Below are positions 1 to 64,000 of a stretch of DNA of 64,000 bases, in pieces. Source of the stretch: Candidatus Rokuibacteriota bacterium (GTDB taxonomy: Bacteria > Methylomirabilota > Methylomirabilia > Rokubacteriales > CSP1-6); NCBI GenBank assembly GCA_016866775.1, contig VGLJ01000008.1, forward strand, positions 39,354-103,353. Reading direction: 5' to 3'. Positions within the stretch are counted from its first letter, which is position 1; every line of letters begins with the position of its first letter. The notes under the pieces are model-generated. The model did no database searches, was not told the DNA's origin, and saw nothing but the letters and a program-made list of their open reading frames with translations. The position numbers were made by a program, and so were the translations under genes.

Positions 1-282
1 ACGTACGCGAAGCGGCCGCGCTCGTACGAAGGGCCGCAGCTCTCGTACTACCGCAAGATGACCGGGCTCTGGATGACGGGCGCGATCCTCGAGGCGGTCG
101 GCCCGGTCGCGCTCACCACCGACGAGACGTGGGGCCCGCCGGAAGGGTTCCTCGAGCTCCAGCAGCGCAACGGCATCGTCGCCGTCCATCCGGGCGGCAC
201 GGCGGACGTCCAGCGCGTGAGCATGGCGCGGCGGATCGGCATCGGCCGCGCGGCGCGCGAAGCGGCGGGGGAGGTGCGCTGA
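1..282 (+). CDS. Acyl-CoA dehydrogenase, C-terminal part (5' truncated by window edge)
   Basis: Frame 1 is open from base 1. It ends with HPGGTADVQRVSMARRIG, matching the ACAD C-terminal GGTxEIQRxxIA motif. Its TGA overlaps the ATG of the next gene. Confidence 0.75.
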   Translation, partial: TYAKRPRSYEGPQLSYYRKMTGLWMTGAILEAVGPVALTTDETWGPPEGFLELQQRNGIVAVHPGGTADVQRVSMARRIGIGRAAREAAGEVR

Positions 283-1070
283 TGCCGGTCACCTATGAGA
301 AGCGCGATCACATCGGCGTCGTCACGCTGAGCCGCCCCGGCGCGCGCAACGCGTGGGGCCCCGACTTCAACGAAGGCATCGCGAAGCACTTCGAGGCGAT
401 GGAGGACGACGACGACATCCGCTGCGCCATCCTCACCGGCGACGAAGCCGCCGGCGCGTTCTCCGCGGGCGCGAACCTCAAGGATCCGAAGACGCACACG
501 CAGGAGTCGCCCGCCACGTTCATCAAGAGCGTCGCGAAGCGCAGGAACCGCGCGTTCGAGATCCTCGGCAACTTCCCGAAGCCGGTGATCGGCGCCGTCA
601 ACGGCTACGCGGTCGGCATCGGCTGCATCGTCACGTTCTGCTGCGACCTGCTCGTCGCGTCCGAGAAGGCGGAGTGGCGCCTGCCGCAGGTCGCGCTCGG
701 CATCCTGCCCGCGTACGGCGGCGCCACGCGCCTCGCGCGCTGGGTCGGCCGCGGCAACGCGATGCGGATGACGCTCGGCTTCCCGATCGGCGCCGAGGAG
801 GCGCACCGGATCGGGCTCGCGCAGTGGGTGGTGCCGCACGCGAAGGTGATGGACAAGGCGCTCGAAGTCGCCGCCCACGTCGCGTCGCTGCCGCCGCTCG
901 CCGCGCGCCTGTCGAAGGAGTCGCTCATTCGCGGGCTCGACATCCCGAACCTCGCGGACGCGTCGCTCGTCGACCTCTATCGCTTCGCGACGCTCGAGCT
1001 CACCGAGGACAAGGCCGAGGGCCACGCCGCGTGGCGCGAGAAGCGCAAGCCGACGTTCAGGGGCCGGTGA
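282..1070 (+). CDS. Enoyl-CoA hydratase/isomerase (crotonase family)
   Basis: MPVTYEKRDHIGVVTLSRP..RNA, AFSAGANLK, PKPVIGAVNGYAVGIG, C-terminal EKRKPTFRGR. Confidence 0.9.
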   Translation: MPVTYEKRDHIGVVTLSRPGARNAWGPDFNEGIAKHFEAMEDDDDIRCAILTGDEAAGAFSAGANLKDPKTHTQESPATFIKSVAKRRNRAFEILGNFPKPVIGAVNGYAVGIGCIVTFCCDLLVASEKAEWRLPQVALGILPAYGGATRLARWVGRGNAMRMTLGFPIGAEEAHRIGLAQWVVPHAKVMDKALEVAAHVASLPPLAARLSKESLIRGLDIPNLADASLVDLYRFATLELTEDKAEGHAAWREKRKPTFRGR

Positions 1071-1071
1071 C

Positions 1072-2187
1072 GTGGACCTCGCGCTGACCGAATCCCAGGA
1101 GCTGCTGCGGAGCGCGGCGCGCACGTTCGTCGAGCGCGAGGCGCCGCGGCACACGATCGTGGCGCTGCAGAAACAGGGGTCGAGCCTCGTGCCGGATCTC
1201 TGGCGCAAGGCCTCGGACGCCGGGTGGCTCGGCATCCTCGTGCCGTCGGAGTACGGCGGCAGCGACAGCAGCCTGAGCGATGCCGCCGTCCTCCACGAAG
1301 AGCTCGGGCGCGGACCGCTGCCCGGCCCGTTCTTCAGCTCCGGCGTGCTCGGCGCGCTGACGGTGCTGGAAGCCGCGACGCCGGACCAGAAGCGCGCGAT
1401 CCTGCCCGGCGTCGCGGGTGGCGAGACGATCGTGTCCGTCGCGCTCGCGGAGCCGAACGCGTCGTGGGGCCCGCAGGGCATCACGCTGCGCGCCCAGCGC
1501 ACCAACGGCCGCTATCGGCTCGACGGGACCAAGCTGTTCGTGAGCGACGCCAACGCGGCGACGTTCCTGATCGTCGCCGTGCGGACCGGCGATCGTCCCA
1601 CGGACGTGAGCCTGCTGCTGGCCGATGCGCGTGCGCGCGGTGTGCATGCCCGGCGGCTGCCCGGCTTCGTCTCGTGGCAATGCGAGGTCACGTTCGACGG
1701 CGCCGAAGCCGAGCTGCTCGGCGCGCGCGAGAACGAGGGCTGGGCCGCGCTCGAGCGCGCGCTGCTCCGCGCGTGGCCCGTCCTCTGCTCCTACATGGTG
1801 GGCGGCTGCCAGGCCGTGTTCGAGATGTCGGTCGCCCACAGCCAGGTGCGCGTGCAGTTCGGCGTGCCCATCGGAAAGTTCCAGCGCGTGCAGGACCACA
1901 TCATCCGGCTCGTGAACCACCTCGACGCCGCGCGCTGGGCGACGGCCGAAGCGCTGTGGAAGCTCGACACCGGACGTCCGGCGGCCGCCGCCGTCCACAT
2001 GGCGAAGGCGCTCAGCAGCGAAGGCTATCTCGAGGCGTGCAACGCCGCGCACGAGGTCCACGCGGGGCAGGGCAGCCTGATCGAGTACGGGCTCGTCGCG
2101 CACACGCAGATGTCGCGCACGCTCTTCACGTATCTCGGCGATCCGCGCTGGCACAAGCGGCGCATGGCGGACGCGCTCGAATGGTAG
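1072..2187 (+). CDS. Acyl-CoA dehydrogenase family protein (likely non-catalytic beta-type subunit)
   Basis: MDLALTESQELLRSAAR, GWLGILVPSEYGG, EELGR, RVQFGVPIGKFQRVQD. The C-terminus (TYLGDP) lacks the usual catalytic Glu motif. Confidence 0.88.
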   Translation: MDLALTESQELLRSAARTFVEREAPRHTIVALQKQGSSLVPDLWRKASDAGWLGILVPSEYGGSDSSLSDAAVLHEELGRGPLPGPFFSSGVLGALTVLEAATPDQKRAILPGVAGGETIVSVALAEPNASWGPQGITLRAQRTNGRYRLDGTKLFVSDANAATFLIVAVRTGDRPTDVSLLLADARARGVHARRLPGFVSWQCEVTFDGAEAELLGARENEGWAALERALLRAWPVLCSYMVGGCQAVFEMSVAHSQVRVQFGVPIGKFQRVQDHIIRLVNHLDAARWATAEALWKLDTGRPAAAAVHMAKALSSEGYLEACNAAHEVHAGQGSLIEYGLVAHTQMSRTLFTYLGDPRWHKRRMADALEW

Positions 2188-3497
2188 ACGGGGCGCGGCC
2201 GAGCTTCGTCTTCATCCTCGCCGACGACCTCGGCTACGCCGATCTCGGCTGCTACGGCGCGCGCGGCGCTTCACCGTCGCCCGTGCTCGATCGTCTCGCC
2301 ACCGAAGGGCTGCGCTTCACCGACGGCTACGCGAACTCGCCGGTGTGCTCCCCCACGCGCTTCGCGCTGATCACGGGCCGCTGGCAGTACCGCCTCCGTG
2401 CCGGCAACGATGAGCCGATCGCCAGCCGTCATCGCGGCAGCCCGACGCTCGGCCTGCCGCCCGAGCACCCCACGCTGCCGTCGCTGCTGCGCGCGGCGGG
2501 CTACACGACAGCCCTCGCGGGCAAGTGGCACCTCGGGTTCGCGCCGCACTTCGGCCCGCTCAAGAGCGGCTACATGGAATTCTTCGGGCCGCTGAGCGGC
2601 GGCGTCGACTACTTCACCCACAAGGACTCGGCCGGCGCGCACGATCTCTACGACGGCGACGCGGAGTCGCAGCGCACCGGGTACCTCACGGATCTCATCT
2701 CCGATCGCGCGGTCGACTTCATCCGCCGCCGGCAGGGCCAGGCGGAGCCGTTCCTGCTCTCGGTGCACTACACGGCGCCGCACTGGCCGTGGGAGACGCG
2801 CGCCGACGAGGCGGAGGCGCGAGCGATCAAGCGGATCGTGCACACCGACGGCGGCTCCGTCGAGATCTATCGCACGATGATCCGCCACATGGACGAAGGG
2901 ATCGGCCGCATCGTCGAGGCGTTGCGCGGGACCGGCGCCGAGCACAACACGCTGGTCGTCTTCACGAGCGACAACGGCGGCGAGCGGTTCTCGGACACGT
3001 GGCCGCTCGTCGGCAAGAAGATGGATCTGCTCGAAGGCGGCATCCGCGTGCCGTACATCGTCCGGTGGCCCCACCGGGTGCGCGCGGGCGGCGTCACCAC
3101 GCAGCACGCGATCACGATGGACTGGACCGCGACGTTCCTCGACGCGGCGGGCGTGGCGCCGCATCCCGACTATCCGCTGGACGGGACGAGCCTGCTGAAC
3201 GTGCTCGAGCGTCCGGACCAGCCGTTCGCGCGCGAGCTCTACTGGCGCATGAAGTGGCGGAGCCAGAAGGCGATGCGCGACGGGACGTGGAAGTACCTCG
3301 CCACGGACGACGGCGAGTTCCTCTTCGATCTCTCGCGCGACCCGCGCGAGCGCGCGAACGTCGCCCGGCGCGAGCCGGACCGGCTCGTGGCGATGCGCGA
3401 GCGCTACGCGGCGTGGGAGAAGACGATTCCGCCGCTTCCGTCGGACGCCTCGTCCGTGATTCCGTACACTCGGGCCGACCTGGCGCATCCCTCCTGA
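2181..3497 (+). CDS. Sulfatase (arylsulfatase A-like)
   Basis: PSFVFILADDLGYADLG, formylglycine motif CSPTR, GKWHLG, FTSDNGG, EGGIRVP. Confidence 0.93.
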   Translation: MVDGARPSFVFILADDLGYADLGCYGARGASPSPVLDRLATEGLRFTDGYANSPVCSPTRFALITGRWQYRLRAGNDEPIASRHRGSPTLGLPPEHPTLPSLLRAAGYTTALAGKWHLGFAPHFGPLKSGYMEFFGPLSGGVDYFTHKDSAGAHDLYDGDAESQRTGYLTDLISDRAVDFIRRRQGQAEPFLLSVHYTAPHWPWETRADEAEARAIKRIVHTDGGSVEIYRTMIRHMDEGIGRIVEALRGTGAEHNTLVVFTSDNGGERFSDTWPLVGKKMDLLEGGIRVPYIVRWPHRVRAGGVTTQHAITMDWTATFLDAAGVAPHPDYPLDGTSLLNVLERPDQPFARELYWRMKWRSQKAMRDGTWKYLATDDGEFLFDLSRDPRERANVARREPDRLVAMRERYAAWEKTIPPLPSDASSVIPYTRADLAHPS

Positions 3498-3507
3498 AAG
3501 GGCAGAC

Positions 3508-5361
3508 ATGACGAACCAGTTGCCGAACGTGCACGAGACCGAGCATCACGCCGCGGACCGGGCGACCTCGCGGCCCGTCGTCGCGGGCATGCAGGGCGTC
3601 GCCGCCTCCGGGCACCCGCTGGTGTCGATGGCGGCGATGCGGATGCTGCTCACCGGCGGCAACGCGGCGGACGCCGCGGCCGCGGCAGGATTCGCCGCCG
3701 CCGTCGTCGAGCCGACCGCGTCCTACACGCTCTGCGGCGAGTGCGTCGCGCTCGTGTACGACGCGCGGACGCGCGAGACCACGTCGGTGAGCGGCCAGGG
3801 CGTGGCGCCGGCGCTCGCGACCATCGGGTTCTTCCGCGGGCGCGGCTTCGATCGCATCCCGACCGGTCCGGGCGCCGACGCGCATCTGTCGTTCACGGTG
3901 CCGGGCGCGGTCGACGCGTACCTGACGCTGATCGAGACGTACGGGACCCGGAGTGTCAGCGAGGTCCTCGCGCCCGCCGTGCACTACGCCGAGCGCGGCT
4001 TCCCGATGTACGAGTACATGCACCGGATGCTCGCGATTCCGGAGACGCGGAGCCAGTTCGACCTCTATCCGCCCGGCGGCCACGGCGTGTTCTATCCGGG
4101 CGGCCGCGTGCCGCGCGTGGGCGAGACGTTCGTGCAGCCCGCGCTCGCGGCGACGTTGAAGCGCCTCGTCGACGCGGACGCCGCCGCGCGCGGCCATCGC
4201 CGTGCGGGCATCGCCGCCGCGCGCGAGCGCTTCTATCGCGGCGACATCGCGTCGACGATCGGCGCGTTCTCGGAGAAGCTCGGCGGCCTGTTGCGCGCTT
4301 CGGATCTCGCGGGCTATCGCACGCGCCTCGAGCCTCCCGCGCGCACGACCTTCCAGGGCCGGGAAATCATCGGCCAGGGCGCGTTCACGCAAGGCCCCGT
4401 GCTGATGCAAGCCCTCGGCATGCTGTCGACGTTCGATCTCCGCTCGTTCGGCCACAACTCCGCCCGGTACATCCACGTGGTGAGCGAGGCGCTCAAGCTC
4501 GCGTTCGCGGATCGCGAGCGTTACTACGGCGACGTCCCCTCGGTCCCGATGACCGCACTGCTCGATCCGACCTACTTGCGCGCGCGCGCGTCTCTGATCC
4601 GAATGGATCACGCGATGCCTGAAGCCCCCAGCGCGGGAGTGTTGAGTGGGTCGTCGGGGTCCCCGGGGTCGCGGGGGTGGGGCGCCGAGGACCGGAGCGG
4701 AAGGGCCCCACTGGGGGATGGGTGGAGCGAGGACCGCAGGCGCCCCGCCCCCGCGACCCCGGGGACCCCGACGACCCACACGGACGGGACGACGCACATC
4801 GCGGCCATCGACCGCGACGGCATGATGGTCGCGCTCACGCCGAGCGGCGGCGTCTTCAGGAAGTCCGCGTTCTCGCCGGAGCTCGGCTGCACGCTGAGCA
4901 CGCGCAGCGAGATGTTCGTTCTCGAAGAGGGCCATCCGAACGGGCTCATGCCCGGCAAGCGCCCGCGCACGACGCTCGTCAATTACCTCGTCTGCGAGAA
5001 CGGCGTGCCGGTGATGACGATCGGCTGCCCGGGCGGCGACGATCAGTCGCAAGCGGATCTCCAGCTCCTCCTCAACGTGCTGGTGTGGGGCATGAACCCG
5101 CAGCAGGCGGTGGAAGCGCCCCGCTTCTCGACGCAGACGCTGGTGAACTCGTTCTGGCCGCGCGTGTATCACCCCGGCCAGCTCAACGTCGAGGCCGGCA
5201 TTCCGGAGCGCACGCGCACCGAGCTGCGCGCGCTCGGCCACACGGTCACGGAGATCGGCGCGTGCGGCATCGGCGCGATCGTGACCCGCCGCGATCCGGA
5301 GACCGGCGTGCTGTCCGCGGGCGCCGACCCGCGCCGCCCGACGTACGCCCTCGCCTGGTAG
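3508..5361 (+). CDS. ggt: Gamma-glutamyltransferase family protein carrying an in-frame palindromic insertion
   Basis: GGNAADAA, TVPGAV, FYRGDIA, KLAFADR, nucleophile GTTH, PGKRPRTT, GADPRR. Confidence 0.9.
   Translation: MTNQLPNVHETEHHAADRATSRPVVAGMQGVAASGHPLVSMAAMRMLLTGGNAADAAAAAGFAAAVVEPTASYTLCGECVALVYDARTRETTSVSGQGVAPALATIGFFRGRGFDRIPTGPGADAHLSFTVPGAVDAYLTLIETYGTRSVSEVLAPAVHYAERGFPMYEYMHRMLAIPETRSQFDLYPPGGHGVFYPGGRVPRVGETFVQPALAATLKRLVDADAAARGHRRAGIAAARERFYRGDIASTIGAFSEKLGGLLRASDLAGYRTRLEPPARTTFQGREIIGQGAFTQGPVLMQALGMLSTFDLRSFGHNSARYIHVVSEALKLAFADRERYYGDVPSVPMTALLDPTYLRARASLIRMDHAMPEAPSAGVLSGSSGSPGSRGWGAEDRSGRAPLGDGWSEDRRRPAPATPGTPTTHTDGTTHIAAIDRDGMMVALTPSGGVFRKSAFSPELGCTLSTRSEMFVLEEGHPNGLMPGKRPRTTLVNYLVCENGVPVMTIGCPGGDDQSQADLQLLLNVLVWGMNPQQAVEAPRFSTQTLVNSFWPRVYHPGQLNVEAGIPERTRTELRALGHTVTEIGACGIGAIVTRRDPETGVLSAGADPRRPTYALAW
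4646..4779. repeat. Palindromic element with 41-bp inverted arms and a 52-nt loop, inside ggt
   Basis: 4646-4686 gtgggtcgtcggggtccccggggtcgcgggggtggggcgcc is the reverse complement of 4739-4779 with one mismatch (a G-U pair in RNA). Confidence 0.92.
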
Positions 5362-5372
5362 CCGCCGCCGTG

Positions 5373-6282
5373 ATGCGGACGGCCATCGTCGCCGGCGCGC
5401 TGGGCCTTCTGGCGCTCGCGGCGGTGGTCGTCGCCGCGCCGGATGAGCCACCGTGTACGGCCGCGCCGCGCGGGACGATCGAGACCGCGGGCGGCGCGGA
5501 AGACATCGTGACGCTCGCGCTCGGCGACGGGCGCGTGAGGTTGTTCTTCCGCGACGCGGGCCGGATCAGCTTCGCGGACCTGCGCACGGCGGACGATCCC
5601 GCACCGACCGCCGCGCTCGCGTGGCGTCCGCGCGACGTCGACTTCGAGCCGCTCGGTCTGTCGCTCGTCACGGGACCACACCCGGGCTCCGGCACGCTCT
5701 ACGTCGTCGATCGCGTGACGCCCGCGCGGATCTGGCGCCTGCCGACCGTCGACGGGCGGATCGGCGAGGTGACGGAGCCGTGGGCGAAGAGCCTGGGCGA
5801 CGTCCGTCCCAATGACGTCCAGGCCGCCGGCGATGACGCCTACGTCACGCATCTCGATGCGATGGCGAAGCTCCCCGGCCGGCCGGTCCCGTGGCACGGC
5901 GTGGTGCGCGTCCGTGCCGGCGGCGCGCTCGAGCCGTACGCGGAGGGACTCCGGGGCGCCAACGGGATCGTCGAGCTCGACGCGCAGCGATTGCTCGTGT
6001 CGGACTACTGGAACCGGCGCCTGCGATTCGTCGCCAAGGATCCGAGCGCCGCGCCGCCCGCTCGCGTTCTTCAACGTGCTGCTGCCGTTCGTGCCGTCGC
6101 CGTCCGCCGTGTTGTCGATCGACGTCAGCCAGCTCGGGGACGACGCGAGCCCCACGCCGCTCTGGGAGGGCGGCCTGTTCGATGGACGGTCGGTGTCCGT
6201 GGCCGTCCCGGTGCCCGGCGGGCTCGCGCTGGGACAGGTTCGCGCGAAGGGCGTGCTCGTCGTACGATGCGCGGCACCATGA
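5373..6282 (+). pseudogene. Secreted paraoxonase/SMP-30-like beta-propeller protein, frameshifted near 6060
   Basis: Signal peptide and motifs GAEDI, FEPLGL, RPNDV, GANGI in one frame. The C-terminus (LAFFNVLLPF...SVAVPVPGGLALG) is in another frame and its TGA overlaps the next ATG (ATGA). Confidence 0.65.
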
Positions 6283-7433
6283 AGATCACCGGCGTCACCC
6301 CGTTCCTCGCGGATCTCGGCGGCAACAAGAACCTGCTGTTCGTCAAGGTCACGACCGACGGCGGGCCCCACGGCTGGGGCGAGTGCTACACGCAGACCGA
6401 CCGCGACCGGAGCGTGGTCGCGCACGTCGAGGCGCTCGGCCGCTACGCGGTCGGACGCGACGCCGCGGACATCACGCACTTCGTGCACATGGCCTATCAC
6501 GACTTCGCGAGCAAGCGCGGGGCGATGGACTTCTGGAGCGCGGTGAGCGGCATCGAGCTGGCGCTGTGGGACATCGCGGGCAAGCGCCACGGCGTGCCGG
6601 TGCACGAGCTGCTCGGCGGGCGCTGCCGCGACCGTGTACGCGTCTACGCGAACGGCTGGTATTTCGGCGGCGACAAGACGCCGGCCGGCTACGCCGCGAA
6701 GGCGAAGGCCACGGTGGCGCGCGGCTTCACCGCGCTGAAGTTCGATCCGTTCCCGGGGCCGTGGCGCACGCACATCGCGCGCGACGTGGAAGAGCAGGCG
6801 ATCGCCACCGTCGCCGCCGTCCGCGACGCCGTCGGGCCGGACGTCGACCTGCTGATCGAGGTGCATCGCCGGCTGGCGCCCATGCACGCGATCCGCATCG
6901 CGCGCGCGATCGAGCGCTACCGGCCGTTCTGGTTCGAGGAGCCGGTGTCGTCGACCAACCTCGAAGCGCTGGCCGAGTGCCGGCGCCAGATCGCGATCCC
7001 GATCGTCACGGGCGAGGAGCTCTACACGCGCGCGGAGTTCCGGCGGGTGTTCGAGCTGCGCGCCGCGGATATCATCAACCCCGACGTGTGCAACTGCGGC
7101 GGCATCCTCGAGCTGCGCGCGATCGCCCAGATGGCCGAGCCGTCGTTCGTCACCGTGTCGCCGCACAACTTCAACAGCACCACCGTCGGGCTCGCCGCCA
7201 CCCTGCAGGTCGCGGCGGCGATCCCGAACTTCCTCATCACCGAGTACTTCGTGAACTTCGAGGCGCGCGGGCGGGAGATCGCGCGGCCCGGCTTCGTGGT
7301 GCAGGATGGGTACATCGCGGTGCCGCGGGACCCCGGGCTCGGCGTCGAGATCGACGAAGCGGCGCTCGCGCGCTCCCCCGCGCCCGAGCGTCCGGCGCGT
7401 GCATTATTCGGCCCGGGCGACGAAGGTCCGTAG
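6279..7433 (+). CDS. Mandelate racemase/muconate lactonizing enzyme family (galactonate dehydratase-like)
   Basis: MKITGV, GWGE, SGIELALWDIAGK, GFTALKFDPF, WFEEP, TGEE, INPDVCNCGG, PGLGVEID. Confidence 0.9.
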   Translation: MKITGVTPFLADLGGNKNLLFVKVTTDGGPHGWGECYTQTDRDRSVVAHVEALGRYAVGRDAADITHFVHMAYHDFASKRGAMDFWSAVSGIELALWDIAGKRHGVPVHELLGGRCRDRVRVYANGWYFGGDKTPAGYAAKAKATVARGFTALKFDPFPGPWRTHIARDVEEQAIATVAAVRDAVGPDVDLLIEVHRRLAPMHAIRIARAIERYRPFWFEEPVSSTNLEALAECRRQIAIPIVTGEELYTRAEFRRVFELRAADIINPDVCNCGGILELRAIAQMAEPSFVTVSPHNFNSTTVGLAATLQVAAAIPNFLITEYFVNFEARGREIARPGFVVQDGYIAVPRDPGLGVEIDEAALARSPAPERPARALFGPGDEGP

Positions 7434-7442
7434 GAGGGACGC

Positions 7443-8414
7443 ATGGCGGTTGCGACGATGATCCCGGTGATCGACTTCGGGCGATGTTTCGCGGGCGCGC
7501 CGGGCGCGCTCGAGGCGACGGCGGCCGTGCTGCGCGCCACGCTGGAGCACGTCGGGTTCTTCGTCATGGTCAACCACGGCGTGCCGCAGGCGCTCATCGA
7601 CCGGACGTTCGCCGAGGCGCGGCGGTTCCACGACCAGCCGATGGACGCGAAGCTCGCGCTCAAGATGAACGAGCACAACAACGGCTACATGACGCTGGGC
7701 CGGTACGCGGTGTGGACGTCGGAGGTCAACGCCAACGACAAGCCCGACCTCAACGAGGCGTTCTTCTCGCGTCGCGAGCGGAGGCCCGACGATCCGATGC
7801 TCCGACGCCGCTTCGCCGGGCCCAACCTGTGGCCCGACGGTCTGCCGGGGTTCCGGGACGCGGTCCTCACGTATTGCGACGCGATGGACGCGCTGAGCGC
7901 GCGCGCGCTGCGGGTCGTCGCGGTCGCGCTCGAGCTGCCGCCGACCACGTTCGACCGCGCGTTCGCCGACAGCCAGTTCACGTTCCGCATGACGCACTAT
8001 CCCCCGGTCGCCGCGGAGCCGAACCAGTTCGGGATCGCCCCGCACACGGACGCGAACTTCCTCACGTTCCTGGCGCAGAGCGACGTGCCCGGGCTCCAGG
8101 TGCGGACGCCGGCAGGCGACTGGGTGGACGTGCCGTACGTGCCCGGGTCGTACGCGGTGAACACCGGCGACATGATGGTTCGCTGGACGAACGGCCGCTT
8201 CAAGTCGACGCCGCATCGCGCGCTGCCGCCGGTGGGCCGCCACCGCTACGCGATCCCGTTCTTCCTCGGCCCGCACATGGACACGGTGATCGCGTGCCTG
8301 CCGACGTGTGAGAGCGCGGAGAACCCGCCGCGGTTCGAGCCCATCACGTACGAGGCCTATCTCACGTGGTGGTACGAGAAGAACTACGACTTCGCCGTGC
8401 AGAAGGACGCGTAA
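7443..8414 (+). CDS. 2-oxoglutarate/Fe(II) oxygenase (isopenicillin N synthase family)
   Basis: IPVIDF, GFFVMVNHGV, HTD facial triad, NTGDMMVRWTNGRFKSTPHR, RYAIPFF. Confidence 0.92.
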   Translation: MAVATMIPVIDFGRCFAGAPGALEATAAVLRATLEHVGFFVMVNHGVPQALIDRTFAEARRFHDQPMDAKLALKMNEHNNGYMTLGRYAVWTSEVNANDKPDLNEAFFSRRERRPDDPMLRRRFAGPNLWPDGLPGFRDAVLTYCDAMDALSARALRVVAVALELPPTTFDRAFADSQFTFRMTHYPPVAAEPNQFGIAPHTDANFLTFLAQSDVPGLQVRTPAGDWVDVPYVPGSYAVNTGDMMVRWTNGRFKSTPHRALPPVGRHRYAIPFFLGPHMDTVIACLPTCESAENPPRFEPITYEAYLTWWYEKNYDFAVQKDA

Positions 8415-8585
8415 CGGGCACGCGTGGCCGGCCGCGCCGGCCACGCGACGAACACCGCCGCGAGCATCGAACCTCGCATCATGCTCTGCCCCTTTCCCGA
8501 GGGACTCCACCCTCGGGTCCTCCTGCGAGGCGGCCGCGTGTGCGGATTTTTCAATTACACTCTGTGAGCCGTCGGGGAGGACGTC

Positions 8586-9410
8586 ATGGGAGGAGATCAG
8601 AGCGAGAAGGCCGCGCGGTTCCGCGCGCTGCATCAGGCTCCGGGCGCGTTCCTGATCGCGAACGCGTGGGACGGAGGCTCCGCGCGCATCCTCGCGGGGC
8701 TCGGCTTCCAGGCGATCGCCACGTCGAGCGGCGCGCAGGCCGGCACGCTCGGCAAGCGCGACGGCGCCGTCTCGCGCGACGAAGCGCTCGCGCACTGCCG
8801 CGTGATCGTCGACGCGACGGACCTTCCGGTCTCCGCCGACCTCGAGCGCGGCTTCGGCGACACGCCGGAGATCGTGGCGGAGACGATCCGGCGGGCGGCC
8901 GCGATCGGGCTCGTCGGCGCGTCGATCGAGGACGCGAAGGCCGAGCGCGGCGCCGGCGTCTACGACATCGGCCTCGCCACCGAGCGCGTCACCGCGGCGG
9001 TGGAAGCGGCGCGCGCGTCGGGCGTGGCGTTCGTGCTCACCGGGCGCGCCGAAGGGCTCCTGCGCGGGAGCAAGGACGTCGACGACATCATCAAGCGCCT
9101 GCAGGCGTATGAAAAAGCCGGCGCCGACGTGCTCATGGCCCCCGGCCTTCCCGATCTCGCGTCGGTGCGCGCGGTCTGCAGCGCGGTGACGAAGCCCTTC
9201 AACTTCATGGTCGGCATCCCGGGCAAGTCGTTCAGCGTCGCCGAGCTCCAGGCTGCCGGCGTGAAGCGCATCAGTCTCGCGACGTCGCTCTACAAGGCCG
9301 CGATCACCGGCATGATCGACGCCGCGCGCGAGGCGAAGGACAAGGGGACATTCGGCTACCTCGACCGCTCGATCCCGACGCAGGACTTCAACGCCTTCAT
9401 GCGAGGGTGA
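8586..9410 (+). CDS. Isocitrate lyase/PEP mutase family protein
   Basis: NAWDGGSAR, ATSSG, PVSADLERGFG, SIED, AYEKAGAD; GGAGG RBS upstream. Confidence 0.9.
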   Translation: MGGDQSEKAARFRALHQAPGAFLIANAWDGGSARILAGLGFQAIATSSGAQAGTLGKRDGAVSRDEALAHCRVIVDATDLPVSADLERGFGDTPEIVAETIRRAAAIGLVGASIEDAKAERGAGVYDIGLATERVTAAVEAARASGVAFVLTGRAEGLLRGSKDVDDIIKRLQAYEKAGADVLMAPGLPDLASVRAVCSAVTKPFNFMVGIPGKSFSVAELQAAGVKRISLATSLYKAAITGMIDAAREAKDKGTFGYLDRSIPTQDFNAFMRG

Positions 9411-10675
9411 GCGTGAGCGAGCGTCCGTTCGACGGCGTCACCGTCCTCGAGTTCGGCCACTTCATCGCGGTGCCGTGGGCCGGGCACATGCTGGCCGACG
9501 GCGGCGCGCACGTCATCAAGATCGAGCCGCTCGAAGGCGAGCCGAGCCGTCACATCGCGCCGCTCGGGGGCGGCGAGAGCCGGCACTTCCTCATCCGCAA
9601 TCGCGGCAAGCATTCCCTCCCGCTCGAGCTGCGCCACGCGGACGCGCGCGAGATCCTCGACGCGCTGCTCGCGCGCGCCGACGTCGTGCTCGCGAACATG
9701 CGGCCTGGGCTCGCCGCCGAGCTGGGGCTGGAGTACGAGCAGCTCGCCGCGCGCTTTCCGCGGATCATCGTCGGCTCGAACACCGCGTTCGGCGTGAAGG
9801 GCCCGGACGCCGCGCTCGCCGGCATGGACTACGTGGTGCAGGCGCGCAGCGGGCTCATGGTCACCGGCGGCCGGACGAAGGACGGGCTGCCGGCCACGGG
9901 CGAGTCGCCGATCGCCGACTACATGGCGGCGACGCTGCTCGCGTTCGGCGTGGCCTCCGCGCTGTATCGCCGCGAGCGCACCGGCCGTGGCGGCCGGGTC
10001 GATACGTCCCTCCTCATGGCGGCGCTCGCGCTGCAGAACAACCTGATGGTCCGGGTCGAGAAGCTCGACGGGCCGCGCCACGAGGACTTCCGCGGCTGGC
10101 TCGAGCAGGCACGCCGCGGTGGTATCCCCTTCGCCGAGCAGGTCGAGCGGATGCCGCGCAATCGCGTGGCCGCGTCCCAGATGATCTACGTCCGCACGTA
10201 CGCCACGAAGGACGCGGCGCTCGCGGTCGCGTGCGGCAGCACGTCGCTGCGCCGGAAGTTCATCGCCGCCGTGGGCCACGAAGATCCCGCGCTCGACGGC
10301 AAGGTCGCCGACGTCGACACGCACTACGCGAACCTCAAGCGGATCGTGGATGCCACGATCGCCTCGCGCACCACGCGCGAGTGGCAGGAGCTGCTCGAGA
10401 AGCGTGGCGTGCCGGCCAGCGGCGTGGCGCTGCCCGTCGAGATCCTCGACGACCCGCAGCCGGCGGCGAACGAGATGTTCCACCGCTACGACCATCCGAT
10501 CGTGGGCCCGCTGACCGTGCTGGGGCCCCCGCTGCAGCTCGACGGCGCGGGATTCGTCCCGGGCCCGCCGACCGCTCCGTTCGGCAGCGAGGCGCGCACG
10601 ATTCTCGAGTGGGCAGGCTTCGCGCCGCGCGACGTCGAGCGCCTGCTCGCGGGCGGCGCGGTGACGCCGCGATGA
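9407..10675 (+). CDS. CaiB/BaiF family III CoA-transferase
   Basis: PFDGVTVLEF, GAHVIKIEP, NRGKHSL, ADVVLANMRPG, D..VQARSGLM. Confidence 0.9.
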   Translation: MSVSERPFDGVTVLEFGHFIAVPWAGHMLADGGAHVIKIEPLEGEPSRHIAPLGGGESRHFLIRNRGKHSLPLELRHADAREILDALLARADVVLANMRPGLAAELGLEYEQLAARFPRIIVGSNTAFGVKGPDAALAGMDYVVQARSGLMVTGGRTKDGLPATGESPIADYMAATLLAFGVASALYRRERTGRGGRVDTSLLMAALALQNNLMVRVEKLDGPRHEDFRGWLEQARRGGIPFAEQVERMPRNRVAASQMIYVRTYATKDAALAVACGSTSLRRKFIAAVGHEDPALDGKVADVDTHYANLKRIVDATIASRTTREWQELLEKRGVPASGVALPVEILDDPQPAANEMFHRYDHPIVGPLTVLGPPLQLDGAGFVPGPPTAPFGSEARTILEWAGFAPRDVERLLAGGAVTPR

Positions 10676-11220
10676 CGCCGTTCGATGCCTCGGCTCTGCT
10701 GGCCGGCGTGCGCCGCGACCTCGCGCGGCTCCCGGCGGCGCTCGACGCGCTGCTGAGCGACCTGGACGACGCGCGGTGGCGCACGCGCCCGGCGCCGAAG
10801 GAGTGGTCGCCGGTCGAGATCGTCTGCCACCTGCGCGACGAGGAGACCGAAGACTTCGGCGCGCGCGTGCGCGTGGTCGTGGACGGCGGCGCGAGCTTCG
10901 CCCCGATCGATCCCGCGCAGTGGGCGGTGGATCGCGGCTACATCAAGGACGACCCGCGCGCCGCGCTGATGGCCGTGAAGCAGCGACGCCGCGACAATCT
11001 CGCGTACCTCGTGCTCATCGACCCCGCGCGCCTGACGCGCGTGGTGGATCAGCCGAAGCTCGGAAAGATGTCGGGCCTGGACCTGCTCGCGGCGTGGGCG
11101 ACGCACGACCGTCTGCATCTCGCGCAGCTCGCCGCGACGCTCGCGAAGATCGGCGCCGACCGCTGGACGGGCTTGCGGACCGAGTACGCGGGCCCGATCC
11201 CGTACGGCCCGACGGCCTAG
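10672..11220 (+). CDS. DinB family protein
   Basis: RPAPKEWSPVEIVCHLRDEE and HDRLHLAQL His motifs; ATGA overlap with the upstream gene. Confidence 0.8.
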   Translation: MTPFDASALLAGVRRDLARLPAALDALLSDLDDARWRTRPAPKEWSPVEIVCHLRDEETEDFGARVRVVVDGGASFAPIDPAQWAVDRGYIKDDPRAALMAVKQRRRDNLAYLVLIDPARLTRVVDQPKLGKMSGLDLLAAWATHDRLHLAQLAATLAKIGADRWTGLRTEYAGPIPYGPTA

Positions 11221-11909
11221 GCCACGCCGAGGAGGCGCGACTTCACGTCCTCGTCGGCCGCGAGCGCCGCCGGCGCGCCCGAGTAGACGATCTGACCGCG
11301 GCTCAGGATGTGGACGCGATCGGCCACGCCGAGCGCCATCGGGAGGTTCTGCTCGACGAGCAGGATCGAGAGCCCTTCGCGCTTGAGCTCGCCGATCACG
11401 CGGGCGACCTCGCGCACCAGCAGCGGCGCGAGCCCTTCCGTCGGCTCGTCCATGAGCAGCAGCGCGGGGTTGCTCATCAGCGCGCGGCCGATCGCGAGCA
11501 TCTGCTGCTCGCCGCCCGACAGCTTGTTCGCGCGATTCGCCGCGCGCTCGCGCAGGCGCGGGAACAGCGCGTAGACGCGCTCGAGCGTCCAGCGACCGTT
11601 GCCGGCCCGTGCGACCTCGAGGTTCTCGCGCACGCTGAGCGAGGGAAACACCCGGCGGCCCTGCGGGACGAGCGCGACGCCCCGCTCCACGAGACGATAC
11701 GGCGGCCAGCCGGCGACGTCCTGACCTTTCAAGCGCACGGTGCCCTGACGCGGCGGTGTCAGGCCGATGATCGAGCGGATCAGCGTCGTCTTGCCCATGC
11801 CGTTGCGGCCGAGGATCGTCAGCACCTCGCCGTCGGCCACGGACAAGGAAATCCCGTGCAGCACGTGGCTCTCGCCGTGGAACGTGTGGACGTCGTCGAC
11901 GTCAAGCAC
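11217..11909 (-). CDS. livF: Branched-chain amino acid ABC transporter ATP-binding protein (second LivF copy)
   Basis: GRNGMGKTT, VPQGRRVFPSL, LSGGEQQMLAIGRAL, MDEPTEGLAP, LLVEQN. Confidence 0.88.
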   Translation of the reverse strand: MLDVDDVHTFHGESHVLHGISLSVADGEVLTILGRNGMGKTTLIRSIIGLTPPRQGTVRLKGQDVAGWPPYRLVERGVALVPQGRRVFPSLSVRENLEVARAGNGRWTLERVYALFPRLRERAANRANKLSGGEQQMLAIGRALMSNPALLLMDEPTEGLAPLLVREVARVIGELKREGLSILLVEQNLPMALGVADRVHILSRGQIVYSGAPAALAADEDVKSRLLGVA

Positions 11910-12468
11910 CGCCGAAGGCCTCGGCGTGCCAGATATCCCCGTAGCGCGTCGGAAAGCCGTTGGCGTCGACGTCCAGGTCCGCCGCGAACCCGCCGGCGCT
12001 CTCGTACCGGTACGCCGTGGGCCCGAGGCGGCGGTACGTCTGCTCGAACGGCTCGAGCGCGAAGCTCGGAAAGCGCAGCCACGCGGCACGCACGGGCACG
12101 GAGTGGCCGACCTCGAGCCGCAGGCGACGGATGGGAAGCGGGTTCGTCGATGGACTGAAGTTCAGGTCGACGTCAACGCACCCGGCGACGGCCGCACACT
12201 CGCGCTCGTTGAGCCACCACCGCCCCTGCGTGTCGACGGTGATCGCGATGTCGATCGCCGCGGCCCCGACCCAGCCCGTCACCTGCGTCGCGACCGTCCT
12301 CCAGCCGACGTCGCACGCGATCACGTAGTCGAGCCGGCACGCGCGTGTTTCATACGCGAAGACGGCTGTCCCGCTCAGCTCCCATCCCGCCTCGCGCTGG
12401 ACGAGGCGCGCCGCCTCATGCCCCGACCAGTCGATCCGTCTCCAGAGGATGCACGCGCGCGTGCTCAC
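11902..12468 (-). CDS. Putative glycolipid-binding domain protein
   Basis: LWRRIDWSGHE, YVIACDVGWRT, GCVDVDLNFSPSTN.LPIRRL, QTYRRL, FAADLDVD; GTGA overlap with the upstream gene. Confidence 0.78.
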   Translation of the reverse strand: MSTRACILWRRIDWSGHEAARLVQREAGWELSGTAVFAYETRACRLDYVIACDVGWRTVATQVTGWVGAAAIDIAITVDTQGRWWLNERECAAVAGCVDVDLNFSPSTNPLPIRRLRLEVGHSVPVRAAWLRFPSFALEPFEQTYRRLGPTAYRYESAGGFAADLDVDANGFPTRYGDIWHAEAFGGA

Positions 12469-13526
12469 GGAGGGGGCCACGCGCCGAAGAGCGCATGCTG
12501 GCCGGCCGGCGATCCGAACATCCCGCGATGGTCGTGGCCGACGCCTTCCACCAGCACCTTGCGATGCGTCTGCGCGGCGTCGGGCCCGACGTGACGCAGG
12601 ACATACCGGTGATACGCCTGGCCGCGCGCGAGCCGATGGGGGCCCTGTGCCATCGCCGCGCAGCTCTTGTCGAGCACACGATGGTTGGGATCGTTGTCGG
12701 CCGTTCCGAGCAGGTAGACGACCCGGCGCGCCTTGTAGTCGCGCACGATCGCCTCGAGCGGCCGGCTCGTCACGTACGCGGGCGCGTTCTTCAGGCCGAA
12801 CCGATAGTCGTCGAAGCCGGCGCAGCGCGCACCGTTGTCAGACGCGAAGCCGCCGTCGTCGGTCGGCCGGTCGGCGCTCAGGTAGAGATAGGAAGACGGG
12901 TTGGCCACGATGTATCGCACGTCGATGCCGTGACGGGTCGCGGCCGCGTCGCCGCGGCCGACGACGGCATAGCGGTGGACGACCTGACCGCCCGCCGAGT
13001 GGCCGACGACGACAATTCGGCGAAGCGCGGGGAAGCGCGCCCGCTCGGCCAACGTCTCCAGGAGCGCGTCCAGCGCCCCGAACGATTCGGGACGCGGTTC
13101 GGGCGCGAGCGCGGCCTCGCCACCTTTCCACGCGCTCGCGGTCCAGCGCGCGACGTAGGACGGCAGGTGGTGGTGCTGCGCATCGGCTTCGATGAGGAAT
13201 TGCGGCGCGATCACGACGGTCGTCTCGGCGCGCGTCAGTCCGGCGGCGTGCGCCTTGCGCACGGTGGCGTGCATGCTGGCGTAGTAGGCGTCGGCGTCGC
13301 GCTGCAGGCCATGGATCACGATCACCGCGGTCTCGATGTCCGGATGAGGCACCTCGAGCGCGTGGGTGCTGAACGTCGGAAACACCGCGCCGCCGCCGAT
13401 CGAAACCCACCGGTCGCCGACGACGGTCACCGGATCTTGTTCCGTTCGCGGCCGCTGCTGCGCGTCCGCCTCTCCCCTGAGCATGACGGCGAGACCGAGC
13501 GCCACGAGAGCGTGGGCGATGCGCAC
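12465..13526 (-). CDS. Secreted alpha/beta hydrolase
   Basis: Signal peptide, IVIHG, GHSAGG nucleophile elbow, ANPSSYLY, GVGHD. Confidence 0.8.
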   Translation of the reverse strand: MRIAHALVALGLAVMLRGEADAQQRPRTEQDPVTVVGDRWVSIGGGAVFPTFSTHALEVPHPDIETAVIVIHGLQRDADAYYASMHATVRKAHAAGLTRAETTVVIAPQFLIEADAQHHHLPSYVARWTASAWKGGEAALAPEPRPESFGALDALLETLAERARFPALRRIVVVGHSAGGQVVHRYAVVGRGDAAATRHGIDVRYIVANPSSYLYLSADRPTDDGGFASDNGARCAGFDDYRFGLKNAPAYVTSRPLEAIVRDYKARRVVYLLGTADNDPNHRVLDKSCAAMAQGPHRLARGQAYHRYVLRHVGPDAAQTHRKVLVEGVGHDHRGMFGSPAGQHALFGAWPPP

Positions 13527-13536
13527 GCGCGCCTCC

Positions 13537-14232
13537 CTACAGTCCGAGGTATCGGGACTTGACCTCCTCGTTCGTCCAGAGCGCGCCGGCGGCGCACGAG
13601 TGCACGATGCGGCCGCGCGACACCACGTGGACGTGATCGGCGATCCGCAGCGCGAGCGGCAGGTTCTGCTCGACGAGGAGGATCGACAGCCCGCGCGACT
13701 TCAGCGTCTCGATCACGCGGCCGACCTCGCGCACGAGGAGTGGCGCCAGCCCTTCCGTCGGCTCGTCCATCAGCAGGAGGTCCGGGTTCGTCATCAAGGC
13801 GCGCGCGATCGCCAGCATCTGCTGCTCCCCGCCGGAGAGCTTGCCGGCGCGGGTGAGCGCGCGCTCGCGGAGCCGCGGGAAGAGACCCATGACGCTGTCC
13901 GTCGTCCAGCCGCCGCCGTCGCCACGCGCGGCCACCGAGAGGTTCTCCGCCACCGTGAGGGAGGGAAAGACGCGGCGGCCCTGCGGCACGAGCCCGAGGC
14001 CCAGGCTGACCGATCGATTCGACGGCCAGCCGGTGATGTCGTGGTCCTTGAACCGGATCCGCCCGCGTCGCGGGACCGTGAACCCGATGATCGAGCGGAT
14101 CAGCGTCGTCTTGCCCATGCCGTTGCGCCCGAGGATCCCGATGACCTGGCCCTTGTCGACGCGCAGCGAGATGCCCTGGAGCACGTAGCTGTCGCCGTAG
14201 TAGGTGTGGACGTCGCTGACGTCGAGCATCAT
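13537..14232 (-). CDS. livF: Branched-chain amino acid ABC transporter ATP-binding protein
   Basis: GRNGMGKTT, LSGGEQQMLAIARAL, DEPTEGLAP, C-terminal YLGL. Confidence 0.9.
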   Translation of the reverse strand: MMLDVSDVHTYYGDSYVLQGISLRVDKGQVIGILGRNGMGKTTLIRSIIGFTVPRRGRIRFKDHDITGWPSNRSVSLGLGLVPQGRRVFPSLTVAENLSVAARGDGGGWTTDSVMGLFPRLRERALTRAGKLSGGEQQMLAIARALMTNPDLLLMDEPTEGLAPLLVREVGRVIETLKSRGLSILLVEQNLPLALRIADHVHVVSRGRIVHSCAAGALWTNEEVKSRYLGL

Positions 14233-14984
14233 TCCGCCCCGAGATAGATTTCCTGCACGAGCGGGTTCGCCTTCACCTCGCTCGCGTACCCGTCGGCGAC
14301 CACGCGGCCGTAGTGCAGGACGGTCACGCGGTCGGTGACCTCGAACGCGACGTCCATGTCGTGCTCGATCATCAGGATCGTGATCTCGGGATCGAGCCTC
14401 TTCAAGAGCGCCGTCATGAGCTGCGACTCCGCCGGGGCGAGCCCCGCGGTCGGCTCGTCGAGGAGCAGCAGCCGCGGGCTGCCGGCCATGGCCAGCCCGA
14501 TCTCGAGCTGCCGCTGCTCGCCGTGCGAGAGGGTGCGCACCTCGTCGCCCTCGCGGTCGCGGAGCCCGACGGCGTCGAGCACCGAGCGGGCCCGCGCGAA
14601 GTGATCGGTGTATCGCTCCATCGGCCGATGGAGGTGCAGCTTGGACGACGCGAGCCCCTGCACGGCGAGCAGGCAGTTCGCCAGCACGGTCAGCTTCGGA
14701 AAGAGGTTCGTGATCTGGTAGGTCCGCGCCAGCCCGAGCGCGGCGCGCCGATGCGGCGGCAGACGCGTCACGTCGCGGCCGAAGAGCTCGATGCGCCCGT
14801 CGGTGAGCGGCTGTTCGCCGCTGATCAGGCTGAAGAGCGTCGTCTTGCCCGCGCCGTTCGGTCCGATGATGACCCGCCGCTCGCCGGCTCCGACGACGAG
14901 GCTGACGCGGTCGACCGCGCTGAGCCCACCGAACGCCTTCGAGACGTCGGTGAGCTTCAGCGCGGGCGTCGACCGGTCGGCCAT
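14229..14984 (-). CDS. livG: Branched-chain amino acid ABC transporter ATP-binding protein
   Basis: KAFGGLSAV, GPNGAGKTT, LSHGEQRQLE, DEPTAG, IEHDM, YLG. Confidence 0.9.
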   Translation of the reverse strand: MADRSTPALKLTDVSKAFGGLSAVDRVSLVVGAGERRVIIGPNGAGKTTLFSLISGEQPLTDGRIELFGRDVTRLPPHRRAALGLARTYQITNLFPKLTVLANCLLAVQGLASSKLHLHRPMERYTDHFARARSVLDAVGLRDREGDEVRTLSHGEQRQLEIGLAMAGSPRLLLLDEPTAGLAPAESQLMTALLKRLDPEITILMIEHDMDVAFEVTDRVTVLHYGRVVADGYASEVKANPLVQEIYLGAE

Positions 14985-14988
14985 CAGC

Positions 14989-16221
14989 TCAGCAGTGCTT
15001 GCAGGGCGGGAAGTTCCGGTCGTACACCGGCTGCTTCAGGAACTCGTCCGGCTTGTACTTCCAGAACTGGGACACCGCCGGGTACGTGTGGATGACGGTG
15101 TTCCACAGCTCGCCGTCCTTCTTCTCGACCTTGCGGATGTAGACGTTCTGGATCGGGTTGCCGTACGTGTCGAGCTTCACGGGACCACGCGGCGTGTCCG
15201 GGAGCTCGACCTTGCGGAGCGCCGCGAGGAACTTCTCGCGATCCTCGACGTCGCCCCCGATCCCCTTCGCCGCTTCGTTGATCCAGCGCGCGGTCGTGTA
15301 GCACGTCTCCGAGTAATAGGAGGGGACCTTCCCGAACTTCTTCCGGTACTCGACGACGAACTTCTTGTTGACCGGGTTGTCGAGCGCGGCCGAGTAGATC
15401 AGGGCACTCGTGCCGCCGAGCGCCTCGTCGCCGAGCGACGGCAGCACGAACTCGTCGAAGCTCGTGCCGGCGCCGATGAGCGGGATCTTGATGCCGGCGT
15501 CCTGGTACTGCTTCGGGAAGCGCAGCGACGAGATCGTCACCATCATCGAGAAGACGGCGTCGACGTCGCGGCGGAGCTGCGACAGGTACGGCGCGAAGTC
15601 GCTCGTGTTGAGCGGCGCCCAGAGCTTCTGGACGATCTGGCCGCCGTTCTCCTCGAAGGTCTTCTGGAACCCGCCGATGACCTCCCAGCCGAACGCGTAG
15701 TCGATGCCGATCGTGGCGATCCGCTTGTACTTGAGCGTCTTCGCGGCGTACTCGCCGAACGGATGGGACGGCTGGCTCGACGACCAGCCCGTGCGGAACA
15801 CCCACTTCGACGGCTTCCGCTGGGTGAGGTCGTCCGCCGCCGCCACCGGGTAGATGAGCGGGATCTTGTACTCGTCGGCCTTCGGCGCGAGCGCGTAGCC
15901 GATGTGCGCGAAGAGGATGCCCGTCGCCACGTGGATCTTGTCGTTCTCGACCAGCTTGCGGAACTTCGTCAGCGCGACCTGCGGCTGGCCCTGGGTGTCC
16001 TCGATGATGACCTCGACCTGCCGGCCGGCGATCTTGCCGCCGTTCTCGTCGAGCCACATCTGGAAGCCGTTCGTCATGTCCTTGCCGATCTGCGCGCCGC
16101 CGCCCGTCATCGGGGCGAGGAACCCGACCTTGATCGGGCCCTTCTGCGCGTCGGTCGCTCCGAACATGCCGCCGACGAGCACGCCGGCGATGAGCGCTAT
16201 CACGAGCAGCTTTCTAGCCAT
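14989..16221 (-). CDS. ABC transporter substrate-binding protein (LivK/Peripla_BP_6 family)
   Basis: Signal peptide, PIKVGFLAPMTG, EDTQGQP, DYAFGWE, DTPRGP. Confidence 0.9.
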   Translation of the reverse strand: MARKLLVIALIAGVLVGGMFGATDAQKGPIKVGFLAPMTGGGAQIGKDMTNGFQMWLDENGGKIAGRQVEVIIEDTQGQPQVALTKFRKLVENDKIHVATGILFAHIGYALAPKADEYKIPLIYPVAAADDLTQRKPSKWVFRTGWSSSQPSHPFGEYAAKTLKYKRIATIGIDYAFGWEVIGGFQKTFEENGGQIVQKLWAPLNTSDFAPYLSQLRRDVDAVFSMMVTISSLRFPKQYQDAGIKIPLIGAGTSFDEFVLPSLGDEALGGTSALIYSAALDNPVNKKFVVEYRKKFGKVPSYYSETCYTTARWINEAAKGIGGDVEDREKFLAALRKVELPDTPRGPVKLDTYGNPIQNVYIRKVEKKDGELWNTVIHTYPAVSQFWKYKPDEFLKQPVYDRNFPPCKHC

Positions 16222-17221
16222 GCGGTCCTCCCCCTTCTGGGTTGACGACGACGCCGGCCACGCCGACCGGTCGCCGGCGTCGAGCGGCGAGCCAGCTCCG
16301 GAGCGTGCCGACGATGCCGTCGGGCGCGTAGACGATCGTGCCGATGTACACGGTGCCGAGGATCAGGAGCCAGCGGTGCGTGTAGACGGAGACCAGGTTC
16401 TTCAGCATCACGATCACGCCGGCGCCGATCGCGGGGCCGAAGAGCGTGCCGCGCCCGCCGAGCGCGACCATCAGCAGCACCTCCACCGACGTGGCGAGCT
16501 CGGCGTCGGCGGGGCTGACGAACCCGTTGTAGTACGCCCAGATGACGCCGGCGAAGCCGCCGACCGCGCCGGCGATCACGAACCCGATGTACTTGTGCAG
16601 CCACACGTGGTAGCCGAGCGTGCGCATGCGCGTCTCGCTCTCGCGGATGCCCACCAGCGTCTGGCCGAACGGCGCGCGCACGACGGTGCGGAGCACGACG
16701 AACGCGAGCGCGAACGCGATGAGCACCAGGTAATAGAACGGGACGCCCTCGGCGACCGACCACGGGAGCCCGGTCGGGCGCGGCACGCCGGAGAGTCCGT
16801 TGTCGCCCTGGGTCATCGAGACCCAGCGGTGCGCGAGGCCCCAGATCACCATGCCGAGCGCCAGCGTGATCATGAGGAAGTACACGCCGGTCGCGCGGAG
16901 CGCGAGGAGGCCGAAGATCGCCGCGGCGACGGCGGCGGCGAGGACCCCGACCATCAATGTCACCCAGAAGTTCGCGCCATGCCGCGTGGTGAGGATGCCG
17001 ACGCTGTACGCGCCGAGGGCCAGGTAGGCAGCGTGTCCGAGCGAGGAGAGCCCGGTGTAGCCGAGCAGCAGGTCGAGGCTCATCGCCAGGATCCCGTACA
17101 CGAGCGCCTGCGTGAGCAGCGTCAGCAGGAACGAGGAGAGCAGCGGCGGTGCTGCCAGCAGCACGAGGGCGGCGCCGATCGCGGCCGTGCGCGGGTGCCG
17201 CAGCAGCGCGGTCTCGGTCAC
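16214..17221 (-). CDS. livM: Branched-chain amino acid ABC transporter permease
   Basis: SLDLLLGYTGLSSLGHAA, GVYFLMITLA, TQGDNGL, IRESETR, LGGRGTLFGP. Confidence 0.9.
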   Translation of the reverse strand: MTETALLRHPRTAAIGAALVLLAAPPLLSSFLLTLLTQALVYGILAMSLDLLLGYTGLSSLGHAAYLALGAYSVGILTTRHGANFWVTLMVGVLAAAVAAAIFGLLALRATGVYFLMITLALGMVIWGLAHRWVSMTQGDNGLSGVPRPTGLPWSVAEGVPFYYLVLIAFALAFVVLRTVVRAPFGQTLVGIRESETRMRTLGYHVWLHKYIGFVIAGAVGGFAGVIWAYYNGFVSPADAELATSVEVLLMVALGGRGTLFGPAIGAGVIVMLKNLVSVYTHRWLLILGTVYIGTIVYAPDGIVGTLRSWLAARRRRPVGVAGVVVNPEGGGPHG

Positions 17222-18072
17222 GCGCGCCCGAAGAGGCCGGTCGGCCGCACGGCGAGGATCGCGGCCATCGGCGCGAACAGCGTGAAGTAGGAGAGCTCGG
17301 GAAACAGCGCTTTGCCGAAGTTGTCGAGGAGACCGACCATCAGGCTGCCGACGAGCGCGCCCTTGAGGCTTCCCATCCCGCCGACGATCACGACGACGAA
17401 CGCGTACGGCAGGATCTCGAAGTCGCCTCCCGGGGCCACGCCGAGGAAGCCGCCGGCGACGACGCCCGCGAGCGCGGCGAGCACCGCGCCCATCGAGAAC
17501 ACGGCCATGGAGATCAGGTAGACGTTGACGCCGACCCCGCGCGCCATCTCGGCGTCGTCGACGGTCGCGCGCATCATCGCGCCGATGCGCGTCCGCTCGA
17601 GCACGAGCCAGAGCGCGACCGCGATCACGATGGCGACGCCGATGATGAACACGCGATAGATCGGAAAGAAGAGGTTGCCCACCTGCCACGTTCCGGACAG
17701 GTAGGCGGGGACCCGGATCGTGTACGGGTCGCCGCCCCAGATCACGAGCGCAAGGTCCTGGAAGATCAAGGCGAAGCCCATCGTGGTCAGCACCTGCCCC
17801 AGCTCCTGGCCGCCCAGGCGCTTGAGGAACGCGTTCCACTCACCAATTCCGATGAGCGCGATCACGAGCGCGGCCCCCAGGATGCCGAGCCAGAAGTTAC
17901 TGACCCTCGAGATGACGGTCAACGCGACGTAGCCGCCCAGCAGGTAGTACGAGCCGTGCGTCATGTTCACGATGCGCATCATGCCGAAGATCAGCGACAG
18001 CCCTCCGGCAAGCAGGAACAGGAGGGCGCCGTACGAGATGCCGTTGAAGACCTGACCGACCCAGAACTCCAT
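17218..18072 (-). CDS. livH: Branched-chain amino acid ABC transporter permease
   Basis: NGISYGALLFLLAGGLSLIFGMMRIVNMTHG, RTRIG..RA, GGMGSLKG, RPTGLFG. Confidence 0.9.
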   Translation of the reverse strand: MEFWVGQVFNGISYGALLFLLAGGLSLIFGMMRIVNMTHGSYYLLGGYVALTVISRVSNFWLGILGAALVIALIGIGEWNAFLKRLGGQELGQVLTTMGFALIFQDLALVIWGGDPYTIRVPAYLSGTWQVGNLFFPIYRVFIIGVAIVIAVALWLVLERTRIGAMMRATVDDAEMARGVGVNVYLISMAVFSMGAVLAALAGVVAGGFLGVAPGGDFEILPYAFVVVIVGGMGSLKGALVGSLMVGLLDNFGKALFPELSYFTLFAPMAAILAVRPTGLFGRA

Positions 18073-18099
18073 GAGCGGGCGGCATTGTACTATGCGGCC

Positions 18100-18972
18100 A
18101 TGAGGCTCCCGCACGAGCGCTTCGACTACTCACCCATCGCGGGCCGCAAGCCGTGGAAGCTTCCGAAGGGCGCCCGCGTCGCCGTCTGGACGATCGTCAA
18201 CGTCGAGGAGTGGGACATCGAGAAACCGATGGCGCGGCAGTACCTCACCGCGCCGCAAGGGGTCGTCACCATTCCCGATATCCCGAACTGGGCGTGGCAC
18301 GACTACGGGATGCGCGTGGGGTTCTGGCGGATGCTCGAGGCGCTGACGAAGCGGAAGCTCCGCGCGACCGCGTCGATCAACGCCGGCGTGTGCACGAGCT
18401 ACCGCCCGGTCGCGCAGGCGATGCTCGACGCCGGGTGGGAGTTCATGGGGCACGGCGTGAAGCAGGGCGCCATGCACATCCAGCCCGATCAGCGCCAGAC
18501 GATCCGCGACTCGATCCGCCTCCTGAAGGAGTTCACCGGCAAGAAGCCGAAGGGCTGGATGGGCCCGGGCCTCACGGAGACGTTCGAGACGCTCGACCTC
18601 CTCGCCGAGGAAGGCATCGAGTACGTCACGGACTGGGTGAACGACGACCAGCCGTACGAGATCCGCACCACGGCCGGCCCGCTCGTCTCGGTGCCGTACA
18701 CGCTCGAGCTCAACGACATCCCGGTGATGGTCATCCAGCACCAGGTCGCGGACGAATGGGTGCGCCGCTGCAAGGACCAGTTCGACCGGCTCTACGCCGA
18801 GGGTGCCAGGAACCCGCGCGTGATGGCGATCGCCGTCCACCCGTACAACTCCGGCGTCCCGCACCGCATCAAGTACTTCGAGGCGGTGTACGACTACATG
18901 CGCAAGAAGAAGGGCGTGTGGCTCACGACGGGCGAGGAGATCTACGAGTGGTACAAGATCCAGAAGTGGTAG
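18100..18972 (+). CDS. Polysaccharide deacetylase family protein (PuuE allantoinase-like)
   Basis: RFDYSPI, VNVEEW, DYGMRVGFWR, EFMGHG, GWMGPGLTET, WVNDDQP, PYTLELND, AVHPY. Confidence 0.88.
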   Translation: MRLPHERFDYSPIAGRKPWKLPKGARVAVWTIVNVEEWDIEKPMARQYLTAPQGVVTIPDIPNWAWHDYGMRVGFWRMLEALTKRKLRATASINAGVCTSYRPVAQAMLDAGWEFMGHGVKQGAMHIQPDQRQTIRDSIRLLKEFTGKKPKGWMGPGLTETFETLDLLAEEGIEYVTDWVNDDQPYEIRTTAGPLVSVPYTLELNDIPVMVIQHQVADEWVRRCKDQFDRLYAEGARNPRVMAIAVHPYNSGVPHRIKYFEAVYDYMRKKKGVWLTTGEEIYEWYKIQKW

Positions 18973-19079
18973 CCGGGCGGAGCGGCGGCGGGGTGCTCGC
19001 GGGGTGCTCTGACCCCCGACCGTCAGGCCCGCGTTCTGGCCTTGGCGGCTATGTCCATCGACGGTAACTCCGCCTGCGC
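18973..19079. repeat. Possible truncated palindromic (REP-like) element between convergent genes
   Basis: Tandem gcggggtgctc x2, hairpin ctgac..gtcag, and ggcgg..ccgcc followed by tgcgcc. Confidence 0.35.
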
Positions 19080-19493
19080 CTACAGTCCCCAGCTCCGGAT
19101 CTTCGACGGGACGATCCGGAACATCACGCGGTTCGGCGGCATCGAGCGGCCGCCCCAGAGCTTTTCCAGGCGCGGGTGGTACTTCGCGAGGAAGCGCTCG
19201 ACCAGCGCGCGGCGCTCCGGCGTGTCCTGAAGGAACTCCGCGCGGCCCTGCACGATCACCCCGCTGATCTCCTTGTTCGCGCCCACCGATTCGGCGGCCA
19301 CGCTCACGCGAGGGTCGCGGCGCAGGTTCTTCACCTTCTGCAGGCCGTCGACGCTGATCATCGTCAGCGACGCCGGGTCGTGCAGGAACCACATCGGCAT
19401 CGCGAGCGGCGCGCCGTCCGCCTGGAGCGTCGCGAGCACGACCACTTCCTTCGTCGAGAGGTAGCGCTGGACCGCGGCGTCGGTAAGCGACAT
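19080..19493 (-). CDS. Pyridoxamine 5'-phosphate oxidase-like (PPOX/F420-dependent class) protein
   Basis: LATLQADGAP, QKVKNLRRDPRVSV, GVIVQGRAE, SWG C-terminus. Confidence 0.85.
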   Translation of the reverse strand: MSLTDAAVQRYLSTKEVVVLATLQADGAPLAMPMWFLHDPASLTMISVDGLQKVKNLRRDPRVSVAAESVGANKEISGVIVQGRAEFLQDTPERRALVERFLAKYHPRLEKLWGGRSMPPNRVMFRIVPSKIRSWGL

Positions 19494-19495
19494 GG

Positions 19496-21400
19496 TCAGA
19501 ACTCCACCTGCATCCCGAGCTCGACGACGCGCGTCGGCGGGATGCCGAAGAACTGCGTGGCGGGGCGGGCGTTGCGCGCGAGGAACGCGTAGAGCAGCTT
19601 GCGCCACCTCATCATCGACGTCCGTCCCGTCGGCAGGAGCGTCGGGCGGCCGAGGTAGTACGTGACGTCGTCGTCGTCGATGTTCTCGAATGTCTCGCGG
19701 CAGCACCGTGAGACGACGGTGGCGACGTTCGGCGTCTCCATGAATCCGTAGCGCGCCACCACTCTGAAGAAGCCGTTCGGCAACGGCTCGACGCTCAGAC
19801 GCTCGTTCTCCGGCACGATCGACAGGAAGATGATGCGCTCGTGCAGCACCTTGTTGTGGCGGAGGTGATGGACGAGCACTTCGGGCGTGCCGCCGGTGTG
19901 CGCGGTGAGGAACACCGCGGTGCCGGGCACGCGGTGCGGCCGGCGCTCCTCCACCTCGGCGAAGAACCGCTCGACCGGGAGCGAGCGGCCCGTCAGCACG
20001 CGCGTGAGGTTGCGCGTGCCGCGCCGCCACGTCGTCATCAGCAGGAAGACGCCTGCGGCGATGACGATCGGCACCCAGCCGCCGTGGAGGATCTTCAGCA
20101 GGTTCGCCGCGAAGAACGCGAGCTCGACCGTGAGGAAGACCGCGGTCAGGGCGCCGGCACGCAGCCGCGACCAGCGCCAGCGCGTGCGCGCGACCACGTA
20201 GAACAGCAGGCTCGTGACGGCCATCGTGCCGGTCACGGCGATGCCGTAGGCGGCGCCCAGCGCGCTCGAGGAGCGGAACATGATCACGAGGAGCAGGCAG
20301 CCCACGGCGAGGGCGGCGTTGACCTCCGGGATGTAGATCTGTCCGTACTCCGAGCGCGAGGTGTGGACGATGGTCAGCCGCGGCGAGTAGCCGAGCTGGA
20401 TCGACTGCTGCGCCAGCGAGAACGCGCCGGAGATCAGCGCCTGCGAGGCGACGATCGCGGCGAGCGTTGCGATCGCGAGGAGGGGATAGAGGAACCAGCG
20501 CGGCGCGAGCATATAGAACGGGTTCTGCACGGCCTCTGGAATCCGCAGCACGAGCGCGCCCTGCCCGAAGTAGTTCAGGAGCAGCGCCGGGAGCACGATC
20601 GCGAACCACACCAGCCGGATCGGGCGACGCCCGAAGTGGCCCATGTCCGCGTAGAGCGCCTCGGCGCCCGTCACCGCGAGCACGACCGCGCCGAGCACCG
20701 TGAAGGCCGCGGCGCCGTGCGAGAGCGCGAAGCGCGCGGCCGACGTCGGGCTGAGTGCCAGGAGCACGCCGGGCGTGCGCGCGACCTCGGCGGCGCCGAG
20801 GATGGCGATCGTGACGAAGTACACCAGGATGACCGGCCCGAAGATGACGCCGATGCCGGCCGTGCCGCGCCGCTGCGCGAGGAAGAGCGCGAGGAGGATC
20901 AGCGCCGAGACCGGTACGACGTAGTCCGCGAAGGCGGGTGCCACGACTTCGAGACCTTCCATGGCGCCGAGCACCGAGATGGCGGGCGTGATGATGCCGT
21001 CGCCGAAGAGCAGCGCCGCGCCGAAGAGCCCGAGCATGACGAGCGCGGTGCGGTCGCGCGGCAGGAGCGCGAGCAGCGCCAGGATGCCGCCCTCGCCGCG
21101 GTTGTCCGCCCGCATCACGAGGCCGATGTACTTCACGCTCACGGTGAGCACGAGCGACCACACGATCGTCGAGAGGATGCCGAGCACGGCCTCCGGCGTC
21201 GCTGTCAGGCCGTACTCCGGATTGAACGCTTCGCGGAACGCGTACAGCGGGCTCGTGCCGATGTCGCCGTAGACGACGCCGAGCGCGGTGAGGCTGAGCG
21301 CGGCGAGCCGCTTGCCGGTGGGCACCTCGTGACGCGTCGGCCGGGGACGGGTCGGCGGAGCGCCGGGCGCGACCGCCGCCGTGCCCGGGTGCGCGCTCAT
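19496..21400 (-). CDS. kup: KUP/HAK/KT potassium transporter
   Basis: LGVVYGDIGTSPLY, ADNRGEGG, GDGIITPAISVL, TGAEALYADMGHFG, GQIYIPEVN, YGFMETP. Confidence 0.96.
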   Translation of the reverse strand: MSAHPGTAAVAPGAPPTRPRPTRHEVPTGKRLAALSLTALGVVYGDIGTSPLYAFREAFNPEYGLTATPEAVLGILSTIVWSLVLTVSVKYIGLVMRADNRGEGGILALLALLPRDRTALVMLGLFGAALLFGDGIITPAISVLGAMEGLEVVAPAFADYVVPVSALILLALFLAQRRGTAGIGVIFGPVILVYFVTIAILGAAEVARTPGVLLALSPTSAARFALSHGAAAFTVLGAVVLAVTGAEALYADMGHFGRRPIRLVWFAIVLPALLLNYFGQGALVLRIPEAVQNPFYMLAPRWFLYPLLAIATLAAIVASQALISGAFSLAQQSIQLGYSPRLTIVHTSRSEYGQIYIPEVNAALAVGCLLLVIMFRSSSALGAAYGIAVTGTMAVTSLLFYVVARTRWRWSRLRAGALTAVFLTVELAFFAANLLKILHGGWVPIVIAAGVFLLMTTWRRGTRNLTRVLTGRSLPVERFFAEVEERRPHRVPGTAVFLTAHTGGTPEVLVHHLRHNKVLHERIIFLSIVPENERLSVEPLPNGFFRVVARYGFMETPNVATVVSRCCRETFENIDDDDVTYYLGRPTLLPTGRTSMMRWRKLLYAFLARNARPATQFFGIPPTRVVELGMQVEF

Positions 21401-21429
21401 GGCCTCAGCGTACCGCGCGCGGCGAGCGA

Positions 21430-22647
21430 CTACCCGACGGGATCGGTGGGATCGGGCCCGAGCTCCTCGATGTCCTTGCCCGCGCCCTTCACCGCGCTGA
21501 CCTCGATTTCGACCAGCAACTCGGGCCGCGCGAGGCCCGTGATCCGGCAACCGGTCGCCGCGGGACGGCTGCGCGCGAAGTAGCCCGGGCCCTGGCCGTG
21601 CGGGCGATTGACGTGAGCGCTGCCGACGGTAAACGTCTCGCGGCGGACGACGTCGTCCAGCGACGATCCGAGCTGCTCCAGCGACCACTGCACGGTCTGC
21701 ATCGCGTGGTCGTACTGCGCGGCCCAATCATCGGGCGACTGGATCTCGCCGGCCGCGTCGAGATCCGTGCAGCCGCTCATGTAGATCCGGTCGCCGACCT
21801 GGACCGCGCGCGCGTAGCCGCGCGGCTTCTCGCGCTCGCGCTGCGTGTAGAGATCGCGCCGCGTCTTCGACGCGCCGATGACCGCCTCCGCTTCGATCTC
21901 CACGAGCATGTCGGGACGGAGCAGCGCCGGGATGCCGAGCGTGGTCGAGGTGGGGCGCACGTCCTTCACCGCCTCGAGCCACGCGCGCGTGTAGCCCGCC
22001 ATCTGCGAGAGGTCGGTGAAGAAGCTCTTCGTGTAGACGAGGTCGGCCGGCGTGCCGCCCGCCTCCTCCAGCGCCGCGAAGATCGTGTCCATCGTCGCCC
22101 GCGTCTGGCGATAGAGGTCGCCCGGGCTCTCGACGCCGCCGCGCGCGTTCATGGCGGTGGTGCCGGAGATGAACACGCGGTCGCCGACGCGGAGCGCGCG
22201 TGAGTACGCGTACTGCTCTTCCGTCACGCGACCGGAGCTGACGCGGCGCCCATTCTTGCCCGCGCCGTCGACCGCGTCGAGCTCGATCTCGATGAGCTGC
22301 GTCGGCTGCGCGAGGCCGACGACCTGGACCAGCGTGGCCGCCGGCCGCGCGTCACGGAAGCGCCGGGCGACGGCGCGCGCGGCCTCGTCGGCGACCGACA
22401 CGTCCGTCACGTACATCCGGTTCCGCACGACGTCGTCGAACGTCGCGCCGGCCTTCGCGAGGCTCCACTCGGCGATCGCCATGATGGCGTCGACCTGCGT
22501 GACGACGTCGCCCACGCCCACGACGCTCTGCTGCCGGTCGATCGCGGTCGTGCCGGCCTGGAGGACGGTGTCGCCGACGCGCACGGCGCGTGAGTAGTGC
22601 GCGGTCCGCTCGAGCGCGCGGCCGGAAGAGACGTTGATGCGGCGCAT
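21430..22647 (-). CDS. Rid (YjgF/YER057c/UK114) family protein with three tandem domains
   Basis: Three repeats of YSRA.RVGD..SG(T/C)T ... RP..T ... L.EIE. Confidence 0.85.
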   Translation of the reverse strand: MRRINVSSGRALERTAHYSRAVRVGDTVLQAGTTAIDRQQSVVGVGDVVTQVDAIMAIAEWSLAKAGATFDDVVRNRMYVTDVSVADEAARAVARRFRDARPAATLVQVVGLAQPTQLIEIELDAVDGAGKNGRRVSSGRVTEEQYAYSRALRVGDRVFISGTTAMNARGGVESPGDLYRQTRATMDTIFAALEEAGGTPADLVYTKSFFTDLSQMAGYTRAWLEAVKDVRPTSTTLGIPALLRPDMLVEIEAEAVIGASKTRRDLYTQREREKPRGYARAVQVGDRIYMSGCTDLDAAGEIQSPDDWAAQYDHAMQTVQWSLEQLGSSLDDVVRRETFTVGSAHVNRPHGQGPGYFARSRPAATGCRITGLARPELLVEIEVSAVKGAGKDIEELGPDPTDPVG

Positions 22648-22650
22648 CGC

Positions 22651-23907
22651 TCAGCTCGTCGCGGACGCGGACGCGGCGCGCCAGACGCGGCGCTTGCCGG
22701 TGTCGACCCTGAACGCGGTGATGGCGGCGCCGAAGAGGAACAGGCACGCGAGGACGAACGCGGCGCCGTAGCCGCCGGTCGTCTCGAACATCGCGCCGGC
22801 GAGCCACGAGCCGATCGCCGAGCCCGTCTGGTGCACGAGGAAGATCACGCCGAGCACGCGGCTCACCGAGTAGCGGCCCCAGATGTCGGCGGTGAGCGCG
22901 GACGTCATCGAGCCCGTCCCCGACATCGTGATGCCGCCGAGGATGGAGACGACGATGATCGCCGCCGGGTTGTCGCGGATCAGGAAGAAGCCGGAGAAGA
23001 TCAGGATCCGCCCGGCGTAGATCGAGGCGAGCACGGGCCGCCGTCCGATGCGGTCGGAGATCAATCCGAGGATCATCGTGCCGCCGATCGCCGAGGCGCC
23101 GAGCACGCCGATCGCCCACGACGCGAACATCGGCGTGTAGCCGTGGTCGGTGAGCATCGGCACGCCGTGCGACGAGAGCAGGCTCATCGAGAACCCGCAC
23201 GTGAAGAACGAGCCCCCGAGCTGCCAGAAGGCGAGCGTCTGCATCGCTTCGGTCGCCGTCACGCGCTTCGCGGCCGCCGCCGTGGCCGCCGGCTCGGGCT
23301 GGCCGCCGTCGACGCCGAGCCCCATCGATTCGGGTGACTCACGCACGATCCACAGCGCGATCGGCAGGATGATGACGAGCACGCCGACGCCGATGAGCAT
23401 GTACGCCGACCGCCACCCGAGGTTGAGGATCAGCCACGTCACGATCGGCACGAGCAGGCTCATCCCCACCATCGACGCGCTCGCGAGCGTCGAGAGCGCG
23501 GTGCCGCGGCGCTTGCTGAACCATCGCGCGGTGACGCCGGAGGCGAGCACGGGGCCGCACAGCGCGAGCCCGAACGAGAGCAGCACGCCGTAGACGGCGA
23601 AGAACTCCCAGAAGTTCCGGACCAGTCCGGTGAGGAGGAGCGATGCCACGAGAATCAGCGCTCCCGCCGACGCGGTCAGGCGCGCGCCGAATCGGTCGAG
23701 GATGACGCCGGTCAGCGGCCCGAACAGACCGTAGAGGAACAGGCTGACCGCGATGACGATGGAGAACGTCGCGCGGTCGAGCCCGAGGTCCGCGGTGATC
23801 GGCTTCAGGAACGGCCCGACGGCGTGCCGGATGCCGGTGGAGGTGAGCGTCATGAAGGAGAAGCCGGCGACCACCCACCATCCGTAGAACACCGCTGGTT
23901 TGCGCAT
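22651..23907 (-). CDS. MFS transporter
   Basis: About 12 hydrophobic segments, DRFGAR and SDRIGRR motifs, WFSKRRG. Confidence 0.9.
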   Translation of the reverse strand: MRKPAVFYGWWVVAGFSFMTLTSTGIRHAVGPFLKPITADLGLDRATFSIVIAVSLFLYGLFGPLTGVILDRFGARLTASAGALILVASLLLTGLVRNFWEFFAVYGVLLSFGLALCGPVLASGVTARWFSKRRGTALSTLASASMVGMSLLVPIVTWLILNLGWRSAYMLIGVGVLVIILPIALWIVRESPESMGLGVDGGQPEPAATAAAAKRVTATEAMQTLAFWQLGGSFFTCGFSMSLLSSHGVPMLTDHGYTPMFASWAIGVLGASAIGGTMILGLISDRIGRRPVLASIYAGRILIFSGFFLIRDNPAAIIVVSILGGITMSGTGSMTSALTADIWGRYSVSRVLGVIFLVHQTGSAIGSWLAGAMFETTGGYGAAFVLACLFLFGAAITAFRVDTGKRRVWRAASASATS

Positions 23908-23938
23908 GTATGCCGACTATAACCGTAGAATCGGAATT

Positions 23939-24994
23939 ATGACGAGCCGCCCCGGAGAAGGTCTCGCGGTCGGCTTCGAGGGGACGCGCATTCCCGACGC
24001 CGTGGCGGCGCTCGCCGAGCGGTCAGGGCTCGGTGGCCTCGTGTTGTTCACCCGCAACTGCCCGGACGTCGAGAGCGTCCTCGCGCAGACGAAAGCCGCA
24101 CGAGCGCTCGGTCCCGACGTGCTCGTGATGGTCGACCACGAGGGCGGGCGCGTGCACCGCCTGCCCGAGCCCTTCACGCGGTTCCCGCCGGCGGCGGCGA
24201 TCGGACGCGCCGGCGACCCGCGACTCGCCGCCGCGGTCGCGCGAGCGATGGCGCGCGAGCTCCGCGCCGCCGGGTTCGACTCGGGGATCGCGCCCGTCCT
24301 CGACTGTCTCTTCGACCCCGCGAGCACGGTGATCGGCGAGCGCGCGTACGGCGCGGCGCCCGACGAGGTCGCCGCGTGCGGCGTCGCGTTCGTCGAGGCG
24401 GCGCTGGCCGAAGGCGTCATTCCCGTCGCGAAGCACTTCCCCGGGCACGGACGCACGCCGCTCGACTCACATCGCGAGCTGCCCGAGGTCGGCGCGAGCA
24501 ACGACGAGCTCACCCGTGGTGACCTCGTTCCCTTCCGCGCCGCGCTCGACGCCGGCTGTCCCGCGGTGCTCGTCGCGCACGTCCGGTATCGCGCCCTCGA
24601 TCCGACGTTGCCGGCATCGCTCTCACCCGCGATCATCGGCGGTCTGCTTCGTGAGCGCCTCGGCTTCGCGGGGCTCGTGCTCAGCGACGATCTCGAGATG
24701 GCCGCGGTCGCCGAAGGGTGGGGGATCGCCGAGGCCGCGCGACGGTTCCTGCTCGCGGGCGGCGATCTCGCGCTGATCTGTCGAGACGGCGAGGCACAGC
24801 GCGAGGCGGTCGTGTCGATCGAGAAGGCGATCGACCGCGGCGCGCTGGATCTCGCGCCGAGCGTGCGTCGTCGGCGCGCCGTCCGGCGCCTGGCCGAGGC
24901 GGCGGGACCGCGGCCGGCCGTCGCGGTGATCGGATGCGCGGAGCATCGCGCGCTCGCGGATGAGATCGGGCGGCGCTCGGCCGTGCGAGCCTGA
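23939..24994 (+). CDS. nagZ: Beta-N-acetylhexosaminidase (GH3)
   Basis: LFTRN, VDHEGGRVHRL, APVLD, KHFPGHG...DSH, SDDLEM. Confidence 0.92.
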   Translation: MTSRPGEGLAVGFEGTRIPDAVAALAERSGLGGLVLFTRNCPDVESVLAQTKAARALGPDVLVMVDHEGGRVHRLPEPFTRFPPAAAIGRAGDPRLAAAVARAMARELRAAGFDSGIAPVLDCLFDPASTVIGERAYGAAPDEVAACGVAFVEAALAEGVIPVAKHFPGHGRTPLDSHRELPEVGASNDELTRGDLVPFRAALDAGCPAVLVAHVRYRALDPTLPASLSPAIIGGLLRERLGFAGLVLSDDLEMAAVAEGWGIAEAARRFLLAGGDLALICRDGEAQREAVVSIEKAIDRGALDLAPSVRRRRAVRRLAEAAGPRPAVAVIGCAEHRALADEIGRRSAVRA

Positions 24995-24995
24995 C

Positions 24996-25895
24996 ATGAA
25001 TCGTCGCGCATTCCTGATGCGTGCGGGCGAGGCACTGCTCGGCGCGGGCACGCTCGCCGTCGCGTGGCCGGGCCGCGCGCGTTCAGGCGGCCGCGCGTCG
25101 AACGTCTTCGAGGGGCGCGACGTCTTCGATCGGCTCGTGAGGCTGGCGATGACGGAAGCGTGGAGTGACCGGCCGATCGGCGAGCGGATGGGCGCGATCG
25201 GCATGGCGCTCCGGCAGACCCCGTACGCTTCGGGCACGCTCGAGCGCTACGAGGATCGTGAAGTCTGCTCGGTCGACCTGCGCGGCCTCGACTGCGTCAC
25301 CTTCTACGAGATCGCGCTCGGCTTCGCGCGGATGCTCCGCCGCGTCGAGCGCACGCCGGAGGCCTTGCTCTCCGAGATCGCGTTCATGCGCTACCGGGGT
25401 GGCCGGCTCACCGACTACGCCTCGCGGCTCCACTACACGAGCGACTGGCTCGCCGACAACGACGCCAAGCGCGTGGTGCGCGTCGTCACGCACGAGCTCC
25501 CGGGCGCGATCCGCTTCACCAAGCGCGTCGATTTCATGAGCCGGCATCCGGGCGCCTACCTGCAGCTCAGGAACAATCCCGCGCTCGTCGAGAAGATCGC
25601 GCGCACCGAGGCGGACATCAACGCCCGCCCGACGCGCTATCTGCCGAAGGAGAAGGTGCGCGCGGCGCAGCCGCTGCTGAAGACGGGCGACATCGTGGGC
25701 GTGACCACCGCGCTGGACGGGCTCGACTGCGCGCACACGGGCCTCTGCTACCGGGACGAGCGCGGCGTGCTGCGATTCCTCCACGCGTCGACGACGCGGA
25801 AGGAAGTCGTGCTCGACCACGAGCTCGCCACCTATCTCGCGAGCGTGACGACGCACACCGGAATCATGGTGGCGCGCCCGCTCGACGTGGCCTGA
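24996..25895 (+). CDS. DUF1460 NlpC/P60-type amidase with Tat-like signal
   Basis: MNRRAFL, TPY, LDCVTF, RYRGG, SRLHY.SDW, HTG, HAS. Confidence 0.85.
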   Translation: MNRRAFLMRAGEALLGAGTLAVAWPGRARSGGRASNVFEGRDVFDRLVRLAMTEAWSDRPIGERMGAIGMALRQTPYASGTLERYEDREVCSVDLRGLDCVTFYEIALGFARMLRRVERTPEALLSEIAFMRYRGGRLTDYASRLHYTSDWLADNDAKRVVRVVTHELPGAIRFTKRVDFMSRHPGAYLQLRNNPALVEKIARTEADINARPTRYLPKEKVRAAQPLLKTGDIVGVTTALDGLDCAHTGLCYRDERGVLRFLHASTTRKEVVLDHELATYLASVTTHTGIMVARPLDVA

Positions 25896-25901
25896 GCGGC
25901 T

Positions 25902-26972
25902 CTAGGCCTTCCACACGCTCTTGCCGCCGAAGCGGCTCTGCCAGCGCGGGATCACCTCGCGGTTGTAGACGTTGTCCGGCACCTCGCCGCGGAGCGCATG
26001 GAGCACGGACTCCGTCGCCCAGCGGATACCGGGCCCGAGCCCGCTGCCCACGTTCGACGACACCATGTGCGGTGTCAGCAGGACCTTGTCGCCGAGATTG
26101 CGGAGCTGGCTGTCCTGCGACAGGGGCTCCTCCTCGAAGACGTCGAGCGCGGCGCCGGCGATCTGTCCGCGGATGAGCGCTTCGATGAGGGCGGGCTCCT
26201 GAACGCACGGACCGCGCGACGTGTTGATGAGGATCGCCGTGGGCTTCATCAGCGCGAGCTGCTTCTCGCCGATCATGTGGCGCGTCTCGCGCGTGAGCAC
26301 GACGTGCAGGCTCACCACGTCGGACTCGCGGAGGACCGTGTCGAGGTCCACGCGCTCGACGCCGTGCTCGGCGAACTTCGTCTCGGGCACGTACGGGTCG
26401 GTGGCGATGATGCGCATGTTCCACGGACGGAGCAGCGTCGCGATGCGGCTGCCGATCCTGCCGAGGCCGATCAGCCCGAGCGTGATCCCGCGGTAGCCGT
26501 CGGCACGCGCGCCGAGATACGTCCCTTGCAGCTCGGGCAATCGCCAGCCGCCGCGCTGCTTCATGTGCTGATCGCGCTCGCGCGCCTTCTTGAGCATCGT
26601 CAGCATCGCGGTGATGGTGCCTTCCGCGACGCCGCCCCAGTTCGATTCGGTCGGGCCGTGGGTCACGAGGATGCCGAGCTCCGTCGCCGCGTCGACGTCG
26701 ACGTCGTCGGTGCCGATCGTGTACTTCGCGACGATCCGGAGGTTCTTCGAGGCCTGCATGACCGTGCGGCTGATCGGCGTGTTCCGGATCGACGTCCCCA
26801 TCAGCGCGTCGCACTCCTGCGCCATGGCGACCATCTCGGGCTCGCTGTTGCCTTGCGGCGTGTCCCACGACGCCTTGCCGAGACGGAGCGCGCAGCCCGC
26901 GGCTTCGAGCGTCCTGTGCGTCTCGCCGGTCTGATCGGCGGGCGCGAAGATGAGGACCTTCGCCGCGCTCAT
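25902..26972 (-). CDS. D-isomer-specific 2-hydroxyacid dehydrogenase
   Basis: GLIGLGRIG, DPY, DVVSLH, MKPTAILINTSRG, AALDVFEEEP, TPH. Confidence 0.92.
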   Translation of the reverse strand: MSAAKVLIFAPADQTGETHRTLEAAGCALRLGKASWDTPQGNSEPEMVAMAQECDALMGTSIRNTPISRTVMQASKNLRIVAKYTIGTDDVDVDAATELGILVTHGPTESNWGGVAEGTITAMLTMLKKARERDQHMKQRGGWRLPELQGTYLGARADGYRGITLGLIGLGRIGSRIATLLRPWNMRIIATDPYVPETKFAEHGVERVDLDTVLRESDVVSLHVVLTRETRHMIGEKQLALMKPTAILINTSRGPCVQEPALIEALIRGQIAGAALDVFEEEPLSQDSQLRNLGDKVLLTPHMVSSNVGSGLGPGIRWATESVLHALRGEVPDNVYNREVIPRWQSRFGGKSVWKA

Positions 26973-28000
26973 CGGTCGAGCCCGTAGAGCCGGCGCGCGG
27001 TGCCGGCCAGGATCTGCCGCTTCGTCTCGTCGGAGATGTCCTTGCGCTCCTGCATGTGGTGGATGTTCTCGGGGAACTCGTTGTCCCAGTGCGGCCAGTC
27101 CGACGCGTAGAAGATGCCGGCCTTGCCCAGCGCCTCGACCGTCGGCCCGAGCAGCCACTCGCTCGCTTCCGCCGGATAGAACAGCCGGTCGCTCGTCAGG
27201 TACTCGCTCGGCTTCCGCGTGCAGCGCGGCGCCTCGAGCGCCCCGCGCTTTTCCCATTCCTCGTCCATGCGCCCGAGCCAGTAAGGCACCCAGGTGCAGC
27301 CCGCTTCGAGGAACGCGACCTTCAGGCGCGGGAACGCTGCGAACACGCCCTGGAACGCCATGCTCGTCATCTGGATCATCTGCGCGAACGCGTGCGACAG
27401 CGTGTGGACCTCGATGAAGCGATCGAAGAGGTCGGCGCCGAAGAACTGCGGTCCGCGCACGGTCGCGTGCACGCCGACCATCGTGCCGAGCCGCTCCGCT
27501 TCGGCGTAGATCGGCCAGAAGTCGTCGTGCCCGAGCGGCTTCCTCAGCCCGACGGCCGGCAGCATCGATCCGACGAAGCCGAGCGCGTGCGTCCGGCGCA
27601 GCTCCTCGACGGCGGCGTTCGGGTCCTGGAGCGGCAGCAGCGCGACGCCCTTCAGCCGCGGGCTCTGCATGAGCTCATGGTGGAAGAAGTCGTTGTAGGC
27701 GCGGCAGACGGCGACGGCGACGTCGGGCTCGCGCACCCAGCCGACCGAGAGTCCGGCCGTCGGATAGAGCACGGAGGTGTCGACGCCACCGCGGTCCAGC
27801 GCCTCCAGCCACGCCTTCGCGTCCGATCCGCGCTCGCCGAGCGTGCCGCGGACCGAGCGGTCCCATCCGTCGGTGGGGTAGTACGCGCGCGCGCCCTTGT
27901 TCGAGCCGAAGTCGCGGTACGCCGGATCGATGTAGCGCGCGAGCTGCTCGTTGGACTCGGTGACGTGCCCGTCCCCGTCGATGATCCCCGCCGTCGTCAT
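26969..28000 (-). CDS. Amidohydrolase_2 family protein
   Basis: IDGDGHVTE, LYPT, AYND, VHA, FLEAGCTW, YASDWPHWD. Confidence 0.88.
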   Translation of the reverse strand: MTTAGIIDGDGHVTESNEQLARYIDPAYRDFGSNKGARAYYPTDGWDRSVRGTLGERGSDAKAWLEALDRGGVDTSVLYPTAGLSVGWVREPDVAVAVCRAYNDFFHHELMQSPRLKGVALLPLQDPNAAVEELRRTHALGFVGSMLPAVGLRKPLGHDDFWPIYAEAERLGTMVGVHATVRGPQFFGADLFDRFIEVHTLSHAFAQMIQMTSMAFQGVFAAFPRLKVAFLEAGCTWVPYWLGRMDEEWEKRGALEAPRCTRKPSEYLTSDRLFYPAEASEWLLGPTVEALGKAGIFYASDWPHWDNEFPENIHHMQERKDISDETKRQILAGTARRLYGLDR

Positions 28001-28040
28001 GGCCGCCTCCTTGGGGAGACCAAGGATACTCTGGCGAGCG

Positions 28041-28925
28041 ATGCGTGCGTTCGTGGTCGTCAATCCCGCGGCGGGCGGTGGACGGACGGCGGGCCTCTGG
28101 CCTTCGCTCCGCGAGCGGTTCGAGGCGGCCGGCATCGAGATCGTCGCGCGGACGACCGGTGGGCCTGGCGACGCCATCGCGATCGCTCGCGGCGCCGTCG
28201 ACGATGGGTGGCCGCTCGTCGTGGCCGTCGGCGGTGACGGCACCGTGAACGAGGTGGTGACCGGCGTCATGGCTGCCGGCAACACGGACGCGGCAGTCGG
28301 CATCGTGGCCACGGGACGCGGGCGTGACGTGTGCCGCAACCTCGGTCTCGCCCGCGACCCGGTCGCGGCCGTCGGACGACTCGGGTCCGGCGACGACGTC
28401 CGCGTCGACGCCGGCGTGCTCACGAGAGGCGACGGCCGCACCCACTACTTCATCAACGCCGCCGGCATCGGCTTCGACGCGGCGGTCGCCGCGCGCACGG
28501 CGCAGACGCGCGGCGGGCGGCTCCCGTACCTGCGCGCGACCGTCGCGGCCCTGGCCGCACATGACCCCGTGACGCTGACGCTCGGCCTCGACGGGCGGTC
28601 GCGCACGAAGCGCGTGACCGCCGTGATGATCGCCAACGGCGCTCACATTGGCGGCGGGATGAACGTCGCTCCGGGCGCGGATCCGACGGATGGGCGCCTC
28701 GACGTCGTCGTCATCGGCGCGAAGTCGCGCGCGGGGCTACTCGCGTGGCTGCCCACGCTCTACTGGGGCGGGCACGTCCGATCGAAAGACGTGACGGTGA
28801 CTCGCGCGTCGACCGTCACCATCGACGCGACGCCGCCGGCGCCCGTGCACGTGGACGGCGAGCCACTGGGAACCACACCGGTGACGATTTCGATCCGGCC
28901 GCGCGCGTTGCGCGTGCGGCGGTAG
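28041..28925 (+). CDS. Diacylglycerol kinase family lipid kinase (YegS/BmrU-like)
   Basis: VNPAAGGG, VGGDGTVNEV, GIGFDA, GGGMNVAP, DGRLD, HVDGE. Confidence 0.9.
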   Translation: MRAFVVVNPAAGGGRTAGLWPSLRERFEAAGIEIVARTTGGPGDAIAIARGAVDDGWPLVVAVGGDGTVNEVVTGVMAAGNTDAAVGIVATGRGRDVCRNLGLARDPVAAVGRLGSGDDVRVDAGVLTRGDGRTHYFINAAGIGFDAAVAARTAQTRGGRLPYLRATVAALAAHDPVTLTLGLDGRSRTKRVTAVMIANGAHIGGGMNVAPGADPTDGRLDVVVIGAKSRAGLLAWLPTLYWGGHVRSKDVTVTRASTVTIDATPPAPVHVDGEPLGTTPVTISIRPRALRVRR

Positions 28926-29034
28926 GGCGCGTATTTCAGGGCGGCGTGAAGCCTCCGTTCGGATCGTGGCAGGTCATCGGTCAGGCCGTTCCACAGCACC
29001 TCTTGGCCTTGCGGCCGCTGCCGCACGAACACCT

Positions 29035-29217
29035 CGCATCATGACGAAGACCGCGGCCGTGCCGTACGCGAAGGACGGCACCCGCGTGAACTCCGTGCAT
29101 CCCGGCATCATGCCGCCGATGCGCACGTCGACGGCGTCCGCGGATCCGGAGTCCGACGAGGCGTCCTACATCACCGGCACCGAGCTCGTTGTCGACGGCG
29201 GCTTTCTGGCGGCGTAG
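29035..29217 (+). pseudogene. SDR oxidoreductase C-terminal remnant with internal deletion
   Basis: MTKTAAV.YAKDGTRVNSVHPG...SDEASYITGTELVVDGG. There is no Rossmann N-terminus, and the P..R.G...E.A segment is missing. Confidence 0.8.
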
Positions 29218-29245
29218 CGCGGCGGGTTCCGTATGACGGGCGGTC

Positions 29246-30526
29246 ATGCGTCCGCGATTCTCCGGGCTCTGGCGGCAACCCGAGTTCCTGACGTTCTGGG
29301 CCGCGTCGGCGATCTCCGACGTCGGCACGCAGGTCTCGATGCTCGCGCTGCCCTTGATCGCCGCGCTCACGCTCGACGCGACGCCATGGCAGATGGGTCT
29401 GCTCGCCGCCGCCGGCACGGCGCCGACCCTGCTGGTCGGTCTCTTCGCCGGCGTGTGGGTCGATCGGCTCCGACGGCGTCCGGTCATGATCGCCGCGGAC
29501 ATCGGTCGCGCGGCGCTCCTCGCGACGATTCCGCTCGCCGCCGCGGCCTCCGTGTCGCGCATCGAGGTGCTCTACGCCGTCGCGCTGTCGATCGGCGCGC
29601 TCAACGTCCTGTTCGACGTGGCGTTCTACGCGTACATCCCGTCGCTCGTCTCTCGCGATCGCCTCGTCGAGGCGAACTCGAAGATCGAAACGACGTCGGC
29701 GCTCGCCCAGGTGACCGGACCGGGCGCGGGCGGCGCGCTCGTGGCCACGCTCGGCGGGCCCGTCGCGATGTTGATCGACGCGCTGTCGTTCCTGCTCTCG
29801 GCGGTCTTCACCCGGCGGATCCGCGTGAGCGAGCCGGCGCCACAGCGCGACGCGCGCGAGGGCGTGTTCGAGGAGATCCGTGAAGGCCTGTCCGTCGTCG
29901 CGCGCCATCCGATCCTGCGCGTGCTCGGCGGCTGCTCGGCGACGAGGGGCCTCTTCGGGCGCATGTTCCTCGCGGTCTACATCCTCTTCATGACGCGCGA
30001 TCTCGGGCTCGGCGCCGTCGGCGTCGGTCTCGTGCTCGCGACCGGCGGAGTCGGCTCGCTGGCCGGCGCGCTCGTGGCCGAGCGGGCCGCGCGACGGTTC
30101 GGACCCGGTCCGACGATGATCGGCGCGCAGCTCCTGTTCGGTGTGACCGGACTCGCCGTACCGCTCGCGGTGCTCGTGCCGCGCTTCGCGCTCGAGCTCG
30201 TCGTGGCGTCGGAGTTCGCGCAGTGGATGACGCTGCTCGTCTACTCCATCAACGCCGTCAGCGCGCGACAGGCGCTCACGCCCGACCGGCTGCTCGGACG
30301 CGTGAATGCCACGATGCGGTTCGCCGCGGGCGGCGCGCTCCCGATCGGCTCGCTGCTCGGCGGCGCCGTCGGCGGGATGATCGGGCTGCCGCTCACGCTC
30401 GTCGTCGCGGAGCTCGGCATGCTGCTCGCGTCGCTGCGGCTGCTGCTGTCGCCGGTGCGGAGACTTCGGACGCTCGACGCCACGGGGAGAGCGGCGCCCG
30501 CGCCGGCGCTCGGCCGACACTTCTAA
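29246..30526 (+). CDS. MFS transporter (MFS_3/EntS-like)
   Basis: FLTFWAA..IS..G, GVWVDRLRRRPVMI, EIREGL, RQ..TPDRLLGRV. Confidence 0.88.
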   Translation: MRPRFSGLWRQPEFLTFWAASAISDVGTQVSMLALPLIAALTLDATPWQMGLLAAAGTAPTLLVGLFAGVWVDRLRRRPVMIAADIGRAALLATIPLAAAASVSRIEVLYAVALSIGALNVLFDVAFYAYIPSLVSRDRLVEANSKIETTSALAQVTGPGAGGALVATLGGPVAMLIDALSFLLSAVFTRRIRVSEPAPQRDAREGVFEEIREGLSVVARHPILRVLGGCSATRGLFGRMFLAVYILFMTRDLGLGAVGVGLVLATGGVGSLAGALVAERAARRFGPGPTMIGAQLLFGVTGLAVPLAVLVPRFALELVVASEFAQWMTLLVYSINAVSARQALTPDRLLGRVNATMRFAAGGALPIGSLLGGAVGGMIGLPLTLVVAELGMLLASLRLLLSPVRRLRTLDATGRAAPAPALGRHF

Positions 30527-30749
30527 AGCCATATCAGGCAAAGGGAGTTCTAGTTTCCGGTCGGGATGACAAGTCGGTCGCAGAGAAGGAGCCGATTGGC
30601 AAGGCTTGCCTTGAGTATCTTCGAGGCGTAGATCGCATCGGAGACGATGACTGGGTCTCCGAAGTTCGGCCAGATCGAGAGATCTGTGCAAAGAAGAACG
30701 TTCTCTGGCTGTGACATGAACGAGTTTTGCCGGCGCAATCCTAGTCCGC

Positions 30750-30820
30750 GGGGGAGGCAGAGAGGAGCGCGCCGTCAGGCGCGCGACGACCGCCGGAAGG
30801 GGGACGCAGTCCCCCTCCGG
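30750..30820. repeat. Double-hairpin element downstream of typA (terminator- or REP-like)
   Basis: gcgcgcc-gtca-ggcgcgc and ccggaagggggac-gca-gtccccctccgg (30793-30820). Confidence 0.6.
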
Positions 30821-30821
30821 G

Positions 30822-32621
30822 TCAGAACCGGCGGCGGCCGCCCATCGCGCGCTTGCGCAGGCGGAGCGACTTCGGCGTGACCTCGAGCAGCTCGTCCTCG
30901 CGGATCCACTCGAGGCACTGCTCGAGGTTGAAGATGCGCGGCGGTGTCAGCCGGATGCTCTCGTCGGCCGACGACGCGCGCATGTTGGTGAGCTTCTTTT
31001 CCTTCGTGATGTTCACGTCGAGGTCGTTGTCCCGCGAGTTCTCGCCGACGATCTGGCCCTCGTACACCTGCTCGCCCGGGGCGATGAACATCACGCCCCG
31101 CGCCTGGAGGTTGTCGATGGCGTAGCCGGTCGTGCGGCCGGCGCGGTCGGCGACGAGCGCGCCGCTCTGGCGGTGCGGAATGTCTCCCTGCCACTCGTCC
31201 CAGCCGTCGAAGATGTGGTTCAGCAGCCCGGTGCCGCGCGTGTCGGTCAGGAACTCCGTGCGATAGCCGATGAGGCCGCGCGACGGGAGGCGGTACTCGA
31301 GCCGGACGCGGCCGGTGCCGTGATTCACCATCTTCGTCATCGTGCCCTTGCGCGGCGCGACCTTCTGGGTGATCGCCCCGATGAACTCCTCGGGGATGTC
31401 GATGACGAGGTGCTCCATCGGCTCCATCGTTGTGCCGTCTTCCTGGTGCGTGATGATCTCCGGCTTGCCGACCTCGACCTCGAAGCCCTCGCGCCGCATG
31501 ATCTCGATGAGGATCGCGAGCTGCAGCTCGCCACGACCGGAGACGCGGAACGTGTCGGGCGAGTCCGTCTCCTCCACGCGGATGCCGGGGTTGAGCTTCT
31601 TCTCCTTCATCAGGCGCTCGCGCAGCTGCGGGGACGTGACGTACTTGCCTTCCTTGCCCGCGAACGGCGAGACGTTGGCGGAGAAGAGCATCGACACCGT
31701 CGGCTCGTCGATGCGGATGAGCGGCAGCGCCACCGGGCTCTCGAGCGCGGCGACCGTCTCGCCGATGTCGATGTTCTCGATGCCGGCGATCGCCACGATC
31801 TCGCCCGCGCGCGCCTCCTGGATCTCGATGCGCTTCAGGCCCTCGTAGCCGTAGAGCACCGTGACCTTCGCCTGCTCCGTGGAGCCGTCGCGGTGGACCA
31901 CCGAGATCCGCTCCGCCTGCTTCACCGTGCCGTTGACGATGCGCCCGATGACGAGCCGCCCGACGTAGTCGTCCCAGTCGAGCATCGTCACGCGGAACTG
32001 GAGGCCGACCGCGTCGTCGAAGCGCGGCGGCGGGACGGTCTTGAGGATCGTCTCGAACAGCGGCTCGAGGGTCGTGCCCTGGATCTTGAGGTCGGTCGTC
32101 GCCGTCCCCGTCCGCGCGTTGGTGTAGAGCACGGGGAACTCGAGCTGATCCTCGGAGGCGTCGAGATCGATGAAGAGGTCGTACACCTCGTCGAGCACTT
32201 CCGCCGGTCGCGCGTCGCCGCGGTCGATCTTGTTGATGACGACGATCGGCGGCAGCCCGGCCTCGAGCGCCTTCTTCAGCACGAACCGCGTCTGCGGCAG
32301 CGGCCCCTCGGCGGCGTCGACCAGCAGCAGGACGCCGTCGACCAGCGTGAGCGTGCGCTCGACCTCGGAGCCGAAGTCGGCGTGGCCCGGGGTGTCGACG
32401 ATGTTGATGTGGACGTCACGGTAGTTCACGGCCGTGTTCTTGGCCATGATCGTGATGCCCTTCTCGCGCTCGAGGTCCATCGAGTCCATGATCCGTTCGG
32501 CGACGGCCTGGTTCTCGCGGAAGAGCCCCGACTGCCACAGCATCGCGTCGACGAGGGTGGTCTTGCCGTGGTCGACGTGAGCGATGATGGCGATGTTGCG
32601 GATCGATTCGCGCTGCTGCAT
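30822..32621 (-). CDS. typA: Translational GTPase TypA/BipA
   Basis: [69 protein letters not shown]. Confidence 0.97.
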
Positions 32622-32661
32622 CGAGCCACTGTACCACGCGAACTGTATTGTTTCCGCGGCA

Positions 32662-32690
32662 TTGACGCCCATTCGGGCAGTTCCTACACT
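32662..32690 (+). promoter_or_regulatory. Sigma70-type promoter, probably leaderless, for the aspartic protease gene
   Basis: TTGACG-17nt-TACACT, 6 nt before ATG 32697, no SD. Confidence 0.65.
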
Positions 32691-32696
32691 CGCGGC

Positions 32697-33083
32697 ATGG
32701 GCCACTTCTACGTGCGCGGTACCCTCACAGGGCCGACGGGCGTCAGCGAGTCCCTGGATCTTTTCGTCGATACCGGCTCGACCCTGATCGTGCTCCCAAC
32801 CCACGTCGCCGAACGTCTCCAGCTCCGTCCGGCCGAGCTCTGCACGGTCGAGCTGGCCGACGGCAGCGAGGCGTCATGGCCGCTCGCCGACATTCGCGTC
32901 GCGCTGGAGGGGCGAGAGGCGCCGACGCTGTGTCTCATCGCGGATCACGGCGAGCCGCTTCTCGGCGTGGTGGCGTTGGAAAGTCTGCGTCTCGGCGTCG
33001 ATCCCGTTCGGCGCCGCCTGGCTCCGACGCGTGCGTTCGCGAAGCCGACCCTGCAGAGTCAGCTCGCGCCGGCGCCCGCGTAA
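32697..33083 (+). CDS. Clan AA (retropepsin-like) aspartic protease
   Basis: FVDTGST catalytic motif, [20 protein letters not shown]. Confidence 0.87.
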
Positions 33084-33091
33084 TTCAGGCG

Positions 33092-33430
33092 ATGGGCAAC
33101 TTTCACGTGGTCGCGGACCTGACCGGGCCGACAGGCGTCACCGAAAGCTCGGTGCCCGCCTCTGTCGCGGAACGGCTGGAGCTCAGGCCCACTCGCATCG
33201 TTTCGATACGCATCGCCGGAGGACCGAGAGAACGGTGGCCACTCGCGTCCGTCCGACTGTCGCTCGGCGACAACGAGGTCGTGACACCGTGCCTCATCGT
33301 GCCCGCCGGCGCCGCGCTCCTCGGCGCCGTCGCGCTGGAGTCGCTGCTGCTCGCCGTCGATCCCCTCGCGAAACGGCTCGTACCGACCGACGGCTATACC
33401 ATGGGCGCCCCGCGCAGCGTCGTATACTGA
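33092..33430 (+). pseudogene. Retropepsin-like paralog lacking the DTG catalytic segment
   Basis: Aligns to the upstream gene (MG.F.V...LTGPTGV.ES ... LLG.VALESL.L.VDP), but the roughly 13 aa [13 protein letters not shown] segment is absent in frame. Confidence 0.65.
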
Positions 33431-33458
33431 CGGCCACTCACCCCGCCGGAGGTTCCTG

Positions 33459-33983
33459 ATGCGATTCGCATTCATCGTGCTGCTCGCCGTCCTCGCTCCG
33501 TGCGCCGTCGCCGACGCGCAGGGGGGCAAGGCACCCACGCTCGTCATGACCATGGAGAAGGGCGGCCAGGTCACCATCGAGCTCTGGCCCGACGTCGCGC
33601 CGAACCACGTGAAGAACTTCGTCGACCTGTCGAAGCAAGGCTTCTACGACGGCCAGCGCGTGCATCGCGTCGAGCCGAAGTTCGTCGTGCAGTTCGGAGA
33701 CCCCGCCTCGAAGACCAAGCCCATGGACGATCCCGCGATGGGCAGCGGCGGATCCGGCAAGACGCTCAAGGCCGAGTTCAACAAGAAGCCGTTCGACCGC
33801 GGCGTGCTCGGCATGGCGCGCACGAACGATCCCGATTCGGCGTCGAGCCAGGTCTACCTGATGCTCGGCGACGCGCACTTCCTCAACGGCCAGTACACGG
33901 CGTTCGGCAAGGTGACGAAGGGCATGGAGGTCGTCGACAAGATCAAGGTCGGCGACCGCATCAAATCCATCACGGCGCAGTAG
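33459..33983 (+). CDS. Cyclophilin-type peptidyl-prolyl isomerase (exported)
   Basis: Signal peptide, APNHVKNF, HRV..FVVQFGDP, MART..DSASSQ, YTAFGKV. Confidence 0.92.
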   Translation: MRFAFIVLLAVLAPCAVADAQGGKAPTLVMTMEKGGQVTIELWPDVAPNHVKNFVDLSKQGFYDGQRVHRVEPKFVVQFGDPASKTKPMDDPAMGSGGSGKTLKAEFNKKPFDRGVLGMARTNDPDSASSQVYLMLGDAHFLNGQYTAFGKVTKGMEVVDKIKVGDRIKSITAQ

Positions 33984-33995
33984 AGGACTCCCACC

Positions 33996-34430
33996 ATGGC
34001 GCAGACGGCCCGCATCACGCTCGACAACGGCAGCGCGATCGACATCGAGTTCTATCCGAAGGACGCGGCGAAGACCGTCGACAACTTCGTGAAGCTCGCG
34101 AAGCAGGGGTTCTACAACGGACTGACATTCCACCGCGTCGTCCCCAACTTCGTCGCGCAGGGCGGATGTCCGAAGGGCGACGGCACCGGGGGGCCGGGCT
34201 GGACGGTCCCCGCGGAGTTCAACGCGCGCCCGCACGTGCGCGGCACCGTCGCGATGGCGCGCAGCCAGCACCCGGATTCGGCCGGCAGCCAGTTCTACAT
34301 CTGCTACGGCCCCACGCCGCACCTCGACCGCAACTACACGGTGTTCGGCCGGGTCACGAGCGGGATGGAGCACGTCGACACGATCAAGCAGGGCGACAAG
34401 ATGCAGACGGTCGAGATCCAGGAAAGCTGA
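33996..34430 (+). CDS. Cyclophilin-type peptidyl-prolyl isomerase (cytoplasmic)
   Basis: FYNGLTFHRVVPNFVAQGG, MARS..DSAGSQFYI, HLDRNYTVFG. Confidence 0.93.
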   Translation: MAQTARITLDNGSAIDIEFYPKDAAKTVDNFVKLAKQGFYNGLTFHRVVPNFVAQGGCPKGDGTGGPGWTVPAEFNARPHVRGTVAMARSQHPDSAGSQFYICYGPTPHLDRNYTVFGRVTSGMEHVDTIKQGDKMQTVEIQES

Positions 34431-34434
34431 GCCC

Positions 34435-36048
34435 ATGGCCTGGACGCTCCTCATCAAGAACGGCTCGGTGATCGACGGCACGGGCGCGGCGGCACGTCCG
34501 GCCGACGTGGCGCTCGACGGCGATCGCATCGCGGCGGTCGGTCCGGGCCTGCGCGGCGAGGCGGCGCGCACGCTCGACGCCGCGGGGCACGTCGTCGCGC
34601 CGGGCTTCATCGACGCGCATTCGCACTCCGACCTCTTCTACTTCGCGTGCCCGTCGGCGGAGTCGAAGGTGCGCCAGGGTGTGACGACGGAAGTCGTCGG
34701 CATGTGCTCGTTCTCCCAGGCGCCCGTCCGGCCCGGCGAGGAGCAGACCGTTCGCGGATGGGCCGGCGGCATCGTAGGCTCCGACATCTACCTGGATCTC
34801 CGCTGGCAGACGTTCGGGCAGTACCTCGACGCGCTCGCGTCGGTGCGGCCCGCGGTGAACATCGCGCACCTCGCCGGCCACGGCGCGCTGCGCATCGCCG
34901 CGATGGGGTTCGAGAACCGTCCCGCCGGCGCCGACGACATCAAGGAGATGGACCGCCTGCTCGGCGAAGCCATGGATGCCGGCGCGTTCGGCTTCTCGAC
35001 CGGCCTCGTCTACGCGCCCAGCGCGTACGCGAACACCGAGGAGCTGATCGCGCTGGCGAAGGCGATGCGCGCGCGCAACGGGCTTTACTTCTCGCACATC
35101 CGCGGCGAGTCCTCGATGCTGCTCGACTCGATCGCGGAAGCGATCCGCATCGGCGAAGAGGGCGGCGTCGGCGTCCAGGTCTCGCACGTGAAGGCCTCGG
35201 GCAAGGAGAACTGGCCGAAGATCGACGCCGCGCTGCGCATGATCGAGGACGGCAAGGCGCGCGGCGTCGACGTGCTCGGCGACGTCTACCCATACAACGC
35301 CGGCAGCACGAAGCTCGACAACCTCATGCCGGCGTGGGCGCAGGCCGGCGGCATCGACAAGCTCTTGGAGCGCCTCGCCGACCGCGCCGCGCGGCGCAAG
35401 ATCGCCGAGGAGTGTCTGATCGACGGCGAGCGCTGGGGCACGGTCTCGCAGGGCGGGATCGGCTTCGACCAGATCTTCATCTCGATGTGCAAGCGGCGCG
35501 AGCTCGAGGGCCTCAACCTCGCGCAGATCGCGCGGCAATCGGGCATCGCGCCGGTCGACACGCTCTTCAACCTGCTCCTCGAGCAGAAGTGCACGGTCGG
35601 CATGGTGAGCTTCTCCCAGAGCATCGAGAACGTGGCGAAGGTCATCGCGCATCCGTCGCTGATGATCGGCTCGGACTCGATCCCGCTGTTCGAGGGTGAC
35701 GCGGACAAGCCCGGCAAGCCGCATCCGCGCACGTACGGCACGTTCCCGCGCGTGCTCGGAGAGTACGCGCGCGATCGCGGGCTGATCTCGATGGAGACGG
35801 CCGTCCACAAGATGACGGGGATGGCCGCGCAGCGGCTTCGCCTGAAGGACCGCGGTGTGCTGCGCGAAGGCCTCGCCGCCGACGTCACGATCTTCGATCC
35901 GACGACCGTCAAGGACGAGGCGACGTTCCCCGACCCGCACCGCTATCCCGCCGGCATCCCGTACGTGATCGTCAACGGTGCGGTCGTCGTCGATGCCGGC
36001 CGGATGACCGCCGAGCGCGCCGGGCGAATTCTCCGGCGCCCCACGTAG
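34435..36048 (+). CDS. N-acyl-D-amino-acid deacylase (D-aminoacylase)
   Basis: VIDGTG, APGFIDAHSHSD, QGVTT, GFSTGL.YAP, SHIR, SHVK, HPRTYGTFPR. Confidence 0.92.
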   Translation: MAWTLLIKNGSVIDGTGAAARPADVALDGDRIAAVGPGLRGEAARTLDAAGHVVAPGFIDAHSHSDLFYFACPSAESKVRQGVTTEVVGMCSFSQAPVRPGEEQTVRGWAGGIVGSDIYLDLRWQTFGQYLDALASVRPAVNIAHLAGHGALRIAAMGFENRPAGADDIKEMDRLLGEAMDAGAFGFSTGLVYAPSAYANTEELIALAKAMRARNGLYFSHIRGESSMLLDSIAEAIRIGEEGGVGVQVSHVKASGKENWPKIDAALRMIEDGKARGVDVLGDVYPYNAGSTKLDNLMPAWAQAGGIDKLLERLADRAARRKIAEECLIDGERWGTVSQGGIGFDQIFISMCKRRELEGLNLAQIARQSGIAPVDTLFNLLLEQKCTVGMVSFSQSIENVAKVIAHPSLMIGSDSIPLFEGDADKPGKPHPRTYGTFPRVLGEYARDRGLISMETAVHKMTGMAAQRLRLKDRGVLREGLAADVTIFDPTTVKDEATFPDPHRYPAGIPYVIVNGAVVVDAGRMTAERAGRILRRPT

Positions 36049-36057
36049 GAGTCGCTG

Positions 36058-36870
36058 ATGCCCACCGTGAGGCTGCGAAAGGCGTCCGAGTACCCGGAGT
36101 CAGCGCAGAAGCTCTTCGCGCTGTCCAAGCAGTGGTTCAACCACGACTTCGTCGAGCCGCCGGCGATGAGCCGCGTGATGGCGTGGGATCCGGCGTTCGG
36201 CGGTCCGCACGGCCGCGCGATGAAGCGCGCGATGGCGCCGGGCGAGTTCACCCGCGCCGAGAAGGAGATGGTCGCCGCGGTCGTCAGCGGCGTGAACGCC
36301 TGCGAGTACTGAGTCAAGGCGCACACTGCAGCCGGGAAGCTGCAGGGGATGACGGGCGACGCGGCGTGGTACGAGGCCGCGATGGTCGTCGGGATCACGA
36401 ACGCGCTGAACGTCGTTGCCGACGGTCTCACCGAAGCGCGCGCGCTCGGCGCCGGCCTTCCCGATCCGGACGAGGCGCGCGCACCTGCCGGAGCGGCGGC
36501 GGTGTTCGCCGAGATCCGCGCGTTCTACGCGCGCACCGACGTCCCCGTCGCGTTCGGGCTCCTGGCCACCGACCCCGGCTATCTCGCCGACGTGTGGGGC
36601 GCCACGCAGCGCGCGTTCTCCGACAACCGCCTCACGCGCCGGCTGAAAGAGGCGCTGGCGTTCGCGGTGTCGCTCACCACGCGCTCCGGCTTCGGCACCG
36701 CGTTCCACCTCGGCGAGATGCGCCGTCTCGGCGTCGGCGACCGCGGGGTGATGGAAGTCCTCGGCGTGACGCAGATGTTCTCGAGCTACACGAAGATCGC
36801 GGACACGCTCCAGCTCGAGCCGGACATGGGCGACATCGCCCCGGTCGACGGCTCGCCTGCTCCCGGCTAA
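36058..36870 (+). CDS. AhpD/carboxymuconolactone decarboxylase-like two-domain protein, probable selenoprotein (Sec at TGA 36310-36312)
   Basis: ORFs 36058-36312 and 36349-36870 are in the same frame. Readthrough gives KEMVAAVVSGVNACEY-U-VKAH, which is the AhpD CxxCxxxH motif. A SECIS-like hairpin follows. Confidence 0.82.
36313..36345 (+). promoter_or_regulatory. Candidate bacterial SECIS element
   Basis: Stem ctgcagc/gctgcag (36326-36345) with loop cgggaa. The loop begins 20 nt after the UGA and has G at its second position. Confidence 0.65.
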
Positions 36871-37579
36871 GGCGCGGCGTCCCGGTCCGCCAGCACCCCA
36901 CAGCGCGGGTGGCGCGGGAGCACCGACGCCGGGACGTCGGGCGTGATCGGCCCGTGCAGCATCGCGCGGAGCGCCGCGCGCTTCGTCGCGCCGCTCGCCA
37001 GCACGAGCACTTCGCGCGCCGAGAGGATCGTCTGGATGCCGAGGCTCACCGCGCGTGCGCAGACATCGCCCTGGATGACCTCGTCGGTGAGGATGTAGTC
37101 GACCGTCGACGACAAGAGCTCGACCGGGCACGTCGACGTCGCGAAGTCCGCGGGCGGCTCGTGCGAGGCGATGTGAGCGTTCGGCCCGAGGCCGAGCATC
37201 ACGAGATCGAGCCCGCCCGCCTCGGTGATCGCGCGCTCGTAGTCCTTGCACATCGCGGGGAGATCGGCGGCGTCGACCGCGAACGGGCGACAGCGCGCCG
37301 GCTGGACGCCGGCCCAGCTCGCGAACTCCTTCGTGATCTGACGCCAGAAGTAGCCGTCGGACGGCGCGGGAGGGCAGAGCTCGTCGACGCAGAAGACGCG
37401 CATGCGCGTGAAGTCGACGGGCGCCGACGTCTGCTGCGCCCGCATCAGCGCGTACATCCGGCGCGGGGTCCGGCGGGCACCGCCATCGCAAGCTCGGGCG
37501 TCGCGGCCACCCGGGCGCGGAAGAGCTCGGCCGCCGCCGCGGCGAGCGCGTCCGCATCCGCGTAGACGAGAAGCTTCAT
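36867..37579 (-). pseudogene. nagB: Glucosamine-6-phosphate deaminase-like gene, frameshifted near 37470
   Basis: N-terminus MKLLVYADADALAAAAAELF...AVPAG in one frame. RTPRRMY..VDE..LGLGPNAHIASHEP..PASVL in another frame. Confidence 0.75.
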
Positions 37580-37625
37580 GCGCCGGCGCCCTCCCGCGAG
37601 GTGCCCAGCATACGCCGGCCTTGAT

Positions 37626-37643
37626 TATGCTTTTCCGAGCATA
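37626..37643. promoter_or_regulatory. ModE-like operator palindrome upstream of tupA
   Basis: TATGCT-N6-AGCATA, abutting a TAGAGT -10-like box and lying 13 nt before the tupA ATG. Confidence 0.55.
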
Positions 37644-37656
37644 TAGAGTCTGCGGC

Positions 37657-38505
37657 ATGCTCACGGTCGTCCGCCGCCTCGCGCTTGCCGGGCTCGCCGT
37701 GTTGGTGGTCGCCACGCTGCCTTCGCGGGCGCAGACACCCGGCCGGACCGTCATCCTCTCCACGACCACGAGCACGCAGGATGCGGGGCTCCTCGACGTG
37801 CTGGTGCCGATCTTCGAGCGCCGGAGCGGCTACACCGTGAAGACGATCTCGGTCGGCACCGGCCAGGCCCTCGCGCTCGCGGCGCGCGGCGAGGCCGACG
37901 TCACGCTCGCCCACGCCCCCGCGCTCGAGCGCAAGCACGTCGAGGACGGCAAGACGCGGAATCGCCGCCTCGTCATGTGCAACGACTTCGTCATCGTCGG
38001 CCCCGAGGCCGATCCCGCGGGCCTCAAGGGCGAGAAGAGCGCCGTGGCCGCGCTCAAGAGGATCGCCGAGAAGGGCGCGCGCTTCGTCTCGCGCGGTGAC
38101 AAATCAGGCACGCACACGCTCGAGCTCGCGCTGTGGAAGCAGGCGGGCCTGACGCCGGCGGCGCCCTGGTACATCGAATCCGGCCAGGGGATGGGCGCGA
38201 CGCTCGGCATCGCCGACGATCGCGGCGCGTACACGATCACGGACCGCGCGACGGCGCTCGCGTTCGCGAGGCGCGTCAAGCTCAGGGCGATGGTCGAGGG
38301 CGACAAGCCGCTCCTCAACATCTATTCCGTGATGGAGGTCAACCCCGCGAACGGACCGCGGGTGAACGCGGCGGGCGGCAAGGCGTTCGCCGACTTCATG
38401 CTCGCGCCCGAGACCCAGGCCGTCATCAGGACGTTCGGCGTCGACAAGTACGGCCAGGCGCTGTTCGTGCCGATCGGCGGCAAGACCGACGAGGACGTCA
38501 AGTAG
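37657..38505 (+). CDS. tupA: Tungstate ABC transporter substrate-binding protein
   Basis: STTTSTQDAGLL, VGTGQAL, HAP, NDF.IVGP, FVSRGDKSGTH, GQGMG, DRAT. Confidence 0.93.
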   Translation: MLTVVRRLALAGLAVLVVATLPSRAQTPGRTVILSTTTSTQDAGLLDVLVPIFERRSGYTVKTISVGTGQALALAARGEADVTLAHAPALERKHVEDGKTRNRRLVMCNDFVIVGPEADPAGLKGEKSAVAALKRIAEKGARFVSRGDKSGTHTLELALWKQAGLTPAAPWYIESGQGMGATLGIADDRGAYTITDRATALAFARRVKLRAMVEGDKPLLNIYSVMEVNPANGPRVNAAGGKAFADFMLAPETQAVIRTFGVDKYGQALFVPIGGKTDEDVK

Positions 38506-38506
38506 C

Positions 38507-39196
38507 GTGGACGTCCTCGTCGGCGGCGTCGTCGAGGCGCTCCGGCTTCTCGTCACGGGCGACGCCGAGGTGTGGGCGATCCTCCGTCTCTCGCTGCTGG
38601 TTTCGGCGTCCGGCACCGCGATCGCGCTGCTGCTCGCGATTCCCGCGGGCGCGGCGCTCGCGCTCACGCGGTTCCGCGGCCGTCAGCTCCTCGTCAGCCT
38701 CGTCAACACCGGCATGGGATTGCCGCCCGTGGTCGTGGGCCTCTTCGTCACGATCCTGCTCTGGCGCAGCGGACCGTTCGGCGCGTGGGAGATCCTCTAC
38801 ACGCCGGCCGCCATCGTCATCGCGCAGGCGGTGATCGCGGCGCCGATCGTCACGGGCATCACGCTCGCGGCCGTGCAGTCGGTGCCGTCGGCATTTCGTC
38901 TCCAGCTCCTCGGCCTCGGCGCCTCCCGGCTGCAGATGACGTGGATGGTGCTGCGCGAGGCGCGCCTGCCGATGCTGGCGGCGGTCATGGCGGGGTTCGG
39001 CGGCGTCATCTCGGAGATCGGCGCGTCGATGATGGTCGGCGGCAACATCAAGGGCTCGACGCGCACGCTCACGACGGCGATGGTGCTGGAGACGGGCAAG
39101 GGCAACTTCGACATCGCGATCGCGCTGTCGATCCTGCTCCTCACGCTGGTCTTCCTCGTGAACTGGGCGCTCACCGCCGTCCAGCAGCGCGGATAA
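38507..39196 (+). CDS. tupB: Tungstate ABC transporter permease
   Basis: MGLPPVVVGL, RSGPFG, ISEIGASMMVGGNI..TRTLTTA. Confidence 0.92.
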   Translation: MDVLVGGVVEALRLLVTGDAEVWAILRLSLLVSASGTAIALLLAIPAGAALALTRFRGRQLLVSLVNTGMGLPPVVVGLFVTILLWRSGPFGAWEILYTPAAIVIAQAVIAAPIVTGITLAAVQSVPSAFRLQLLGLGASRLQMTWMVLREARLPMLAAVMAGFGGVISEIGASMMVGGNIKGSTRTLTTAMVLETGKGNFDIAIALSILLLTLVFLVNWALTAVQQRG

Positions 39197-39972
39197 TGAC
39201 CGCCATGCGGGTCCTCGTCGCGCTGACGCTGGTGCTGACGGCGACGGTGACCCCGGCCGCGGCACAGGAGCTCACGCTCTCGGTGGCGATCAGCATGAAG
39301 GAGGCGGCGGACGAGGTCGGCCGGCTCTTCACGAAGGCGCATCCCGGCGTCACGCTGCGCTTCAACGTCGGCGCGTCGGGCGAGCTGCAGAAGCAGATCG
39401 AGGCGGGTGCGCCGGTGGACGTGTTCATCTCCGCGGCCGCGCGCCAGATGGACGAGCTCGAGGCGAAGCGACTGATCGTGGGACCGACCCGCCGCGCGTT
39501 CGCGCGCAACGTGCTCGTCGCGATCGCGCCCGCGGACAGCACGCACGATCTCGCGCGCGCCGCGGTGCTCGGCGAGCCGCGCGTGACACGCATCGCCATC
39601 GGCAGTCCGAAGACCGTGCCGGTCGGGCAGTACACCGAGGAGAGCCTGCGCGCGCTCGGGCTCTGGGACCGCGTGCGGTCGAAGCTCGTCTTCGCCGAGA
39701 ACGTGCGCCAGGTGCTCGAGTACGTGAACCGGGGCGAGGTCGAGGTCGGATTCGTCTACGCGACCGACGCCGCGACGCGCACGGGCCGCGTGAAGGAAGT
39801 CTTCCGCCCGGCCGAGGACACGTATCGTCCGATCGTCTACCCGGTCGCGGTGATCGCGGCCGCACGCCAGCGTGCCCTCGCCGGCGCCTTCGTCGATCTG
39901 CTCGCCGGCGCGGAAGGTCAGGCCGTGCTGCGACGTGTCGGGTTCGCGCCGGCGCCGCCGGGCTCACGGTAG
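39196..39972 (+). CDS. modA: Molybdate ABC transporter substrate-binding protein
   Basis: AISM, GASGELQKQIEAGAPVDVFISA, P.TVPVGQY, NVRQVL, GFVYATDA, IVYP. Confidence 0.93.
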   Translation: MTAMRVLVALTLVLTATVTPAAAQELTLSVAISMKEAADEVGRLFTKAHPGVTLRFNVGASGELQKQIEAGAPVDVFISAAARQMDELEAKRLIVGPTRRAFARNVLVAIAPADSTHDLARAAVLGEPRVTRIAIGSPKTVPVGQYTEESLRALGLWDRVRSKLVFAENVRQVLEYVNRGEVEVGFVYATDAATRTGRVKEVFRPAEDTYRPIVYPVAVIAAARQRALAGAFVDLLAGAEGQAVLRRVGFAPAPPGSR

Positions 39973-40017
39973 CCGCCACCGGAGCGCCTCCCGCACTTAT
40001 ATAGTGGTGGACGCCTC

Positions 40018-40683
40018 ATGACCGCGGAGAGCCTGAGCGCGCTGTCGCTGTCGATTCGCGTCGCGGTGTTCGCCACCGCGCTGAACGCGCTCATCGGCAT
40101 CCCGCTCGCGTACGTGCTCGCGAGGCGGCAATTTCTCGGCAAGACCGCCGTCGATCTCCTCGTCACGCTGCCGCTCGTGCTGCCGCCCACGGTCACCGGC
40201 TTCTACCTGATCGTGCTGCTCGGCCGCCGCGGCTGGCTCGGCGGGCCGCTCTACGAGGCGACCGGGTGGTCGATCACGTTCACGTGGTACGCCGCGGTCG
40301 TCGCGGCGACGGTGATGGCGCTGCCGCTGCTCGTCCGGACGGCGCGCGCCGCGATCGAGTCGGTCGATCGCGACCTCGAGCGCGCCGCGCACACGCTCGG
40401 CCGCTCGGAGTGGCGCGCGGCGCTCGAAGTCACGCTGCCGCTCGCGCGCAACGGCATCATCGCCGGCCTCGTGCTCGCGTTCGCTCGCGCGCTGGGCGAA
40501 TTCGGCGCCACGCTCATGCTCGCCGGCAACATCCCGGGCCGCACGGCCACGGTGCCGCTGTCGATCTACACCGCGGTGCAGACGGGCGAGAGCGGCGAGG
40601 CGCTCGGCCTGGTCGCGACCCTCACGGTGCTCTCGTGCGTGGTGCTCGTCGTCGCCGGGCGTCTCGGAGCGCGGGCGACGTGA
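40018..40683 (+). CDS. modB: Molybdate ABC transporter permease
   Basis: LPLVLPPTVTGFYL, FARALGEFGATLMLAGNIPGRT. Confidence 0.94.
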   Translation: MTAESLSALSLSIRVAVFATALNALIGIPLAYVLARRQFLGKTAVDLLVTLPLVLPPTVTGFYLIVLLGRRGWLGGPLYEATGWSITFTWYAAVVAATVMALPLLVRTARAAIESVDRDLERAAHTLGRSEWRAALEVTLPLARNGIIAGLVLAFARALGEFGATLMLAGNIPGRTATVPLSIYTAVQTGESGEALGLVATLTVLSCVVLVVAGRLGARAT

Positions 40684-41807
40684 CGGCACGTCTCGACGTC
40701 GACCTCGAGAAGCAGCTTCCCGGCTTCGATCTTCAGGTCCGCTGGACGGCGGGAGACGGCATCGCGGTGCTCTTCGGACCGTCCGGCGCCGGCAAGTCGC
40801 TGACGCTCGCCTGTCTCGCGGGTCTCGTGCGTCCCGACGCGGGGCGCATCGTCGTCGACGGTCGAGTGCTGTTCGACGCCGCGACGGGCGTCGACCTTCC
40901 GCCGCAGCGACGGCGCGTCGGCTACGTCTTCCAGGGTTACGCGCTGTTCCCGCATCTCAGCGTCGCGGACAACATCGGCTTCGGCCTGCGCGACCGGCCG
41001 CGCGCGGAGCGGACGCGGCGCGTCGCCGAGGTCGTCGAGCGCCTGGGCCTCGGCGGTCTCGAAGCGCGCCGGCCCGCGGAGCTCTCGGGCGGTCAGCGCC
41101 AGCGGGTCGCACTCGGCCGCGCGCTCGCGATCGATCCCGCGCTGCTGCTGCTCGACGAGCCGCTCTCGGCGCTCGACCTGCCGCTGCGCCGCGCGCTGCG
41201 CGACGAGCTGCGCGCCACGCTCGCGGACCTGCGCATGGCGGCGGTCGTGGTGACGCACGACTTCACGGAAGCGTATCGCCTCGGCGACCGCATCGTCGTG
41301 TACGACCGCGGCCGCGTGGTGCAGACGGCGCCGCGCTCGGAGCTCTTGTGGCAGCCCGCGTCGGAAGCGGTCGCGCGCATCATGGCGATCCCGAACGTGC
41401 TGCGCGGCACGGTCGTGAAGGCGACGCCGGATCGCATCCAGCTCCGGTGGCGCGGCCAGCTCCTCGAAGCGGTGAACTCACCGGCGCGCGCGTACCTGCC
41501 GGCGCCCGACACGCCGCTCGCGTTCTTCATCCGCCCCGAGTACGTGCGCCTGATCCGGAAGGATCGCGGGCTCGCCGACCCGTCCCACCACATGAACGTG
41601 ATGCACGGCACGGTCGTGGAGGAAGCGGACTTCGGCACCACGTGGCTGCTGCGCCTCCGCCTCGACGAGCCCGGCGCGCCGGCGCAAGGCGCGTACGACC
41701 TCGAGGTCGAAGTGCCGCACCTCGTGTACGAGATCCTCGAGATCGACCGCGACCGGCACTGGGAGTTTTCCATCCACCGCGGCTCGATCCACGTGCTGCC
41801 CGGCTAG
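40680..41807 (+). CDS. modC: Molybdate ABC transporter ATP-binding protein
   Basis: FGPSGAGKS, GYVFQGYALFPH, LSGGQRQRVALGRAL, DEPLSALD. Confidence 0.88.
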   Translation: MTARLDVDLEKQLPGFDLQVRWTAGDGIAVLFGPSGAGKSLTLACLAGLVRPDAGRIVVDGRVLFDAATGVDLPPQRRRVGYVFQGYALFPHLSVADNIGFGLRDRPRAERTRRVAEVVERLGLGGLEARRPAELSGGQRQRVALGRALAIDPALLLLDEPLSALDLPLRRALRDELRATLADLRMAAVVVTHDFTEAYRLGDRIVVYDRGRVVQTAPRSELLWQPASEAVARIMAIPNVLRGTVVKATPDRIQLRWRGQLLEAVNSPARAYLPAPDTPLAFFIRPEYVRLIRKDRGLADPSHHMNVMHGTVVEEADFGTTWLLRLRLDEPGAPAQGAYDLEVEVPHLVYEILEIDRDRHWEFSIHRGSIHVLPG

Positions 41808-41820
41808 GTATACTCCCGCC

Positions 41821-42708
41821 ATGGCCGACGAGATCCATATCCAGTTCACCCGCTTCTCCGCGTTCTACTCGCCGCTCATCGCCACCATCGCCGGCGGGTT
41901 CCTGCAGGAAGAGGGCTTCGCGCCGAGGCACTCCGTCGCCCCGCCCGGGAAGTCCGCGATCGATGGCGTGGTGAACGGCACCGTGCACGTCTGCCAGTCC
42001 GCGCCGTCCCAGGGCTTCGGCCCGCTGGAGAAGGGGCAGAAGCCGCCGGTCGTGCACTTCGCGCAGATCAACGAGACGGACGGGTTCTTCCTCACGGGGC
42101 GCGCGCCGGATCCCTCGTTCACGTGGGGCACGCTGCGCGGCAAGCGCGTCCTCGTCGACCACGGCGGCCAGCCGCTCGTGATGTTCAAGTACGCGTGTCA
42201 CCGGCGCGGCCTCGACTTCGGCGCGGTCGCCGCCGTGAACGTGCCGAGCGCCGCGATGGACGAGGCGTTCCGCAAGGGCGAGGGCGACTACATCCACCAG
42301 CAGGGCCCGGCGCCGCAGCAGCTCGAGCACGACCGCGCCGGGCACATCGTCGCGTCGGTGGGCCAGGCGATCGGCCCCTGCGCGTTCTCGAGCCTGGCGA
42401 CGACGCGCGAGTGGCTGAAGACCGACGCGGCGAAGCGCTTCACGCGCGCCTATCGCAGGGCGCGCGCGTGGCTGCTCGCGACGCCCGCGGCGGAAGTCGC
42501 GGCGAAGGAGGCGTCGTTCTTCCCGGAGATCGACCGCGCGGTGCTGACGGCGACGATCGCGTACTACCAGAAGCTCGGGTGCTGGACGCCGCACGTCGAG
42601 ATCACGCGCCCGGCGTTCGAGGCGACGCTCGACATCTTCCAGCATGCCGGCCGGATCACGAAGCGCCACGCGTACGACGACGTGGTCGCCGCGCCGCCGG
42701 CGGCCTGA
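41821..42708 (+). CDS. NMT1/SsuA-like ABC substrate-binding protein (no signal peptide)
   Basis: FYSPLIA..GGFL.EEG and DGFFL.GR...F.W..L.GK pattern. Confidence 0.6.
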   Translation: MADEIHIQFTRFSAFYSPLIATIAGGFLQEEGFAPRHSVAPPGKSAIDGVVNGTVHVCQSAPSQGFGPLEKGQKPPVVHFAQINETDGFFLTGRAPDPSFTWGTLRGKRVLVDHGGQPLVMFKYACHRRGLDFGAVAAVNVPSAAMDEAFRKGEGDYIHQQGPAPQQLEHDRAGHIVASVGQAIGPCAFSSLATTREWLKTDAAKRFTRAYRRARAWLLATPAAEVAAKEASFFPEIDRAVLTATIAYYQKLGCWTPHVEITRPAFEATLDIFQHAGRITKRHAYDDVVAAPPAA

Positions 42709-42717
42709 ACGGCGCGC

Positions 42718-43707
42718 ATGAAGGTCGGCGTCCTGCAGTTCTTCTCGTGGTCGCGGCGGATTCCGCTGACGACCGTGTACGAGCGCGCGTTCTCGCGGAT
42801 CGAGATCATGGACCAGACCGGCTACGACTGCGTCTGGCTCGCGGAGCACCACTTCAGCACGTACAGCGTGTGCCCCTCGATCAACGTGATGGCCACCCAC
42901 GTCGCCGCGCGGACGCGGCACCTCCGGATCGGGATGGCCGTCTCGCTCGCCGCGTTTTACAACCCGCTCCGCCTCGCCGAGGAAGTCGCGCTGGTCGACG
43001 TACTGTCGGGCGGCCGCGTGAACTGGGGCGCGGGCCGCGGCTTCGATCGCCAGGAGTTCCAGGCGCTCGGCGTGCCGCCCGAGGAGAGCTCCGACCGCTT
43101 CCGCGAGTGCGTCGAGATCGTGCTGGCCGCGTGGCGCAACGAGCGCGTGAGCTTCGAGGGAAAGTTCTGGCGCTACGACGGTGTCGAGGTGCTGCCCAAG
43201 CCGCTGCAGGCGCCGCATCCCCCGGTCTGGCTCGCGGCGACGTCACTGGACTCGATCCGGCGCGCGGCCGAGAAAGGCTTCGACATCCTCCAGGATCCGC
43301 ACGCGAGCCACGCGATGATCGGCGAGAAGCGCGCGCTGTACTACGAGACGCTCCGCGCGCACGGCTTCCCGACCGAGGGCCGCGTGATCCCGACCGCTCG
43401 CCTGCTCGCCGTGGGCGACAGCGACGAGGAAGCGCGCGAGGTCGCGCGGGCCGGGGCCTCGTGGACCGTGGGCGCCTACGCGAATCCGAGCACGCGTACG
43501 GGCCCGCCCGCGCCGCACCACCTCGTGCCCGGCGATCCGGTCGAGCGCTACATGAACGACGTCATCATCCACGGCACGCCCGACCGCGTGCTCGACACCA
43601 TCGCCGAGCTCCGCGAGACGATCGGCCTCGACTACCTGATGTGCGCGCCGCTGAGTCACAAGAGCTTCATGCTGTTCACGGACAAGGTCCTGCCGAAGCT
43701 CATCTAA
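42718..43707 (+). CDS. LLM-class flavin-dependent oxidoreductase
   Basis: WLAEHHF, NPLRLAEE..D.LSGGR, GRG, PKPLQAPHPPVW, GTPD. Confidence 0.92.
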   Translation: MKVGVLQFFSWSRRIPLTTVYERAFSRIEIMDQTGYDCVWLAEHHFSTYSVCPSINVMATHVAARTRHLRIGMAVSLAAFYNPLRLAEEVALVDVLSGGRVNWGAGRGFDRQEFQALGVPPEESSDRFRECVEIVLAAWRNERVSFEGKFWRYDGVEVLPKPLQAPHPPVWLAATSLDSIRRAAEKGFDILQDPHASHAMIGEKRALYYETLRAHGFPTEGRVIPTARLLAVGDSDEEAREVARAGASWTVGAYANPSTRTGPPAPHHLVPGDPVERYMNDVIIHGTPDRVLDTIAELRETIGLDYLMCAPLSHKSFMLFTDKVLPKLI

Positions 43708-43718
43708 GGAGAACACCC

Positions 43719-44600
43719 GTGCGACGATTCGAGATGATCCTGCCAAGCAGTGTCGACGAGTGCGTGAAGGCGCTCGCCACGCACGGCGCCGGCGCCAAGA
43801 CGGTGGCCGGAGGCACCGACCTCCTGCCCCAGATGAAGAACGGGCTCGTGAAGCCCGCGGTCGTGGTCGACCTCGGCGGGATCGCCGCGCTCAAGGGCGT
43901 GACCAACGGCGCGGGGCTCCGTGTCGGCGCCTGCGCCACCGCGCGGGAGCTCGAGCTGCATCCGGAGGTCCGGAAGCGCTACACCGCGCTGGCGGACGGC
44001 GCCGCGCTCGTCGGCTCCGTGCAGGTGCGCAACCTCGCCACCGTCGGCGGCAACCTCTGCAACGCCGCGCCGTCGGCCGACATGGCGCCGCCGCTCATGG
44101 CGCTCGAAGCCGAGGCGGTGATCGCGGGCCCGAAGGGCGAGCGGCGCGTGCCGCTGAGCGCGTTCTTCACGGGCGTCCGCCAGACCGTGCTCGGCGCGGA
44201 CGAGCTGCTCGTCGCGCTCGTGATGCCCGCGCCGCCCGTCCCGCCGGAGGCGGGCCTGTATGTCAGCGGCGGCTCGTACATCCGCCACACGCCGCGGCGC
44301 GAGCTCGACATCGCCGTGGTCGGCGTCGCCTCGCAGGTGACCGTGCAGAACGGCCGCTGCGTGAAGGCGCGCATCGCGCTGGCGTCCGTCGCGCCGACGC
44401 CCGTGCACGCCACGGCCGCGGAGCGCGCGCTCGAAGGCCAGCCGCTCACGCCCGAGCGCATCGAGCAGGCCGCCGGTCTCGCCGTCGAGGCCGCGAAGCC
44501 GATCAGCGACCAGCGAGGCTCCGCCGACTTTCGGAGACACCTCGTGCGTGTCCTCACCCGTCGAACCCTCACCGCCGCGCTCGCGCGCGCGCGCGCATAG
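43719..44600 (+). CDS. Xanthine dehydrogenase family FAD-binding subunit (CoxM-like)
   Basis: AGGTDLL, GSVQVRNLATVGGNLCNAAPSAD, PISDQRGSADFR. Confidence 0.92.
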   Translation: MRRFEMILPSSVDECVKALATHGAGAKTVAGGTDLLPQMKNGLVKPAVVVDLGGIAALKGVTNGAGLRVGACATARELELHPEVRKRYTALADGAALVGSVQVRNLATVGGNLCNAAPSADMAPPLMALEAEAVIAGPKGERRVPLSAFFTGVRQTVLGADELLVALVMPAPPVPPEAGLYVSGGSYIRHTPRRELDIAVVGVASQVTVQNGRCVKARIALASVAPTPVHATAAERALEGQPLTPERIEQAAGLAVEAAKPISDQRGSADFRRHLVRVLTRRTLTAALARARA

Positions 44601-44613
44601 TCCGGAGGCCATC

Positions 44614-45099
44614 GTGCCGAAGCAGATCCTCAGCTTCACCGTGAACGGCGACAAGGTGGACCTCCTCGTTCCGCCCTACGTCACGCTGCTCGACGCGCTT
44701 CGCGACGAGGCGGGCCTCACCGGGCCGAAGGAAGGCTGCGGCACGGGCGACTGTGGTGCCTGCACCGTGCACCTCGACGGCAAGCCCGTGGCGAGCTGTC
44801 TCGTGCTGGCGCTGCAGGCGCGCGGGCGCTCGGTGCGGACGATCGAGGGGCTCGGCACGGCGACCGCGCTGCATCCGCTGCAGGACGCGTTCGTCCGCCA
44901 CGGCGTGCCGCAGTGCGGGTTCTGCATCCCGGGCGTGCTGATGGCCGCGGCCGCGCTGCTCGAGGAGCATGCCGCGCCGACCGAGGAGCAGATCCGCTAC
45001 GGCATCGCCGGCAACCTCTGCCGCTGCACGGGCTACACGAAAATGGTCGCGGCGATCACGGAAGCCGCGGGAATGATCAAGAAGGGAGCTGCGCGATGA
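44614..45099 (+). CDS. Xanthine dehydrogenase family 2Fe-2S subunit (CoxS-like)
   Basis: GPKEGCGTGDCGACTV, QCGFCIPG, GNLCRCTGY. Confidence 0.94.
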   Translation: MPKQILSFTVNGDKVDLLVPPYVTLLDALRDEAGLTGPKEGCGTGDCGACTVHLDGKPVASCLVLALQARGRSVRTIEGLGTATALHPLQDAFVRHGVPQCGFCIPGVLMAAAALLEEHAAPTEEQIRYGIAGNLCRCTGYTKMVAAITEAAGMIKKGAAR

Positions 45100-47408
45100 G
45101 CGTGATGAAGACCACGCGTGACGTCAAGGGAGTCGGCCTCTCGATCCCGCGCCCCGACGGGCCCGACAAGGTGACGGGCAAGGTCCAGTACGTCGCCGAC
45201 ATCACGCCGCGCGGCCTGCTCCACGCCAAGCTCCTGCGCAGCCCGCACGCGCACGCGAAGATCGTGCGGATCGACGTGAGCAAGGCGCGCGCGCTGCCCG
45301 GCGTCCGCGCCGTCCTGACCGCCGCCGACATTCCCGAGCTCAAGGGGAAGCCGGCCTCGCGTGCGCATGCCGTGCTCGCCATCGACCGTGTCGTCTTCGC
45401 CGGCCAGCCGGTCGCGGCGGTGGCCGCCGACGAGGTCGCGATCGCCGAAGAAGCGCTCGATCTCATCGACGTGCAGTACGAAGTCCTGCCGGCCTCGGTC
45501 GATCCGCTGCAGGCGATGAAGCCCGGCGCGCCGCCGGTCGCCGAGCTCGGCACGGAAGCCGACCTCAGCGAAGCGATGGCGCACTCGGCCGTCGCGATGG
45601 CGAAGGGCGAGACGCCGACCAAGGCCGTGAACGTCAGCCAGACGGCGCACGTGAAGCGCGGCGACGTCGCGAAAGGCTTCGCGGAGTCCGACGTCGTCCT
45701 GGAACACACCTACCGCGTGCCGATGGTCCATCAGGGCTACATCGAGCCGCACGCGGTGCTCGCCGAATGGGACCGCTCGGGCAACCTCACGTTGTGGGCG
45801 AGCACGCAGGGCTCGTTCAACACACGCAGCGAAGTGGCGGACGTGCTCGGCCTCGAGGAGAACCGCATCAAGGTGATCCCCGTCGAGTGCGGCGGCGGCT
45901 TCGGCGGCAAGATCCGCGCGCTGTGCGAGCCGATCACCGCGATCCTCGCGCGCGTCACCGCGCGGCCCGTGCGCTACGTGATGACGCGGCGGGAAGAGCT
46001 CGAGGCGGGCATGCCCGCGCCGCAGGTCATCATCCGTCTCAAGACCGGCGTGAAGAAGGACGGCACGCTCATGGCGCTCGAGGGCGAGACCGTGCTCGAG
46101 TCCGGCGCGTTCTCCGGCACCGTGCTCGCCGTGAGCGCGGTGTTCCTCGGCAGCCTCTACAAGTGGCCCGCGTTCGACATCAAGGGCTCCGAGGTGCTCA
46201 CGCACAAGCCGAGCGTCGCGGCGTATCGCGCGCCGGTGGCGCCGCAGAGCATCTTCGCGATCGACTCGCAGATGGACGCGCTCGCGCGCGCGCTGAACAT
46301 CGATCCGGTCGCATTCCGCGCGCGCCATCTCTCGAAGCCCGGCGATCCCATGGCCAACAACCAGCCGTGGGCGAGCATGGGCGCGCCCGAGGTGCTGCAG
46401 AAGGCCGGCGCGCATCGCGTGTGGAAGGAGCGCGAGGCGTGGAAGAAGGGTGCGAAGCCCGGCACCCTCCGCGGCGTCGGCCTCTCGCTCGGCGGCTGGC
46501 TCGGCGGTCTGCAGCCCACCGGCGCGAGCGTGAAGCTGAATCCCGACGGCACGCTGAGCGTGCTCACGGGCCAGGTGGACATCGCGGGGACGAACATCGC
46601 GCTCGCGCAGATCGCGGCCACCGCGTACGGCGTCGACATCGACAAGGTGAAGATCACCACGGGCGATACGGACGTCGCGCCGGTCACCGGTCTCAGCGCC
46701 GGAAGCAAGACCGTCTATACCGTCGGCGTGGCGGTGCTGCAGGCCGCGCAGGCGGCGCGCAAGCAGACGTTCGAGATCGCCGCGGCGGAGCTCGAAGCGG
46801 CGGTCGACGACCTCGAGCTGGTCGACGGCAAGATCGTCGTGCGCGGCGTGCCGGGAAAGGGCGTCACGCTCCAGTCGATCGGCAAGAAGGGCAACCTCTA
46901 CATGTCGAAGGTCGAGCCCGTGATCGCCTCGTCGCATCCCGCCTTCAGCCAGCAGGCGCCGGCGTTCGCGTCGCAGATCGCGCGCATCGAGCTCGATCCC
47001 GACACGGGCGAGGTGACGCTGAAGGACTTCGTGATCGTCCAGGACGTCGGCAAGGCGATCAACCCGCTCGCCGTCGAAGGGCAGATGCAGGGCGGCGCGG
47101 TGCAGAGCCTCGGCATGGCGCTCACCGAAGGGCTCGTGTACGACGACCAGGGGCGGCTCACCAACCCGAGCCTGCTCGACTATCGCAAGCTGACCGCGGC
47201 CGATCTGCCGAACCTCGAGACCGTGATCGTCGAGGTGCCGTCGCCCGCCGGACCGTTCGGCGCGCGCGGCGTCGGCGAGCCGCCGATCATCCCGGCGCCG
47301 GCCGCGATCGCCAACGCGATCGCCGACGCGACGGGAGTCCGGCTCACCGAGGCGCCGCTCACGCCCGAGCGGATCGCGCTGGCGCTCGCGCGCCGCGGCG
47401 CCGGGTAG
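45096..47408 (+). CDS. Xanthine dehydrogenase family molybdopterin-binding subunit (not a CO dehydrogenase)
   Basis: KVTG, LRSPHAHA, GGGFGGK, AYRAP, DVGKAINP, EGQMQGG, GARGVGEP. Confidence 0.93.
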   Translation: MSVMKTTRDVKGVGLSIPRPDGPDKVTGKVQYVADITPRGLLHAKLLRSPHAHAKIVRIDVSKARALPGVRAVLTAADIPELKGKPASRAHAVLAIDRVVFAGQPVAAVAADEVAIAEEALDLIDVQYEVLPASVDPLQAMKPGAPPVAELGTEADLSEAMAHSAVAMAKGETPTKAVNVSQTAHVKRGDVAKGFAESDVVLEHTYRVPMVHQGYIEPHAVLAEWDRSGNLTLWASTQGSFNTRSEVADVLGLEENRIKVIPVECGGGFGGKIRALCEPITAILARVTARPVRYVMTRREELEAGMPAPQVIIRLKTGVKKDGTLMALEGETVLESGAFSGTVLAVSAVFLGSLYKWPAFDIKGSEVLTHKPSVAAYRAPVAPQSIFAIDSQMDALARALNIDPVAFRARHLSKPGDPMANNQPWASMGAPEVLQKAGAHRVWKEREAWKKGAKPGTLRGVGLSLGGWLGGLQPTGASVKLNPDGTLSVLTGQVDIAGTNIALAQIAATAYGVDIDKVKITTGDTDVAPVTGLSAGSKTVYTVGVAVLQAAQAARKQTFEIAAAELEAAVDDLELVDGKIVVRGVPGKGVTLQSIGKKGNLYMSKVEPVIASSHPAFSQQAPAFASQIARIELDPDTGEVTLKDFVIVQDVGKAINPLAVEGQMQGGAVQSLGMALTEGLVYDDQGRLTNPSLLDYRKLTAADLPNLETVIVEVPSPAGPFGARGVGEPPIIPAPAAIANAIADATGVRLTEAPLTPERIALALARRGAG

Positions 47409-47411
47409 GAC

Positions 47412-47846
47412 ATGTCGGAGAAACGGCACTCGCCGAGGGGGTGGGGGGTGCCGAGGGGGTGGGGGGTGCGTCTCGCACCCCCCATGTGGTTCAAAGTGCG
47501 CGCCTGGATCACCTTCGGCGACGACGTCAAGTTCGGCGACGGCCGGGCGCGGCTGCTGGAGCTGATCGAGACGCGCGGCGCGCTCAACAAGGCGGCGGAC
47601 GAGCTCGAGATGTCGTACCGCAACGCCTGGGGCTACCTGCAGGAGCTCGAGCGCGCCGCCGGCTTCAAGTTCGTCGAGCGCGCGCCGGGACGCGGGCCGC
47701 AGAGCGGCATGCGCCTGACGGCGCGCGGCAAGCGCTTCGTCGAGCGTTACCGGAAATTCCGGGTGGCGCTCGAAGCCACCGTCGACCGGCAGTTCACGAA
47801 GGTGTTCCTGCGCGCGCCACGGAGGCGCCGATCGTTCTCCGCCTGA
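47412..47846 (+). CDS. modE: ModE-family winged-helix regulator (N-terminal domain only); alternative start at ATG 47484
   Basis: FGDGRARLLELIETRGALNKAADELEMSYRNAWGYL...GRG..SG.RLT. Confidence 0.82.
   Translation: MSEKRHSPRGWGVPRGWGVRLAPPMWFKVRAWITFGDDVKFGDGRARLLELIETRGALNKAADELEMSYRNAWGYLQELERAAGFKFVERAPGRGPQSGMRLTARGKRFVERYRKFRVALEATVDRQFTKVFLRAPRRRRSFSA
47432..47484. repeat. 18-bp tandem duplication plus G6/C6 hairpin at the 5' end of modE
   Basis: gccgagggggtggggggt x2 (47432-47467); tggggggtgcg-tct-cgcacccccca (47460-47484). Confidence 0.85.
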
Positions 47847-48955
47847 CGGGCGTCCGCGTGCGTTACCGCGACGTCGACGTGCTGGACGTCGCCGAGCTCG
47901 ACGTCCGGCGTGGCGAGGTGCTCGCGATCATCGGGCCGAACGGCAGCGGGAAGTCGACGCTGCTCCGCGTGCTCGCGCTGCTCGAGCCGCCGGCCGCGGG
48001 CGAAGTGCGCGTGGACGATCGCGTCGTCGCGCCGGCGCGCGCGCTCGCCGAACGCCGCCGCATGGCGACGGTCTTCCAGCAGCCCTCGCTCGCGCGCGGC
48101 AGCGTGGAGGACAACGTCGCGCTCGGGCTTCGGTTCCGCGGCGTCGCGGCGCACGAGATCGCCGCCCGCGTCGACCGCTGGCTCGCGCGACTCCGGATCG
48201 ATCACCTGCGCGATCGCTCCTCGCGCGATCTCTCGGGCGGCGAGGCCCAGCGCGTGGCGCTCGCGCGCGCGCTCGTGCTCGAGCCCGACGTGCTGCTGCT
48301 CGACGAGCCGTTCGCCGCACTCGACGCGCCGGCGCGGGCGGCGCTGATCCCGGAAGTCGGCGAGATCCTCCGCGCCGACGGCATCACCACGGTGCTCGTC
48401 ACGCACGACCGTGCCGAGGCCCAGGCGCTCGCCGACCGCGTGGCGGTGCTCCTCGGTGGCCGGATCAGTCAGCTCGACGAGACCGCGCGCGTCTTCTGGG
48501 CCCCGGCGTCCGAGGAGGTCGCGCGGTTCGTGGGCGTCGAGACGATCGTCGAAGGGCAGGTGGAGAGCGCGCAGGGCGGCGTGGCGACGGTCGCGGTCGG
48601 CACGCGGCGCGTCGAGGTCGTCGCCGAGGCGTCGGCGGGCGAGCACGTCCGCGTGGCGATCCGCCCCGAGGACGTGACCCTGCTCGGCGCCGGCGAGCCG
48701 TGGCCGATCACCAGCGTCCGCAACCGGCTCGACGGCGTCGTCAGCACGGTGGTCGCCTCCACGCCGTCGGTCCGGGTGGTCGTGGATTGCGGATTCCCGC
48801 TCGTCGCCGCCCTGACGACGCGGTCCGTGAGAGAGCTGGGGCTCCGGCCGGGGGTGGCCGTCACCGCGGTCTTCAAGGCCAGCGCGGCACACCTGATTCG
48901 CTATGCCGCGGCCCGCCCTGGGTTCCTTGACACCCCCCAACGCGCGGGTCTATAA
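47831..48955 (+). CDS. tupC: Tungstate ABC transporter ATP-binding protein with C-terminal TOBE domains (start uncertain)
   Basis: GPNGSGKST, LSGGEAQRVALARAL, DEPFAALD, TSVRN, LGLRPG...AVFKASA. There is no ATG; GGAGG at 47821 precedes ATC 47831, and the first GTG is at 47858. Confidence 0.78.
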   Translation: MVLRLTGVRVRYRDVDVLDVAELDVRRGEVLAIIGPNGSGKSTLLRVLALLEPPAAGEVRVDDRVVAPARALAERRRMATVFQQPSLARGSVEDNVALGLRFRGVAAHEIAARVDRWLARLRIDHLRDRSSRDLSGGEAQRVALARALVLEPDVLLLDEPFAALDAPARAALIPEVGEILRADGITTVLVTHDRAEAQALADRVAVLLGGRISQLDETARVFWAPASEEVARFVGVETIVEGQVESAQGGVATVAVGTRRVEVVAEASAGEHVRVAIRPEDVTLLGAGEPWPITSVRNRLDGVVSTVVASTPSVRVVVDCGFPLVAALTTRSVRELGLRPGVAVTAVFKASAAHLIRYAAARPGFLDTPQRAGL

Positions 48956-48956
48956 C
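48927..48956 (+). promoter_or_regulatory. Sigma70-type promoter
   Basis: TTGACA-18nt-TATAAC. Confidence 0.7.
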
Positions 48957-49016
48957 GAGCTTACCCGCAACCAGAAGTAGGGAACCGGGGGGGAGTATCG
49001 AAGAAGGACGCGCCCA

Positions 49017-49054
49017 AGCCAGCGACCGGGACGGTTCGCTGGCTCGTTTGTTTT
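49017..49054 (+). terminator. Intrinsic terminator-like hairpin in the leader of the DUF465-moaC operon
   Basis: agccagcga-ccg-gga-cgg-t-tcgctggct followed by cgtttgtttt. Confidence 0.6.
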
Positions 49055-49085
49055 CGGGACCCCGTCACCGTAGAAGGAGGCCCGC

Positions 49086-49307
49086 ATGGATCGAGAGACG
49101 CTGATCGAGCGACTCATGGCCGAGAACGAGGAGTTCCGACGCCTCCGGCAGGAGCACCAGGAGCACGATCACGAGCTGGAGCAGCTGAAGGGAACGGCCC
49201 CGCTCTCGGCGAGTCAGCAGTGGCGGATCAGCGAGCTCAAGAAGCTGAAGCTGATGGCGAAGGACCGGATGGAGACGATCATCCGGCATTCCGCCGTCAA
49301 CGCCTGA
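49086..49307 (+). CDS. DUF465/YdcH-like small coiled-coil protein
   Basis: [16 protein letters not shown]...[12 protein letters not shown]; strong AAGGAGG RBS. Confidence 0.8.
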
Positions 49308-49320
49308 CGGCCGGACTTCG

Positions 49321-49872
49321 TTGAGTCGAAGGCCGCGGTCGCGCCCGGGCTACCGCGGCCTTTCCCACCTCAGCCCCGACGGTAATGCCCGCATGGTGGA
49401 CGTCTCCGCCAAGGCGGGGACCGCGCGCGAAGCGGTCGCGCGCGGCGTGCTGCGGATGACGCCCGCGACGCTCAAGGTGATCCGTGAAGGCAACGCGCCG
49501 AAGGGCGACGTGCTCGGTGTGGCGCGCACCGCCGGCATCCTCGCGACGAAACGGACCAGCGACCTCATTCCGCTGTGTCACCCGCTGCGGATCACGGGCG
49601 TCGACGTCTCGTTCAGCGAGAACGAGCGCCGCGGAGAGCTGACCGTCGAGGCGCGCGTGCGCACCGTCGACAAGACCGGGGTGGAGATGGAAGCGCTCAC
49701 GGCGGTGAGCGTCGCGGCGCTGACCGTGTACGACATGATCAAGGCCGTGGAGAAGGGCGTGACGATCGAGCGGATCGAGCTGGTGGAGAAGGTGGGAGGC
49801 AAATCGGGCGCATGGAAGAGGCAACCGAGCGGGCGGGCGCTTGAGCGCCCGGGCGCCCGCGAGTCCAAATGA
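49321..49872 (+). CDS. moaC: Cyclic pyranopterin monophosphate synthase
   Basis: [45 protein letters not shown]. Confidence 0.95.
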
Positions 49873-50996
49873 AGACAGCGCTGATTCACTCGGAGGCGTG
49901 GCGGGATTTCGACTACGGGCCGCAGCATCCGCTGCGCATGGAGCGCCTCGGGCTCACGTGGCGGTTGATGGAGGCGTTCGGCCTCACGTCGCTGCCGGGG
50001 TCGACCCTGCATCGTCCCGAGCCCGCGCCCGAGGCGGCGATCGCGCGCTATCACCATCCCGAGTACATCGCGATGCTGAAGGCGTGCAACGGCGGCGTGG
50101 TGCCGCCCGCGGCCGCGCTCTTCGGGCTGGGTCCGGGCGACAATCCGATCTTCCGCGGCGTGTGGGACTGCGCGCGCCTCGTCGGCGGAGGCTCGCTGCT
50201 CGCCGCCGATCTGATCGCGCGCGGTGAGGTGGATCGCGTGTTCCACTTCGCCGGCGGGCTCCACCACGCGGTCGACCAGCGCGCGTCCGGCTTCTGCTAC
50301 GTCAACGACGCCGTGCTCGCGATCATGCGGCTGCGCGAGCGCGGGCTGCGCGTGGCCTACGTCGACATCGACGCGCATCACGGCGACGGCGTGCAGGCGG
50401 CGTTCTATCGTGATCCGAACGTGCTGACGATCTCCACGCACGAGCGCGGCGAGCGCCTCTTCCCCGGCACCGGCTTCGTCAACGAGGCGGGCGAGGGCGC
50501 GGGCGTCGGGTACTCGGTGAACCTTCCGCTCGAGGCGTACACCGACTCGGCCGTCTACCTCCCGGCCTTCGAGGAAATCGTGCCGCCGCTGCTCGACGCG
50601 TTCAAGCCGGACGTGGTCGTCGCGCAGCTCGGCGTGGACGCGCACCGCACGGATCCGCTCACCCATCTGCAGCTCGACATCCAGGGCTTCGTGGGCGCCG
50701 TGCGCCGGATCACGGAGCTCTCGCCCCAGCTCCTGGCGCTCGGCGGCGGGGGCTACGATCTCCAGAACGTCGCGCGCGGCTGGACGGCCGCGTGGGCGGC
50801 GATGAACGACGTGGAGCCGCCGAACGACCTCCCGGCGTCGTACGCGGAGACCGCGCGGTCCGCCGGCTTCCGCGCGACGACGCTGTACGACGGCCCCGTG
50901 GCAATCCCTGATGAGATTCAGGGCGCGGTGCGAGACTATGTCGGCCGCCAGCTGACGAAAGTCCGTGAAACGATCTTCCCGCACCACAGAATCTAA
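49869..50996 (+). CDS. acuC: Acetoin utilization protein AcuC / histone deacetylase family
   Basis: [46 protein letters not shown]. Confidence 0.9.
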
Positions 50997-51633
50997 CCGG
51001 CGGCGTCCGGGCGCCGGCGCGTCCCTCCGAGGAATCTTGATCACGTTCGAGGGCGTCGAAGGCTCCGGGAAGACGACGCAGATGGCGCGCCTGGGGCGCT
51101 GGCTCAGGGGGCGCGGTTACAAGGTCGAGCTGACCCGCGAGCCTCACGGCACCGCGCTCGGCGCCGGGGTGCGCCGTCTCTTCGAGCTCGGCCCGCGGCC
51201 GCTCGCGCAGACGTTCCTCTTCCTCGCCGCGCGCCAGCAAAACGTCGCGGAGAAGATCCGGCCGTGGCTCGCGAGCGGGCGCATCGTGCTCTGCGACCGC
51301 TACACCGACGCCACGCTCGCCTATCAAGGGTACGCGGGCGGCATCGATCCGGCCACGATCCGCGAGCTCAACGTGCGCGCGACGGGCGGCGTGCTGCCCG
51401 ATCTCACGCTGCTCTTCGATCTCGACCCCGCGGAAGGCTTCCGGCGGATCGGGCGCCGCCGGCGCGATCACTTCGAGCGGCAGGCGCTCGCGTTCCACGG
51501 GCGTGTCCGGAGGGGCTACCTCGAGATCCAGCGCGCGGAGCCGAAGCGCGTGCGGATCGTCGACGCCTCGCGGACCCCCGCGGAGGTCGGCGCGCAGGCG
51601 CGCGCGATCATCGAGGAGTTCTTGCGTGCTTGA
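50965..51633 (+). CDS. tmk: Thymidylate kinase
   Basis: ITFEGVEGSGKTTQ, TREP, CDRYTDATLAYQG, PDLT. Confidence 0.95.
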   Translation: MKRSSRTTESNRRRPGAGASLRGILITFEGVEGSGKTTQMARLGRWLRGRGYKVELTREPHGTALGAGVRRLFELGPRPLAQTFLFLAARQQNVAEKIRPWLASGRIVLCDRYTDATLAYQGYAGGIDPATIRELNVRATGGVLPDLTLLFDLDPAEGFRRIGRRRRDHFERQALAFHGRVRRGYLEIQRAEPKRVRIVDASRTPAEVGAQARAIIEEFLRA

Positions 51634-52504
51634 GGCACTGGCCGACCAGCCGCGCGCGGCGCAACTCCTCACGCGCGCGCTCGAGAGCGATCGCGTCGCC
51701 CACGCGTACGCCTTCATCGGTCCACCGGGAAGCGGCCGCACGTCGGCGGCGAAAGCGTTCGCCGCCGCGCTCGTCTGCGCGAAGGGCGGATGCGGGGCCT
51801 GCCGCGATTGCCGTCTGGCCGCCACAGGGCAGCATCCGGATGTCCATCTGATCGTGCCGACGCCTCCGCCGAGCAACCCGAAAGGGACGCCGCTCATCCG
51901 CCTGGATCAGATTCACGAGCTGGAGCGCAAGGCGTCGCTGCGGCCGCTGATGGCCGCGCGCAAGGTTTTCATCATCGACGACGCCGAGCGGATGACTCCC
52001 GACAGTCCGCAGGCGTTCCTCAAGACCCTCGAAGAGCCGCCGGCGCGGACGGTGATCATCATCGTGCTGCCGACGGCGCGCGCGCTGCCGGCGACCATCC
52101 TGTCGCGGTGTCAGCGTGTGCGCTTCGTGCCGCACGACGACGGCGCGGCGGCGGAGTCCGTCACCGCCGTGCTCGCGCTCCTCGAAGAGGTCCGCGCCGG
52201 GGGCGGGGAAGTGCTCCTCCGCCGGAGCCAGCGGATCGAGCGGGCAAAGGCCGAGGCCCTCGTGGACGGCCTCTGGCGCCTCGCGCGTGACCTCCTCCTC
52301 GCCGCCTCCGGAGCGCCGGCGACGCTCCTGACGGCGCCCGACCGCGGCGCCGCGATCGTCCGGGAATCCGCGCGGTGGACGACCGACGAGCTCCTCGGGG
52401 TCATCCGGCTGTGCCGGGAGGCGCGCGACGGCCTGCTGCGCAATGTCTCGCCCGGCCTTACCATGGAAGTCTTGTTGAGCCGCGTGGCCCTGCGCGCGGC
52501 CTGA
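51626..52504 (+). CDS. holB: DNA polymerase III delta' subunit
   Basis: HAYAFIGPPGSGR, CxxxxCGACRDC, HPDV, FLKTLEEPP, TILSRC; follows tmk. Confidence 0.88.
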   Translation: MLEALADQPRAAQLLTRALESDRVAHAYAFIGPPGSGRTSAAKAFAAALVCAKGGCGACRDCRLAATGQHPDVHLIVPTPPPSNPKGTPLIRLDQIHELERKASLRPLMAARKVFIIDDAERMTPDSPQAFLKTLEEPPARTVIIIVLPTARALPATILSRCQRVRFVPHDDGAAAESVTAVLALLEEVRAGGGEVLLRRSQRIERAKAEALVDGLWRLARDLLLAASGAPATLLTAPDRGAAIVRESARWTTDELLGVIRLCREARDGLLRNVSPGLTMEVLLSRVALRAA

Positions 52505-52519
52505 GAGACGGGAAGGACG

Positions 52520-53373
52520 ATGGACGAATATCTGATCGGGGTGCGGCTGCGCGAGCGTGCGCCCGCCGACGACTACAAGCTGGTCGACCTCTTCGCGCGC
52601 GTGGGGGATCTCGTGCTCGTCGAGACCGCGACCGAGCCGCTGGTGGGCGAGGTGCGCCGCCCGCGCCGCCCGGTCCCCGAGCACAAGCGCGATCAGCTCT
52701 ACCGCCGCGTGCTTCGCCTCGCGACCGACCACGAGACGCGCGACTACCACGACCGGCGCGAGCGCGAGCAGCGCGGGATCGGCACCGCGCAGGGCCTCGC
52801 CCGCCAGCGCAACCTCGCGATGAAGGTCGTCGACGTGGAGATGCATCCCACCGCGCGCCGTGTGACCGTCTACTTCGGCGCCGACGAGCGTGTCGACTTC
52901 CGCGAGCTCGTCCGCGACCTCGCGCGCGAGTTCCGCTCGCGCGTGGAGATGCGGCAGGTCGGCGCGCGCGACACCACGCGGTTCATGGACGGCATCGGCC
53001 CGTGCGGGCGCCAGCTCTGCTGCAGCTCGCATCTGAGGAAGTTCGAGCCGATCTCCGTGAAGATGGCGAAGGCGCAGGACATGCCCCTCACGGACAACCG
53101 CTTGGTCGGCAACTGCGGCCGGCTCAAGTGCTGCCTGCTCTACGAGTTCTCGACGTACCAGGAGCTGCGCAGCTATCTGCCGCGGGTGAACACGCCCTGC
53201 CAGGCCTCGTGTGGCGGCGGCGGATGCATGACGGGCAAGGTGCGCTCGCTGCGCGTGCTCAAGCAGTCGGTGCTCGTCGGATTCCCCGACGGCACGGAGG
53301 CCGAGGTGCCGCTGGACCAGCTCACGTGGGAGGGCCGTCCGCACGTGACGCCGGAGGGGTCGCCGAACGCGTG

Positions 53374-53374
<1 letters not shown>
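52520..53374 (+). CDS. ricT: PSP1-domain protein RicT/YaaT
   Basis: RVDFRELVRDL, EMRQVGARD, GIGPCGRQLCC, KMAKAQ, GNCGRLKCCLLYE. Confidence 0.9.
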
Positions 53375-55268
<1,894 letters not shown>

Positions 55269-55272
<4 letters not shown>

Positions 55273-55517
55273 GCCCGCTCTCCGCCGAGCTGGAGGGGTA
55301 CGTGTCGACGATCGTGGCCGCGGCCGAGCGGGACGACTCGATCGCGCGCGTGCTGCGTGAGATCTGCGCGCTCGACGGCGCCGTGCGCGGCGGCGCGCTG
55401 GACCTGGTCGGCGGCTATCTCCGCGGCGCGGGCCGGGACGTCATGCAGTGCCTCGACGCGCTCAGACGCGACGAGATCGTGCGCCGCATCGCCGAGCGCC
55501 TGGGCCCGCCCGGGTGA
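55269..55517 (+). CDS. Hypothetical protein
   Basis: ATGA and GTGA overlaps with both neighbours; helical, protein-like sequence. Confidence 0.6.
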
Positions 55518-56479
55518 GCCCCGCGCTCCGGTGGCTTCGCCGCTGGGGCATCTCCTTCGCGTCGCTGACCGGCGGCCTCCTCACGCTGTTCGTCTTCCGT
55601 CGCGGACTGCCTCACGTCGCCTGGATCATCGGCTACCTGCTGATCCTCTGGCTGCTGTTCGCGCTGCTCGCGCAGGCGCGCCAGGCGCATCGCTTCGTCC
55701 GCACCGCCGTCGACTACACGGTCCAGACGCTGTACCACGGGCTCCTGCTGTTCGTGCTGCCGGCGTACTACGCGGCGTCCACGCTCACGTCCGTGAACAT
55801 GCTGTTCGTCGCGGTGCTCGTGCTCCTGGTGCTGCTCGCGACGTTCGACCCCTGGTACAACGCGCTCGTCCATCCGCGGCCCTGGCTCGGCGCCCTCTTT
55901 TTCGTCGTCTCGATCTTCGCCGCGCTCAACGTCGCGCTGCCGCTCCTCGGCGTCCGGCCGTACGTCGCGCTGCTGCTGAGCGCGTGGACCTCGGTGATGG
56001 CGATCACGCCCGCGGTGCGCCGCTGGTTCGACTGGCCGTGGTCGTCGGCGGGGCTCGCCACGAGCGCCGCGGGCATCGTCGCCGCGCTCGTCGTCGGCAT
56101 CGGCTGCATCGTCATCCCGCCCGCCCCGCTGTTCGTCGCGCGCGCGGACATCCGCTGGAGCGTGGGCACGATCGATTCGCTCGAGCCGGTGAGCGACGCC
56201 ATTCGCGTCGCCGAGCTGCGCCAGCGCGGGCTCACGGCGTTCACCGCGATCTACGCCCCGGCGGGCCTGCGCCAGCCCGTCGCGCACGTGTGGAAGCACG
56301 ACGGGCGCGTGATGGACGTGGTGAGCTTCTCCGCGGTGGCGGGCGGACGGCGCGAGGGGTATCGCACGTGGTCGCGCAAGACCGCGTTCCCGGCGAATCC
56401 CGTGGGACGCTGGTCCGTGGACGTGATGACGACGTCGGGGCAGCTCATCGGCCGGCTCTCGTTCCGGGTCGTGGCGTGA
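55514..56479 (+). CDS. Membrane protein with C-terminal DUF2914 domain (DUF5924/DUF2914-like)
   Basis: Several TM helices, then AFTAIYAP...H.W...GGRREGYRTWSRK...GRWSVDV...GQLIG. Confidence 0.75.
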   Translation: MSPALRWLRRWGISFASLTGGLLTLFVFRRGLPHVAWIIGYLLILWLLFALLAQARQAHRFVRTAVDYTVQTLYHGLLLFVLPAYYAASTLTSVNMLFVAVLVLLVLLATFDPWYNALVHPRPWLGALFFVVSIFAALNVALPLLGVRPYVALLLSAWTSVMAITPAVRRWFDWPWSSAGLATSAAGIVAALVVGIGCIVIPPAPLFVARADIRWSVGTIDSLEPVSDAIRVAELRQRGLTAFTAIYAPAGLRQPVAHVWKHDGRVMDVVSFSAVAGGRREGYRTWSRKTAFPANPVGRWSVDVMTTSGQLIGRLSFRVVA

Positions 56480-57801
56480 CGCCCGGCCGGCTCCCGGTGA
56501 TCCTCCTCGCGCTCGCGGCCGTCGCCGCGTGCGCGTCGGTCGAGCCCCGTGCGGCGACGAGCCGTCACGTGGTCCTGATCTCCATCGACGCGCTCCGTCC
56601 CGAGTTCTACCTGGACCCCGCGTGGAACGCGCCGACCCTGCGCGCGCTCGCGGCGGAGGGCAGCCATGCGCGCGCCGCCGAGGGCGTCTTTCCGACCGTG
56701 ACGTACCCGAGCCACGCGAGCATCGTGACCGGTGTGCGGCCGATGCGTCACGGCATCGGCTCGAACACCGTGCCGCGTGCCGACGGCGCATACCGCTGGT
56801 ACGAGCGGGAGGCGGATCTTCGCGCGCCGCCGCTGTGGGCATGGACACGCGCCGCGGGACTCACGGCCGCCGGCGTCGCGTGGCCGTCGATCATCGGCGG
56901 CGCGCTCGAGTGGATCGTCGCGGAACGCGATTACTGGGCGCGCAAGGATCCGGTCGCGGACCTGACCGCGGCGTCGACGCCCGGGCTCTTCGAGCGCCTC
57001 GGCGTGACACCCGATCCCGCGGTGTTCAGGAACGTCGCGCGGTGGGACGACTTCCTTGGCGCGATCGCGACCGGCCTCGTGCAGCGCGAGCGGCCCAATC
57101 TCCTGCTCGTGCACTTCGCGCAGGCCGATCTCGTCCAGCACCAGGGTGGACGTGACGCGCTCGGCCTCCCGGATGCGGTCGCGCGGATCGACGGGCACGT
57201 GGCGGCGCTGCGCCGCGCCGTCGACGCGGCCGGCATCAGCGCGCGGACGACGATCGTCGTCACGGGGGATCACGGCTTTCAGGACGTCCGGGAGTACGTC
57301 TATCCGAACCACGCGCTCGTGCAGGCGGGCCTCCGAGGTTGTCCGCGCCCCGGCCCGTGGCGGGCGACGTTCGAAGCCTCCGGCGGCGGCGGCGCCGTCT
57401 ATGTCTACGCCCGTGACGATCGCGAGACGATGGCGCGCGTGGAAGACATCCTGCGCCGCGCGGCCGGCGGACGCTACGTCGTGCTCACGCGCGCGGAGCT
57501 CGACGCCCTCGGCGCGTTGCCGGGCGCCGTACTCGGCCTCGAAGCGGCGCCGGGCTGGGCGCTCGGCACCTCGTGCGACAGGTTCACCGAGCCCGCGAAC
57601 CCTCGGGCGGTGGGGACGCACGGGTTTCTCCCCACGCGCCCGTCGATGGCGACGGGCTTCATCGCCGCCGGCGCGGGCATCCGGCGCGGCGTCGTCCTCG
57701 ATCGCATCCGTCTCATCGACATCGCGCCGACGCTCGCGCGTCTGCTCGGCGTGTCCGCGCCGCCGGTCGAGGGGAGAGTGCTGGAGGACATCCTCGAGTG
57801 A
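56476..57801 (+). CDS. Alkaline phosphatase superfamily nucleotide pyrophosphatase/phosphodiesterase (lipoprotein)
   Basis: Lipobox VAAC, LISIDAL, FPTVTYPSH, TGDHG, GTHG, IDIAPT. Confidence 0.88.
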   Translation: MTPGRLPVILLALAAVAACASVEPRAATSRHVVLISIDALRPEFYLDPAWNAPTLRALAAEGSHARAAEGVFPTVTYPSHASIVTGVRPMRHGIGSNTVPRADGAYRWYEREADLRAPPLWAWTRAAGLTAAGVAWPSIIGGALEWIVAERDYWARKDPVADLTAASTPGLFERLGVTPDPAVFRNVARWDDFLGAIATGLVQRERPNLLLVHFAQADLVQHQGGRDALGLPDAVARIDGHVAALRRAVDAAGISARTTIVVTGDHGFQDVREYVYPNHALVQAGLRGCPRPGPWRATFEASGGGGAVYVYARDDRETMARVEDILRRAAGGRYVVLTRAELDALGALPGAVLGLEAAPGWALGTSCDRFTEPANPRAVGTHGFLPTRPSMATGFIAAGAGIRRGVVLDRIRLIDIAPTLARLLGVSAPPVEGRVLEDILE

Positions 57802-58574
57802 TCGCCGATCTGTTCGACACGCACGCGCACCTGCACGACGAGAAGTTCGCGGCCGATCGCGACGAGGTTTTGCGCCGCGCGCGCGAGGCCGGCGTGCGGC
57901 GGATGGTCACGATCGGCACCGATGCCGACACGTCGCGCGACGCGGTGGCGCTCGCCGAGCGCGAGCCGGATATCTGGGCGACCGTGGGTCTGCATCCGCA
58001 CGACGCGCACGCCGGCGACGACGCGCTCTTCGCCGAGCTGCAGCGCCTCGCCGCGTCCCCGCGCGTCGTGGCGCTCGGTGAGATGGGCCTCGATTTCCAC
58101 TTCGACGTCTCGCCGCGGCCGGTGCAGGAGGCGGCGCTCAGGCGTCAGCTCGCGCTCGCGCGTGCGCTCGGCAAGCCCGTGGCGCTCCACTGTCGCGAGG
58201 CGCACGCCACGATGCTCCCGATCCTGGAGGAGGCGCGCGTGCGCGAGGTCGGCGGCATCATGCATTGCTTCGACGGCGACGTGGAGATCGCGCGGCGCTG
58301 TCTCGACCTCGGCTTGCTGATCTCGCTCGCGGGCCCGGTGACCTATCCGAAGCCCCGCGAGCTGCCCGCGGTCGCGCGCTTCGTTCCGGCCGACCGGCTC
58401 GTCGTCGAGACCGACTGCCCGTACCTGCCGCCGCAGCCGTACCGTGGCAAGCGGAACGAGCCCGCGTACATCGCGATCACCGCGGCGCGCGTCGCCGACC
58501 TGCGCAAGGAGTCGCTCGAGGAGCTGGCGCCGCGCATGGCCGAGAACGCGCGGCGGCTGTTCGGAATCCCCTGA
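57798..58574 (+). CDS. tatD: TatD family DNase
   Basis: DTHAHL, GLHPH, GEMGLDF, HCREA, HCF, ETDCPYL.P...RNEP. Confidence 0.94.
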   Translation: MIADLFDTHAHLHDEKFAADRDEVLRRAREAGVRRMVTIGTDADTSRDAVALAEREPDIWATVGLHPHDAHAGDDALFAELQRLAASPRVVALGEMGLDFHFDVSPRPVQEAALRRQLALARALGKPVALHCREAHATMLPILEEARVREVGGIMHCFDGDVEIARRCLDLGLLISLAGPVTYPKPRELPAVARFVPADRLVVETDCPYLPPQPYRGKRNEPAYIAITAARVADLRKESLEELAPRMAENARRLFGIP

Positions 58575-58575
58575 G

Positions 58576-59505
58576 ATGGGCCTGCGCGAGGTCGGCTTCT
58601 ACGTGCGCGGCCGGGTCAACAGCGGGCTCGCGCGCGCGCTGAACGCGCGGCGCGCGTCGGTGCCGCCGGCGCCCGTCGCGACGGTCGACGACGTGATCCG
58701 CGGCGACGACACCCCGCTCGCGCTGTCGCGGCTGCTCGAGGGCCGCGACGACCTCGCGCGCGAGGCCGCCGTCGCGCGGTTCCTCACCGCGCGCGGCATC
58801 CCGTTCGCGACGCACCGGTTCGAGACGTTCGAGGGACGCGGCGAGAACTTCGCGGTGGACGTGGGCTCGGGCGACCGCGTGCTCGTGCTCGTCGCCCATC
58901 ACGATGCCGTGCCGGGCAGCCCCGGCGCCAACGACAACGCCGCCGCCGTCGGCATCCTGCTGCATCTGATCGGCCGCGCGGCGGCGCGCGTGCCGCCGTC
59001 GCTCCGCGTGCGGTTCCTCTTCCCCGCGTGCGAGGAGCGCGGCTACCTCGGCGCGCGCGCCTACGTCCGCGACGTCGCGCTCACCGGTGTCGCCGGCGTG
59101 CTCAGCCTCGAGCTGTGCGGGATCGGTGACAGCCTCGCGGTGTGGGACGCGGGCGAGGAGACACCGTTTCTCCGGACCGTGGGCGGCGCGCTCGACGATC
59201 TCGGGCTGCGTCGCGACGAGAGCTGGCACCAGGTGGGACGGATCCCGGTCTTCGGCAGCGACCATCGCGCGTTCGCCGCCGCCGGCGTGCCCGCGTACGG
59301 CTTCACGGTCGTGCCCGCCCAGGAAGCGAATGCGCTCCGCGCGTTCGTGCTGAGTCCCGTGCGCAGCGCGCTCATGCACGCGGTGCGGCGCCCGGCGCCG
59401 TTCGACACGTATCACACGCCGGGAGACAGCGGGGCGACGCTCGACCCGCGCGCGCTCGATCTTGTCGCGCGCGCGCTCGAGGCGGTGATCAGCTCGGCCC
59501 GCTGA
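58576..59505 (+). CDS. M28 family metallopeptidase
   Basis: AHHD, PGANDNAA, EE.G..G, SDH, YHT..D. Confidence 0.82.
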   Translation: MGLREVGFYVRGRVNSGLARALNARRASVPPAPVATVDDVIRGDDTPLALSRLLEGRDDLAREAAVARFLTARGIPFATHRFETFEGRGENFAVDVGSGDRVLVLVAHHDAVPGSPGANDNAAAVGILLHLIGRAAARVPPSLRVRFLFPACEERGYLGARAYVRDVALTGVAGVLSLELCGIGDSLAVWDAGEETPFLRTVGGALDDLGLRRDESWHQVGRIPVFGSDHRAFAAAGVPAYGFTVVPAQEANALRAFVLSPVRSALMHAVRRPAPFDTYHTPGDSGATLDPRALDLVARALEAVISSAR

Positions 59506-59743
59506 CCGGCGGTGGACGCCTGCGGACGATGCGCGTCAGCAGCAGCGTGGCGCGCGCCACGTGCTCCTTCGCGACGAGGATCGCGACCTCGCCCTGCGCG
59601 CCGACCGTGAACGGATGCACGGAGTGCGCGAGCCGTGAGCGCAGGAGCGTCGGGATACCCTCGCTCTCGAAGAGGCTCTTCACGACCATTGCCTCGCCCT
59701 GGTCGCACCGCCGCATCTCGATGAGCGCGTCGTCGCCACTCAT
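59489..59743 (-). CDS. DUF2007 (putative signal-transducing) protein
   Basis: EAMVVKSLFESEGIP...GEVAILV..E...A. Confidence 0.72.
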   Translation of the reverse strand: MSGDDALIEMRRCDQGEAMVVKSLFESEGIPTLLRSRLAHSVHPFTVGAQGEVAILVAKEHVARATLLLTRIVRRRPPPVSGPS

Positions 59744-60327
59744 CAGCAGTTGCGGCACCGGATCACGGAGACGGGTCGGGTCCAGAACGGGTCCCACGCG
59801 AGCTGCGCCTGGTTGAGCGCGCGGCGCGTCTCCGCGAGCTCGCGCGACCATTCCGCCGCGTAGTCGAGGCTCGCGATGAGATACGTGCGCCCGGCGTCGC
59901 CGAGCGGCGCGGCGCGCAGGAGCGCGAGCGCCTGATCGACGAGCGCGGCGAAGCGCGGGTCGAGCGGCATCGCGCGCAAGGCGGTGAGCGACTCCTGCGC
60001 CCTGGCGTCGTCGCGCTTGCGCACGTAGGCGAGCGCCAGATAGAGCCGGGCGGCCGCCTGTTCGGGAGCCCGCGCCACCGCGTCGCTCAGCGCGGCGGTC
60101 GCGTCGTCGTACGCGCCGAGCCGGTATTTCGCGATGCCGAGGCCGATCAGCGCGTCGAGGCGCTCCGGTTCTTCGGCGAGCGCCTTTTCGAACTGCGCGA
60201 CCGCGTCCGCCGGCCGTCCCGCCCGCAGCGCCTCGCGCCCGACCGCGGTCGGCGTCGTCGCGCAGCCCGCCGCCGCGAGCAGGGTCACGAGCACGAGCGC
60301 GAATGTCCCTCGATGGCGCCACGTCAT
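59743..60327 (-). CDS. Tetratricopeptide-repeat lipoprotein
   Basis: Lipobox AAGC, TPR-like helices, AAGGAG RBS. Confidence 0.75.
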   Translation of the reverse strand: MTWRHRGTFALVLVTLLAAAGCATTPTAVGREALRAGRPADAVAQFEKALAEEPERLDALIGLGIAKYRLGAYDDATAALSDAVARAPEQAAARLYLALAYVRKRDDARAQESLTALRAMPLDPRFAALVDQALALLRAAPLGDAGRTYLIASLDYAAEWSRELAETRRALNQAQLAWDPFWTRPVSVIRCRNC

Positions 60328-60388
60328 GGACAACTCCTTCGGAGAACTCTCAAGAGGATTATAGTCACCAGGAAAGGAGACAGCGCCC

Positions 60389-61675
60389 ATGGCGGACATC
60401 CAGTACTTCAGCGGGCTTCCCGAAGTGGGCGTCGTCCCGCGCGCGCCGCACGCCGGTCCGCTCCTCCAGCACGTGTACGAGCAGGAGCACGGGCGCGGCG
60501 GCTTCAGCGGCAAGGTGACGCACACGTATCACCTCTATCCGCCGACGAACTGGCTCCCGGGCGAGACGCGTCACCTCGAGGCCTGGGCGCCGCGCTGGGA
60601 ATCGCCGCTCAGACCGCTCGGCGGCATCCACCACGCGCTCGGGGTCGCGCCCCAGGAGATCACCGACGTCTACCGCGGGATGGCGCGCCTCGTCGCCAAC
60701 GCGACGTGCACGATGAACGTGACGGCGCCCCGCGCGCCGATGGAGTACTTCTTCGAGCACCACTCCGCCTCGATGATCTTCTTCGTCCACGAGGGCGGCG
60801 GCACGCTCGAGACGACGTTCGGGCCGATCGCCTACGGCAAGGGCGACTTCCTCATCATCCCGAAGGGCGTGATGCACCGCTTCGACCTGGCGCCGGGCCC
60901 GCAGTACTACTGGATGTACGAGTCGTTCGCGGGCGATCCGGAGAAGTCCGAGGCGCCGACGACCGGGCGGTTCCTCACGCACTCGCAGAGCGACTACAAG
61001 TTCCCGCGGTCGCTCGCGACGGTCAACGAGTCCGGACGCTTCGAGGTGATCTCGAAGACGGACGACGCGTACACGCGGCGCGTGCACCCGACGCATCCGT
61101 TCGACGTCATCGGCTGGCGCGGCGACTACCTGCCGTACAAGTTCGCGGTCGAGGACGTGCGCCCGCTCGTCGCCGATCGCTCGCACGTGCCGCCGTCGGG
61201 TCACACGATCTTCAAGCTCCCCGGCTGCTACCTCTGCATCTTCACCGTGCGCTCGGTGGAGAAGGAAGGCATGTGGCTGCCGTTCTTCCACCGCAACCTC
61301 GACTACTGCGAGACGCTCGGCTACCACTTCGGCGACTTCTTCAGCCAGGGCCGGCGCGCGATCGTCGGGCCGGGCATGGTCACGGTGCATCCCGTCGGCT
61401 TGCCGCACGGCCCGAAGCCGTCGGCGCTCGAGGCGTTCATGAGCGGCCGCCGCGGGGAGATCCACGACGAGGTCGCGGTGATGGCGGACTTTGCGAACCC
61501 CACGCGGATCTCGGAGTTTGCGCTCGGCCTGAGCCACCCGGACTACATGAGCGCGTGGTCGGGATACACGGCGTCCCCGAAGTTCGCGTACGACCCCGCC
61601 CGCCTCGACGACGTCCGCGCGATCGCGGAGCGCCTGGCCGGCGCGCGCGACGGGCTCCGGCCCAAGGGCGAATGA
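60389..61675 (+). CDS. hmgA: Homogentisate 1,2-dioxygenase-like protein
   Basis: E..GR.GFSG..T..YH..PP, HPFDVIGW.G...P, HVPPS.H, PFFHRN.D..E, HP.G.PHGP. Confidence 0.75.
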   Translation: MADIQYFSGLPEVGVVPRAPHAGPLLQHVYEQEHGRGGFSGKVTHTYHLYPPTNWLPGETRHLEAWAPRWESPLRPLGGIHHALGVAPQEITDVYRGMARLVANATCTMNVTAPRAPMEYFFEHHSASMIFFVHEGGGTLETTFGPIAYGKGDFLIIPKGVMHRFDLAPGPQYYWMYESFAGDPEKSEAPTTGRFLTHSQSDYKFPRSLATVNESGRFEVISKTDDAYTRRVHPTHPFDVIGWRGDYLPYKFAVEDVRPLVADRSHVPPSGHTIFKLPGCYLCIFTVRSVEKEGMWLPFFHRNLDYCETLGYHFGDFFSQGRRAIVGPGMVTVHPVGLPHGPKPSALEAFMSGRRGEIHDEVAVMADFANPTRISEFALGLSHPDYMSAWSGYTASPKFAYDPARLDDVRAIAERLAGARDGLRPKGE

Positions 61676-61686
61676 GCACTCGCGAA

Positions 61687-61748
61687 GGGCGCGCATTCAC
61701 TGCGCGCCCGGAGCGTGGGGGGCTTGGGGGGCGCCCGGAGCCCCCCAA
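61687..61748. repeat. G-rich double-hairpin intergenic element
   Basis: gggcgcgca-ttcac-tgcgcgccc, a G6 tract, then ttggggggc-gcccgga-gccccccaa. Confidence 0.75.
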
Positions 61749-61751
61749 CTC

Positions 61752-62639
61752 ATGACCGTCATCACCCTCGCCTGTCCGTGCGGCGAAGTCTACGAGCTGA
61801 AGCCCGAGTACGCGGGCCGGCTCCTCGAATGCCCGGTGTGCGCGCGCCACCTGCGCGCGGGCCGTCGCCCGGACACGCCGCGCCTGCCGCAACCCGACAC
61901 GGATCCGGCGTTCGATCGCGACGTCTTCCTGCTCCGCGAGCGCGTGCTCACGATCACCTCGAAGTACGAGGTGTGGGCCGAGGACGGCACGCCGGTTCTC
62001 TACGTCGAGCGTCCGACCTATCCCGTCCGCACGGTCCTCGCCTATCTGGTCGGCGCGATGGCGGCCTCGGTCGTTCTCGGATGGGTGCCGGGGGCGGGCG
62101 GCAACCAGGCCGTGGACGCGCTCGCTTCCCTGGTCGGCTACGGGCTCGCGCTCGCCACGCTGGTGCTCGTGTCGATGTCGGTGCGGCCGCGGCGGCACGT
62201 CACCATCTACCGCGACGACTCGCGCGCCGAGGTCGTGATGCGCGTGCTGCAGGACCAGCGCATCGCGTTCCTGGTGCGGACCTACACGGTGACCTCGCGC
62301 GACGGCGCGCTGCTCGCGCGCCTGAGCAAGAACTACGCGCACAACGTGATCCGCAAGCGGTGGCGGATCGAGGACCCGCCGGGGCATCTCGCCGCGCTCG
62401 CCATCGAAGATTCCGTCGTGCTGTCGCTGATGCGGCGCGTGCTCGGTACCTTCTTCGGGCTGCTGCGGACGAACTTCGTGTTCCAGACCGTCGACGGCAC
62501 CGAGCTCGGCGAGTTCAACCGGAAATTCACGCTGTTCGACCGGTACGTCCTCGACCTCACCACCGACGCCGAGCGGACGCTCGACCGGCGCGTCGCGCTC
62601 GCCGCCGGCATCATGCTCGACACGGGGGAGCGCCGCTGA
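61752..62639 (+). CDS. Hypothetical membrane protein: Zn ribbon + TM hairpin + LURP-one/scramblase-like domain
   Basis: CPCG..CPVC, two hydrophobic segments, RKFTLFDRYVLDL...DRRVALAA.I.LD. Confidence 0.6.
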   Translation: MTVITLACPCGEVYELKPEYAGRLLECPVCARHLRAGRRPDTPRLPQPDTDPAFDRDVFLLRERVLTITSKYEVWAEDGTPVLYVERPTYPVRTVLAYLVGAMAASVVLGWVPGAGGNQAVDALASLVGYGLALATLVLVSMSVRPRRHVTIYRDDSRAEVVMRVLQDQRIAFLVRTYTVTSRDGALLARLSKNYAHNVIRKRWRIEDPPGHLAALAIEDSVVLSLMRRVLGTFFGLLRTNFVFQTVDGTELGEFNRKFTLFDRYVLDLTTDAERTLDRRVALAAGIMLDTGERR

Positions 62640-62674
62640 GCGAGCCCGAGCGTGCGCTGCGCATCACGCCGGAG

Positions 62675-63376
62675 ATGCTCATCCGGCGGCGCGTCGACTT
62701 CGAGCGGCGCATGCGGCGGCTGCCGCCGCTGACCCTCGCCATTGTCGGCGTGCTCGCGGCGATCTTCCTCGTCGAGGTCGGGCTCGAAGTGCTCGATTCG
62801 CCGGAGGCGTTGCTCCTCGCCGGCGCGCTGGCGCGCGAGGCCGTGCTGGCGGGCGAGTGGTGGCGGGTCGTCACCGCGATCTTCCTGCACGGAGGGGTCG
62901 ATCACATCGTCGGCAACGCGGTGGCGCTGTTCGTCCTCGGCATGGTGTGCGAGCACGCCTTCGGCCGCGTGCAGTTCGCGTTTCTCTTCGTCGCGAGCGG
63001 CATCGCGGGCAGCATCGTCAGCACGCTCTCGAGCCCGGGGCCGTCCGTCGGCGCGTCGGGCGCGATCTTCGGCCTGCAGGGCGCGGCGATCGTGCTCTTC
63101 CGCGTGCACCGCGAGCGGCTCCTGGTGCGCGACCGCCGCATCGGGCTCGTGCTGATCGTGTGGGCGGTCTACTCGATCGCGCAGGGCGTGGTGACGCCGT
63201 ACATCGACAACGGCGCGCATCTCGGCGGACTGCTCGGCGGCATCCTCATCGCCCGGCGCCTGCATCCGGTGGTGCTCGAGCCCCCGCCGGACCAGGTGCG
63301 CGTGCGGATCCGCCGTCAGGGATGGGCGACGCTCGCGGTGCTCGTCGCCGCCGCGGTCGGCTGGCTGCTGCGCTAG
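62675..63376 (+). CDS. Rhomboid family intramembrane serine protease
   Basis: GEWWR..T..FLH....H...N, GASGAIFG, AHLGG. Confidence 0.92.
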   Translation: MLIRRRVDFERRMRRLPPLTLAIVGVLAAIFLVEVGLEVLDSPEALLLAGALAREAVLAGEWWRVVTAIFLHGGVDHIVGNAVALFVLGMVCEHAFGRVQFAFLFVASGIAGSIVSTLSSPGPSVGASGAIFGLQGAAIVLFRVHRERLLVRDRRIGLVLIVWAVYSIAQGVVTPYIDNGAHLGGLLGGILIARRLHPVVLEPPPDQVRVRIRRQGWATLAVLVAAAVGWLLR

Positions 63377-63382
63377 GCGCGC

Positions 63383-64000
63383 CTACTCGATGATCCGGTC
63401 GGCCCGCAGCAACAGGGCCGGCGGAATCGTCAGCCCGATCGCCCTGGCGGCCCTGACGTTGATGACGGTCTCGAAGGTCGTCGGGAGTCCCACCGGCAAG
63501 TCGGCGGGCCTGGCGCCCTTCAGGACCCTGTCGACGTAGCTCGCGATCTGACGCCAGGACTCGCGGAGGTTCGGACCGTACGTCATCACGTTGCCCGCGT
63601 CCGCGAACTCCGCCCATCCGGAGATCGCGGGAATGCGGCGGCGCGACGCGAACTCGGCGACGGCGCCCGCCTGCGCGACGATCAGGACGTCCGGAAACGC
63701 GACGATGGCTTCGGCGCGCTCGCGCACGATCGCCTCGAACACCGCCTCGAAATCGGCAGGCCGTGCGACGCGCAGGTACTGCACCGTCATCCCGAGCCGC
63801 TGGGCCGCGGCCCTCGACTCGCGCAGCTCGGTCTGCTCGCCGGCGTGACTCGGGTTCGCGAGGATCGCAACGCGTGAGACGCCGGGGATCGCGTCCTTGA
63901 GCAGCTCGAGGCGTTTGCCCACGAGCTCGAAGCCGAGGAACGTCATGCCCGTGAGCGTCCCGCCCGGCTTCGCGAGGCTGGCGACGAACCCGGCCTCCAC
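63383..64000 (-). CDS. ABC_sub_bind family substrate-binding protein (5' truncated by window edge)
   Basis: GFVASLAKPGG..TG, KRLELLK, YVDRVLKGARPADLPV..PT.FE.VIN..A.AIGLTIP..LL.RAD. Confidence 0.88.
   Translation of the reverse strand: MEAGFVASLAKPGGTLTGMTFLGFELVGKRLELLKDAIPGVSRVAILANPSHAGEQTELRESRAAAQRLGMTVQYLRVARPADFEAVFEAIVRERAEAIVAFPDVLIVAQAGAVAEFASRRRIPAISGWAEFADAGNVMTYGPNLRESWRQIASYVDRVLKGARPADLPVGLPTTFETVINVRAARAIGLTIPPALLLRADRIIE

Follow-up and report, generated by a model that had tools for sequence, protein, structure and literature searches.

We found that positions 36058-36870 of the window, the 64,000-nt stretch of DNA from a Candidatus Rokuibacteriota bacterium that was analyzed here, very probably form one gene for a 270-aa redox protein of the AhpD/CMD type and not two short ORFs. 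Judged from sequence comparison, its internal TGA (36310-36312) is almost certainly decoded as selenocysteine (Sec). The gene carries recoding signals, its product has the AhpD/CMD fold class, and its Sec position pairs with Cys in homologues. It lies on the plus strand, as do all features located below, consists of two tandem CMD/AhpD-type halves, and ends at a TAA stop (36868-36870). An AGGAG at 36047-36051, 6 nt 5' of the ATG at 36058, resembles a Shine-Dalgarno sequence and may function as one; it shares bases with the TAG (36046-36048) that ends the amidohydrolase gene upstream. The listed ORFs, 36058-36312 (84 aa) and 36349-36870 (173 aa), share one frame, and the TGA is their sole separator. 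Translated with TGA as U, the peptide across it reads ...VSGVNACEYUVKAHTAAGKLQGM.... The sequence-only reading had already joined the two ORFs into one 270-aa readthrough chain, and both the translation and the domain matches confirm it, since the UGA at residue 85 falls inside the matches to Pfam CMD (residues 56-101) and to TIGR00778 (residues 65-99). Among 24 sequences, the pairwise differences at codon positions 1, 2, and 3 were 0.27, 0.25, and 0.41 upstream of the UGA and 0.30, 0.28, and 0.45 downstream; this third-position excess on either side indicates that both sides evolve as coding sequence in the same frame. The ATG that would start the 173-aa ORF (residue 98) is Met in just 12 of 25 relatives.

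The prediction that standard annotation would split the gene also proved correct, and among the matches listed the public databases held only pieces of 84 aa and about 173 aa. The best 120 of 1326 matches (E <= 0.001) were all fragments of 161-238 aa covering only the part after the TGA. Separate entries also exist for 84-aa N-terminal pieces (e.g., P0195), and some gene models splice out the UGA region like an intron.

Considering that a genuine Sec codon was expected to align with TGA or Cys in homologues, the corresponding column was inspected in close and distant relatives, and both were found. TGA stands in this column in all 25 full-length relatives (44-88% identity), with the motif C-x-Y-U-[VTL]-x-[AG]-H; these include one sequence (L036) from an unpublished genome (G011), without which the count is 24 of 24. 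Distant paralogues of a third clade (~30% identity) have TGA in the four cases fetched, within C-x-Y-U-I-D-S-H. Cys occupies the Sec column, in the motif C-x-Y-C-[IV]-x-x-H, in ten full-length homologues that are 200-275 aa long and 21-29% identical (P0253, P0268, P0279, P0280, P0287, P0293, P0295, P0316, P0319, and P0329), and the PDB relative 2ouw reads C-S-Y-C. Two database proteins show other residues there, Gly in P0228 and Trp in P0229. The entry P0122, in which Gly is read across the region, seems to be a read of low quality. Neither the homologue searches nor a search with the N-terminal region turned up a Cys form among close relatives; what the latter yielded were fragments, ORFs upstream that stop at the TGA, and "src" gene models in which the TGA region is left out.

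A SECIS-type hairpin was located at 36326-36345, where ctgcagc (36326-36332) and gctgcag (36339-36345) enclose the loop cgggaa (36333-36338). It begins 13 nt after the UGA, and the centroid fold is exactly this hairpin. We compared it by hand with the bacterial SECIS (bSECIS) criteria as given in the Fig. 2 legend of PMC13188914, namely a loop of 3-9 nt, an upper stem of 4-16 bp, a G in the first two loop positions, a UGA-to-loop distance of 16-37 nt, and an MFE of at most -7.5 kcal/mol. The hairpin lies within each of these ranges, with a loop of 6 nt, G at loop position 2 followed by another G, a stem of 7 bp, of which five are conserved (36328-36332 paired with 36339-36343), a distance of 20 nt, and -12.4 kcal/mol; the SECIS-like element that had been noticed from the sequence, with its 7-bp stem and its loop 20 nt after the UGA, therefore agrees with the published description. 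Over a 61-nt stretch, the fold energy was no better than that of shuffled sequences (z = 0.69; 150 of 200 shuffles fold as well or better), so that the hairpin cannot be argued from energy and its conservation is what counts. An Rfam scan of 36200-36500 at E <= 10 returned no SECIS family and two unrelated matches (E = 0.17-0.18). A genome-wide search for the same hairpin, requiring the loop CGGGAAG, a stem of 5 bp or more, and a TGA in frame 16-37 nt upstream, matched only this gene, so it is not a SECIS sequence shared among genes; the hairpin of selD differs.

The conservation of the hairpin reaches the nucleotide level. Its 16-nt core, GCAGCCGGGAAGCUGC, is invariant in 25 of 25 sequences, wobble bases included. 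Among 22 invariant amino-acid columns with four- or sixfold degenerate codons, a single codon was used in three of the four inside the hairpin and in none of the 18 outside it, showing that synonymous sites are frozen there. At column A91, for example, 22 of 25 sequences use GCA, a codon that accounts for 33 of the 1007 Ala codons in these genes. The five core pairs were paired in 28 of 28 sequences, the central one being AU in 22, CG in 4, and GU in 2; as alignment A4 was located by a pattern imposing the four outer core pairs, the pairs that provide a free test are the central one and the outermost two. In the third clade, C-G replaces A-U at the center of the core, through a synonymous GCA-to-GCC change together with a Leu-to-Arg change, while the 20-nt spacing is unchanged and the loop is CGUGAU. 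The covariation score was 0.175 versus 0.069 +/- 0.019 for shuffles, none of 500 reaching it, and sliding the partner column gave 0.082 at most; because the A4 sequences are related, the shuffle control overstates this significance. Judged from these alignments, the SECIS may have stayed fixed at the nucleotide level from a time before the paralogues diverged, and it may also dictate the peptide AAGKLQG.

The machinery for Sec insertion, whose presence in the genome had been proposed as a check, was found completely: selA, selB, selC, and selD each score above the curated cut-off. The genes selA (592 bits) and selB (381 bits) and the tRNA-Sec (70 bits, anticodon UCA) all lie on one contig (C43), and ARAGORN likewise reports a tRNA-SeC with anticodon tca. 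The selD gene (335 bits) has its own in-frame TGA, with a hairpin loop 21 nt after it. Of 61 related genomes, 54 gave a selA match; among the 23 other genomes with the TGA form, three yielded no selA (G001, 68% complete; G011, 95%; and G027, 93%). A global reassignment of TGA was also considered and rejected, because RF2 is present (508 bits) and TGA serves as the stop codon of 11 of the 25 homologous genes.

The first half of the protein (residues 1-130; 36058-36447) is the active CMD/AhpD unit, recognized by its profile match to PDB 2ouw, and contains the motif E70...C82-E-Y-U85-V-K-A-H89. Cys82 (TGC, 36301-36303), the proposed resolving Cys of the CxxU motif, is invariant in all 25 Sec forms (23 TGC, 2 TGT) and at least 90% conserved in alignments A1 and A2. 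His89 (36322-36324), four residues after Sec, completes CxxUxxxH; it is invariant in 25 of 25 and at least 90% conserved in A2. Glu70 (36265-36267), 12 residues before Cys82, shows at least 90% conservation in A2 and is invariant in the 25 Sec forms, and by analogy with the AhpD of Mycobacterium tuberculosis we propose it as the proton-relay residue of an AhpD-type active site; the adjoining K69 is invariant in A2, which contains 32 sequences. The second half (residues 131-270; 36448-36867) is a degenerate CMD unit. It has S210..G213...H217 (36685-36708) where the first half has C82..U85...H89, as the sequence-only reading had it when it described a second CMD domain lacking the redox Cys. BLASTP of the two halves against each other gave E = 1e-4 and 26% identity over 90 residues, with CEYCVKAH aligned to SGFGTAFH, and the PDB profile matches covering the second half were the CMD proteins 2cwq and 7y4r. 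The whole chain matches Pfam CMD (PF02627) in two stretches at 61.6 bits (cut-off 23) and TIGR00778 (ahpD_dom) at 51.5 bits (cut-off 27.8). An AlphaFold2 model of it was all-helical, with a mean pLDDT of 94.3 and a pTM of 0.92, and its best fold matches in the PDB were the AhpD/CMD-family structures 2prr, 2oyo, 2q0t, and 6k40.

There are several other ways in which the locus could be read. Gene callers treat the TGA as a true stop between an 84-aa protein and a CMD protein of about 173 aa, and this agrees with the best 120 matches, which cover only the part after the TGA, with N-terminal entries such as P0195, and with the ATG at 36349, which could act as a start. However, the CMD/AhpD domain match spans the TGA, a stop would fall inside the active site and separate C82 from H89, all 25 relatives keep the two ORFs in the same frame relation, the downstream Met occurs in fewer than half of them (12), and the Cys homologues of 200-275 aa are single chains, so that we regard two separate genes as very improbable. 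The probability of a pseudogene, or of a CxxC gene misread in sequencing or assembly, is next to negligible. Only one base separates TGC or TGT from TGA, and MAG assemblies do contain errors, but four distant paralogues carry the same TGA, and it recurs in 24 other independent assemblies, which excludes the sequencing error that had been named among the possible refutations of the selenoprotein interpretation. Close relatives yielded no Cys form, and the third-position substitution excess in both halves is a mark of purifying selection that argues against a pseudogene.

The UGA could also be read as Trp, Cys, or Gly by a near-cognate or suppressor tRNA, with the hairpin as a general readthrough or pausing signal. 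The Trp of P0229 and the Gly of P0228 would suit such decoding, as would the fact that the hairpin is only a predicted SelB binder. Nevertheless, homologues have the second Cys of their CxxC in this column, which is the classic Sec position and one where Trp or Gly would be catalytically dead; the genome has a complete Sec system and RF2, and the hairpin geometry fits both the bacterial SECIS model and the spacing in the genome's own selD. We give this decoding a slim chance, hardly above that of two genes. A true selenoprotein whose chemistry is not AhpD-like, for example reductive dehalogenation of the Bmp8 type or decarboxylation, is unlikely but deserves more weight than these. The PDB profile and fold searches also matched the Bmp8 debrominase (6ohi/6ohj), the haloacid dehalogenases 5gzx and 3bjx matched on the second half, and the score against AhpD proper (TIGR00777) is 14.7 bits, below the cut-off of 191.95. 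On the other side, the E...CxxU...H constellation is present, the best sequence matches are "AhpD core" or peroxidase-related proteins (2ouw, 6k40, 2oyo, and 3c1l), the dehalogenase matches are confined to the half without Cys, and a decarboxylase would need no Sec. A selenoprotein of the AhpD/CMD superfamily, with a proposed AhpD-type chemistry, is the preferred interpretation.

Among solved structures, the best sequence relative is 2ouw ("alkylhydroperoxidase AhpD core," Rhodospirillum rubrum, 138 aa), which matches profile positions 1-130 with E = 1.5e-23, has C-S-Y-C-A-H-S-H aligned to the motif, and superposes in Foldseek with an rmsd of 2.4 A over 128 columns. Unlike the protein described here, it is a single unit with Cys instead of Sec and has no second, degenerate unit. 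Mycobacterium tuberculosis AhpD is a thioredoxin-like reductant of the peroxiredoxin AhpC. Its structures (PDB 1knc and 1gu9) share the all-helical AhpD/CMD fold (TMt 0.73), and the profile aligns over the active-site helices, residues 64-117 of the query with 113-165 of the chain. The E118, C130, C133, and H137 of that protein have a spacing, Glu-12-Cys-x-x-Cys-x-x-x-His, which we take to be the same as here; E70, C82, U85, and H89 are present and conserved, and from the range of the profile alignment and these residue numbers they may be the equivalents of the AhpD residues. In contrast to M. tuberculosis AhpD, our protein has Sec for the second Cys, an N-terminal active unit, and 270 aa versus 177, and its gene context links no AhpC or lipoamide-system partner to it.

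The expectation that AhpD-like selenoproteins were already known is borne out by the literature. CMD domain-containing selenoproteins with CxxU (PF02627) were first reported in the Sargasso Sea selenoproteome (PMC1088965), "AhpD-like 2" (pfam02627, CxxU) of the GOS study described in PMC2398784 is the same class, and CMD-like selenoproteins are listed in the 2026 catalogue (PMC13188914). As such proteins have, by these reports, been in print since 2005, the gene is a further member or a subfamily of a known class. In common with that class, as these sources describe it, it has PF02627 above the gathering score, a CxxU in which Sec is the second redox residue, Cys homologues, and a SECIS just downstream inside the coding region; it differs in its length of 270 aa, in which a degenerate CMD unit comes after the active one, and in the near-invariant hairpin and post-Sec peptide AAGKLQG.

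With the AhpD-like selenoprotein family (COG2128/TIGR01926, "peroxidase-related enzyme") it shares CxxU in an AhpD-type helix and two CMD-like lobes per chain, and its solved Cys-form relatives (2oyo, 2pfx, 2prr, 3c1l, and 6k40) were the best PDB matches in two stretches and ranked high in the fold search too. TIGR01926 matches every one of the 32 A2 members at E <= 0.001. However, those relatives have about 185-197 aa versus 270 here, Foldseek gave query-normalized TM-scores of just 0.49-0.53 with an rmsd of 9-10 A over the whole chain, and the window protein scores 54.1 bits against a TIGR01926 cut-off of 81.8, the model of the "AhpD-like protein" family in the 2026 catalogue. In fact, it lies below the cut-off of every selenoprotein-specific NCBIfam model tested. 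The scores were 30.6 bits against 175 for NF041238 (AhpD_rel_CFYUT) and 17.6 against 510 for NF041537 (ArsM/AhpD selenoprotein), and NF041047 (GSU3128 family) gave no match at E <= 0.1. NF041238, an alkylhydroperoxidase-related (seleno)protein, corresponds to hypothetical protein 1 of the Sargasso Sea study; its C-F-Y-U-T resembles the C-x-Y-U-[TV] seen here, with a local match at residues 61-91, but its motif stands at 215-245 of the model's 357 positions, and the architecture therefore differs. The present form was Sec-only in at least three paralogous clades of the relatives searched, where no Cys form was found above ~40% identity, and among named database proteins the nearest bear the label Methylomirabilota or Rokubacteria. 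We suggest tentatively, and with the balance somewhat against it, that tandem-CMD, Sec-only selenoproteins with an active and a degenerate unit are a distinct subfamily that has not yet been listed separately.

In the mechanism that we propose, the mRNA hairpin would recruit SelB and Sec-tRNA(Sec), and the UGA would then be read as Sec. The product would be a single chain of two tandem CMD units, the first of which would hold the E70...C82-x-x-U85-x-x-x-H89 redox center. In single-domain CMD proteins a second subunit serves as a structural partner, and the second CMD unit here, its redox residues lost, is probably such a partner. As the nucleophile, Sec85 would attack a peroxide, or else a disulfide or oxidized Cys in a partner, for example a peroxiredoxin. 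The selenoprotein may have peroxiredoxin reductase activity. Cys82 would resolve the intermediate to a selenenylsulfide, which an upstream reductant would re-reduce.

Upstream of the gene, Pfam identifies two genes as Pro_isomerase and the next as Amidohydro_3; of the two cyclophilins and the D-aminoacylase that had been named there, the cyclophilins stood, while the enzyme was confirmed to the level of the amidohydrolase family only. Beyond the genus, the cyclophilin/amidohydrolase context is not conserved. Only the two loci from the same genus have the amidohydrolase as well, and only one shows a counterpart, a weak one, of the downstream gene; a context kept so narrowly says nothing about function. 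When the flanking ORFs of 25 loci (~1.5-kb flanks) were compared all against all, no neighbor occurred in more than four loci, and no conserved neighbor among them points to a partner. In some lineages the gene adjoins a ferredoxin:thioredoxin-reductase-like gene, whose product could be the reductant of the selenoprotein.

The finding opens no new kind of biology, and its main value is to correct an annotation error that is widespread in public databases. It also adds one selenoprotein to those of a lineage whose selenoproteomes are reported to be very large, among them that of a Methylomirabilota MAG with 63 predicted selenoprotein genes, as cited in PMC13188914. Moreover, the gene offers a natural case of an RNA signal constraining a protein, in which a synonymous change in one arm of the SECIS is offset by a Leu-to-Arg change on the other.

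The first open frame from the ATG at 36058 on the forward strand, which follows an AGGAG (36047-36051) overlapping the TAG stop of the upstream gene, ends at an in-frame TGA (36310-36312), and the same frame then continues to a TAA at 36868-36870. The ORF listing gave two forward-strand pieces here, of 84 aa (36058..36312) and 173 aa (36349..36870). We found that the pair is split only by the TGA, as a sequence-only reading had claimed, and that it forms one open frame, 36058-36870. With TGA read as selenocysteine (Sec, U), the product has 270 aa and contains ...VSGVNAC(82)EYU(85)VKAH(89)TAAGKLQG.... Among its relatives, differences at codon positions 1/2/3 were 0.27/0.25/0.41 upstream of the UGA and 0.30/0.28/0.45 downstream; substitutions were thus in excess at third positions on both sides, as they should be if this frame is coding. 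Only 12 of 25 relatives have the Met that starts the annotated 173-aa ORF. Five independent lines favored Sec decoding of the TGA, and a single gene decoded with Sec at this codon is very probable.

A six-frame search of 61 genomes (the window's own genome, G000, and 60 relatives) found matches to the protein in 28, with one TGA in nearly every full-length match. The 25 full-length genes extracted, including the window's own, were 44% to 88% identical to the window protein. In all of them the TGA occupied the identical column, within C-x-Y-U-[VTL]-x-[AG]-H; without locus L036, from a genome flagged as unpublished (G011), the count was 24 of 24. Four members of a third paralogous clade, at about 30% identity (L055-L058, on G051:C98, G027:C256, G003:C32, and G028:C193), had C-x-Y-U-I-D-S-H. 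The genomes G027, G003, and G028 carry this copy on top of a clade-1 copy. Moreover, HMMER, run exhaustively against 1.84 billion representatives, yielded full-length homologues of 200-275 aa, and in ten of these (21-29% identity) the Sec column was Cys, within C-x-Y-C-[IV]-x-x-H; two further alignment rows had Gly (P0228) and Trp (P0229). The column thus showed both the TGA and the Cys conservation for which the sequence-only reading had proposed to look. The constellation E70/C82/U85/H89 was conserved in the relatives' alignments.

The genes for Sec synthesis and insertion, whose presence had also been left to be checked, were all found in G000. Profile searches placed selA (592 bits), selB (381 bits), and tRNA-Sec (selC; 70 bits) on contig C43, outside the window, where they share one strand within about 4.3 kb (G000:C43:30823-35067); ARAGORN assigned the tRNA the anticodon tca. 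The selD gene (335 bits; G000:C31:24695-25639, also outside the window) has its own in-frame TGA, in ...CAGUASK..., and is by its sequence a predicted selenoprotein gene in its own right. Its hairpin is palindromic, with the GAUC loop placed 21 nt past the selD UGA; the spacing equals that of the window gene to within 1 nt, whereas the hairpin sequences differ. Among the related genomes, selA was found in 54 of 61, and in 20 of the 23 other genomes with the TGA form; it was not found in G001 (68% complete), G011 (95%), and G027 (93%). Since G000 has RF2 (508 bits) and TGA terminates 11 of the 25 homologues, this codon is otherwise a stop.

The claimed hairpin was present as described, with a 5' arm ctgcagc (36326-36332), a loop cgggaa (36333-36338) starting 20 nt after the UGA, and a 3' arm gctgcag (36339-36345), all on the forward strand. 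Folding the 61 nt from the UGA onward gave exactly this hairpin as the centroid structure (36326-36345; -12.4 kcal/mol). However, the total folding energy of the 61 nt was no better than that of shuffled sequence (z = 0.69; 150 of 200 shuffles folded as well or better), so that the hairpin is not arguable from energy in this GC-rich DNA. The case for it came from conservation. The 16-nt core, GCAGCCGGGAAGCUGC, was identical in 25 of 25 genes, while third codon positions outside the hairpin showed 41-45% differences across the same genes. Four- or sixfold degenerate invariant columns kept one codon in all 25 genes at 3 of 4 positions inside the hairpin and at 0 of 18 outside, and the Ala91 codon was GCA in 22 of 25, a codon used for 33 of 1007 Ala residues across these genes. 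In the third clade the hairpin was GCCGC-CGUGAU-GCGGC, with the 20-nt spacing kept, and its central pair was C-G instead of A-U, produced by a synonymous change of an Ala codon in one arm together with replacement of Leu by Arg in the other. The five core pairs were paired in 28 of 28 sequences (central pair AU in 22, CG in 4, and GU in 2). In this set of mutually related sequences, located by a pattern that imposes the four invariant core pairs, the covariation score was 0.175 against 0.069 +/- 0.019 for shuffles (0 of 500 reached 0.175), and slid partners gave at most 0.082. No Rfam family matched the hairpin region. The hairpin fits the bacterial SECIS consensus that the Fig. 2 legend of PMC13188914 gives: a loop of 3-9 nt with G in its first two positions, a stem of 4-16 bp, a distance of 16-37 nt to the UGA, and an MFE <= -7.5.

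Public databases hold this family only in pieces, as had been predicted. The best 120 of 1326 matches were proteins of 161-238 aa restricted to the portion after the UGA; the named entries among these best 120 came from Rokubacteria or Methylomirabilota and were called "carboxymuconolactone decarboxylase family protein" or "AhpD family alkylhydroperoxidase." The 84-aa N-terminal pieces were separate entries. Five single-source gene models (P0106, P0130, P0131, P0072, and P0055) fused the N- and C-terminal parts and dropped roughly 60-130 residues surrounding the TGA, as though an intron had been called to bypass the stop. The selenoprotein interpretation was supported, and the window gene is very probably a real selenoprotein gene that is systematically mis-annotated.

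Pfam CMD (PF02627) matched the 270-aa protein in two stretches (61.6 bits; cut-off 23), the best of which, residues 56-101, spans the UGA, and the AhpD core domain model TIGR00778 matched residues 65-99 (51.5 bits; cut-off 27.8). Scores stayed under the cut-offs for all the selenoprotein-specific models, TIGR01926 (54.1 bits against 81.8), NF041238 (30.6 against 175), and NF041537 (17.6 against 510), and for the AhpD-specific TIGR00777 (14.7 against 191.95). By these profile tests the protein is assigned to the broad CMD/AhpD-domain CxxU selenoprotein class and falls outside every narrower curated model tested. Each half of the chain is homologous to the other (BLASTP E = 1e-4), with C-E-Y-U-V-K-A-H aligned to S-G-F-G-T-A-F-H; the second CMD unit has lost the redox residues, as the sequence-only reading had stated. 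The only other match in G000 (C7:16130-16528, outside the window) was 31% identical to this Cys-less half and had no internal stop.

The AlphaFold2 model, built from a 32-sequence alignment, was all-helical and of high confidence (mean pLDDT 94.3, pTM 0.92), and its top Foldseek matches in the PDB belonged to the AhpD/CMD family (2prr, 2oyo, 2q0t, 2pfx, 3c1l, and 6k40), with Mycobacterium tuberculosis AhpD (1knc/1gu9) also among the best. By sequence profile, the nearest solved relative was 2ouw, a 138-aa "AhpD core" (positions 1-130, E = 1.5e-23), whose C-S-Y-C-A-H-S-H sits on the CxxU motif, with Cys where the window protein has Sec. The spacing Glu-12-Cys-x-x-Cys-x-x-x-His is that of the center of M. 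tuberculosis AhpD (E118, C130, C133, and H137, with C133 attacking), to which E70/C82/U85/H89 may correspond. Three things are demonstrated here: the signals for recoding, the class of fold, and the conservation of E70/C82/U85/H89. An AhpD-like thiol/selenol oxidoreductase is the somewhat favored function; the main alternative is other CMD-fold chemistry, for example Bmp8-type dehalogenation, and Bmp8-type proteins were among the PDB matches.

In the most likely mode of action, SelB with Sec-tRNA(Sec) would bind the hairpin while the ribosome stands at the UGA, and Sec would be inserted. In an AhpD-type center of the folded protein, Sec85 would be the nucleophile, attacking either a peroxide or a partner's disulfide or oxidized cysteine. 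A selenenylsulfide would form as Cys82 resolves the intermediate, and a reductant, thiol-based or ferredoxin-linked, would restore the Sec/Cys center. The degenerate second unit probably stands in for the neighboring subunit used by single-domain CMD proteins.

The gene context carried no functional signal, because no flanking ORF family occurred in more than 4 of the 25 loci. Upstream on the forward strand (33459-36048) lie two tandem cyclophilin-type PPIase genes, as the sequence-only reading had stated, and then a hydrolase whose stop overlaps the ribosome-binding site of the selenoprotein gene; the D-aminoacylase named there was supported as Amidohydro_3 only, with no equivalog model above its cut-off, and this neighbor recurred solely in the two same-genus loci. 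A convergent downstream gene (36867-37775, reverse strand), NagB/6PGL-like, overlaps the selenoprotein stop codon by 4 nt and resembles glucosamine-6-phosphate deaminase or 6-phosphogluconolactonase, below cut-offs. In 4 of 25 loci, oriented with the selenoprotein gene on the forward strand, an ORF like the ferredoxin:thioredoxin-reductase catalytic chain (PF02943; 78.9 bits for the L035 ORF) adjoins the Sec gene (L028:558-1025, L030:466-930, L035:808-1494, and L034:3443-3781) and is a candidate reductant of the Sec protein. The only PF02943 match in G000 was on another contig (C6:65973-66224).

Selenoproteins with a CxxU motif, both AhpD-like (COG2128) and CMD domain-containing (Pfam02627), were first reported in 2005 from Sargasso Sea data (PMC1088965), and hundreds were counted in GOS data as AhpD-like 1 and AhpD-like 2 (PMC2398784). 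The table of a 2026 review (PMC13188914) lists "AhpD-like protein TIGR01926 CxxU," "CMD-like protein PF02627 CxxU," "AhpD-related NF041238 CxxU," and "distant AhpD homolog NF041047 CxxU," and a Methylomirabilota MAG for which 63 selenoprotein genes are predicted is also cited there; the AhpD-like family has its own page in BSepDB (PMC13326102). Literature searches on Methylomirabilota selenoproteins and Rokubacteria selenocysteine found nothing on the window protein. It is a further member of a kind known since 2005, and possibly represents a new subfamily.
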